DNA from: the human T2T-CHM13v2.0 reference genome, Homo sapiens
NCBI RefSeq assembly: GCF_009914755.1
Contig: NC_060940.1
Direction: 5' to 3' (one strand)
Length of the DNA stretch: 64,000 bases
The notes under the pieces were generated by a model. That model saw only the letters and a program-made list of their open reading frames with translations. It was not told where the DNA came from and did no database searches. A program made the translations under genes and the position numbers. Numbering within the stretch: position 1 is the stretch's first letter; every line of letters begins with the position of its first letter. Shown piece by piece: positions 1 to 64,000 of this stretch.

Positions 1-88
1 TCATGTTTTCTGGCTATATTCACAATCGTTTATCTATTAGCAGAGGAAGAACCAATGCCAAAAGAAAACAAACAAAAAAGCTCAACTA

Positions 89-848
<760 letters not shown>

Positions 849-3838
849 TAGAGGTCATTATTAGGCCGTGTAAGTAGAAGTCACAGAAAAGCAGACTGTC
901 ATTTAATTTAAGGAAGAAGTTTGAAATAAAGCTTTTCACTGAAAGCAGGGAGATGGAATAGCTTAGATATGTCACAGAAAGAATTTCTGTAGCAGGTGGA
1001 AAATGGACTAAATTGGAGGGTTATTTCAACTCTTAAGATTCTATGGTTGTAATTTTAGGTTTTATTATAGGATATAACATTCATATTGCCTATTTAGCTC
1101 CTGAGTGGCAATTACAAAAGGTGAAGAAAGGTAAACACATGACAAGTCCTCCACTATCCAATTATGTCAGGAAATTATTTGTTATAGATGAATAAATTTT
1201 CCAGATAGATGGAATATATTTTAGCAAGACTCAAAAACTTTAATTACATGGATCTTTTCATTTCCCCCACCCCAGAAGGTAATGGTGGTGGTGGTAGAAT
1301 GCTCTGTTAGAACAAGATGAAAATAATTTTAAAGGGAGGTCTCATATGTTTACATTTTTGACAGTTATTCTTAATACCTCCAGGAATTACCCTAACTTAA
1401 TGTATTCGATTGAAATACATTAGATATTTGAAAATCATCTTAAGCAGAAAGAGTTAATTTTATATATATTAGTTATTATAAAAGAGAGGAAAACCTATAT
1501 AAAACTAAAGCAATGCTCACACCCAAGCTATTTGCTGTTTTTTTTCCTAAGGTACTTTAGTTATAGCATACTATTTTAAAAAATGGTACCTTTTCCTAAG
1601 TCAAAAAAGCATCAGATGTACGCACAATTAAAACACTTGTCACTCTACTTTTGCCCTAAGCAAAAAGAAGAAAAATGACTTATAAAATATTTAGATTGTC
1701 TCCTTGAATGATTAAAACTTTTATAAGGTACCATCCCTCTATTTTTCAGAATTTGTTTAAATCTTTATGCATTTGGCATGGTATTACTTATAAAAGTTTC
1801 AGAATTCCTAATTGTCTGACTAAGCCAAAGCATAAAATAGAAATTCTGTCTAGGAATTTCTTTCAGTTGTTTTTTCACTTAAAGTGGACTACTTCTTGGT
1901 TTTGTTATTTCTGTCAGATCTTCTGTATTAAAATGTTCTATTTTAACTGGGAAATTATAGAATATTAGCTAGTTCTGAAATACATCCTAGTTATTAAACT
2001 ATGTAGTATATTGTAGAAGAGTTAAGCTTTGTACTGCCTGTCAGGAATCAGAGTAACAGACATTCCTGTTGTTAACATTAGCTTTAAGGCTATTGACCTC
2101 TAGCATGCATACTTAAGGGTAAGAGGTGAACAGAAAGTAAATTCCAGGAGTGTGGAAAACCCAGCTATTGGTGAGAAATTTGTGGATTAGTGCAGTATAT
2201 GAAGAAAGACTGAAGCCAAACTTCAAAATAGGTCTCAGAAAATTTTGTTGTATTTAATTGTATTTAGGAGGTACATTCCCAGATACCTTAGGACTACTCA
2301 GTCACTTATTTATCATTATTGATACATGAAATATAAGATAATTTGTTAGGACCTACAGAGTCATCAAATTTATTCCTATGATTGTAACATTAATACAAAG
2401 CTGTTTTGAAATACTTAAGTATGAATGACAAGGTTTCTCTATTTGGGCAATTGGACTGAAATGATTTTAAATTAAGGAAATGTTTTAATACAATATGGTG
2501 TGGATATAGTTAGGAAGCATGGACTGCAGTTTCTTGTTAAATAAAATCTGATCATTTGCTTTGGTCAACTATGCAAATACTTTGCACATTTACTATGTAA
2601 GGAATACTTTACAAATTATGGAAAGAGGATAATCTTTGAGAGCTGTTTTTCCTACATAAGTATGTGTTTGTATGCCTGAAAACAGTACAGGTTTACATTG
2701 ACCATTTCATGGGTTCATAGAATTTTTGACCTGAACATGGTTTCACTCTATCCTCATATGCAAAGAATAAACAGGGTTAGAAAGATCATGACTTGCTTGC
2801 TGTCACATAACTAGTTAGCATGTTCCTTTCATAGATCAAACTGTGTAGTGTTCAAAGGTGATCAGAAGTGACAGCAGTACCCACACTATGGACAGATACA
2901 TATTTAATAGGCCATATTATAAAATACAATTGTACCTGGTTGTCTTTGATTATTGAGAAATACTTTTTAGTTTTGTATGTGTCAATTTTAATGTCTAAAT
3001 TTTTTATCTCTGTGTTTAGTGTTTAAAAATGTAACTTTACTGTACCTTGTCAAATGTAGGTATAAATTGTATATACATGTGAATGAATTTTAAATAACAT
3101 CTGTGTTTTAGAAATGTTGACTTTTTAGCTCTTCTATTTGTTCAGTATTTATTAGATGTCTGCCATATGTAAGAAATTATGCCAGGCACTGAGGTTGCAG
3201 AGATGATTAAGAGAAAATTGTCCTACTTTCCTATTGTTCTATATTATAATTTCAGAGATGTTCTCTTTTCATTTCTGATTCATTTCCAGTTGACAGTGGT
3301 TTCTAGCACTTTCTCTTAGCCCTCTAGCTTAGTGATTTGTAATGAGTAATTTACAAACAAAAAATTAATTTTCATTCTACTTAAAGAAGGTGTTCCTCTA
3401 AGTTTCTAGCTTAGCTCTTTGTTTCATGGCATTTGACAATCTGTAATTATTTGATTCTTCAAATACATATTATATACATAATATAGTGTATATCATATAT
3501 ACATATCATATATAGCTATCTAAGGTCCAATTGCTTTTGTAAATGACAGTGCCAAGAAAGTGGACCATTCTCTTTTTAGTTTCTATTCTACCTATATTTA
3601 TTACAAATTATCGCAAAACTCTTACAAAAATGTGCTATGGGATTCAACTTTTATGAGATTTTTGTTAAAAAAAGGGTTATTGGTCACTTAGACAGATATT
3701 CTTAGAAGATTGTATTGTAGGATAAATTTCCTAGGATTTTTCCCCCTAATTACATTAAGTGAAAGTAAGATTTTGGAAGTAATTTTTAAAAATAATATAG
3801 GAAACATTGAGTATAATTAGAATTAGAAATAGTAATAA

Positions 3839-4172
<334 letters not shown>

Positions 4173-4431
4173 TAAAAGTGGTTTTACCCACATTATTTGA
4201 GTTTTTTAGTAGTACATTGGAATATATATAGATATATTAATATAAAAGTTGGTATTATTTCATGGAATTTACAGATTTGAGGTGTTGAGAGGGAAAGTAA
4301 CCTCTAATGTAGATAGCTACTAATGGTTTAGTAGAAACTTGGCTCTAAATTTATTATGCATTCTATGGTACCTAACTGCCTTTTACTCACAGCAAAAAAA
4401 TAACAAAAGTTCATAGAGCACCTATTGTGTA

Positions 4432-4488
4432 TTAGGTTGGTGCAAAACTTTCAGTGGCAAAAATTGCAATTATTTTGCACCAACCTAT
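4432..4488. mobile_element. MADE1 (Hsmar1-derived MITE), internally deleted
   Basis: Terminal inverted repeats taggttggtgcaaaa / ttttgcaccaaccta. Confidence 0.9.
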
Positions 4489-4550
4489 CAGGTATTGTGC
4501 TAAGTACTTAAAAGTACAAGTATAAAGAGACTATTTTTGGGAGTGGAGGG

Positions 4551-5156
4551 GCAGACAGGGTCTGGCTGTGTTACCCAGGCTGGAGTACAATGGTGCAATC
4601 ACAGCACACTGTAGCCTTGAACTCCTGGGTTCAAGAGATCTTCCCACCTCAGCCTCCTGAGTAGGTAGAACTGCAGGCGTGGGCCACCACGCCTGGCGAA
4701 TTTTAAAATTTTTAAATTATAGCTGTGAGTCACCAGGCATGGTGCTTTGGGAGCACCAGCACTTTGGGAGGCTGAAGTGGACAGGTCACTTGAGCTCAAG
4801 AGTTTTGAAACCAGCCTGAGCTTCTTGGTGAAACCCTGTCTCTACTAAAAATACAAAATTAACTGGGCGTTGTGGTGCATGCCTGTAGTCCCAGTTACTC
4901 GGGAGGCTGAGGTGGGAGGATCGCTTGAGCATAGGAGGTCAAAGCCACAGTGATCTGATATCATGCCCTGCACTCCAGCCTGGGTGACAGATGAGACCCT
5001 GTCTCAAAACATATAAATAAATGAAATAAAACTTTTTTGTAGAGATGGATCTCACTATGTTGCCCAGGACAGTCTTGAACTCCTGGCCTCAAGCAGCCCT
5101 CCCACCTTGACCTCCCAAAGCACTGGAATTACAAGCATGAGCCATGGCTTCTGGCT
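4551..5156 (-). mobile_element. AluJ split by an opposite-strand Alu (inner + copy about 4733-5030)
   Basis: Antisense right arm 4551-4712, then a sense Alu, then antisense left arm 5033-5156. Confidence 0.85.
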
Positions 5157-5304
5157 AAAGAGGACTTTAAGGCTAGATCTCAACTGGTGTTTTTGTTATG
5201 TTACAAGAAAAAAGGTAGCTCCAAGTCAGCTTAAACAATATCAGAAATGTCAATATTATGAATTTCTTTAAAATATCTGTATTGAAAGTCTCATTTTTTC
5301 TAAT

Positions 5305-6320
5305 CTTTTATTTTGAAAAAATTTCAACTTATCAGAAAGGTGAAAGAATAGTACCCTTTACATATATTCACTAATTGTTAATTATTTTGCCACATTTGCT
5401 TTCTCTTACTATTTTTATTTCTAATTTTTCTTTGGCTGAACCATTTGACAGTAAGTTGTAGACATCATGGAGATGTTGCCCCTAAATATTTTAACATGAC
5501 TCCCTTTAGAATGGGAACATTCACCTCCATGAATATAAGACTTTTACCACAACCAAGAAATATAACATAAAATAACATTATATACTATATAGTCCAAATT
5601 CAAAATTTTTAACTTGTCCCAATAATATTCTTTAGAGAGATATCTGGTTTAAATTTCAGGATCCAATCAAGGGTCAGGCATTACATTTAGTTGTTATGTC
5701 TCTTTAACCTCCTTTAACCTAATACAAGTGTTCCCTGTCCTTTCTGTTGTTCCATCCTAACATGACATTTTTTTAAAATACAGGTACAAGCCAGTTACCT
5801 GTATTTGTTTGGTTATTCATAATTCAGGTTAAGCAGTTTTTTTTTGTTTTTTTTTGTTTGTTTTTTTTTGGTGAGAATGCTGTATATATGATAGCTATTG
5901 GATCACATTAAGACACATGATATTAGTTTGTCCCATTATTGGTGATGCTTGATTTTCTCAGTATAGGTATCTTTTCACCTTTGTAATTAATCACGGGGAT
6001 TTTTATATAAAAGAGTTAGATTCATGGATTTTTTAAAAAATCAGTTGTAAAAATCAGTGTGTTAAAAATCATTGTACTATAATATGTTATAAAAATGTGT
6101 TTATAAAAAATGTGTTATAAAAATTAATGTGTTAAAAATCAATGTCGTAACCGATTGCCATCATTATTCTTTTTGAATATTTGGCCAGAGGAAGCCCTGT
6201 CAAGCCAACTCTGTGCTATTTTAACAGATGCTCATTAATCTTTAAGTACTTCTGGTGCAAGAACTTTGTAATTACCCTGCCTTAGACCTGGAATGAGCCA
6301 TTTCTTCAAGGAGCTCATTT
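5305..6320 (-). mobile_element. Old L1 (L1MC-like) 3' fragments
   Basis: tttattttgaaaaaatttcaac...gaaccatttga..gtaagttgtagacatcatg...caggatccaatcaagg is typical of L1MC 3'UTR in antisense. Confidence 0.6.
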
Positions 6321-6373
6321 GCTTTTTGATTGACCTTGTAAAATGCATCGTGCAGTACTAGTATTTTGTAATT

Positions 6374-6376
<3 letters not shown>

Positions 6377-6414
<38 letters not shown>
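6377..6414. repeat. (GT)n microsatellite
   Basis: Read directly. Confidence 0.97.
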
Positions 6415-6416
<2 letters not shown>

Positions 6417-6922
6417 GGAAGCTTGTGGTTATATGAACAAATTCCAGAAATTCTGATTGAATTTCACAAGTGCTTTGTCAACATCTCTGATTTTGTTTAG
6501 GCCCTTACTTAGTATTTTATTTAAGTTAAACTGATATTGAGCGAAGGGATTTGTGTTTTTTTAGGTTGGACACAAATTTTTGAGAACATAACTGCTAAGC
6601 ACTGATATTCTAAGACAGCTTTGTCAATAGGATATTATAGATGAATTCAGAAAGTTTTTTGAACACTTATCATAAATAATACACTATGTTAGGCATTCTG
6701 CTTTTCTTGCAACTCAGGAAGGAAGTAAGGCCCATATAACAAATATGCATAACAAAAGGTAGTCCCAATGCATGAACCTCTAAAATAATGTGTATTAAAG
6801 CAGCAGTATAGACACAGATAATATATATAATAATTGTTGATAGATACTAAAATATCAGTTATGCTTTTGTGTTTCTCCTTTTAGGATTGGCATATTTTAA
6901 ATCTATTAATAAAAACAATTTA

Positions 6923-7302
<380 letters not shown>

Positions 7303-7362
7303 CTAGAAAAGTAATACATGTCCACTGAAAGTATTCAGGAAACAGTTTAGAAAGCCCAAAAG

Positions 7363-7625
7363 GACCAGACGCTGTGGCTCATGTTTATAATACTAACACT
7401 TTGGGAGGCCGAGGCAGGTGATCACTTGAGCTGAGGCGTTTGAGACCAGCCTGAGCAAAATGGCAAAACCCCGTCTCTACAAAAACTACCAAAAAATGTA
7501 GCCAAGTGTGGTGATACGCACCTGTAGTCCCAGCTGCTCAGGAGGCTGAGTTGGAGGATTACTTGAGCCCAGGAGACAGGGGTTGCAGGTGACAGAGGGA
7601 GACCCTATCTCAAAACAAACAAAAC
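7363..7625 (+). mobile_element. Alu (AluJ-like, right-arm deletion)
   Basis: Alu text ending in a (CA)n tail. Confidence 0.85.

Positions 7626-7626
<1 letters not shown>

Positions 7627-7694
<68 letters not shown>
7627..7694. repeat. (CA)n microsatellite in an Alu tail
   Basis: Read directly; one GA interruption. Confidence 0.97.
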
Positions 7695-7696
<2 letters not shown>

Positions 7697-9187
7697 CAGG
7701 AAAGTACCCCCTCATCCCACCAATTAGAAATAATCACTTTTTATGTTTTGGGGATATATGCTTTTAGTTTTGTACTCTATAACCATTTACCTATTTGTTT
7801 TCTATATCAAATTTTCAGCTTTATGGAGATAAAATGGACATATAATAAACAGAACATATTTAAAGTATAGAATTGGGTAAATTTTGACATATGTATATAC
7901 CAGTGAAATTAATATCACAGTGAAAATACAGAACATACTCATTACCCCCAAAAGTTCCCTATTGCCTCTTTGTAATTCTTCCTTCCATCTCCTCCTTCGC
8001 GCACCCAGACAACCACTGATCTGATTTCTGTCACTCTATGTCCATTTTCTGGAATTTATATATAAATGGATTCAATAGTATGTACAGTTTGTATAGCTTC
8101 TTTTACTCAACACAATTATTTTGAGGTTCACCCAGTCATTGCAAGTAAAATAATTCATTCCCTTTTATTGTTAAAATAATATTTCATTATATGGATCTAC
8201 TATAATTTGTTCGTTCACCTGATGATGTATATGATTTCCCGTTTGGGGTTATTATCAATGAAGACACTATGAACATTTTTATGTAGTCTTGTGAAGACAT
8301 ACATTTTTATTTCCATTGGGTAAATACCTGGCAATGGCTGGGTTTTTAATAGGTATATATTTAACTTTTTACGAAACTAGGAAAATATTTTTCTAAAGAG
8401 ATTGTACCATTTTACATTTCCTCTAACAGTGTCTAAGAGTTCCGTTCGCTCCACATCGTTGTCAGTGCTTGATCTGATATGGTCACTGTTTTTAATTTTA
8501 GCCATACTGATAGGTGAAGATAGTGGTATCTGATTGTGGTTTTAATTTGTATTTCCTTAATGATTCATGATATTGAACATTTTTTTCATGTGCTTATTTC
8601 TATCCATATATATCCTTTGGTGAAGTCCCTGAAATTTTTGCCCACTTACAAAATTGGGTTGTTTGATTTGTTATTGTGTTGTAATATTCTAGTTGTCAGA
8701 TATCTATTTTGCAGATATATTTTCTCCCAGTCTGTGGGTTGCCTTTTTTTTTCTTAACAGCATGTTTTGAAGGGCAAAAGTTGTTAAAGTTGATGAAGTC
8801 TAGTTCATTACTTCTTTTTGAAAATAAAATTGTGTTTTGTTTCATGTTTAAGAAATCTATGCCTGCCCAAGGTCAGTGAAGATTTTCTCTTATGTTTTCA
8901 TGTAGAAGTTCTGTGTTTTTCTTAAATGTTGGTACAGTTCACCATTGAAGCTATTCAGAAATTTTCTAGATGGGAATATTTTTAATTATAAATTTAATTT
9001 CTTTAATAGGTGTAGGTCTCCTTAGGTTATCTGTGTCTTTTTGAGTGAGTTTTTGGTAGTTCATGCTTTTCAAGGTATTTTTCCCATTTCATTCAAGCTG
9101 TTAAATTTATCAGTATAATGTTTTTCATAACATTTCCAGCCTTTGAGTATCTATACAATTAATTATGTACATTTCTGATAATGGTAA

Positions 9188-9636
<449 letters not shown>

Positions 9637-9879
9637 AAATTTGTTATTTTTTTTAATGTGGAAGCTAACAAACATCATTAAGATCTTTCTTCTTATTCTA
9701 TTATAGGCATTTGATGCTATACATTTCCCATTAAGTGTTGTTTTAACTGCATCTCACAGATTTGTATTATGTTTCATTTTTATTCAGTTATTCAAGATAA
9801 TTTTGAATTCTGTTTTAAGTTTTGAATTCCCCCTTTAATTTCTTCTTTGGCCCATGGATTATTTTGAAATGTGTTATTT

Positions 9880-10095
9880 AGCCTCGGCAACATGGCAAAA
9901 CCCACTCTCTACAAAAAAATACAAAAATTAGCTGGGTTTGGTGGCATGCACCTGTAGTCCCAGCTCCTCAGGTGGCTGAGGTGAGAGGATCACTTGAGCC
10001 CAGGATGTTGAGGCTGCAGTGAACCAAGATCGTGCCACTACAGACTGCAGTCCAGCCTGGTTGATGGAGTGAAACCCTGTCTCAAAAACCAAAAA
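9880..10095 (+). mobile_element. Alu (5'-truncated AluJ-like)
   Basis: Partial Alu. Confidence 0.85.
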
Positions 10096-10410
10096 GGAAG
10101 GAAATGTGTTATTTAATTATATTTGCTTTCTAGAGACCTTTCTAATTTAATTCCATTGTAATCAGAGTACATAATTTGTATGTTTTAAATTTGTTTACAT
10201 TTATTTAGACTTGTTTCTTTTACATGTTTTACATTTGTTTACATTTATTTAGACTTGTTTCTATGGCTTCTATTAGTGGCTTTGCATGTATTCTTTGCTC
10301 TGTTACCTACTTTGTCTGATACTAATGTAATCATTTCTGTTTTGTGTTTATATTAACATGGTATATCTTTTTCTGCCCTTGTACTTTTAACCTATTTATG
10401 TATTAATTAA

Positions 10411-10630
<220 letters not shown>

Positions 10631-11574
10631 TTGCATACCTGATAATGTTTGAATAAATGCCAGATGTGAATTTCACCTTCTTGAGTAATGGGAAATTTTG
10701 TATTCCTCTAAATATTCTTAAGTTTTGTTCTGGGATGCAGTTAAGTACTTGGAAATCATTTTGTCCTTTTGAAATACACTTTTAAGCTTTTTTAGCCCGG
10801 ACCAGCGCAATCTTTTGTATAGGGCTAATTTTACTCCCCTACTGACACAATCGCCTTGTGAGTCCTCTACCGGATGACAGTTAAAGTTTTTTACTGTGGC
10901 TAATGGGAACATGCTGATTTTTTTCTGGGTTTTGGGTAATCTTTTCACGGACAATTGCTGATCACTACTCATCTAGAACCTTTAAAGGGCACCCTCTGAA
11001 GATCTCTGGAGGTCTTTCTCTGTGGAACTCTCTCCTTTCTGGAACTTTGCCATATAAACCAGTTACCTTGGGTTCTTGGCTTCAAGTTCTATCTCCAACT
11101 CAGGGAGCCTGCCAGATTTTACCTGCACTCCCTGTTCTATTCTGCAGTTTGCAGTAAGCTGGGGCAATAGTAGGTCTTAGTTGTCTTGTCTCCTTTCTCT
11201 TAGGGATTGCTGTCCTGGGCTGCCTGATGTACAATATCTAAAAACTATTGTTTCATATATTTTGCCTTGTTTTTCAGTTGTTTCAAGCATGAGAATAAAT
11301 CTGGTCCCTATTACTCCATCTTGGCCCTAATCGGAAGACATACATCATTTTAATGACTGCATAATGTTTCATAATATGGAATTGTCATAATTGTTTATTC
11401 TTCTTTGACAGTATGATAAGCATCTTTATAGATACATTGTTGTGTATAACCATGATTAGATTCCTGGAAAATAAGGCAAATATACATTTTCAAAGCTTTG
11501 ATATGAACTGACAAGTTTTCCTTTGAAGATTTATACAAAGCTGTAACTGCTTTTGAGCAATTATACTCAAGTTC

Positions 11575-11770
11575 ATGGCTTTACATATATTTTCTCATTT
11601 AATCTTCACAATATCTCTGAGTTAGATCTTATCATCTACTGTTTTTACAGATAAGGACATGAAGCATAGGATGGTTAAATGGCTTGCTCAGAGTCATACA
11701 GATAGTGGCAAAGCAAGGATTCAAAGATAGGAGGCAGGACTCTGGGGCCCATACTACTGTCTGTCGCCTT
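11575..11770 (-). mobile_element. MIR
   Basis: ctcatttaatcttcacaa...ttttacagataagga...ggttaaatggcttgctcagagtcataca is the MIR core. Confidence 0.7.
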
Positions 11771-11810
11771 AGAATATGGGGATATTGAAGCTGGAAGGAA
11801 CCTACAACCA

Positions 11811-12328
11811 TGTATCAGTTTCTCCTGCTGTTGTAATAAGTTATCACAAACTTAGGTGTCTTAGAACAACACATATTTATTATCTTACAGTTCTGGAGAT
11901 CAGAAGTCTGAACTGGATCTCACTGGACTAAAATCAAGATGTCAATAGGGTTGCAGTCCTTTCTAGAAGCTCTAGGGGATGATCAATTTTCTTGGCCAGT
12001 TTATAAAGGCTGCCCACATTCTGTGGCTTGTGGCACCATTCCGTCTTTAAATCCAGCAATGGCTGGTCAAGTCTTTCTCACGTTGTATCACCCTAATGTT
12101 TTTGTTTTGTTTTGTTTTTGTTTTTCCTCCGTCTTCCACTTATAAGGACCCTAGTGATTACATCGGGCCTACATGGATAATTTAGGATAATTTCCCAGCT
12201 CAGCTGATGAACAACCTTAATTCAATCTGCAACTTGAATTATTTGCCATATTACCTAAAATATTCACAGGTTTTGAGGATTAGGAGATTGATACATTGAA
12301 TAATCAGGCCATTATTCTGCCAACAACA
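11811..12328 (-). mobile_element. MLT1 (MLT1D-like) solo LTR
   Basis: Ends are the reverse complement of MLT1 termini (tgtatcagtttct... and ...ggccattattctgccaacaaca); near-TSD AACCA/AGCCA. Confidence 0.8.
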
Positions 12329-12596
12329 AGCCATAAAGGTCAATTAGAAGATGCTGCTTTAACAAAAAATTAACAAGGGACTGATTTATGACTTTATGAC
12401 CTCATGACCTCACATTATGAAAAGCCTATTTGAGTACCTTTCTTTTCTGCTCAGTTTCTTCTCACTTCTGCTTATGCTAGGAATTATTTAGTGGTATAGA
12501 GTGAAGTGATTTAGAGTTGGGTTACTTGAAATTTATAGTTCCAGATTTCCCAATAATGCATATTTGAACAATTTAAATAAACTGAGCAATTTTTGA

Positions 12597-13048
<452 letters not shown>

Positions 13049-14202
13049 GACACCTTAATATATACATGAAGAAACTAGGTTCTAGGTACTATAGCTTCTA
13101 AGTCACAGACTTAAGGCATGAACCCAGATTTGAGAAAAGTAGGTATTAGGAAAATATTTTAAAAGTAATGATTTGTTTGTACGTCTGGATCTGAAAGGGA
13201 AAAAAACGAAAAAGACATGATTTGATCCAGTATTTTTTAATTAATGATGATTCCTTACATTAAGGCTTTTAAATTTAGTACTAGAAGGAGCCTTAATCAT
13301 TTAATAATTTTTAATTTTTCAGTTGGAGAAACTGAGGCCCAGATAGAGTCTACATAGCCTTTTAGTGGCATAATCCAAAGAGGTTTCCTAATCCTATTTT
13401 CTTTTCTATTGCTCTTGTTATTACATAACTATTTCTTAATCCATTTTTATGCAGTCTTACTCCTAATTTTTGTTGGTTTCAAGGAAAGAGTACAAATGAA
13501 AGCTCTCATTACCGTGTGCCTAAATATTTGAAAGTTCAAAATCAAGCCAGTAAACTATGTTCTTTCCTTCATCCTTGATAAATGGAAGCACTGATTTGAA
13601 TTTAGCATTCTTGGACTCTCTGGAGTTCTACATCCAGAATCTGGCAGAAGCAGGCTATTCTACTCTATTCTACTTGTCTTTCCAATCCTGGTTCCATCCT
13701 AAACCCCAAGAGGCCTCATGAATACACATGAACTTCTCAGGCTATGTATGTAAGTGCCATCTTTTTCTCCCCATCTCTTTGGCCTAAGCATGCACATACT
13801 GGCAGTAAAGTTCATCCTTGAGAGAACACACATAGGGAATAGGCTCAGGCAGGTTCTGCAAGTGGGTATGAGACTGTTGGGGCAGAGAATTTCAGAGTGT
13901 CAGGGACCTGGAGCATGTTCCATAAGATGGGAAGGGTGATATATCCTTTTGACCCCAGGAGGACTATGGCAAAAGAACCAGACCCTCTAAATTGTGAAGC
14001 CCAGGGAAGGAACACATCTTGTCAAATGTAAAAGCCGGTGTTTTCTTCATGAACAGTGACACAGATTTGTGAAGTTAGTTGGTGAGAGATGTGGATAGTT
14101 TGTCTGTGACCAGAATCATGATTTTCTCTCTATGGAAATCAACCTCTACTTTGGGCTCCATATCTTCTGTCAATTCAAGTAATTTTGGTTTATTAAATAC
14201 TT

Positions 14203-14555
14203 CTTGTTTTTGTTGGTTTCTTTTTTTTTTTTTTTTTTTTTTTGAGACAAGGTCTTGCTCTGTCACCCAGGCTGGAGTGTAGTGGCGCAAACATGGCTCA
14301 CTGTACCCTTGACCTCCTGGGTTCAAGTGATCTTCCGTGCTAAAGTGATCTTCCTGCCTCAGCCTCCCATGTAGCTGGGATCTCCCAGTTAGCTGGGCGT
14401 GGTGGCATGCCTGGCTAATAATTTTTTTATTCGTTGTAGAGATGAGACTCTCACTGCCTTGCCCAGGCTTATCTTGAACTCCTGGGCTCAAGTAATCGTC
14501 CTGCCTTGGCCTCCCAAAGTGCTGGGATTACAAACATGAGCCACCTCACCTGGCC
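14203..14555 (-). mobile_element. Alu (AluJ-like)
   Basis: Antisense dimer; TSD ttattaaatactt. Confidence 0.9.
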
Positions 14556-14658
14556 TTATTAAATACTTTTAAGAATTTATGGATGACTATAGTTTTAAAG
14601 TTTTCTTCAAAGCAAAGCTATATATGTACTTGGGATTCTGGACTTTAAATTGAAATTG

Positions 14659-14828
14659 GGCCAGGCATACTGGCGCACACCTGTAGTCCCAGTTACTTGA
14701 GAAGCTGAGTTCAGAGGATTGTTGAGGCTAGGACTTTGAGGCTGTAGTGTGCTATGATCCTGCTTATGAATAACCACTGCATTCTAGCCTGGGCAACATA
14801 GCGAGACCCTGTTTCTAAAAAAAAAATT
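14659..14828 (+). mobile_element. FAM-like Alu monomer
   Basis: Monomer retaining the 7SL-like tgaataaccactgcattc segment. Confidence 0.75.
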
Positions 14829-15397
14829 AAAAACGAAATTGTCTTATGAATACATATATGTGAATCACTTAGAGTCAATAGTTAAGATTTTGCCGTATTT
14901 GCTTTATTTGTGTATATAGGATAGATTTTGGTTTTGGCTTTAAAAGTAAATTGCAGTTATCATGAGACTTTACCTCTAACTATTTTATTAGACATCTCCC
15001 AAGAATGACATTCTTCTATACAACTAGTATCACACCTAAGGTAACTGCTAATTCTATATCATCTAAAACCTAATCCAAATTCAAGTTTTCCCAGTTGTTA
15101 GAACCAGCAGTTAATTTTTTTTTATCATTTTCACTTAAAATATCAGCTCTCTTAAAATATCAGTTTTGATCACTATATGAGAATTAAAAACACTATTTAA
15201 AATTGTTGGAGCCATGTTTATTAATTGTTAACCTCCTGTCTTATACATATTTATGTCCCTCTGCATCATCTTAAAGGGGGATCAATAAGTATTTGTCAAA
15301 TTACATTAAAATGAATTATTTGCAGTTTATTTTTTGAAGCCTATTATAAATAATGTATCTTGTACCCAGTCATACTGTTTTGTCATTTAAAAAATTA

Positions 15398-15703
<306 letters not shown>

Positions 15704-15819
15704 TAGTAATTAAGCATGGCATACAGATTTTTATATATTTTCTCATCAGCACAGTGCCCTTTGAAGAGCAGTGGTCATTATGAGTTTCTCTAGGAAGTTC
15801 TTGAATTGTTACCTTACCT

Positions 15820-16099
15820 TCTTTTTTTTTTTTTTTTGAGACTGAGTCTTGCTCTGTCACCCAGGCTGGAGTGCAATGGTGCCATCTCGGCTCACTGCAA
15901 CCTCCACCTCAGCCTCAGCCTCCCGAGTAGCTGGGATTACAGTTGCCCACCACCACGCCCAGCTAATTTTCGTATTTTTAGTGGAGCTGGGGTTTCACCA
16001 TGTTAGCCAGGCTGGCCTCGAACTGCTGACCTCAGGTGATCCACCTTCCTCGGCCTCCCAAAGTGCTGAGATTACAGACATGAGCCACCGCCCCCGGCC
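15820..16099 (-). mobile_element. Alu (AluS-like, small internal deletion)
   Basis: Antisense dimer. Confidence 0.92.
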
Positions 16100-16452
16100 T
16101 TACCTTTGTTTTAATGTGCTTTCCCAATTTAGTTTTTCCTTCTGGGAAAATGTTGGTTAAAACTGGGGTAAATGGAAAGGATTTGCATAATTTGAGGACA
16201 GCAAGTTCGATGCTAAGGATCTCCTTAAATTTATTTTATCTTCAGGGGAGAGAAATATGACAAGGATTATAAATATTTTGAAACTTTTAGTGATGTATTT
16301 AGGGGAATTATAGAGACAGTACTTTTTAAGAAGAGACTTATTGAAATGTAGAGAAGGAATATATTTAATTTTCAGCACTGTGGATTTCTTAAGTGCATAT
16401 CAGCACCACTCTGATCTCTATTAGTGGTATGGTTATTGAAACAGACATCTCT

Positions 16453-17131
<679 letters not shown>

Positions 17132-17590
17132 TGAATTTTAACTTTTGATTGAAGGTGAGAATAAGTGAAACTTGTCATGTAAAGTTTTTTGAGGAACCGC
17201 AATTACTATGGTACAGTAATTTAAGTAATTTAAGTAATTTGCTTAAGTAATATACTTAAGCAAAAATTAGAGTGCTTATATGAAACTTACATATAGGAAT
17301 GAGCAGACCAATATAAATGTCAGAAAAGGTTAAAACTAAGAGAATTATTTTTAAGTTTCTGTGTAAACTAAATTTTTTTTGGAGTAGCTTGGATATACTT
17401 TTGAGAGCTTCATATAGGCAAATCAAAGTGCTTTTTTAACATGTTTTCTATATGTAACACAAGTTTAATGTCTCAACATGATATTGAATGAGTTAACATC
17501 TAAAGCACTGTTTAATTTATTTAGTTGATAGTAATAATCCTCAAAATGTTACTGAGGGATGAGTATCTCTGATTAAAAATGATAAAACAG

Positions 17591-17879
<289 letters not shown>

Positions 17880-17984
17880 TTACTATGCATGATTAATTAA
17901 GCATGCACACACTCATGGCAGTTTTCTGGTCATTATGTCATAGTATTTGCTTTTACTGCAGAACAATTGGTGGATTTTTAAGGC

Positions 17985-18206
17985 TTTATTTTTATTTTTA
18001 TTTTTGAGACAGGGTCTTACCCTATCACCCAGGCTGGAATGCAGTGGCTTAATCATGGATCACTGCAGCCTTGATCTTCCAGGCTCAAGTGATCTTCTCA
18101 TCCCAACCTCCCAAGTAGTTGGGACCACAGGCATATGCCACCACATCCAGCTGATTTTTTTAAAAAATTTGTGGAGATGGGGGTCTTACTATGTTGCCCA
18201 GCCCAG
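17985..18206 (-). mobile_element. Alu (truncated AluJ-like)
   Basis: Partial antisense Alu. Confidence 0.85.
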
Positions 18207-19425
18207 GATGTATTTTTTACTTAATGATTTTATTCTTCATTGGTTAGTCCAATTTATTTTACCTTCAGAGGATAGTCTTTTGAAGATACTTCATGAAAAT
18301 TGACACTATCTGGAAAAAGAGTATGATAAGGACTCTTGATCTGGGTCATTTGATACAAAAGTATCTTGAATGCAATTTTTGTTATTTCAATAGTATGTTT
18401 GAGTTACAGGTTTGTGTTATAGATGAGCCAATTTTTTTCCATATTTCTGAGTTTTAGAAAAACACTTCACTAATCAGACTTTAATACTTAAATCTACATA
18501 GGAATTTGAGCTAAAAGGAGGAAATCCAGCCTAATTAAATTAAAAAGTACATTTAATTTTTATAATTATTTTAAGTGATATTTCATACATATTCTTAATT
18601 CTTTTAAGAAAGGAATGAATGTTTTAGAGACTTACTTTTCATTGAAATTATTTTGTGGAATTTGAAATCCCCAATAAGATCAAGTGTTTTAAGTTTATAT
18701 CATATATGTATGAATGTGTGAATATACGAATGCATATGAATATATGTGAGACTATATATTAGCTAACTTTTTGTTTTAGGTTGCATGTCCTTTCAACAAT
18801 TACAATCAACAACGATTCACCTTCATAATACTTTCTAAAAGCTGTTAAAGTCAAAATGATGTAGTCATTTAAAAATATCAGCTTCTATACTAACACTTGA
18901 ATCAACATTAATTTATATGTTGGTACTTTAAAAATAATGTAGCTGCGCAAAAACAGAAAAGTGTAGAAGGTAGTATATAAACATCAGAAACCTACCACCT
19001 AGGTTTAACAAATGTAGTATTTGTTTCTTTCCTTTTTTTAAGAAATAAACATTATGGATAACCATTGAAAACCTCAGGCCCATTGACATTTTTTTCCAGA
19101 GCAAACCACTATTCTGATATTGTCTTATTTTTCATTGTCATCTTTTCAGTATATGTTTCTGTAATTTCATCATAATGCTGTATATCCATAAACATCTAGG
19201 AGAGAAAGGGGAAGGAACAGGGAGGATGGTTATATCTGTAACAGGTTATTTATTTAAAAGACAGAGATTTGAAGCAAAAGAAGGTAAATATTAACATTTA
19301 TTCCCGTTTAATGAGTGTCAGTTTATTTTCTCTGTCTTAAAAATGTTATATAATTAAACATTAACAACAAAGCAAAATAGTAGCTTTGGAGTTAGGCAAC
19401 CTTGGGTTTAAAACTCCTTTCTAAT

Positions 19426-19590
19426 GCCGAGTACAGTGACTCATGCCTTTAATCCCAACATTTTGCAAGGTCAGAGTGAGAGGGTCGCTTGAGGCCAGGA
19501 GTTCGAGACCAGCCTAGGCAACATAGCAAGACCCTGTCTGTACAAAAAATACAATACAATACAATACAATACAATGCAATACAATGCAAA
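19426..19590 (+). mobile_element. FLAM-like monomer with a (CAATA)n tail
   Basis: Left monomer followed by a pentanucleotide repeat at 19549-19590. Confidence 0.8.
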
Positions 19591-19674
19591 TACATCTCCT
19601 TTCTGCTACTTAACAGCCATGTAACCTTGGGCATGTTTGTTAATCTTTCCAAACTTTAGTGTCCTCATTCATAA

Positions 19675-19983
<309 letters not shown>

Positions 19984-20123
19984 TAATATTTTTTGAGTGC
20001 CTATTATGTTCTAAACTCTGTACAGTATTCTATTTAATCTTATCTCAATCACTAAAAGAGATAGATATGGCACTAAAAGAAAGGATACATATGTATGTGT
20101 TTATGTAGTGATTTGTGTCTTAG

Positions 20124-20447
<324 letters not shown>

Positions 20448-20483
20448 TAGTTAGATGGGTGCCATGTAGAAGGCCTTGGATGC

Positions 20484-22780
20484 TGATAAGGTTTGGCTGT
20501 GTCCCCACCCAAAATCTCATCTTGAATTATAGTTCTCATAATCCCCACCTGTCGTGAGAGGGACCAAGTGGAGATATTTGAATCACAGGGGCAGTTTCCA
20601 CCATCCTGTTCTGGTGATATTGAGTTAGTTCTCACGAGATCTCACAAGCCCCTTTTATAAGGGGCTTCCCCCTTTGCTTGGCTGTCATTTTCTCTCTCCT
20701 GCCACCATGTGAAGAAGGACATAATTGCTTTCCCCTTCTGCCATAATTGTAAGTTTCTTGAGGCCTCCCCAGCTCTCCGAAACTGTGAGTCAACTAAACC
20801 TCTTTCCTTTATACATTACCCAGTTTTGGGAAGTTCTTTATAGCAATGTGAGAACAAACTAATACAGTAAATTGGTACCAAAGAGAGTGGGGCACTGCTG
20901 TAAAGATACCCAAAAATATGGAAGCAGCTTTGGAACTGGGTAACAGGCAGAGGTTGGAACAGTTTGGAGGTCTCAGAAGAAGACAGGAAAATGTTGGAAA
21001 GTTTCAGACTTCCTACAGACTTGTTGAATGGCTTTGACCAAAATGCTGATTGTGATATGGACAATTAATTCCAGGCCAAAGTGGTCTCAGATGGAGATGG
21101 GCAGATTGTTGGGAACTGGAGTAAAGGTCACTTTTGCTATGCAAAGAGACTGGTGGTATTTTTCCCTGCCCTGGAGACCTGTGGAACTTTGTACTTGAGA
21201 GAGATGATTTAGGGTGTCTGGCAGAAGAAATTTCTAAGAAGCAAAGTGTTCAAGAGGAAGCAGAGCATAAAATTTTGGAAAGTTTGCAGCCTGATGATGC
21301 GATGAAAAAAAAGTAACCCATTTTCTGGGGAGAAATTTGAGCCTGCTGCAGACATTTGCATAAATAACAAGGAGTCGAATGTTAATCAAGACAATGGGGC
21401 AAGTGTCTCCAAGGCATGTCAGAGACTTTCGTGGCAGTCTCTCCAGTCACAGACCCAGAGAACTAGGAGGGAAAAATGTTTTCTTGGGCTGGGTCCAGTG
21501 CCTCCCTGCTGTGTGCAGCCTTGGGACTTGGTGCCCTGTGTTACAGCCATTCCAGCCCTGGCTAAGAGGGGCCAACGTACAGCTCAGGCTGTTGCTTCAG
21601 AGGGTGCAAGCCCCAAACCTTGGCAGCTTTCACATGGTGTTGGGCCTGCAGATGTGCAGAAGTCAAGAATTGAGGTTTGGGAACCTCTGCCTAGATTTTA
21701 GAAGATACATGGAAAGGCTTGGATGTCCAGGCAGAAGTGTGCTGCAGGAGTGGAGCCCTCATGGAGAACCTCTGCTAGGGCAGTGTGGAGGGGAAATGTG
21801 GGGTCACAGAGCTCCCACACAGAGTCCCCACCGGGGCACTGCCTAGTGGAGCTGTGAGAAGAGGATCACCATCCTCCAGACCCCAAAATGATAGATCCAC
21901 TGACATTTTGCACTGTACGCCTGGGAAAAGCTGCAGACACTCAACAGCAGCCCATGACAGCAGCCAGGAGGGGAGTTGTAGTCTGCAAAGCCACAGGGAT
22001 GGAAATGCCCAAGGCTGTGGGAGCCCACCTCTTGTATCAGCATGCCCTGGATGTGAGACATGGAGTCAAAGGAGATCATTTTGGAACTTTAAGGTTTAAT
22101 GACCATCCTGTTGGATTTTGGACTTGAATGGGGCCTGTAGCCCCTTCGTTTTGGCCAATTTCTCCCATTTGAAACAGATATGTTTACCCAATGCTTGTGC
22201 CTTCATTGTATCTAGGAAGTAACTAACTGGCTTTTGATTTTACAGGCTCATAGGTGGAAGGGACTTGCCTTGTGTCAGATGAGACTTTGGACTGTGGACT
22301 TTTGATTTAATGCTGAAATAAGACTTCGAGGGACTGTTGGAAAGACATGATTGTGTTTTGAAATGTGAGGATATAAGATTTAGGAAAGGCCAGGGGCAGA
22401 ATGATATGGTTGGGCTGTTTCCCCACCCAAAATCTCATCTTGAATTGTAGTTCCCGTAATCCTTATGTATTGTGGGAAGGACCAGGTGGAGATAATTGAA
22501 TCATGGGGGTGGTTTTCCCCATCCTGTTCTTGTGATAGTGAGTTAGTTCTCACAAAAGATGATGGTCTTATAAGAGGATTCCCCCTTTGCTTGGCCCTCA
22601 CTTTCTCTTTCCTACCTCTACATGAAGAAGGACATGTTTTCTTTCCCCTTCCACCATGATTGTAAGTTTCCTGAGGCCAACCCCAGCCTTATAGAACTGT
22701 GAGTCAATTAAGCCTCTTTCCTGTATAAATTACCCAGTGTCAGGCAGTTCTTTATAGCAGTGGGAGAACAGACTAATACA
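20484..22780 (+). mobile_element. Full-length THE1 (THE1C/D-like) MaLR LTR retrotransposon: 5'LTR 20484-20866, internal 20867-22401, 3'LTR 22402-22780
   Basis: Both LTRs begin TGATA..GGTT and end CTAATACA. A purine-rich tract precedes the 3'LTR, the internal region is ~1.5 kb of THE1-int, and the 5-bp TSD is GATGC/AATGC. Confidence 0.93.
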
Positions 22781-23018
22781 AATGCCAAGTGAAGACTTGG
22801 AGAGGGAAAATCCACAATAAAATCTATGCCAGATTAAACGAGTTTTGAAATGGAACAAAACAGAGTTAATAATGACTAGGTGGAGAAGGTCTACAGTCAG
22901 TGGAAAAATTAAAACTAGAATTCAGAAGATGTGTATTTCGAGAGTATCAACAACAAAGTGATAAGTGATAGTTGAAGCTATGAGACAAGATAATTCAAGA
23001 AGAAAGTGTAGAGGGAGA

Positions 23019-23312
23019 AGCCAGGTGCAGTCACTCATGCCTGTAATCCCAGCACTTTGGGAGACTGAGGCAGGAAGATCACTTGAGGCTAGGAGTTTGA
23101 GACCAGCTTGGGCAACATAGCAAAATTGTCTCTACAAAAATAAAAATTAAAAAATTAGCTGGGCATGGTGACACACACCTGTAGTCCTAGCAGGAGGCTG
23201 AGGTGAGATGATCTCTTGAACCCAGGAGTTCAAAGTTACCGTGAGCTATGATCACACCACTCACTGCAGCCTGGGCAGAGCAAGACCCTGCCTCTAAGAA
23301 AAAGAAAAAAAA
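23019..23312 (+). mobile_element. Alu (AluJ-like)
   Basis: Dimer with an A tail. Confidence 0.88.
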
Positions 23313-23739
23313 GTGTAGAGTGAGAAAATGAGAGTTTTGGCCAGAGTCTTGGGGAACCTGCATTTGTGAGGCATAATGAATAAAGAAGAACCAAGGAATT
23401 AAAGAAAGATAATCAGATTTAAGACTTTGTAATGTTCCTGAATTCATAGAAACAGGTTTCAGAAAAAAGTGATGAGCAACAGTGTCAAAAATTAAAAGAT
23501 ATTGAGGAGGGGAAAAACAAAAGATTATTGAATAACTATAAGAAGTAACTGGTGACCTTGGGAAAAGGACTTTTTGTATATTATGGAGGAACAGGAATTA
23601 AATCAATGGGAATTTATAAGTAGTAAGAAAATCAGGATATCAGCTATAGTCTACTGTTTTGAGATGTCTGGTTGTGAAAGGAAAAAGAGTAATCTTGAAT
23701 ATTAAAATGTAAGAAAAGCAGAAATGAGTGTTTCAAATG

Positions 23740-25430
<1,691 letters not shown>

Positions 25431-26719
25431 TTTGAATTTATGATTTGTACTAGCGTTTGCTGTGTTTGTATTTTGGCTTTAATGGGTCATCCTGGATAAT
25501 TGCATTAAACTGAACAATTAGCAAAATATTTTTATAGCCTTTTATCAGACTTTAGTGCATTTGTAGACTGTGCAATTTTTTCCATGTCTTACAGGATGAT
25601 AGCGGAGGTATAAATGAAGATATATTTTATTCAAATATTTGAGATCAACAAAATAGACGGAAAGCTAATGTTGACAGTATATGTGACCTGTAATCATTTA
25701 AGTACTTTTGTACTTGTTTTTTTGCATCTATATTATGGGGATACACTTTAATATTACATTTATTATCCCTCAACCTCTTATTTAAAATACTTTTGAGTAT
25801 TCTAAAAATGTCACATTGAACCATGATTTTCCCCCAACCCTACCTCCCAAACTAGAACAGAACCAACAAACTTCTGGTCCACATTGGTCCCCAAATTATT
25901 CTTAATATCACCTTTCCCATTGAAGAGCAAATTACTGATTAAATCTCTCTATTTGTAAGATTATAGCAGTTTACAATATGGCTTTCTTTCCAGATGGTAG
26001 AGGTGGGTGGAGACAAACCTAATTTCTTTCTCAATTAAAAACGTTTTATACTAGAAGAAATAAAATGGGTTTTGAAAGATATAAAAGAGTTGTTTTTGTC
26101 TACACTGAGAATCAAAAATTTTATAGTTTTGCTACCCAATCCATTCAAGCTCATTTTCTGCTCGTTCTCTGTGGACTCTGAGAATGAGCCTTTAATATGT
26201 TAAGCTTTATCATGACGCGCCAAGGAGGAGGAAATACAAGGCTGCATCTCAGAATTTTACATGAATCTGAGTGTTTTAATATCTCACAATTTCCTGGAAT
26301 ATAACTTACGAAATTTTTTTCTACACAGTTATTTCACTTGTTATGCCTTTGGTTATGCTTATCTTCCTCCATTGAATATCTTATTATCTCATCATTATAA
26401 AAATTAGCTTATTTTCTGAGAACACTTTCAAGTCTTCCTTGCCCCTCTAGTTTATATTGATTTACCATTTTCCCCATATCTCTGGTGTGTTTCCCAGAGA
26501 GTCTGTTTTTTGTACCTCTATGTAATAGGTTATTAGCAAATATTTTCTAAATTGAGTATCTGCCACTAACAACAGGCCAGCATAAATTATAGAAATTAGT
26601 ATAATATAATCTAATTTTACTTTGTAGTCAAATAATTAAAACTAATAAAAGAAGAGGAGTTATTAAACAGATAAGTCAGGGTAAAATTAATCCTGTTACA
26701 TATGTCCACTTAGTAAGTA

Positions 26720-27836
26720 CATTTTAAAATCAATTTTATTGAGGCATAATTTACATACAATGAAATGTACCCATTTTAAGTGTAATCTGATGATTTTTGA
26801 CAAATATATACAATTAGGTAATCATTACCGCAATTAAGATATAAAATGTTTTTATAACCCTAAAAAGTTCCTTATGCCCCATTGCAGGTAGTCTTCCTCC
26901 CATCCCTGGCCCCAGGCAATCACTGATTTACTTTCTGCCACTATAGATTAGTTTTGCCTGTTTTTAATTTCATATAAATGGAATCATGCTGTACCTACTT
27001 TTTTCTTTATGGCTTTTTCACCATTTATATTATTTTAAACATTTATGTCTTCTCATGTATCAGTTCATTTCTTTCTCATTCTTTCTTTTTTTGAGTTATA
27101 ATTTACACACAGTCAAAAGTCACTCTTTTTAGTGAACAGTTCTAACTGACAGATATATACATATAAGTAGCTACACCAGTAATCAAGATAAAGAATAATT
27201 ACATCAGCCCTCAAAATTTCTTCCTACCTCTTTCAACCACCACTGCTGGCAGCCTCTGATTTGTTTTTTGCTCCTATAGTTTTTCCTTTTTGAGAATGCT
27301 ATGTAAACGTTATCATACAGTTTGTAGCCTTTTGAGTCTGGTTTCTTTTATTCAGCATAAGGCATTTGTGATTCAGTCATGTTGTCTAAGGCAGTAGTTT
27401 GTTCCTTTTTATGACTGATTGGCTTTCCAGTTTATAGATACACCACAATTTACTCATATGCCTCTTGATGGACACTTGGAGTTTTTACTAATTTATGCCT
27501 ATTATGAGTAATGCCTCTAAGAACATTCAAGTTCAGTCTTTTTGTGGATATATGTTTTCATTTATTTTGGGTAAATATTGTCAGAATGGGGTTACTGGGT
27601 CACAAGTTTATGTGTAGCTGTGTAACAAATTGTGACCTTTCAAAAGTGGTTGTACTCTTTTACATTCCCACCAGCAGTGTATGAGAGTTCCAGATGTTCC
27701 TTTCTCTTTAGTTCTTGGTATTGTCAGTCTTTTTAAATTTAGCCATTGATTAGATGTGTATTTGTATCTCATTATGATTTTAATTTGTGTTTTACTGATG
27801 GATGATGTTGAGTATCTTTTCATGGGCTTATTGACC
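26720..27836 (-). mobile_element. Old L1 3' fragments
   Basis: Two L1M 3'UTR pieces; the minus-strand ORF has ORF2-like GTLIHCWWECKRVQP. Confidence 0.75.
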
Positions 27837-28269
27837 AAAAATGAGTGAGACTCCATCTCAAAAAAAAAAAAAAAAACAGTCAATGTCTCTAACATGGCTG
27901 AGACCTATAAAAGAGGTATATGTGCCTGCACACATGCGTGTGTTTATTATGTTGTGTTTGGAACAGGGAAGGAGAGTTAAAGTAGGAGTTTGAAGATCCA
28001 GCAGTAGATTATAGAAAGAAGTCTAATTGTGTGGGACTAAGCCACATACAACACCGACTCCTGAAAACAGATGAGTGAAGAAATAGCATCCAGAAATCTA
28101 GGAATAGGTACTATTTAGAGACTTAAATAACAGTCATAGGACAGGACTTCAAGGGTAGCTACTGGGATTAAGGGAAAGGAATAAATATCAAGATATTAAC
28201 CTAGATTTAGAAGTCTAGTGGTATTAGCTTCTTAGTATGAGAATGGAAGCCTAAAGAACATGTAATTTT

Positions 28270-29470
<1,201 letters not shown>

Positions 29471-29880
29471 AGGAACATTAATCTTAATCACAATAATGAA
29501 CACTAACATTTACCGAGTGCCTGCATGTCAGATACTGTTCTGAAATCCTTTAGTTGAATGATCTCATTTAAATTCACAGCAACCCTGTTAGATTAGATAC
29601 TATGATTATCCTCATTATACAGATATTGAAACTGTGCTAAACATCGGCTAGGTTTTAGAGATACAAATTGAATGTGACCTTGGCTTGTAAATAACTATAA
29701 TATACTATAGTAATATTACTGTTATAAAACAAATATTACTGTTGTAAAATTACGTAGAGTAAAAGTGATATCTAAAAGTGAATTTTTGAATGGACATTTG
29801 CTAGGCTACCTTTTGGAGAAAGGGCACTCTTGACAACTAGATCAGTAAATTCAAAGTTTTAGGTAAAATATGTCTAAGAA

Positions 29881-30385
29881 GGCTGGACACAGTGGCTTAT
29901 GCCGTAATCCCAGTGCTGTGAGAGGATCACTTGAGCCCAAGAATTCAAGGTTCCAGTGAGATGAGCTGTGATCATGCCACTGCACTTCAGCCTGGGCAAC
30001 AGAGCGAGACCCTGCCTCTTAAAAAAAAAAAAAAGTCTAAAAAAACTGAACTTAGTTCAGCATCACTAGAATATAAAGTAAACCCCGAGGCTGGGTGCAG
30101 TGGCTCATGCCTATAATCCTAGTACTTTGAGGTCAAGACAGGAGGATCACTGAGCCCAGGAGTTTGAGACCAGCCTGGGCAACATGGTGAAACCTTGTCT
30201 CTATAAAAATACAAAAATTATCCAGGCATAGTGACGCAGGCCTGTAGTCTCAGCTACTCAGAAGGCTGAGACAGGAGGATCACTTGAGCTGGGAGGTGGA
30301 GGCTGAAGTGAGCGGAGATCGTACCACTTCACTCCAGCCTGGGTGACAGAGTGAGACCCTGTCTCAAAAGATAAAATTTTAAAAA
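29881..30385 (+). mobile_element. Deleted Alu (29881-30034) followed by an AluJ-like copy (30089-30385)
   Basis: Two tandem sense Alu pieces. Confidence 0.85.
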
Positions 30386-31159
30386 TAAAGTAAAACAAGC
30401 ATTTGAAAATTGAAAATGTAACTAGAGAGAGAGATGATGGTGTTATTCAGAAATGTGAGTATAGATTTAAACATTGTATTTCAGTTTTCTCTTCTTCACA
30501 TTTTGATTGTGGGTTTTGAAAAATTGTCTTTCTTCCTGATCCCGCCTTTTCCCATCACCAATAACACTGATTAAGGTAATTCTCAGGCCTCTTTCAGCAT
30601 TTCATAGATTTCTCCTGGTATTAGAGGAAATAGGCAATAGTATATTTCTCTGTTACTGTTTTCTTAATGAAATATATCTGGAATGTCACAGTAATAAAAT
30701 CAAGAAAATAATTTGTTTTTAGTGTCAAGACATTATTGCATTAAGAGAACAGTTGGTCTTTTCCTTAAATACCTGTAAGAATGATTGTTTACTCAGATTA
30801 ATGATAAGATTACAAAATGTTCTTCAGTTTGAGTTATAATCTTTTAATATAAATTTTCTTGAAGTATAATGTACATACAGAAAATACACAAATTAAAAGT
30901 GAACAATTTGATCAATTTTCAGACATTAAACATCATCCATTTAACCAGTATCCAGACCAAGAAATAAGATATTAGCACAATTCTAGAAGCCTGCTATGGC
31001 CTAAAAGCTTGCTACTAGTCACTATGCTTGGTCATCAAGGGCAACCACCATTCTGATTTATAACCTCATAGGTTAGTTTTGCATGTTATTGAACTTTAAT
31101 TATGTTGGACATATACCCAAGATTGGAATTGTTCAATCATTGGGTATACGAATATATTT

Positions 31160-32322
31160 TCTATTAGTTACAAATTACCACATATTTAGTCTGGCTTAAA
31201 ATGGCACTCATTTATTATCTCATGGCTTCCTTGGGTCAGGTGTCTGGGCACAGCTTAGATGGGTTCTTTTCTCAGGCTCTCACAAAACTGCAACCAAGGT
31301 GTCAACTTGGGCTGCAGTATCTCATCTGAGGCTCAGGGTCTAGGCTTATGAGATTGTTGACAAAACACATTTCCTTGCAACTGTAGAACTCCAGCAGCTT
31401 GTTTCTTCAAGGCCAGCAGGAGAGTATCTCTGAGCTCAGAGAAGGCCTAAGCGCTCTCTTTTTTTGTAACTACTTTTTTTTTTTAAGTTTTATTTTGAGG
31501 TAATTGCAGATTCGCATGCAGTTGTAAGAAATAAAACAGAGAGATTCAATGTATGCTTTTTTTTTTTTTTTTTGAGATAGGGTCTCGCTCTGTCATCTAG
31601 GCTGGAATACAGTGACCTCAGCTCACTGCAATCTCCACCTCCCAAGTTCAAGCAATTCTCACACCTGAATCTCCCAAGTAGCTGGGATCACAGGCGTGTG
31701 CCACCATGCCTGGCTAATTTTTGTATTTTTAGTAGAGATGGGGTTTTGCCATGTTGGCCAGACTGGTCTTGAATGCTTGGCCTCAAATGATTCACTTGCC
31801 TCAGCCTCCCAAAGTGCTGAGATTACAGGCATGACCCACTGTGCCCAGCCTCCGTATATCCTTAATTCAGTTTCCCACAAGGGTAGAATCTTGCAAAACT
31901 ATAGTACAGTATCACAGTCAAGAAACTGAGTTGATACAATCCATCAATCTTTATTTAGATTTCCCCAGTTTTCCATGCTCTCATCTGCATGTGTTTGTGT
32001 GTTTATTTTCATGAAATTGTATCACATGTATAGGTTCATGAAACCACCACCAAAGCCAAGATACAGTTTGGTTCCATCACGACAAGGATGTTGCTCTTTT
32101 GTAACCAAACCTACCTCTCTCCTACCCTAATGTCCCATCCCTAACCTTTGGCAACCACTAAGTAGACTGAAATAGGCATTAATTATATTTGTAAAATCCT
32201 TTCACTTTTGCCACATAGCCTGTGGTATTCCAACATTTTTACAGGTTCAGCCCACAATCAAGGGGAAGAGTTTTACAAGAGCATGGTTCATTGAGGGTTT
32301 ACCTTATAATTCTGTCTGCCAC
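31160..32322 (-). mobile_element. MLT1 (MLT1E/F-like) LTR interrupted by an L1 fragment and an Alu
   Basis: MLT1-like text at 31160-31460 (ggcttaaa...atttattatctca...gggcacagcttag) and at 32170-32322 (...aattctgtctgccaca). Confidence 0.6.
31556..31850 (-). mobile_element. Alu (AluS/J-like)
   Basis: Antisense dimer. Confidence 0.9.
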
Positions 32323-33453
32323 AATAAAATGATTAGCCTTGGTAGATACTAGAACACCTCATTTTTAAAAGCAGAATATTTGATTTAATCGTAAGATTCC
32401 TTAATATAAGTAGATGACATAGTAATGAGAAGTGCTTGGGAACAGTGCTTGTTGAACAGTACACTTAGTTCAACAAGTACTTGTTAAATGAATATTAAAT
32501 GAGTGAACCAATCAGTCTTCTAAGTTTTAAAGACAATGATCAGATCCAATCTAGGATTGCACTTTTCTGTAAATTGTAGGGCAATTTTAGAGCTTTCTAA
32601 GCCAAACTAAAGTTTTATGTGAATCATCTCCAGTGAAACTAAGTTTTGTTTTTTCTCATATATTTGTACCTTCAGTTTTCTTGAGTTGAAGATTTATGAG
32701 TTAATGATTAACATACTTCTTCAGAAGAAAAGTATAGAATAGTGATTGTCAAAGGTAGGTAGGCAAGAAAGATGCTTCTCTCCTCCCAGAATTTCAGAGA
32801 GAATTTACTAGTCCATGCCATTCCACTCCTTTCACTCCCAACTAAGTGTTGAGATGGATTACTGTGATGAATGTGTTAATTGTGTTAAAAATAAGGGAGT
32901 AGAAGAGAGAAAAGGCTGAGATATACTGGCAGACTAGTAGAAAGGTTATGGAATTTGGCTAAGACTCCTTCATTTTAAAATGGGAATAACAAGTACCACT
33001 ACCACCACTATAGCCATTTCCTAGGAGTTTGGAAGAATTAAATGAGATAACATTTAACAGATTAAAGTCCTCTGTAAACTATCAAACATTGCACAAATGT
33101 TAATTTTCATATCTAATCCTGTGTCCTGTTTTTAATTATAGTAGGATTTGAGTGACATTTTTTACTCAACAATACACGAACAAATTGATGTTTGTGTAGT
33201 CTACCTGGTCTTTATTCAGTGAGGTTGCAGTAGAAAATCAGGTTCCCAGTGCACCTCAGGGTACTTTATATAACTAGGAAAGTATTTTATATCAGGACTC
33301 TATTATGCTGTTATGGAAGATAAGATAACCTTATTGCATGTTCTTGATTATTTTAAATATTAACACTTTTTTGTAGTATCTTAAAATCCCAGAATTGAAT
33401 GGGACTAAGCAGCCTGTCTAGTTCAACTCATTCTGCTACGTGAATATTCTAGC

Positions 33454-33754
<301 letters not shown>

Positions 33755-34107
33755 TAGCATTTTTGGTTTGAACTCTTTCTGTGATTGGAATTACGGAAAC
33801 CCTCTCCCTTCCTACATAGCCAATTATATTTTCTCAAGCGTATCGACTCTCCAACCATGGGTTTTTCTATAGTACTCCACCCTGTTTTTCCATCTTTAGA
33901 GCCTTCCAAAAGCAATATGAACAGAGTGTTTGGGAGGGGGTTCTAAAGGGAGGGAACATGCTGATGAAGAGTATTATTAACTATGATTCCCTCTGCATTT
34001 TACTCATTGGTGATAGTTTCACACTACCAAGTTATAAATTTCTTTCTGAGAGACTACACGTCCATTGTTCTAACATCAAGTAGCACCTGACTCATAATAA
34101 GCATTCA

Positions 34108-34418
<311 letters not shown>

Positions 34419-34839
34419 TCAATATTTGTTTAAAGAATTGAACTTCTTTCAAGCCTCAAAAAATAATTTCTATTCCATGTGATATTTTAAACGGACTGTC
34501 ATGCAGTTCCTCTTCTTGTGTCCTTTTTCTCTTAAGTCAAACATGCTCAATTGTTTAAAATGTATGTAGGAATATTGAATCTTGTCACATAGATGTGTTC
34601 CTCTGTACAGATGGAATGGGAACGCCTAGGATATTTAAGGAAGCAGTTTTCTTAGTTCAGATTTCCTATAGATAAGTCTTTGATAGCATGGAATTATTGC
34701 CAATCCTAGTTTTCATTATTTTATAAGTCTTATAAAAATGTAAAAATCTTTTTAATTGGAATTTGCATTTGAATATAGCAGATGAAGATCTCTTTATTTT
34801 GCCACCAAACTTTTTTTTTTTTTCATTGAGAAGCATTAC

Positions 34840-35012
34840 TCAGAGTTAGCCAAACTGCAAAGTTAGCACAGTCCCAAGACTGTCCTCACTTCTGACACCA
34901 GCTACAAGTTCTGGGGGTTCCCAAAAGTACCCTCAGTTTCAATAATTTGCCAGCAGGACTAACCAAACCCACTGAAAACTGTTACAGTCATAGTTACACT
35001 TTTATTACAAGG
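34840..35012. mobile_element. MER21-like LTR fragment
   Basis: cacagtcccaagactgtcctcacttctgacaccagctacaagtt...ggttccc resembles MER21 LTRs. Confidence 0.5.
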
Positions 35013-35259
35013 AATCTCCAAAATAGGACAGATGAGAGTTACTGTGCCTAGCCCCATAGATGGATTTTTATTGAAACCACTTAACAACTCTATATCTTAA
35101 TATCTGATCCTGTTGCTTCTCTGTATATAGTCATTTATTGATTCCCTGATTCATTTAGCATATATTAATATATATTCATATAGACAAACATGTATATATA
35201 TTTTGAAAATAAAAATTTCACCTTTTGTTTTACTTAAAGTCATGTTTTAAATTATTTTT

Positions 35260-35500
35260 AGGTTTTTAAAGTTTTATTTTTACAGATTTAGATACATAGA
35301 TATTTGAATAGTGGTGAAGTTTGGGCATTTAGTGTACTCATCACCTATATAGTATACATTGTACCCAACTGGTAGTATTTCATCCCTGACTCTGCTGCCA
35401 CCCTTCCACCTTTTAGAGTCTCCAGTGTCTGTTCTTTCACCCTGTATGTCTATGTATACCCATTATTTGGCTCCTACATGTAAGTGAGAACATGTAGTTT
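35260..35500 (-). mobile_element. L1MA-like 3' end
   Basis: atagtggtgaagtttgggcatttagtgtactcatcacc...taagtgagaacatg. Confidence 0.7.
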
Positions 35501-35579
35501 CCATTTGCTTCTTAACCTACTGTAGTGTGGCTTCCATCTCAGCTACTTCCATCTTGACCATTAAACTATTCTTACCATA

Positions 35580-36690
<1,111 letters not shown>

Positions 36691-36719
36691 AATAACAATA
36701 ACCATACCTAATATCTCTC

Positions 36720-36920
36720 AGTATTTGTATGCCTGACACCATGCTAAAGCACTCTACAAGCATTATCTATTAGGTTTCACAAGAGCCCTATTAGATGAAT
36801 ACTGTTATTATCTACATTTTTACAGTTGAGGAAGCTGAGGCCCAGATAAATGATGGAACTGGAACCAGAACCCAGGGCTGGCTGGCTCAAAAACCCATGC
36901 CCTTAATCACAATGTTATGC
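36720..36920 (-). mobile_element. MIR
   Basis: ttttacagttgaggaagctgaggcccaga core. Confidence 0.65.
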
Positions 36921-37409
36921 TGAGAATAGCTTTAAGTATTGGGGATAATTTATGGACTGATAAATTCAGCATATTTAATGTTTTCAGCAAGTAGTGAACT
37001 TGGTGAGGTTTGTGATTTGATGTTTTAAAAATATACTTTTGACTTATTTGGAAGCAACAAGTTTGCTTGGAAAAGTACTGCATACTAATGTAAAATAGAT
37101 TAAATACTATTTGTTTTTAGATCATGTATGACCTTTTTCTAAGCCAAAATATTTTATCAATTATTCTGGCATTTTTATCAAAACCACTTAGTACCCCTAT
37201 GTCTTAAAGTGTGATCCTGTTCTCTCTATATAATCATTTATTAATTCCCTAATTCCTTCAGCATGAAGTCTAGATATTTTAACATAACCTATAACACCGT
37301 TGATAATCTAGTCTGTTATATTTTAGTCCTTGTTGCTTATCATTCTCCCACAGGCATCTCCTTTGCTTGTCATGCCAAACTACTTGTTATTCCAGAATAT
37401 AAATTTTTA

Positions 37410-38430
<1,021 letters not shown>

Positions 38431-39534
38431 CATTTGTATTTAAAAAAGAAACAAAACTTGTATGAACATCTACTGTTTGCCTGGACTTTTATGTGGATGC
38501 TTAAAATAAAGCCAACCCTTAAAAAGTATTACTGTATCAATGCAAATTAAGATTATGACACTTAAAAAAAAAAGGAATGTCATGGTTATCTAAAATTGTA
38601 AACCTGGGTACTACTGCGAGTCACAAGACGAAAATAAACCTTTTAATTTGTGAGCATGGTAGTTCACAGATGTGAAGAAAGTGAAGTGAAATAATTGTTC
38701 CACTTCCATGAAAAACTCTGAAAACAAATCTAAGGGTAAAATTCAGGAAAAGTTTGACATTATAATTTGCTCTTGGATCAGTTTTTTTCTCTTTTCTCTT
38801 TAAACATGTATTTATTGATAGTTTGAAGAAAAATGTTGTATGCATTAAATAAAAATCAAAAGAAGCCACCATACTAATGTTTGACACATATTACTAAAAT
38901 TAACTACAAATCTATTGTTTTTAGGTTGATTTAATATGAATATTTAAGTAAATAATTATTATGCTTCTATTTTAAAAATAAGGAGACTAAAAACCAGTAC
39001 ACCAGCTTACAATAAACAATTTAAGAGAAGTAAAATGCCTTATTAAATTATCTTTATAATACCAAATTACTTTAAGATACTTTCCTTTTGACTGCAGAGG
39101 TTTTAATTCTTTCCTTTCTTGGCTTCCATGGCACCACTGTCTCCTGATACTTACCTTACCATTCTTGCATTTTCTTGTTGTTTTCCTTCAATAGCTCCTC
39201 TTCATCTGCTAGCTCCTGGAACTTGTTGTTTTTGGGTTTCACCACTGGTTCTCTTCTGTTATTCTACATTGTCTCTCTAGGCAGATAAACTCATTCTTGC
39301 TCAAGGCTTGCTATCTTCTGTTTTATGTCCTCTTCCATTGAAACTTCTATCCACCTAGTCCTCCAAGCCTAAAGCCTAAGAGTCTTCCTCTCTCTTGAGA
39401 AAGGTTGGGAGAATTTTAGCTACAATGCAGTTATATCTCTGTTGTTGAAAATTTATTGTTCTGTGTTTTATTTTTACTAAGGAATTATATCTGGGACCTT
39501 GCATTTCTTCATATTTTAAAAATATGTCAAGTAG

Positions 39535-39942
<408 letters not shown>

Positions 39943-40616
39943 ATAACCTTCACCACCCCAGCCTGCCAGGAGAGGAACCTGTTCTCTGAGTGTACAGTGG
40001 TCATGTGATCATTTTTCCCTTCTCTTTTTGAAAATTTATAATTTCTACTTATATCCACACACTAGTGATCCAGTAATTTTATTAATACAACTGAAATATT
40101 GGAAATGGAGGAATTTCCCAATATGGCTGTTGGTTACATGTGAAATTATTTCACCAGAGGAGAAAGGACCTAAGTCCCCACTCAGATTTTAAAACCTCTA
40201 ATTTCTTGCCCAAATCTCTTCGCTTCTTTTCCTCATGAAGGAAAAGGCGAGTAACAGGTAGTGTGAAAAATTATAATTTTATTAGAGGCATGAAGTGCAT
40301 GCATAAGGGTCTGACACTATCCTCTTCTACTCTATTTGTTTTTTTGTTTTTGTTTTGTTGTTGTTTTTTTAGTAGTTGTCTGGACCCTTTAAATGTGTAT
40401 CATGACTTGCTATTAGGTCATGACCTGTCTTTGACAAACACTTATACTATAAATCTTTGAGTTTCCCCAGTACTGAAATATGATATATAGAGTCTTCCAT
40501 ATATTCCTTCCAGGTGCTATCAAAATAACATATCACATATGATATCATCTCTTGTACTATAGGTTTTCTTTTTTAATGAATATTTGGATATGATATTAAT
40601 ATATGTGCCTTTTATG

Positions 40617-40933
40617 TATTTTTTTGTTTATATGTTTGTTTGTTTATTTGTTTTGAGACAGAGTTTCGCTCTGTTGCCCAGGCTAGAGTACGGTGGCATG
40701 ATCTCAGCTGACTGCAACCTCCACCTCCTGGGTTCAAGCGATTCTCCTGCCTCAGCCCCCTGAGTAACTGGGATTAGACGTGCGCCACCATGCCCAGCTA
40801 GTTTTTGTATTTTTAGTAGAGATGGGGTTTCACCATGTTGGCCAAGCTGATCTAGAACTCCTGACCTCAAGTGATGCATCCACCTTGGCCTCCCCAAGGC
40901 TGGGATTACAGGCATGAGCCACCGCGCCCGACC
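40617..40933 (-). mobile_element. Alu (AluS-like)
   Basis: Antisense dimer. Confidence 0.92.
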
Positions 40934-41682
40934 TATTATTTTAATCATACAAGCTCATGGGGAGCAAGGCCTGTGACTTTATTTTAAATTTTTAAATACT
41001 TTGTATTTTGAAACTTATCACACTTACAGAAAAATTGCAAGCATAGTACAAATAAATTATTTTACTCCATTTGAATAGGGTGCAGACCTAGTAATCCATC
41101 ATCCCCAAAGACTTTGGTATATGTTTTCTACAGATCAGAACATTTCCTACATAACCACAGTATAACAAGTAGAAAGTTAATAAAGCAGGAGCTGTGGGGA
41201 CTTAGAAGAGGAAAAAAACCAAAAATACAATTAAGTAGATTTGGCAGAATTTGATGACTGCTTAGATGGTGGGGGGAAGGGCAGAAAAACCATAACATTG
41301 TATGTTTGTGTGTGTGAATTGGGAAATGACCAACATTAAAAATGTTCAGTTACTTAACACCTCTGTTGATATTCTGTGGGAATATGGTTTTAAAATGCTG
41401 TATTCTAGTAGCAGAGGAAATATTTCATCATAGATTTATTAAGGTTTATTAAACAGTTGGGATTCTGAGTCAGGTAGTAGAATCTATTGAAAAACTTTAT
41501 AAGAGAAGTGAGTTGTTTTGGAAATCCTCTTAGGTTCTTTGAATAGTGTCAGTGAATTATAAGGGTAATGGAAGAAAACAGCAGGAGGATCTGCATCTTA
41601 CATTCCAGCCCTGACTTCTCTCTCTGATGATCCAGTCCCAAATTTCAAATTGCTAGAGATCTCCATTTCAAACTCAGTATGA

Positions 41683-42045
<363 letters not shown>

Positions 42046-42279
42046 TTCTTTTACCTTTTCTTGGTCGAGAAACCAAGTGCTGGCTCTTCCTGCTCCTCAG
42101 CCATGCCTCACCTCTGTCTAGTTGATTTCTACACTTTTGAAAGGGCACCGGGAAAAAAAAAAAAAAACCATCCTAGCCTTATTATTTGGTATCTCTGCAA
42201 TTTTGAGAATGTTACTACTTTCCTTTGTCCTCAAATTAAACTCTGTAAATTATGATAGTTGAACCAAACATGATTAAAA

Positions 42280-42520
42280 TATAATGGTTAAGAGTGTGGT
42301 CTCCCTAACAAGACCCCCTTGTCTTTTAATCCCTGCTCCACTATTCAGTAGCTGTGTGATCTTGGGCAAGTCATTTCTCTATCCCCCAGTATCCTCATAT
42401 AAAATGGGAATAACAGTAGTACCTATCTTACAGGGTTGTTCTGAAGATTGAGTCAATATATAGGAAATATTAGGAATAGTGCCTGGTACATAGTAAGCAC
42501 TACATTTTAGCTCTTATTGT
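42280..42520 (+). mobile_element. MIR
   Basis: gctgtgtgatcttgggcaagtcatt...taaaatgggaataacagtagtacct. Confidence 0.75.
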
Positions 42521-43619
42521 CATAATGATTTTTGTAATTGTTTGCTCTCTCAGTTCCATTCTGTCTCTTTGTAATGCTACTATCAGAGTATTTCTCTCAT
42601 TAGCCAGCCCCTTGTCTCCATTATCACTGTTATTACCCTATTATTAATCAGGATTACATTAGTTATTAAATGTAAAATAGAATAATCCCTGGCACTTAGT
42701 AAGTAGTCTGTAAGTGTTATCTCATTATTGTTATTATTTTCACATTGATGACATCTCAAGTCAGATCCTTTCCTCGTCCTTACTTGTCCTCTGCCTTTAA
42801 TCTCTCATGCCATCCAGATGGGTCTTTCTAGAGCCCTGTTTAGATAGTGTTGTTTCTGTTTTGAGGCCTTTGGTACCTAAAAGGGGCAGAGGGGAGAACC
42901 CAATGTTGTTTTATAGTGATATCAGATGACTAACCAGGACCAACTGAAAAAATGGCATTGATGAAAGAGGTAAACTTGAATTTTAAAGCAGTGAAATTTT
43001 GTTTTAGTGATTTAAGGGCATTGCTTACTAAAATAGAATCAATTTTTATAGAAAGAAAAGTTGTACTGATGTTCAAATTCAAGTTGACTTGCTATGGAAC
43101 TAAACCTACAGTTTTACCTGAAAAACTCATCAGTGCAGTTAAAATAGAAGGTTAGGAGGAAAGGTCAGAAAGGTTTTTTATGTTACGAAAAAAATGTATT
43201 CATCCATGTTAAGACGATGAAACAATTTTAACATTGTTAGTAATCTTTATAAACAGTTCTCATTTGTTCATTTCAAAATTTTAAGCTTCTTTTTATAATT
43301 CAAATGAAAATAGCTTCATTTCTGTATTTTCAAAATAACACTGTTAGCTTTTTGTTAGAAAAATTATAAGAAACCTTATCTAACTTCTTAAACTTATTTT
43401 GGGTTCATTTGCATGACCTCTTTAACCCTTTGCTAATCTTCAGCTATTTCATATTTTAAATATTTTAGAGTATCTTGGAGAAAAGTATTTTTTTCCAATA
43501 AAAATTGCTTTAGATTTTGTTTTTTTAAAATATTGATAGCCACATAATGCCATTTTACCACAGTTTAGTTCTCAGGTGATTTTTTTTTTTAATCAGATTT
43601 TTATGTATATTTTTTAAAA

Positions 43620-44110
43620 CTTTACTGCAGGAAATGGCAGAGTGAGAGTTAATGTGTTACATGGAGGGAAGAACAGTCCATTGGGGGTTAAATTGCAGAG
43701 TCTAATGGAATAATAACTGGTAGCACCATCTGCTGGCCTACTTCCGCAGAAGGAGTCAGTATTTTTAACGACATCTCTAATATTCATGCTGATGCATTTT
43801 GATGCTTTGTGCATTCATTTCTTTCTGTGCTTTGTTGGAATCTGGCTATCTGCTTACAGCTATTGAGGAAACTCAGCTTTTTAGGAGTGTTTACAGCCTT
43901 TTTCATACCTAAATAGGATGAACAGTAGATATAAACTTGCCAAGGCAGAAATGTGTTGATAAATCAAAATGTGTATTTGTGGAGGGTTGTGCATCTCTTG
44001 GTTGCAGCTTGCTAAATAGGCCATTTAGGAATCTTCTTTCAATGCTTTTTTCTTGAGCACTGCCTGGGGTGGTGAAAAAGCAGAGGGCAAGCCTTTGTCT
44101 GACGCCAAAA
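43620..44110 (+). promoter_or_regulatory. Putative internal promoter / 5'UTR of a short CHD9 isoform
   Basis: Repeat-free segment with a CTCF-like motif (43721-43739, minus strand), FOX TGTTTAC (43888-43894), CArG CCTAAATAGG (43908-43917) and TATAAA (43930-43935) upstream of the 44111 ATG. Confidence 0.55.
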
Positions 44111-44140
44111 ATGTCTTCAGTGAAGAGGCCAAGAGGAAGG
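44111..44140 (+). CDS. CHD9: Coding part of a putative CHD9 alternative first exon (MSSVKRPRGR)
   Basis: gccaaaaATG with A at -3; exactly 10 codons, then AGG|gtaagt. Phase 0 matches the 45275 exon. An in-frame TGA lies upstream at 44054-44056. The surrounding sequence is non-repetitive. Confidence 0.75.
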
Positions 44141-45274
44141 GTAAGTGAAAGCCTGAATGAGTGGGAGGAGGAGGGGTTCTTTGGGCTAAAAGGCTAATGG
44201 GATTGAATAACCTTCCTTATTACTGGCTGCTGCTACGGGAGTCGTACTGCATCGCCATCTTGAGCTTGTTGCTGTTTCCTCGAGTCTTGGTTATTTGTTA
44301 TAGCCTGTAGGCCTTAAGGTGGCATTTTAGTGAGCAATTCTAAACCCTCCTTCCTTTCCCAGTGCTGCAGTGCTGCTATGAAACCTTTGATGAGGCAGGT
44401 ATAGAAAAAATATCCAGTGAAGCACACTGGAATCAGCATGAAAATGTGTTTGGAAATTCCTGATGGTTTTTTCCTTTGGTATAGTCAGAGGCATGTTTAC
44501 GGGTAAGAACATAACAAAACTGTGATCTAAGTATATGTGGATGAATGCGTGTTTGAAGAGGAAATTCTTTTTAAAATGCTCTTGATCTGCTTCCTGTGAT
44601 ATTGCTAAATATTAATAATTTTAATGTAAAACTGTAAAACTTGTTTATTTCCCAAATTGCTTGAGCAAAATAATTATGATATAGAAAAAGAAAAAAAATT
44701 TTCACATTTAACTCTTTCATGGGAAAACTAAAACTTTCTCTAATTTTAAGTATGAGAATGTCTGTTTACTAACTAGCTATGTTGCTGCACTTAAATATTA
44801 AATGATTTCAGGTTGTAGTCGTAAAGCAGAGGTTTTATTTTTCTAAAAGCCATAATAAACTGTATGGAGTAATTCTAAATTAAAATTATTTAAAAATTTA
44901 TTAATGTTCAGAATTTTGGAGGGAAGAGGAAAGAAAAGACTTTTATTCCAAATGCACAGAATATTTATGGGATAAAATTTGAATCAACTATCTTTACAGG
45001 ACAAAACTTGAATCAACTAACCAAGAATGCTATGAAAATATCAATGAATCTATATTATTCTTCTTTAACCTTCATTTTTAAAAGTAGCAATTGAGCTGTT
45101 TATATCTGTACTAATTTCTTGATAAGCAAAATGTTTTAAATTTGTTTGTAGCACTCACATATTTGCTAATGTAATTTTACCTCTCTAAACATAATTTAAG
45201 ATTTTCAGATATTTGTGACAATTGTTTTAGATGTACTTTGGTATATTCTATAAAAAATATTTTTGTTTCTGTAG

Positions 45275-45606
45275 CCTCCATCTTCCAAGAAGAGCGATGG
45301 TTCTGGGACATATACTAAGTTGCAGAATACCCAGGTGAGGGTCATGTCTGAGAAGAAGCAGAGAAAAAAGGTGGAATCAGAAAGCAAGCAAGAAAAGGCT
45401 AATCGTATAATATCAGAGGCCATAGCAAAAGCAAAGGAGCGTGGGGAACGCAATATTCCACGAGTAATGAGCCCTGAAAACTTTCCTACTGCTTCAGTTG
45501 AAGGAAAAGAGGAAAAGAAAGGTAGAAGGATGAAATCCAAGCCAAAGGACAAAGACAGCAAAAAAACAAAAACATGTTCTAAGTTAAAAGAGAAGACAAA
45601 AATTGG
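45275..45606 (+). CDS. CHD9: CHD9 internal coding exon, 332 nt (PPSSKKSDGSGTYTKLQN...KLKEKTKIG; Lys-rich, NLS-like)
   Basis: Acceptor ttttgtttctgtag|CCT and donor GG|gtaagt; open frame from phase 0 to phase 2. The KQEKANRIISEAIAKAKERGERNIPRV segment is characteristic of the CHD6-9 family, and I recognise the peptide as CHD9. Confidence 0.96.
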
Positions 45607-47398
45607 GTAAGTTGGTTAAGAATTAAATTTAATTCCTTTCAATGTTCTGTTAAAGTTCAAACTGTCCAACCATCTACTTTTGATTTGAGTATATTTACTC
45701 CCATATTTGAGTTTTAAATTGTTGGCTACTATGTGTGCTTTATTTCATTGCCGAATGAATTAGATAATATTCCAGGATCTCCCAAATTTTATGGTTCTAT
45801 GAATGTAGAATGTAGCTTTTTGTATGTTAATATTATTAAAAGGGATTTAAAGTAGTAAAATATTTCAGTATACGAATCAGGAAAAGGATAAAAACAAACA
45901 AAATGAAATCCATATTGCTGTGCCAGTTTCATATTCACTTTCTTTACAGAGCATGCATTGAAATTCTTTATAAGATTCTTTTTCTCTTGGTTGTACTTGT
46001 GCCTCACTGAGCACTCATAGTTTGGAAACATGAAATGTAATATTTTCTTAATAAAACCACAACTTTGGACTGAATGAAATGGCAAAAAAAAAAAAAAAAC
46101 ACTAATACCATATAAATCAACAATAAGTGGTTGCCAGTTCTTACTGATTTACTTCCATATAGTCTGATTTACTTTACGTAATAAAGAGGCCAGGTGAGGA
46201 TTAATGCTCCAAGAGAATTATAAGGACAAAGAATTGCTCTAGGAGGATATATTAATCCTATGTATTTTACTGCTTATCCAAAATATTTTCAAAAAATAAA
46301 ATACAGTAAATGTTATAATTTGCTTTATAGGTGTATTTGCTTAGCATGCAAGGGTAAGCATAACTAAGCCAACATAGTTTAGAATTGTTTTTTCAGGACT
46401 GGTTATTTTTGAGGACTTCATGTGGAAATTTGACATAAAGGGGTCAATCTAACTTTTCTCTTTTTCACAAAAAGTCCGCAATAAAGAATGTCTTTATTGT
46501 GAAAATCTTCATTTGCTCAGAAATTGTTGATATATTATATAGATATTTAGAACTAATGCAATTTTATAAATCAAATGAATTCTTAGCATTTTAAATGTAA
46601 CCGCCAAATTATTTAGTTTGGTCCTTATGTCATTCAGGTCCAAACGATTAAATAATATGGGCTCTCTTGTTATAATAGATTAATAATCATATTGATTTTG
46701 CATTTTACTTGCAGACAGCTAAAATGAAATTTGAAAGATTTCTACTTCTTTTATTGTTTTTTTAGAGGTTTTAGGTATGAAAGTAACTTATTTTTCCAAA
46801 GCTCTGCCCAGTTTTAATTCAGGAAATCCCATATTTAGTCTTTTGCTGAACCAAAATTTAATATAATTAAGGGTTTCCAGTTTTAACTTGTTCAGAGATC
46901 TAGACAGAGTAGAATACTATTTGGAAGAGTAACGTTTTGAAAAACAATGCATAAAATGAGGAAATTGGTTGATAAACTTTTAAAAGTTACACTAACCGTT
47001 ACTTGCCTCAAACTTGGGAAGGAACAGCTAAAGGCAAAAGATACCAGAAGTAAATCTAGTTTAAGAAAAAACATTGTACATAAGAGATAACTAGAAATAA
47101 TTAAATTAGAAACACAGATTTTTAGAAAAGTGAATTAATATAGTAAGGGGAGTAGTAACACTGAAGCGGAGTACTGACTAGTTTTGTGATATCTGTGTTT
47201 TTGTTAGGAGTAGGTAAATTATTCATAGTAAATTATTTTAATATTGCACAACATTGACCAATTTTTCTAGAGGTAGCAAATTCTAGAAAACAAAATCGAT
47301 AAGAATTGTACTAGAAATTTTTTTTTGTTTTGGCTAAATACATGGTAAAATATTGAGTAGTTGCTAGAAAAGAAAAATTGTTGAAAATATAGGCCTTT

Positions 47399-47473
47399 TT
47401 GATAGAAGAATTTATAAGTCGCAGGCAGATAAGTGAATTGATAGAAGAATTTATAAGTCGCAGGCAGATAAGT
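47399..47473. repeat. Perfect 36-nt direct duplication (period 39)
   Basis: ttgatagaagaatttataagtcgcaggcagataagt occurs at 47399-47434 and 47438-47473. Confidence 0.95.
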
Positions 47474-47912
47474 AGTATTGAAGTTTGCATATGTATTACT
47501 AAGCTGTTAGAGTAAAACAGTGTCAATCATTTATATCAGTCAAAGACAAAAATTATTGTCATGTTGGAGGAAAAGGCATAGTTGGAATAAATGAAATTCA
47601 TATACAATCCAGAATTCCAGTATTAGCCAATGAAATATTTCATTACTGTGCTTTCCAATAAGCCACTATACTTTGTAATTTTGAATTTGGTGAGTTTTAA
47701 ATTTTTGAGTGAAGAATCATTTAAGTAAAGTTCAGTTGCATCATTTCAACTAGCACCATTTTATAATTAAACATCTCATTTAAAATTTTTTATTTTTCTA
47801 TTAATTTTAGGACAATTGGGCTGTTCCTAATACCAAATTATTGATATTAGTTAATTTGGAAAGCAGTGCAACTTAATCAACAGCAGTGTAAAATATAAAT
47901 TTTAAAATTAAT

Positions 47913-48247
<335 letters not shown>

Positions 48248-48489
48248 TTATGGTTGATGTCATCAGGGTTGGTGTTTATTTAACCCATATATGTGATTTG
48301 ATGTAATCTAGGAAGACTAATCTGAAGAAAAGCAATACTGCCCCTGCTTGCTAATGTGCTTGAAACCTTTTCGTTGTCACTTTTACAGATTAACTTTTTT
48401 TCCAATGCAAAGAATAGAATGTCCTTTTCGGAGCACTTTCTTAGAGTCTCATTTCATTTTTACAATTCTGTGAGTTAGAGTGGGCATAC

Positions 48490-48735
48490 AGTGTGATAAT
48501 GGGGTTAAATTCTTTGCCTCTGGAGCCAGTTGCATTTGTTCAGATTCCAGTTTCATCACTTACAAGCAGTGTAATCCTGTACAAAAAGCTAACATCCTCA
48601 TGCTTTAGGTTCCTCCTCTGTAAAATGGGGATAGGATAGTACTTGCCTCATAGTGTTATTTTGAAGACTAAATCAATTAATATACAAAATAGTATCTGGA
48701 ATATGCTTAGTGTTCAGTAAATGTTAGTCATTATT
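48490..48735 (+). mobile_element. MIR
   Basis: ttcctcctctgtaaaatggggataggatagtac. Confidence 0.7.
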
Positions 48736-50692
48736 GTTTTCTGACAACATAAATAGCATAGCTATTTAAGGAAAAAGCCAAGGCCAGGAGCCACACCCCT
48801 TCCTTCAAGCCCACACTCATTCAGCTACCTCAGTTCTCTTTCCATTAAGGCTCTGTTCCTAAATAAGATCAGCTTAAAAATTAAGCAGGAAAACACAGTT
48901 GCTACTTGTTAAGGGGAATAATAGATTAACTTATTAATGGCTATTTTGACATGACCATGCCTCTGTTGATCAGGTTAGCTAAAGTAGCATTTAGGATAGA
49001 TACAGTTTGAAATGTGTCTGGAGTTTGAAGGAGTTGCTTGTGGCTATGTGGAAGGGTGTGAGTTGAAATGGAAATGGCAGGTGCAAAATGAAGGGTGAGG
49101 TAGGCCTGGAAAACTTTTATCTGCTTTGGTGTTTTTTATGATCTTGGCAGTCAGGTTCTAAAAGCTGCCTTTCATACAAAATAGTGAGTATTCCTTCAGT
49201 AATAGTAGGTACATAATAGATGCTCCATGAATGGAATGGGATGAATTTTATGGGATGGATGGATGGATGGAAAGAAGGTTAAATATTAAATGATACCAAA
49301 GGGTTGAACTTGATCTGTTAAATTGAAAACAGAAATGGAGGCTAATCCATTCATAAAACCACAGGGATATAACTAATAGTTTAGTAATATTAGAGAGTTA
49401 GGATGAATTTTACTGATTTATTTTAGAATCTAGGACTTCCAGTAGAATTTTCTTATGGCCCTGTTTGGTTTTAGATTATCGAATGGGATTTCACATGATT
49501 CGATAGAAGTATTTTTAAACCTATGATTTATTACTTTGACATTTAAATTATGTTTCCATGTTGTCAGTTGGAATTTACTTCTGTTATAGATTTTCTGGCT
49601 GACATAAGTAGAATGCTTTTGGTTACTTAAAAATGTTTTCATAGCCCTGTAAATTTAATCAATTATTGTCCTTTATGATTAAACTCTTCCTTTTTGTATT
49701 AACCATAATTATCCTTTGTATGTGTTACAGGAATAGTAGTTATCAGGTACTACAAATAACTTCTAGTTAAAACAGAACATGTCTAAATTTGGAGATATTT
49801 ATCAAACTCTAGTAGGAATTAAGTATAAGTCATGTTATGAAGAAAAACAATAAAACATTAATTTAGATCTCAAAATGATATTGTGTCTGTATTTGCCTCC
49901 AAGAAGAAAGGAGGAAAATAACATTTGTTAATTACGTGCTATCATATATATGTACATACATGCATAGGTGTGTATTTTTAACAAAACTAGCATCTATGTC
50001 CACATGTATGTCTTTAGAGAGACATTCTTATCTATAAAAATCTAAAGGAAAAATAAGATGAACAAAATCTGAGGGAAAAATAAGACATATCATTAGAAAT
50101 TGTCACTTCATAGTTCTTGTTAATAAAGTGACGTATGAAGCCCTGCTTGCAAGGTTTTCAAAATAATAGGAATTTTGAAATAATATATGCTCGAATTAAA
50201 TATAAATGTGTTAATTGTTTATTGGTGTATGATAAACGAAAGAGCAGTTGTCAAAATGCATGGTTTAAATTTATTATGAATTTTTTATTATTAGGCATAC
50301 CATTAGTAGTCTCCCTGTAAGTTCTACGGTTTTTTTAAAGCCAAGCAGATAAAATGTTTTGCTGATTTTACTGCTTGCATGTAAATTACAAAACTTAGTA
50401 AAAATCTGAAGCATCTTTATCCTCAGAAAGAGTTGATATGTATGTAACTTATTGCGAATTTCAAATAAGATTTACAGTTTCATTTTTAAGAATGGTACCT
50501 TTATATGAATCATGCTAGTAAGGTTTATCATTGACAAATAGATGTACCATATTTTATTGAATCTAAAGTGTCATTGATTATAAAACAGACACACCATTAA
50601 TTTTATGTGTCAGTAGAAGACAAATATTGCCAGTTAAAACTATGGCATGTCATTGATTATTAAATGATTCCTGATTGCAGAGATGTTCGTAA

Positions 50693-51006
<314 letters not shown>

Positions 51007-52535
51007 AACAATACATATCTGTTAAGAATTCAACTGTGCTGATAAATGTATTGGCTGATTAATACGTAGCTAACAACTTGGATCCTTATTTCTTACTTAC
51101 ATTAAATACATCAGTAAATTCAGCCTTTCTGAAAAAGGATGTCCAACTTTAAACAGGAAGTAATAGTCTAAGTTCCCAAAAGCTTATAATACAATGTAAC
51201 TTTCGCATATTTAAGGATTACAGTTTTAACTCCCTTTTAATACATGCTTGTTTTTCTAAGATGAGTTTAAGCTTGGGGTCTTGAGTTGAACTTTAAATGG
51301 GCATCATTTCACTGAGCGTGTGTATGTGTGTGTGTGTTTTGAGTTTATATTTGAGGACTTAAAAATAGGCTCAGTACCTTTCACTGAGCTTGCAAAGAAA
51401 AAATAATGTGACATTATATTTTTGCCTTTTTTTTCTCTTATGATGAATTGGATGTATTAATTACAACAAATGGACTAATTGGGTAAGATTCATTGTTTGT
51501 CCAATTATTGGAATGAGAGAATCAACAGGGGGCAATTACAGATTGATGCAGTGTAGAACACAGCTTGTTGCACAGCAAGTAGTACTAACACTTGGGCAGG
51601 ATTGAAATAAGTGCATAAATTACATCTGAAAATCAAATATAGACATATTAAGTATAAACATTGTGGTTTTCTACTGCCTATACTTATCAAATGAATTTAC
51701 ATTTCAAATTCATACTTTAGTTTGAAATTGCCCTTTGCTGTCAGAAACATCCTATGTTTTGATATTTAGGTTTTTTCCTTGCCTGAGTATCTGTTGCTAC
51801 ATTTTGCTAACATTGATAACAGATCCTTTTAATGTTTTCAAGACCAAAATTTGCATAAAGCTTTTTATTATTAATATATTCTGTATCACTTTGTTGCTTT
51901 CTTTGGGGATATTTCTCCTTAGACTAGCAAACTATCAGTTTATTTGAAGCATGTATTTATAATGAAATTTTATTTTAGAATTAATATAGTAAACTCTTTG
52001 TAATCCATGATGGAAGAATGGAGTGTTCTATAGCAATTGGGTGTTTTGCTTAACTGATTTTATTTTTTCTGCTACTGAAACATCTGATTTCCTTCAGATA
52101 ACATTTATGGCTATCTGTTGTCATTGTATACATAATAGAGATTTCTGATTTTATGAAAGTCAGGTAAATTTTAATCTTTAAAATTTACTAAAAGATAATA
52201 TAGTTTCATATTTCTCTTTTGTCATTATGTTAATTGATATTAGATATCTGTTAACTGGTTGGAGTATATGTGTCATTTTATTTTAAAATCAATAAGGTAT
52301 GTTGGAACTCATAATCTGAGAATAAAGGGATCATCTTTTGGAACTGAACACTGCCTGTCTGTATGGTGGGACCAATACCTACCTGCCTTGCCTGTCTCAG
52401 AGTTTTTCTCAGAATCAACTGAGGTACTGTAGGCAAAAGCACTTTAAAATTTTAAGTGTTCTATAAATATAAAATAGTTGTATTATTCTGAATATTTGTT
52501 TCTAGAGTTTTCTATACTAATTTTTACTCTCCGAG

Positions 52536-53405
52536 CCAGTGGTTCCCAAACCTGGTAGAGCACCAGAACTCTTAGGGAATATTTTAAAAGTCATATTAGA
52601 GTCGTTTTTAGATCAGAATCCTGGGTTTGGGACCCACAAAACTGGATGGGTTATTTTTTTCTTACTTTTATTTTGAAGTAATGTCAGAAGTACAAAAATA
52701 GGTCAGAGTTCCCTTAAGCTCTTCACTCACCTTCCTCAAATGTTAACATCTTATGAACCATAGCATGATTATCAAAACCAGGAAATAAACATTTTAATAA
52801 TCCTGTTAACCAATCTGCAGACCTCATGCAAGTTTTGTCGGTTCCCCTTTTTTTGTTGGCCAGGATCCAATTCAGGATCCTACATTTCATTTTGTTGTCA
52901 TATCTCCTTAGTCTCCTTCAATTTAGGATAGCTCCTCAGACTTTTTTCTTTTATGATGTTTTCATTTTTGTAACATACTGGCCAGTTATTCTGTAGAATG
53001 TACATCAATTTGAGTTTGTTGGGCATTTTCTCATAAAGAATCTGTATTTTATTTTATTTTTGAGACAGAGTCTTGCTTTGTCGCCCAGGCTGGAGTACAG
53101 TGGTGCAGATCTTGGCTTACAGCAACCTCTGCCTCCCAGGTTCAAACGATTCTCCTGCCTCAGCCTCCCAAGTAGCTGGGATCACAGACATGTGCCATCA
53201 CGCCTAGCTGATTTTTGTATTTTTAATAGAGATGGGGTTTCGCCATGTTGGCCAGGCTGATCTTGAACTCCTGACCTCAGGTGATCCTTTCTCCTCGGCT
53301 TCCAAAAGTGCTGGGATCACAGGCGTGAGCCACCACACCTGTCTAGAATCTGTATTTTAAATAGCTTTCATGAAGCTTTCCCCAAACACTTAGGCACTGC
53401 TGATC
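52536..53405. mobile_element. MER5-like hAT DNA element split by L1 (about 52655-53035) and Alu insertions
   Basis: Starts cagtggttcccaaacc...atcagaatc; resumes gaatctgtattttaaa...cactgc after the Alu. Confidence 0.5.
53047..53344 (-). mobile_element. Alu (AluS-like)
   Basis: Antisense dimer; TSD agaatctgtatttt. Confidence 0.92.
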
Positions 53406-53576
53406 TGACACCAACCTAATTAATTGTGCCTCTGTAATATTACCTAGATACCATTTTAGAATCTATAATAAATTGGTAAGGTTTACAGTTTTCAAGGTTC
53501 ATTGTAAATAACCCTATTTCTAAAATCTCTCTCTCTAGATAGATAGATCATTTTATTTAAAAAAAAATTATAATAT

Positions 53577-53694
53577 TTTAGAAATAGGGTTTTACTTTGT
53601 TTCCCAGGCTGGCCTCGAACTCCTAGGCTCAAGTCTTCTCCCACTTCAGTCTACCAAGTAGCTAGAACTACGGGTGCATACCACTGCGCCTGGC
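53577..53694 (-). mobile_element. FLAM-like monomer
   Basis: Antisense monomer. Confidence 0.75.
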
Positions 53695-53701
53695 TTATAC
53701 T

Positions 53702-53705
53702 CTTT

Positions 53706-53749
<44 letters not shown>

Positions 53750-53758
53750 TTTTTTTTT
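53702..53758. repeat. (TTTC)n tetranucleotide repeat
   Basis: Read directly. Confidence 0.95.
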
Positions 53759-54999
53759 AATTCAGAATTACTGGGGTTTTTTAAAATCTAATTTTAAAAT
53801 GCCACCCAAATTAACCCAGAATTGTATCAGTCAAAAATGATTTCAGAATTGACTTTTTTCCTATCATGGAAACGTACCCTTTTTAAATAGAAAAGGCACG
53901 TGTAACATTTTGGATTTAGAAGGTTTAGTAGGGAAATACTATATATCTGAAATATCTCTTACAAAGTTAGAATCTGAAAACGATTTTTGCATGGGTTGTT
54001 AAAAATGACTAATGAGTTCATGAAATAAGATGCTATTCCAGACATGTAGAACAATGTTGGAAGAATAATACAGAATATGTGGAAAATAAAGTGAAAGTTG
54101 TTTTTTTGTTTTTAAGTAAAATTTTCAAATAATTAGTATAACAAAAGGCTTATCTGAGGTGTGATGGGAAACATTTTTATCTAACCTAACCCCACCACTC
54201 AAAAGGGCAAGTGTTTAAGATTTATTTGGTAGTTAGTATTTATTTATTAGTATTTTCTAGAGATTTAGGTAATATTTATCTATAAAAATGTTTAAGCAGC
54301 TTAGTCCTTTGTCCTTAGAGAATCTTCATTTAATCATTAACCCTTATGCTATTGTAAAGGAATAGCGGAACCAGTTCATAGTCATTTGTAAATTTTAAAA
54401 AAATTTAAATATCTCCGCCTCTCATTTCATTGAAGTTTTTATTCATTGGGATTTGAATGAATAAGATATTGCATCAGAATGTGCATTCACGTAATTCATT
54501 TAGCTTATCAAACATTGAAAAAATACCTTTTTAAGCAATATATGAAGGGTATTAATAGGCCATGATTTCCATTTCATGGGAGATTGTTATTTAAACAACT
54601 ACACTCTCCGTGTGTTGTTCTCATCTACAAACTATTTGAAAATACACATTTAAGTTGGAGATTGATAGCAAGTAGGAGGAAGTATCAAATATGTATTTTT
54701 ACTACCCAGTTTTATTTAGTATTGTCCCTTACTTTGCCATTAAAAATCATCTGCACCAGTGCCTTAGGATGTAGCAAATATTCACAAGCAAAGTAACGGA
54801 TACCCTTAGGAGGCGGTTCGTACTGGGAGAGGCATGAGAGGGGACTTCTGGGAAACTAATGCCTTGTTTCTTGATCTGGAAGCTGGCTACACAGATATTT
54901 TCTGTTTGAGAAAATTGAGCAGTACTCTTACGTTTGCACTTTTCTGACTTTGCATTACACTTTAATATTAGTAAACTTGCACTGATAGGGTTACGGAAA

Positions 55000-57170
55000 A
55001 TGAGAGATTGGATTGGGTGCATATTGAGGTTGTGATACCTATGAGATACCCATATGTATATGTGTAATAAGCAATTAGTTATATGAACATGAAGCGTGGG
55101 GAAAAAATCTGAAATAGAGATAAGAGATTTGAGGATCTTTAACTTCTAGGTAGTAGTTAAGAAAAGATTAAATTAAATCTCTCAGGGAGAGACAGGAAGG
55201 CGGCTGAAGACAGAACTTTGAGAGAAACCAAAGTTTAACAGGCTAGCAGAGAAGAATTGTCAATGACTGAATCCTACGGAAAACTAACATTCAAGGCGTA
55301 GATGCAGGAAGAAGAGCCAAAATTTAGTAAAAGCAAGTTTAGTGAGAACCAGAAGACTCTTGTGTCAGGGAGCCAAGAAAGGGGCCAAAAGGAAACAGTT
55401 ACACGTTAGGACTTAGTTACACATTATGATTTTTTAAAGCTCTGTTGGATTTGCCATTTTAAAAGTCTTTTGAGTCCTTAAGCATTAGAAGTTTAGGCTT
55501 TGGAGTGAGGCATACTTAGTTTCTGTCTCTGTTCTTACTATTTCTGTGACTTTGAGCAAGTTATTTAACTTCTCTAGGCCTCAATTTCTTCTTATAAAAT
55601 AATAGTACTTCCCTTTTAAAATTGTATGAACATCAAGTGAGAGAATGCATGTAAAGTCAGCACAGAGGCTGACTCATAGTAAACATTGAATAAATGGAAG
55701 CTATGAATATTAAAAGTAGTTTTGAGAGTTGAGATTATAGTTGGTTGAGGAATGAAACGGAAATGACTCTTGAGAACTTTGGATACAAAGGAGGAAGAAC
55801 AAGGTCATATGGGGTCTAACAGTAAATATAGCCTCAAGGGAGATTTTTATTTTAGGAAAGAAACTAGAGGAGGAAAAGGGACTAGAACAGAGAGGAAATA
55901 AGCAGTGAAAGTGGTGAGAGGGAATGAAGTGTAACTATGGTTGGTTCCTTAATGTTGCTTCAGAATATCTTTGTGTTTCTTCTGATTTCCTGCTTCCAAC
56001 ATAAGCTGTATTTCTTACTGTTATTTACTTTCTTCACATATTCAGAACAGTGGCGGGTGAGACACCAAGTAAGAATTACCATTATTCTGTTGAATGTGGT
56101 AATCATACCAATACAAGAATAATATAGGGAAAAAGCATTCTATAACTTTTTCTCACCTGAAGTCTAGTCATCCAGTCAATAACCAAGTCCTGTTGGTTCT
56201 ACTTCCACAATAAAAAATTATATCTTTCTTTACCTCTTCATCCACATTCCCACAGCCCTAGATTACCATCTTTTTCTCTCCCCTGAATTGTCATTTGCCT
56301 TATCATCGGTTTCCCTTCCTTGCATTTCACTTCCTTGTCATCACATTGCCCCCTTGCTTACAATTCTTATATCTTCCAACTGCTTTATTTTTTTTATTTA
56401 TTCAAAATAACTCACTGCCTATTCATTAAACATTTGCTGCCAGTGATGAACAAGACAGATTCCTTTTAAATTCTTGCTCTCAAGAGCTTAAAAGCTGCCC
56501 TTAAAATGTGAACTCTTTGTGTGTCATACAAGGCCTTCTGTGATCTTCACCCATTCTGGTTGTCCAGCTGTCTGCTGCCTCCTTCTGGGGTACTCTGTGT
56601 ATTCCTGTCATGCTATTACCACTGCATGTTCTCCTCACTCTTCTGTGGTATCCCCCTACCTGGAATGTACTCTGCCGCTTCTTTCACTACCTGTTAAACT
56701 TCTTTTCATCATATCAAATGTTGTCTTTTCTGTAAAGCCCCCTTTACTCTTCAGTAAGCGTGAGCACTTCTTCCTTTGTGTTCACATTGCATCCTGTGCT
56801 AACCCCCACTTTGGCATTTTAGCTGTGATCATAGTCTAACTATGATACTTTAAGGTTAGGAACTGTGTCACTATATTTTCAAATCCTAGAGCCTAGGAAA
56901 GTGCTTGGCATAGAATAATTAGAAGTTGTTAGCATTAGTTGAGAAATCACTATGCATCAAGACTGTGCTAAGAGCCAATATACATTATCCCACTTAATTC
57001 TCAGCAACAGCAGATGTAGTTATTATGATATCCCTATTTTCCAGGCAAGGAAACTAAGGCCAAAAGAGATCAAGTAATTTGCCCAATGTCTCACAGATAG
57101 GTACATGGTGGAGTCAGGGTTTAAATCTTTGACCCTGTGTTTTCAAAGTGCATGCTCTTAACCTCCAAAT
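55000..57170. mobile_element. Mosaic of L2 and MIR fragments
   Basis: MIR cores at about 55490-55710 and 56930-57170; L2-like text at about 55000-55480 and 56150-56920. Confidence 0.5.
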
Positions 57171-57802
57171 TCTCCTACATTAATAAATAGTTGTTGAAAG
57201 AATTCTGATATCTTTCTGATAAATCATACCTGAAAGTATTGGGGAGATTTTCCATTTTTATAATACAGATATTTAAAATAGTACGTTGCTGATTAATAAT
57301 TACCGTGGTTTAAAATCATGCCCCTGCATCTGTTGAAGCAGATAAGGAAATGTGAGAGTTATGTTTTTATACCTCTCATCAAGACAAAAAAACCCACTTT
57401 CATTTTAGATAGCTCCATCTGGTGTGTATATATGTAAATATCAATATATATATAAACATACATATATGACGATATACTGACACATACATGCTTTAGGAAT
57501 ATAAAAAATAATAGTTCTTATGCTTAGGAACATACAGTACAGATAAGATAAGCCTTAACATAAGTGAAAGAATTAAAGAACAACAAATTGTTAAAGTGCC
57601 TTAAGTAATTGTCTTTCTACTGTAGAGCAGAAGGAAGTAGAGGCTTTTAACGAATAGGGGGATTCAAGGAATCAAGTGGAATATGAATTTAATAAGAGAA
57701 AAAAATCTGTCATTGGAAATCTGCAAGATAATAAAGTAAACACAGTTGTATCACCTCACATTTTTCCTATGAAAAGTAATCTTAAGCCTAAAAAACAAAT
57801 AA

Positions 57803-58162
<360 letters not shown>

Positions 58163-58434
58163 TACTTGACTGCCTTTCTGTGTTTAGAAGTACATTAATT
58201 GTACTTCTGAGTACATTAATTATACTTCCAAACATAGAATTGGATGGTGTTTGTTCCATTAGAATAGAGTTTATGTTTTGAAAATGTCAACGTGGATTTC
58301 AGGATGATTATCATCCTTGGTTGGACATGCAAGTGATATAAAGTGGAAGAAAGTTTATCATGACAATCTTAATTTAATCAAATTTAGGAAAATTCAAAGA
58401 ATTCATACTTTTTATTCTTTTCCTCTTGAAACAG

Positions 58435-58546
58435 CAAACTCATTATTACATTGGGTAAGAAACAAAAAAGAAAGAATGAGTCTTCAGATGAAATATCTGA
58501 TGCAGAACAGATGCCACAGCATACATTAAAAGATCAAGACTCTCAA
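58435..58546 (+). CDS. CHD9: CHD9 coding exon, 112 nt ((G)KLIITLGKKQKRKNESSDEISDAEQMPQHTLKDQDSQ)
   Basis: Polypyrimidine tract ending acag| and donor CAA|gtgagt. The phase-2 start completes the Gly codon (GG+C) left by the previous exon. Confidence 0.95.
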
Positions 58547-61500
58547 GTGAGTATTACAATTTTTTCTAGAAATGAAACACTGTTAGAATGATTTAGTTAG
58601 CATAATATTGCCTTATAGATATTTACACTTTAGTTAGAAGTAAAAATACATTTTGTAGTATGGTAGAAGTTGAAGGTAGCATTATTACAATATGTCCTGG
58701 TAATATTACCATAGAATATTAGATGTGGGAGGAAACTAACATATCCTCTCCAGACCCCTCATTTTTCAGATAATGAAACTGAAGCCCAGAGAGGTTAACA
58801 ATACAAAGTCCTTGATGGCTTTTAGCATGGAGGAGTATTTAGTGATACTATCCTGTGCTTATAGAGTTCTTTTGAATGAACGTGATGGACATAGTAATTT
58901 TTTAAATCACATACAAATGACAGAGCAAATGGATTGAATCATTCCTAGAAATAATTCCTTTGGTCTGTTTTTGTGAAGAAAAGATAACTGACTATATTAA
59001 AAATCCCGTAACATAGACAGAAGAAATACTATGCATTTTGCCTTTTTTTTTTTTTTTTGAATAGGTGGATATTCAAAATAACCCTCTGAAGTTAAAATTA
59101 TATATAGTGAAGGTCATAATAATCCAGGCCACCCTCTGCTCTCTAATAACTAAAGTATGACTGTAGGCCGTAGGGGTGGTGGCAGTTGTGAATTATGGGG
59201 CCAGAAAGCCCCTGAATGGCCTTTCTTCTTCCTTATGCAGCTTCTTATCCAATGGGAGAGTAGTGGCTCAAGGCTCCTGGGCTGCTGCAAGAGTTGAGGT
59301 AAGGGCAGTGACTGAAGCTCCTAATATTACATGGCCTGGCTTTTTCATCATATGTTATCCTTAACTTAGGCAAACTTATATTTAACTTATTCCATATGAT
59401 TAAATTTAGTTTAATTTTTGCTGGAATAATGCTGGCCATTTTTCCATTATGTAATTTTCAAACAATGACATGGTAGGCTAGGTCAACATGAACATTTCTT
59501 CCATGTTTTTCACTGTAGTATTAGGTTGTTTTGACAGGTGTGTTGCTTTAACACACACACAAAAAATGGTGAAGGTAAAAATATTTTCTAATAGTTATAA
59601 ATCTACATTATTGATATATTTGATTGTGTCATTAAATAAATGATGGAAAGATCCATGTAGCTTTTAACCACGTTGGAAACTAATTAAGGTTTGGAATCAG
59701 CTGGAAATCTAAAAATGTGATTTGGTATTTAATTTTGTTACCTTTAATCTTAATAGAGAATATTACAGTAGTCCAACTATATTTAGAGACCTAAATTAAA
59801 AAGAAATATGCCCCTGCAACAGAGTATACTATTAGGAATATTATAGGAAAGAAGTGCAATGTTAAAATAGTGAAGTACTATATTAGTCACTTAAAACGTG
59901 CTTCTAACCTCCTATGTAAAGTGCTGTGGGCTGATCTGTTGAAGCCTTTAAGACTTAAGAAGCTAAAAATAAGAAATTAAAAGGGACAATTTATCAGGAT
60001 TTTAAGTTGTGCTTTAAAAAACATTATGGAAAAAGAAAGCCAGAAAAAGCACATGCCAAAAATGTGGACATAAGATTCATTTTTATGTTTTTAAACTAGT
60101 AGCGACGTTCTATGGTGAAGAAAGATAATTGGTGAGAATGATACCTTATTTGGCTTTACCTAAGTAATGTGTAACTATGTCCTCTAGTGGAGTGTAATTT
60201 ATGGTAAAATCTTCTATAATCTCATAATTCATAGACTTTTAAATTAATCTGTTAGGCAAAGTCTTTGTAGGATGAGGGAACAGTTTACAATAAGTAGCCT
60301 TCATTCTATCTGAGTGCACTTTTGTGAGCTTAAAAGATTCTTTGAGGTCACTCATTTACTATTTACTAAAAACTCAGTGAGTTATCTCTAAGTACTAATA
60401 GATGTCTTAAGTGGCCAGAAAGGAAACTAATGCTGAAAACTTCTAACAGAATTTTCTAAAAATGTACTGAACTATTCTCAAATTTCATTACTTAAAAGTC
60501 ATGCCTAATGAGACATTGATAATATATCACAGTTGTTTATTAATTAAAACTATTCTTGAACATTAAGATCTATATGGTGCCCATAATAGAATTCTAAATA
60601 TTCTTTTAGCCTAGTGTTAGAAATCCATAGAATTCCCCCCTCCTAGAGAATAATAGTAATTCATATCGTTTTCAAAATAGGATGAAGGAAAATTGGGTTT
60701 CTAGTAGCCCTTTAATTAGAATTTTTATATGTCACCAGGCTGTGTTATTTTGAGGTTTGAAATGTCAATGTCTTCATGGCCAAGAGACATTCGACCCATC
60801 CTACATGAGGCATGGTGTTATCTAGTACATTTGGCTGACCATATGAGTGCCTTTCTTTCTCTCAGTATTTTACTACTCACAAGAGAAAGGGGCAGAGGCA
60901 TGACTGCATGCATATAGTTTGTCACCACACTGTAGCAGTGACTCAGCCATTTTTGTCATGGCTGTGAAGGTAAATTAAAGACTTGCCAAATAGAAGACAG
61001 GCAGAAACCAGAAGAACTTGTGGTTTATTTTGCTGGTTCCATTTTTTGGAAGTGTCATGAAGTTACTAAATATATAGAAGAAATTGGACTAGAAAAAAGA
61101 AGAGATTTGCCAAATATTGAGCAATTGAACAGTTGGTTGAGATGCCACTACCCGCATGAAATGTCTCTACCCCATGAGATTACAAGGGAAATTTAAAAAA
61201 TAAACCTAAGCCCTTTGGGATTTTGAAATTTTTATCTTTATTGTAAACACCAAAAGAGATGTAACTTTGTTTTTGTTTTTTAAGTTCTCCTTGAAATATA
61301 AAACTTTTGAAACAAATATTAGATATTTAGGGAGGTAAGTAAAGCCATGTATATTTGATTCCAGATTTAAAATTACTTAGATTATTTAAAAATTATCTTA
61401 CTACATGTAATACTTTGTAAAAGGCTTAGTTTTGTGTGATGATAGTGATGTCTTTTATATTTAAGGAAAGCTACTAAAGTTAGTGAAACAGTTTCTTCTT

Positions 61501-62156
61501 TCATTCAAAATTATTTGGTAGATTTAATGCTTTCTTATTTTGTGCATTTCTTTTTAAATATTTTATATTATGTTATTCTGCTTTAAACACAGTTTCATGT
61601 GTTTTGGCAAACACTATTTAATTTATTCTTCTAGATTTATACCCCCAATTAATTCTATACCCAATATTCATCTGATACACTTTTTAGGTTTTGGACTAAA
61701 ACTGTGAAATTATTAATAGTTTAAATATTTATTGCCCAAGTTATGACATAGTTAAATAAAACAGATACCTTTTTATTCTTAACAATAGTTTCTAAAGAAA
61801 AGTAATGTAGTAATAAAGGTATTCCTAATAAAATATATTTTGCCCAACCTGTGAAATAATTTTTTTAAAAAACAGACATCTCTTTATTCTTAATGATTTC
61901 CAAATTAACATAATAAAAGTATTACTAATATTTGTTGTTTGAAATTGTAGGAAGTAGAACTGTAGGAAGATTGTAAGCCTGTGGCAAATGGCAAATTATA
62001 ATCTTCCTCTAATTAAAAACAAAATAGGAAAAGATAGTACATTGAGTGTCATGTTGAAAATTTAATATACAAAATTGCCAACTCTAGGGGTAATTATTTT
62101 CAAAAACTTTTCTTCAAAATAAATTATATAAATCTGATTCTTGTGGTTCATTACAG

Positions 62157-62303
62157 AAAAGAAGATCAAATCGACAAATTAAAAGAAAAAAATACGCAGA
62201 AGATATAGAAGGGAAGCAATCTGAAGAAGAGGTTAAAGGTTCTATGAAAATAAAAAAGAATTCAGCTCCTTTACCTGGTGAACAGCCTTTACAATTGTTT
62301 GTG
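62157..62303 (+). CDS. CHD9: CHD9 coding exon, 147 nt (KRRSNRQIKRKKYAEDIEG...GEQPLQLFV)
   Basis: ttacag| acceptor and GTG|gtaagc donor; phase 0 to 0. The KRRSxRQxKRKKY motif is shared by CHD6-9. Confidence 0.96.
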
Positions 62304-62809
62304 GTAAGCATATTTGGGATTATGACTGCAAAACATTTTAAACCGACATAAATTCTATAAATACTTGCATTGTTTTTCCTACTAAAAATTGCTCTAACTT
62401 ATCCTTCCGGATTCCATATTATTAGTTAATTGAGTCATTCAAATTAGAAACCTAGGGATTCATTCTCTCTTCATTTTCCTTTGCCTCTTCATTCAGGTTG
62501 TCACTACACTTTCTACCTCCTAAATATATGTTCTTGAAATTCTTCAAACTATCTTTTCTGCAGAATATTTCTAAATTACAAGTTTAATCATATTATTTTT
62601 CTACTGAAAACTCCTCTAATAGTTTCCTAAACCTTACAAAAATAACGATACCTTTTTAGCAGTGTATAAACCCCTTTGTCTGGATTTTCTGGCGTCATCT
62701 TCTGCTACTTCTCCATAAGCACTTAGTCCTCTGTTTTATGAACACGTTTGCCTGAATGCCATATGTGCTTCCCTCGTCTATGATTTTTTAAGTCCCCCTT
62801 ATATGCATT

Positions 62810-62985
62810 ATGACCCAACCACTCAGCCACTAGCTGAGTACCTTGGGCAAGTACTTATTTAACTATGCCTAAATTTCCTAATCTGTAAAATGGAAATGAT
62901 AATAATGAAGATAATAGATTAAATTAATATATGTAAAATGCTTAGAATAATGACCAGCACATTAAAAAGCACAATATGTTTGCTA
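62810..62985 (+). mobile_element. MIR
   Basis: ccttgggcaagtac...aatctgtaaaatggaaatgataata. Confidence 0.7.
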
Positions 62986-63186
62986 CAGAGATAATGCAGG
63001 TGATGAAAAGGACAATGACAATGATATATTTTTTTCATTTTTGTATTTCTAACACGTAACATAGTGTCTAGCATATATGCTGTATAAATATTTGTTGAAT
63101 TGTAGTATGTTCATCAACATACAAAGTGGCAACTAAAAGATCTTTCAGAATGTGTTCTGTCATTATTTCTTTCCTCCCTCCCATAG

Positions 63187-63255
63187 GAGAATCCGAGTGA
63201 AGAAGATGCTGCAATTGTAGACAAAATTCTATCTTCTAGAACCGTAAAAAAGGAA
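63187..63255 (+). CDS. CHD9: CHD9 coding exon, 69 nt (ENPSEEDAAIVDKILSSRTVKKE), start of chromodomain 1
   Basis: ttcctccctcccatag| acceptor and GAA|gtaagt donor. ENPSEEDAAIVDK is the CHD6/8/9 chromodomain-1 entry sequence. Confidence 0.96.
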
Positions 63256-63338
63256 GTAAGTACTGGTACATTACATTTTACACTTCATATTCTGTGGCCT
63301 GTTTAAAAGAGTCACCATTACTGATTTTCTTTTCTTAG

Positions 63339-63394
63339 ATATCACCTGGAGTGATGATTGATACAGAAGAATTTTTTGTAAAATACAAGAATTA
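63339..63394 (+). CDS. CHD9: CHD9 coding exon, 56 nt (ISPGVMIDTEEFFVKYKN(Y)), chromodomain 1 core
   Basis: ttttcttttcttag| acceptor and TA|gtaagt donor; carries the EEFFVKYKNY chromodomain motif. Confidence 0.96.
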
Positions 63395-63594
63395 GTAAGT
63401 ATTTGAGTTAGAAAAATAAAAGAAAGATGTTGATTTACATATAAATTAATATATTTAATAAATTAAAATTATGATTTTCATTTTATCCACATTTTTATGA
63501 TAATTTTTATTATTTATACCTGCATAACTCAAGAATCATTAAAAAGTGGAAAAGGGCCCATTTGAAAACCTTTCATGTTAAAATTGAATGATTT

Positions 63595-63946
<352 letters not shown>

Positions 63947-64000
63947 TTATAAAATATGCTTTTATAATTTATAGACAGCATTCATTGTATTGTTGAACTT

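What the first reader, a model, noticed from the sequence alone, without database searches (positions are those of the whole stretch)
44111..45310. Alternative first exon assembles an HMGA-type AT-hook across a splice junction, giving a short CHD9 isoform with a new DNA-binding N-terminus
Seen: in repeat-free intron sequence, gccaaaaATG at 44111 opens exactly 10 codons (MSSVKRPRGR) ending at a perfect donor AGG|GTAAGT (44140/44141). An in-frame stop at 44054 rules out an upstream coding extension. Phase 0 matches the 45275 acceptor, so the product reads MSSVKRPRGR|PPSSKKSDG. Established: KRPRGRP is identical to the core of the second AT-hook of HMGA1/HMGA2 (PKRPRGRPKGSK), a minor-groove binder of AT-rich DNA. 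The final P of RGRP comes from the downstream exon, so the motif exists only after this splice. Inference: an internal promoter swaps the long canonical N-terminus for an AT-hook placed ahead of the chromodomains and ATPase, possibly retargeting the remodeller to AT-rich chromatin. The transcript may already be catalogued as a cDNA isoform, which I cannot check; I do not know of the split AT-hook being described.
Basis: partly seen in the sequence, partly recalled or inferred. Interest (0 to 1): 0.9.

Follow-up and report, generated by a model that had tools for sequence, protein, structure and literature searches.

The report
Conserved AT-hook start of short CHD9
An already annotated alternative 5' exon of human CHD9 gives a shorter chromatin remodeller whose first eleven residues, identical from a bony fish to human, form a classic AT-hook DNA-binding motif that appears undiscussed in print and is functionally untested.

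Summary
ATG 44111 opens ten codons (MSSVKRPRGR) that end at AGG|GTAAGT. TGA 44054 closes the frame upstream. The acceptor at 45275 is phase 0 and supplies the Pro that completes RGRP. The human canonical upstream exon ends LCLQRQ|GTATGT, so only this splice makes the motif.

The exon is not new: RefSeq already lists 43758-44140 and 44058-44140 (hub annotation).

The new result is conservation. MSS[V/M]KRPRGRP starts predicted CHD9 proteins of guinea pig, alligator, rattlesnake and a parrot, and lies inside a bonefish model. That is 5 of 106 database proteins examined. In the bonefish the flanking exon sequence has diverged.

The only PDB sequence hit is the second AT-hook of HMG-I/Y, with KRPRGRP identical. 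Pfam AT_hook scores 14.0-14.9 bits, below its 17.4 cut-off.

Caveats:
- The 44058 boundary looks like a splice acceptor. The 83-nt form may be an internal exon that gives a premature stop after the canonical exon.
- The long form carries 7 upstream ATGs.
- Mice lacking the whole Chd9 ORF have no overt phenotype.
- DNA binding is inferred, not shown.

Verdict: a real, conserved, catalogued isoform with an apparently undescribed AT-hook, of moderate interest.

The parts
43758..44140 (+). Long form of the alternative 5' exon (RefSeq 'other transcript'), probably a true first exon from an intronic, CpG-poor start site
   Evidence: Hub annotation; the sequence before 43758 is ...GGAGTC|AGTATT, with no AG acceptor. 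GTCAGT fits the human initiator BBCABW (consensus recalled). There are 7 upstream ATGs (43786, 43792, 43802, 43918, 43951, 43969, 44042), and all their short ORFs end before 44111. CpG o/e is 0.22 and GC 0.41 over 43600-44600; a local GC rise to 0.41-0.47 inside an intron of 0.23-0.30.
44058..44140 (+). 83-nt form of the same exon (RefSeq 'other transcript'). Its 5' boundary looks like a splice acceptor, so it is probably an internal exon in some transcripts.
   Evidence: Hub annotation. CTTTTTTCTTGAG|CACTGCCT, a pyrimidine tract plus AG with G at -3. G|C at -1/+1 does not fit a start site (rule recalled). ATG 44111 is the only ATG in this form; read in phase 0 after the canonical exon it gives HCLGW* (premature stop). 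Read from offset 2 it is open: LPGVVKKQRASLCLTPKMSSVKRPRGR.
44054..44056 (+). In-frame TGA upstream of the ATG. It bounds the ORF only in the long exon form.
44111..44140 (+). Ten-codon coding part, MSSVKRPRGR. Start context CCAAAAATGT (A at -3).
   Evidence: The same decapeptide occurs in P0002, P0017, P0021 and P0020, and as MSSMKRPRGR in P0027.
44141..44146 (+). Splice donor GTAAGT after AGG (consensus MAG|GTRAGT)
   Evidence: The exon end at 44140 is in the hub annotation.
45250..45274 (+). Pyrimidine tract and acceptor ATAAAAAATATTTTTGTTTCTGTAG
45275..45606 (+). Shared coding exon, phase 0. Its first codon CCT supplies the Pro of RGRP, and PSSKK gives the C-terminal basic flank. A Lys/Arg-rich stretch follows.
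   Evidence: and hub annotation. The exon starts PPSSKK as far out as Xenopus. The next 220 residues hold 57 K+R against 35 D+E.
44244..44502 (+). Neighbouring annotated start-type exon with no ATG in frame with 45275. Transcripts from it would lack the AT-hook and probably start at ATG 45344 (MSEKKQ...).
   Evidence: Hub annotation; six ATGs, none in phase 0; donor CGG|GTAAGA; start GAGTC|GTACTG with no acceptor. Predicted proteins P0018 (camel) and P0019 (green turtle) begin MSEKKQ.

Best explanation
This is a genuine, evolutionarily old alternative 5' exon of CHD9, already present in RefSeq transcript models. Spliced to the exon at 45275, it replaces the first 484 residues of the canonical protein with ten residues, MSSVKRPRGR. 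The lost region is Ser/Gln/Asn/His-rich and net acidic. Together with the Pro-Pro-Ser-Ser-Lys-Lys that opens the shared exon, the new residues form one canonical HMGA-type AT-hook (KRPRGRP with basic flanks) at the extreme N-terminus. The hook lies about 300 residues ahead of the double chromodomain and the SNF2 ATPase.

Shown here: the sequence anatomy, the uniqueness of the junction, and protein-level conservation from a teleost to human.

Inferred: (1) ATG 44111 is used in vivo. [quoted passage not shown] (3) The isoform arises partly from an intronic CpG-poor promoter (43758 form) and partly by splicing of the 83-nt form to upstream exons outside the window.
For: Anatomy.

Only this splice makes RGRP:
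- The human canonical exon (G000:C16:58953899-58955350) ends LCLQRQ|GTATGT in phase 0.
- 24 of 106 database proteins have Q[RGHA]Q|P, and none of those 24 canonical junctions ends in RGR.

Conservation:
- 5 of 106 proteins collected carry KRPRGRP at this junction: guinea pig P0002, rattlesnake P0017, alligator P0021, parrot CHD9-like P0027 (MPNMSSMKRPRGRPLLSKK), and bonefish P0020 (MSSVKRPRGRPRKNTNGS at 259-).
- Guinea pig and bonefish are identical over residues 1-11. They then align poorly, with gaps, for about 35 residues until the KQEKANRIISEAIAKA block. The mini-exon is thus at least as constrained as the best-conserved part of the neighbouring constitutive exon.
- In the bonefish model similarity starts at the Met. 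Upstream the fish reads ...SEREKN, against human ...CLTPK.
- The Pro after RGR is kept even where the next residues changed: PP, PL, PR.

AT-hook character:
- The only PDB sequence hit is HMG-I/Y DNA-binding domain 2 in complex with DNA, 2EZD/2EZE, with KRPRGRP identical.
- Reeves' consensus, as quoted in a passage of PMC11354804, is TPKRPRGRPKK.
- Pfam AT_hook matches model positions 1-12 of 13 at E 0.048 (human/guinea pig N-terminus) and E 0.024 (bonefish).
- Full-length orang-utan CHD9 (P0023) has no RGRP anywhere, only degenerate RGR/GRP motifs at 1580, 2433, 2527 and 2622.

Precedent: the abstract of PMC10403523 reports that the SWI/SNF catalytic-subunit AT-hook raises ATPase velocity 13-fold. 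PMC11354804 notes that AT-hooks co-operate with the BRG1 bromodomain and the CBX2 chromodomain.
Against: - Pfam AT_hook is below its curated cut-off: 14.0 and 14.9 bits against 17.4. It scores 8.4 bits, E 3.2, in the full-length rattlesnake protein. The PDB match has E 0.4. Short motifs cannot reach significance by score alone.
- All five non-human examples are gene-model predictions. Models exist only where the ORF is intact, which is an ascertainment bias. The bonefish model has an evidently spurious 258-residue upstream extension.
- No amphibian or mouse example was seen. Clustering at 90% identity hides isoforms, so absence is uninformative either way.
- No DNA from other vertebrates could be fetched. 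I could not test whether the constraint acts on codons or on nucleotides.
- The 44058 boundary looks like an acceptor. Included after the canonical exon, the 83-nt exon gives a premature stop.
- The 43758 form has 7 upstream ATGs, three of them with a purine at -3, which should depress initiation at 44111.
- I have no transcript-level, Ribo-seq or peptide evidence. No paper holds the junction peptide strings.
- A single AT-hook binds weakly on its own (general knowledge, recalled).
- Deletion of the entire Chd9 ORF in mice, which removes this isoform too, gave no overt phenotype (passages of PMC7250415).
Confidence: 0.6

Rival explanations
1. The conserved unit is a regulatory RNA or DNA element, not a coding N-terminus. 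The 83-nt exon would be a conserved cassette ('poison') exon whose inclusion after the canonical coding exon introduces a premature stop and lowers CHD9 output. Alternatively, the region is conserved as an intronic enhancer or promoter. On this reading the MSSVKRPRGR ORF is what longest-ORF gene predictors report from such transcripts.
For: - The 44058 boundary is acceptor-like.
- The exon length of 83 is not a multiple of 3, and phase-0 read-through gives HCLGW*.
- RefSeq lists 'enhancer' elements at 43628-44217 and 44218-44805 (hub annotation).
- All cross-species evidence comes from predicted models.
- Nucleotide-level and codon-level constraint could not be separated here.
Against: - The ATG, the open frame, the phase-0 donor and the Pro after RGR are all kept in 5 of 5 non-human examples, while the adjacent constitutive exon has diverged in the fish.
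- In the bonefish model similarity to human begins at the Met, not upstream of it.
- The parrot copy changes residues just before the Met and at Val4 but leaves KRPRGRP intact.
- A start-type form of the exon (43758) also exists.
- A full-text search for CHD9 with 'poison exon' found 0 papers.
- The two readings do not exclude each other.
Confidence: 0.15
2. The peptide is translated and selected, but not as an AT-rich DNA minor-groove binder. The Arg/Lys cluster KRPRGR would act as a nuclear or nucleolar localisation signal, or as an RNA-binding (extended AT-hook-like) element, for an isoform that has lost the canonical N-terminus.
For: - KRPR is a basic cluster of the kind found in monopartite localisation signals (general knowledge, recalled).
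- A passage of PMC11354804 says a non-canonical extended AT-hook binds RNA better than DNA, and that HMGA1's first hook binds RNA.
- A 'nucleolar CHD9 (n-CHD9)' form is cited in the literature (reference lists). That paper was not held.
Against: - The shared exon directly downstream is already very basic: KKQRKK, KKGRRMKSKPKDKDSKKTKT, and 57 K+R in 220 residues. An extra localisation signal therefore seems unnecessary.
- An NLS does not need the invariant G-R-P that is conserved here.
- The identity is with a hook solved in complex with DNA.
Confidence: 0.15
3. Chance ORF in a noisy intronic transcript, with no selected function.
For: - One KRPRGR+GTRAGT site per genome is about what chance gives (my arithmetic).
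- Many upstream ATGs in the long form.
- No phenotype in Chd9-null mice.
Against: - Eleven residues are identical between a teleost and mammals while the neighbouring sequence diverged.
- RefSeq annotates the exon (hub annotation).
- Five independent lineages keep the ATG, the frame and the donor phase.
Confidence: 0.03

Closest known systems
HMGA1 (HMG-I/Y) second AT-hook, solved bound to DNA (PDB 2EZD/2EZE)
   Same: The KRPRGRP heptapeptide is identical. Ser-Lys follows at the same spacing, with 9 of 18 aligned residues identical. It matches the core of Reeves' consensus TPKRPRGRPKK as quoted in PMC11354804.
   Different: HMGA proteins carry three hooks in a roughly 100-residue protein (passage), whereas here there is a single hook at the very N-terminus of a roughly 2400-residue ATPase. 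After RGRP comes PSSKK instead of KGSK. The Pfam score is below the cut-off. As far as I recall, the hook of HMGA is not split by an intron; I did not check this.
AT-hook of the SWI/SNF catalytic subunit (Snf2/BRG1)
   Same: A single or paired AT-hook sits on an SNF2-family remodelling ATPase next to a histone-reader domain. It is reported to regulate ATPase velocity and not just to anchor the enzyme to DNA (abstract of PMC10403523; PMC11354804 passage). This is the best model for how the CHD9 hook might work.
   Different: In SWI/SNF the hook is C-terminal, beside a bromodomain, and constitutive. In CHD9 it is N-terminal, ahead of the chromodomains, and isoform-specific. No biochemical data exist for CHD9.
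CHD9's own C-terminal A/T-rich DNA-binding domain
   Same: The same protein is already reported to associate with A/T-rich promoter DNA (passages of PMC7161146). The region holds degenerate RGR/GRP motifs: KKRRGRRKN, EGRPKQKRHR, RRGRRPKSG.
   Different: None of these is a canonical RGRP, and they are present in all isoforms. The N-terminal hook adds a canonical motif only in the short isoform.
N-terminal isoforms of other CHD remodellers made by alternative promoters or splicing
   Same: The review PMC8559672 states that alternative promoter usage or splicing yields several CHD protein isoforms (passage). PMC7250415 notes downstream initiation sites and possible shorter CHD9 isoforms (passage).
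   Different: Neither passage mentions this exon or an AT-hook. In PMC8559672, 'AT-hook' occurs 0 times.

Membership tests
AT-hook motif (Pfam PF02178; HMGA type) | Core Arg-Gly-Arg-Pro | tested here: met
   RGR comes from 44132-44140 and P from 45275-45277. RGRP is kept in 5 of 5 non-human examples.
AT-hook motif (Pfam PF02178; HMGA type) | Basic residues flanking the core on both sides | tested here: met
   K5 and R6 (plus R8) lie before the core, and K15 and K16 after it. In bonefish the core is followed by PRK.
AT-hook motif (Pfam PF02178; HMGA type) | Score at or above Pfam's curated cut-off (17.4 bits) | tested here: not met
   14.0 bits, E 0.048, for the 30-residue N-terminus. 8.4 bits, E 3.2, in P0017. 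14.9 bits, E 0.024, in P0020. Model positions 1-12 of 13 are matched. I did not score a known single hook as a control.
AT-hook motif (Pfam PF02178; HMGA type) | Sequence likeness to a hook solved on DNA | tested here: met
   The only PDB hit at E<=10 is 2EZD/2EZE (HMG-I/Y), with KRPRGRP identical. E 0.4 is not significant by itself.
AT-hook motif (Pfam PF02178; HMGA type) | [quoted passage not shown] | not testable with these tools
   Needs EMSA, fluorescence or NMR with the peptide.
Alternative first exon driven by an internal promoter | The exon's 5' end is a transcription start, not a splice acceptor | tested here: inconclusive
   The 43758 form has no acceptor and an initiator-like GTC|AGT. 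The 44058 form has an acceptor-like CTTTTTTCTTGAG|C. CAGE and long reads were not available.
Protein-coding exon under purifying selection | ATG, frame and residues conserved across distant species | tested here: met
   The decapeptide is identical in guinea pig, alligator, rattlesnake and bonefish, with one change (V>M) in parrot. The data are predicted proteins only.
Protein-coding exon under purifying selection | Excess of synonymous over non-synonymous change (codon-level signature) | not testable with these tools
   No vertebrate genomic DNA other than the window's own genome could be fetched. Pattern scans of prokaryote and viral collections gave one chance hit and none.
Poison (NMD-inducing) cassette exon | Length not a multiple of 3, or an in-frame stop, when included between constitutive coding exons | tested here: met
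   83 nt. Phase-0 read-through gives HCLGW*. The canonical exon ends in phase 0.
Poison (NMD-inducing) cassette exon | Observed inclusion downstream of the canonical coding exon, with transcripts stabilised when NMD is blocked | not testable with these tools
   Needs RNA-seq or long reads, with and without NMD inhibition.

The most novel reading that the evidence does not exclude
A single perfect AT-hook, kept unchanged since the common ancestor of teleosts and mammals, may be an isoform-specific control module of the CHD9 motor. It would set ATPase and remodelling rate, or direct the enzyme to AT-rich or ribosomal DNA, as the SWI/SNF hook tunes BRG1. It may also mark a functionally separate CHD9 form, possibly the reported nucleolar 'n-CHD9'. 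Swapping a long acidic, disordered N-terminus for a minor-groove hook would then be a conserved switch between two modes of one remodeller.
Probability: 0.15. Interest if true: 0.65.

Novelty: new member of a known kind. Interest (0 to 1): 0.45.

Why it matters
CHD9 is described as the least-studied CHD remodeller (passage of PMC7161146). Its domain maps in the papers I could search list no N-terminal DNA-binding element.

A deeply conserved, isoform-specific AT-hook gives a concrete and cheap hypothesis to test. Peptide binding assays and an RGR>AAA allele would address how CHD9 isoforms differ in targeting or activity.

The exon also bears on how CHD9 variants, knock-downs and N-terminal antibodies or tags are read, because reagents aimed at the first 484 residues would miss this isoform.

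The importance has limits. The transcript is already catalogued, AT-hooks on remodellers are a known theme, and mice lacking all of Chd9 are healthy.

Tried and rejected
- I looked for vertebrate DNA to run a codon-level test, using a back-translated pattern of the decapeptide plus GT. GTDB prokaryote contigs gave one chance hit in a Flavobacteriales MAG (L001, not followed). Viral contigs gave none. No other vertebrate genome is reachable with these tools.
- Paralogue check in the human genome. KRPRGR+GTRAGT gave 2 matches (CHD9 and a chr10 site that encodes KRPSGR, read), with control 0+0. The looser M-x3-K-R-x-R-G-R+GTRAG gave 2 matches (CHD9 and a chr4 site with AGT = Ser codons), with control 0+1 (after two unanswered tries). 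Neither extra hit lies in the CHD6, CHD7 or CHD8 loci located. So there is no sign of an equivalent exon in the paralogues, at least in this strict form.
- Literature searches:
  - CHD9 + 'AT-hook': 13 papers. I opened one of them (PMC12140095), where the two terms are unrelated. The other 12 I judged from the listing only.
  - Peptide strings: 0 papers.
  - CHD9 + 'poison exon': 0 papers.
  - CHD9 + 'alternative promoter': 9 papers, none about this exon judging by the listing and the passages of PMC8559672.
  - 'AT-hook' + 'alternative first exon' + isoform: 4 papers, unrelated judging by title and abstract.
  - The 2024 AT-hook review PMC11354804 has 0 occurrences of CHD or CHD9 in its main text. 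Its supplements were not looked at.
- The n-CHD9 paper (Salomon-Kent 2015) is not held. Whether n-CHD9 is this isoform remains open.
- Two searches failed on term syntax and were re-worded. One search found nothing and one search found the SWI/SNF paper.
- LxxLL motifs as something lost in the short isoform: rejected. All five in P0023 lie at or beyond residue 868.
- I ran no structure or complex prediction. The motif is a short, disordered peptide for which these tools are uninformative.
Full report
**1. The observation**

- At 44111 stands gccaaaaATG. Ten codons follow and end at AGG|GTAAGT (44140/44141).
- Frame 1 of 44051-44140 reads S*ALPGVVKKQRASLCLTPKMSSVKRPRGR, so the in-frame TGA sits at 44054-44056.
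- The annotated exon 45275-45606 follows a pyrimidine tract and tgtag. In phase 0 it reads PPSSKKSDGSGTYTKLQ....
- The spliced product therefore begins MSSVKRPRGR|PPSSKK. The Pro that completes RGRP is the first codon of the downstream exon.

**2. Is the motif specific to this splice?**

The window's own genome is held.
- The human canonical coding exon lies about 6.7-8.1 kb before the window (G000:C16:58953899-58955350). It ends ...LCLQRQ followed by GTATGT, in phase 0.
- I examined 106 database proteins in all, gathered by three searches:
  - 19 hits of 300 candidates
  - 38 hits of 48 candidates
  - 78 hits of 5438 candidates
- Sorted by what precedes the exon:
  - 24 have the junction Q[RGHA]Q|P.
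  - 4 have RGR|P.
  - 14 show other upstream sequence. By their look, most are predictor read-through of the acceptor region (e.g. ...LFFQ|PP).
  - 64 lack the exon-start pattern I searched for. These are mostly fish CHD8 and fragments, plus the bonefish protein discussed below.
- Full-length orang-utan CHD9 (P0023) has no RGRP anywhere.
- So the canonical AT-hook core exists only in this isoform.

**3. Is it more than chance?**

- Genome-wide, KRPRGR followed by GTRAGT occurs once. The pattern gave 2 matches, but the other encodes KRPSGR. The reversed control gave 0+0.
- About 0.7 such sites are expected from uniform composition (my arithmetic). The bare motif is therefore not remarkable.
- The context is what matters. 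RefSeq already annotates exons 43758-44140 and 44058-44140 (hub annotation), and the peptide is conserved.

**4. Conservation**

- The same N-terminus opens predicted CHD9 proteins of four species:
  - guinea pig (P0002, MSSVKRPRGR|PPSSKK)
  - American alligator (P0021)
  - timber rattlesnake (P0017, ...|PPSAKK)
  - a parrot CHD9-like gene (P0027, MPNMSSMKRPRGR|PLLSKK)
- A bonefish model (P0020) contains MSSVKRPRGRPRKNTNGS at residue 259, behind an evidently spurious Arg/Gly/Glu-rich extension.
- Guinea pig and bonefish are identical over residues 1-11. The next ~35 residues barely align until the KQEKANRIISEAIAKA block.
- The mini-exon is thus at least as constrained as the best-conserved part of the adjoining constitutive exon.
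- The Pro after RGR survives even where the following residues changed: PP, PL, PR.
- In the fish, the hook reads RGRPRK.
- In the fish model, similarity starts at the Met.
- Limits of this evidence:
  - All of it comes from gene models, which exist only where the ORF is intact.
  - Clustering at 90% identity hides isoforms.
  - No amphibian or mouse example was seen.
  - I could fetch no other vertebrate DNA, so no synonymous versus non-synonymous test was possible.

**5. AT-hook character**

- The 30-residue N-terminus has a single PDB sequence hit. It is the second DNA-binding domain of HMG-I/Y solved on DNA (2EZD/2EZE), with KRPRGRP identical and 9 of 18 aligned residues identical, E 0.4.
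- A 2024 review quotes Reeves' consensus as TPKRPRGRPKK (passage of PMC11354804).
- Pfam AT_hook matches positions 1-12 of 13 but stays under its cut-off of 17.4 bits. The scores are 14.0 bits for human/guinea pig, 14.9 for bonefish, and 8.4 in the full rattlesnake protein.
- I therefore call it an AT-hook by motif definition and by identity to a solved hook, not by Pfam threshold. DNA binding itself is not shown.

**6. What the short isoform loses and keeps**

- It loses 484 residues rich in S, Q, N and H, with 16 K+R against 44 D+E.
- It keeps the basic region that follows, the two chromodomains, the SNF2 ATPase and the C-terminal domains (Pfam on P0002, P0021 and P0027).
- It keeps all five LxxLL motifs.

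**7.

- The 43758 boundary has no acceptor. It reads GTC|AGT, which fits the human initiator (consensus recalled).
- The nearby exon 44244-44502 also starts without an acceptor.
- The region has a local GC rise but is CpG-poor, with o/e 0.22.
- This supports an intronic, non-CpG-island start region. However, the 43758 form carries 7 upstream ATGs before 44111.
- The 44058 boundary is different. CTTTTTTCTTGAG|CAC looks like a splice acceptor, though with the disfavoured G at -3, and does not look like a start site.
- As an internal 83-nt exon after the canonical phase-0 exon it would read HCLGW*, a premature stop. Only from a non-coding upstream exon would it place ATG 44111 first.
- The in-frame stop at 44054 is outside this form.
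- The 44244-44502 exon has no ATG in phase with 45275. Its transcripts would give a hook-less protein starting at MSEKKQ, as in models P0018 and P0019.

**8. Literature**

- I found no paper that connects CHD9 with an AT-hook (13 listed). I opened PMC12140095, where the terms are unrelated. The rest I judged from the listing.
- No paper holds the peptide strings.
- The AT-hook review never mentions CHD proteins in its main text.
- CHD9 is reported to bind A/T-rich DNA through a C-terminal domain (passages of PMC7161146).
- Alendar et al. noted downstream initiation sites and possible shorter isoforms. For that reason they deleted exons 3-38. The null mice had no overt phenotype (passages of PMC7250415).
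- A 'nucleolar n-CHD9' paper could not be read.
- For mechanism, the closest precedent is the SWI/SNF catalytic-subunit hook, reported to raise ATPase velocity 13-fold (abstract of PMC10403523).

**9. Verdict**

- Best reading (0.6): a real, anciently conserved, already catalogued alternative 5' exon that gives CHD9 a canonical single AT-hook at its N-terminus. The hook probably acts as an auxiliary minor-groove anchor or ATPase modulator. Translation and binding are inferred.
- Rivals:
  - a conserved regulatory or poison exon (0.15)
  - a localisation or RNA-binding role (0.15)
  - chance (0.03)
- Novelty: a new member of a known kind.
- Interest: 0.45.

Noticed in passing
window 44058 (boundary of the 83-nt exon form): The annotated exon start follows CTTTTTTCTTGAG, which looks like an acceptor. 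Included after the canonical phase-0 exon, the 83 nt read HCLGW*, making this a possible NMD-inducing cassette use of the same exon.
   Followed up: partly
window 44244-44502: A second annotated start-type exon lies 100 nt downstream of the AT-hook exon. None of its six ATGs is in phase with 45275, so its transcripts would encode a hook-less CHD9 starting at ATG 45344 (MSEKKQ...), as in the camel and green-turtle models P0018 and P0019.
   Followed up: partly
window 45333-45341: Inside the shared exon the sequence CCCAG|GTGAGGG resembles a 5' splice site. It was not examined further.
   Followed up: no
P0015 (Zonotrichia albicollis model), residues 1-50: This model joins an Ala/Gly/Arg/Pro-rich stretch (it looks like translated GC-rich 5' sequence) ending ...AGVKRG directly to PPSKKTDGSG. 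This hints at transcripts in birds that skip the large first coding exon.
   Followed up: no
P0023 (orang-utan CHD9) residues 1580, 2433, 2527, 2622: Degenerate RGR/GRP basic motifs (PRGRKGKK, KKRRGRRKN, EGRPKQKRHR, RRGRRPKSG). The last three lie in the C-terminal part, where A/T-rich DNA binding has been reported. None is a canonical RGRP.
   Followed up: partly
L015 (G000:C10:11061139-11061162, minus strand): This is the only other genome match to the degenerate pattern. It encodes K-R-P-S-G-R before GTGAGT and is probably a chance match.
   Followed up: partly
L001 (Flavobacteriales MAG contig, 2001-2032, minus strand): Single match of the back-translated decapeptide pattern in the prokaryote collection. 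I took it as chance and did not examine it.
   Followed up: no
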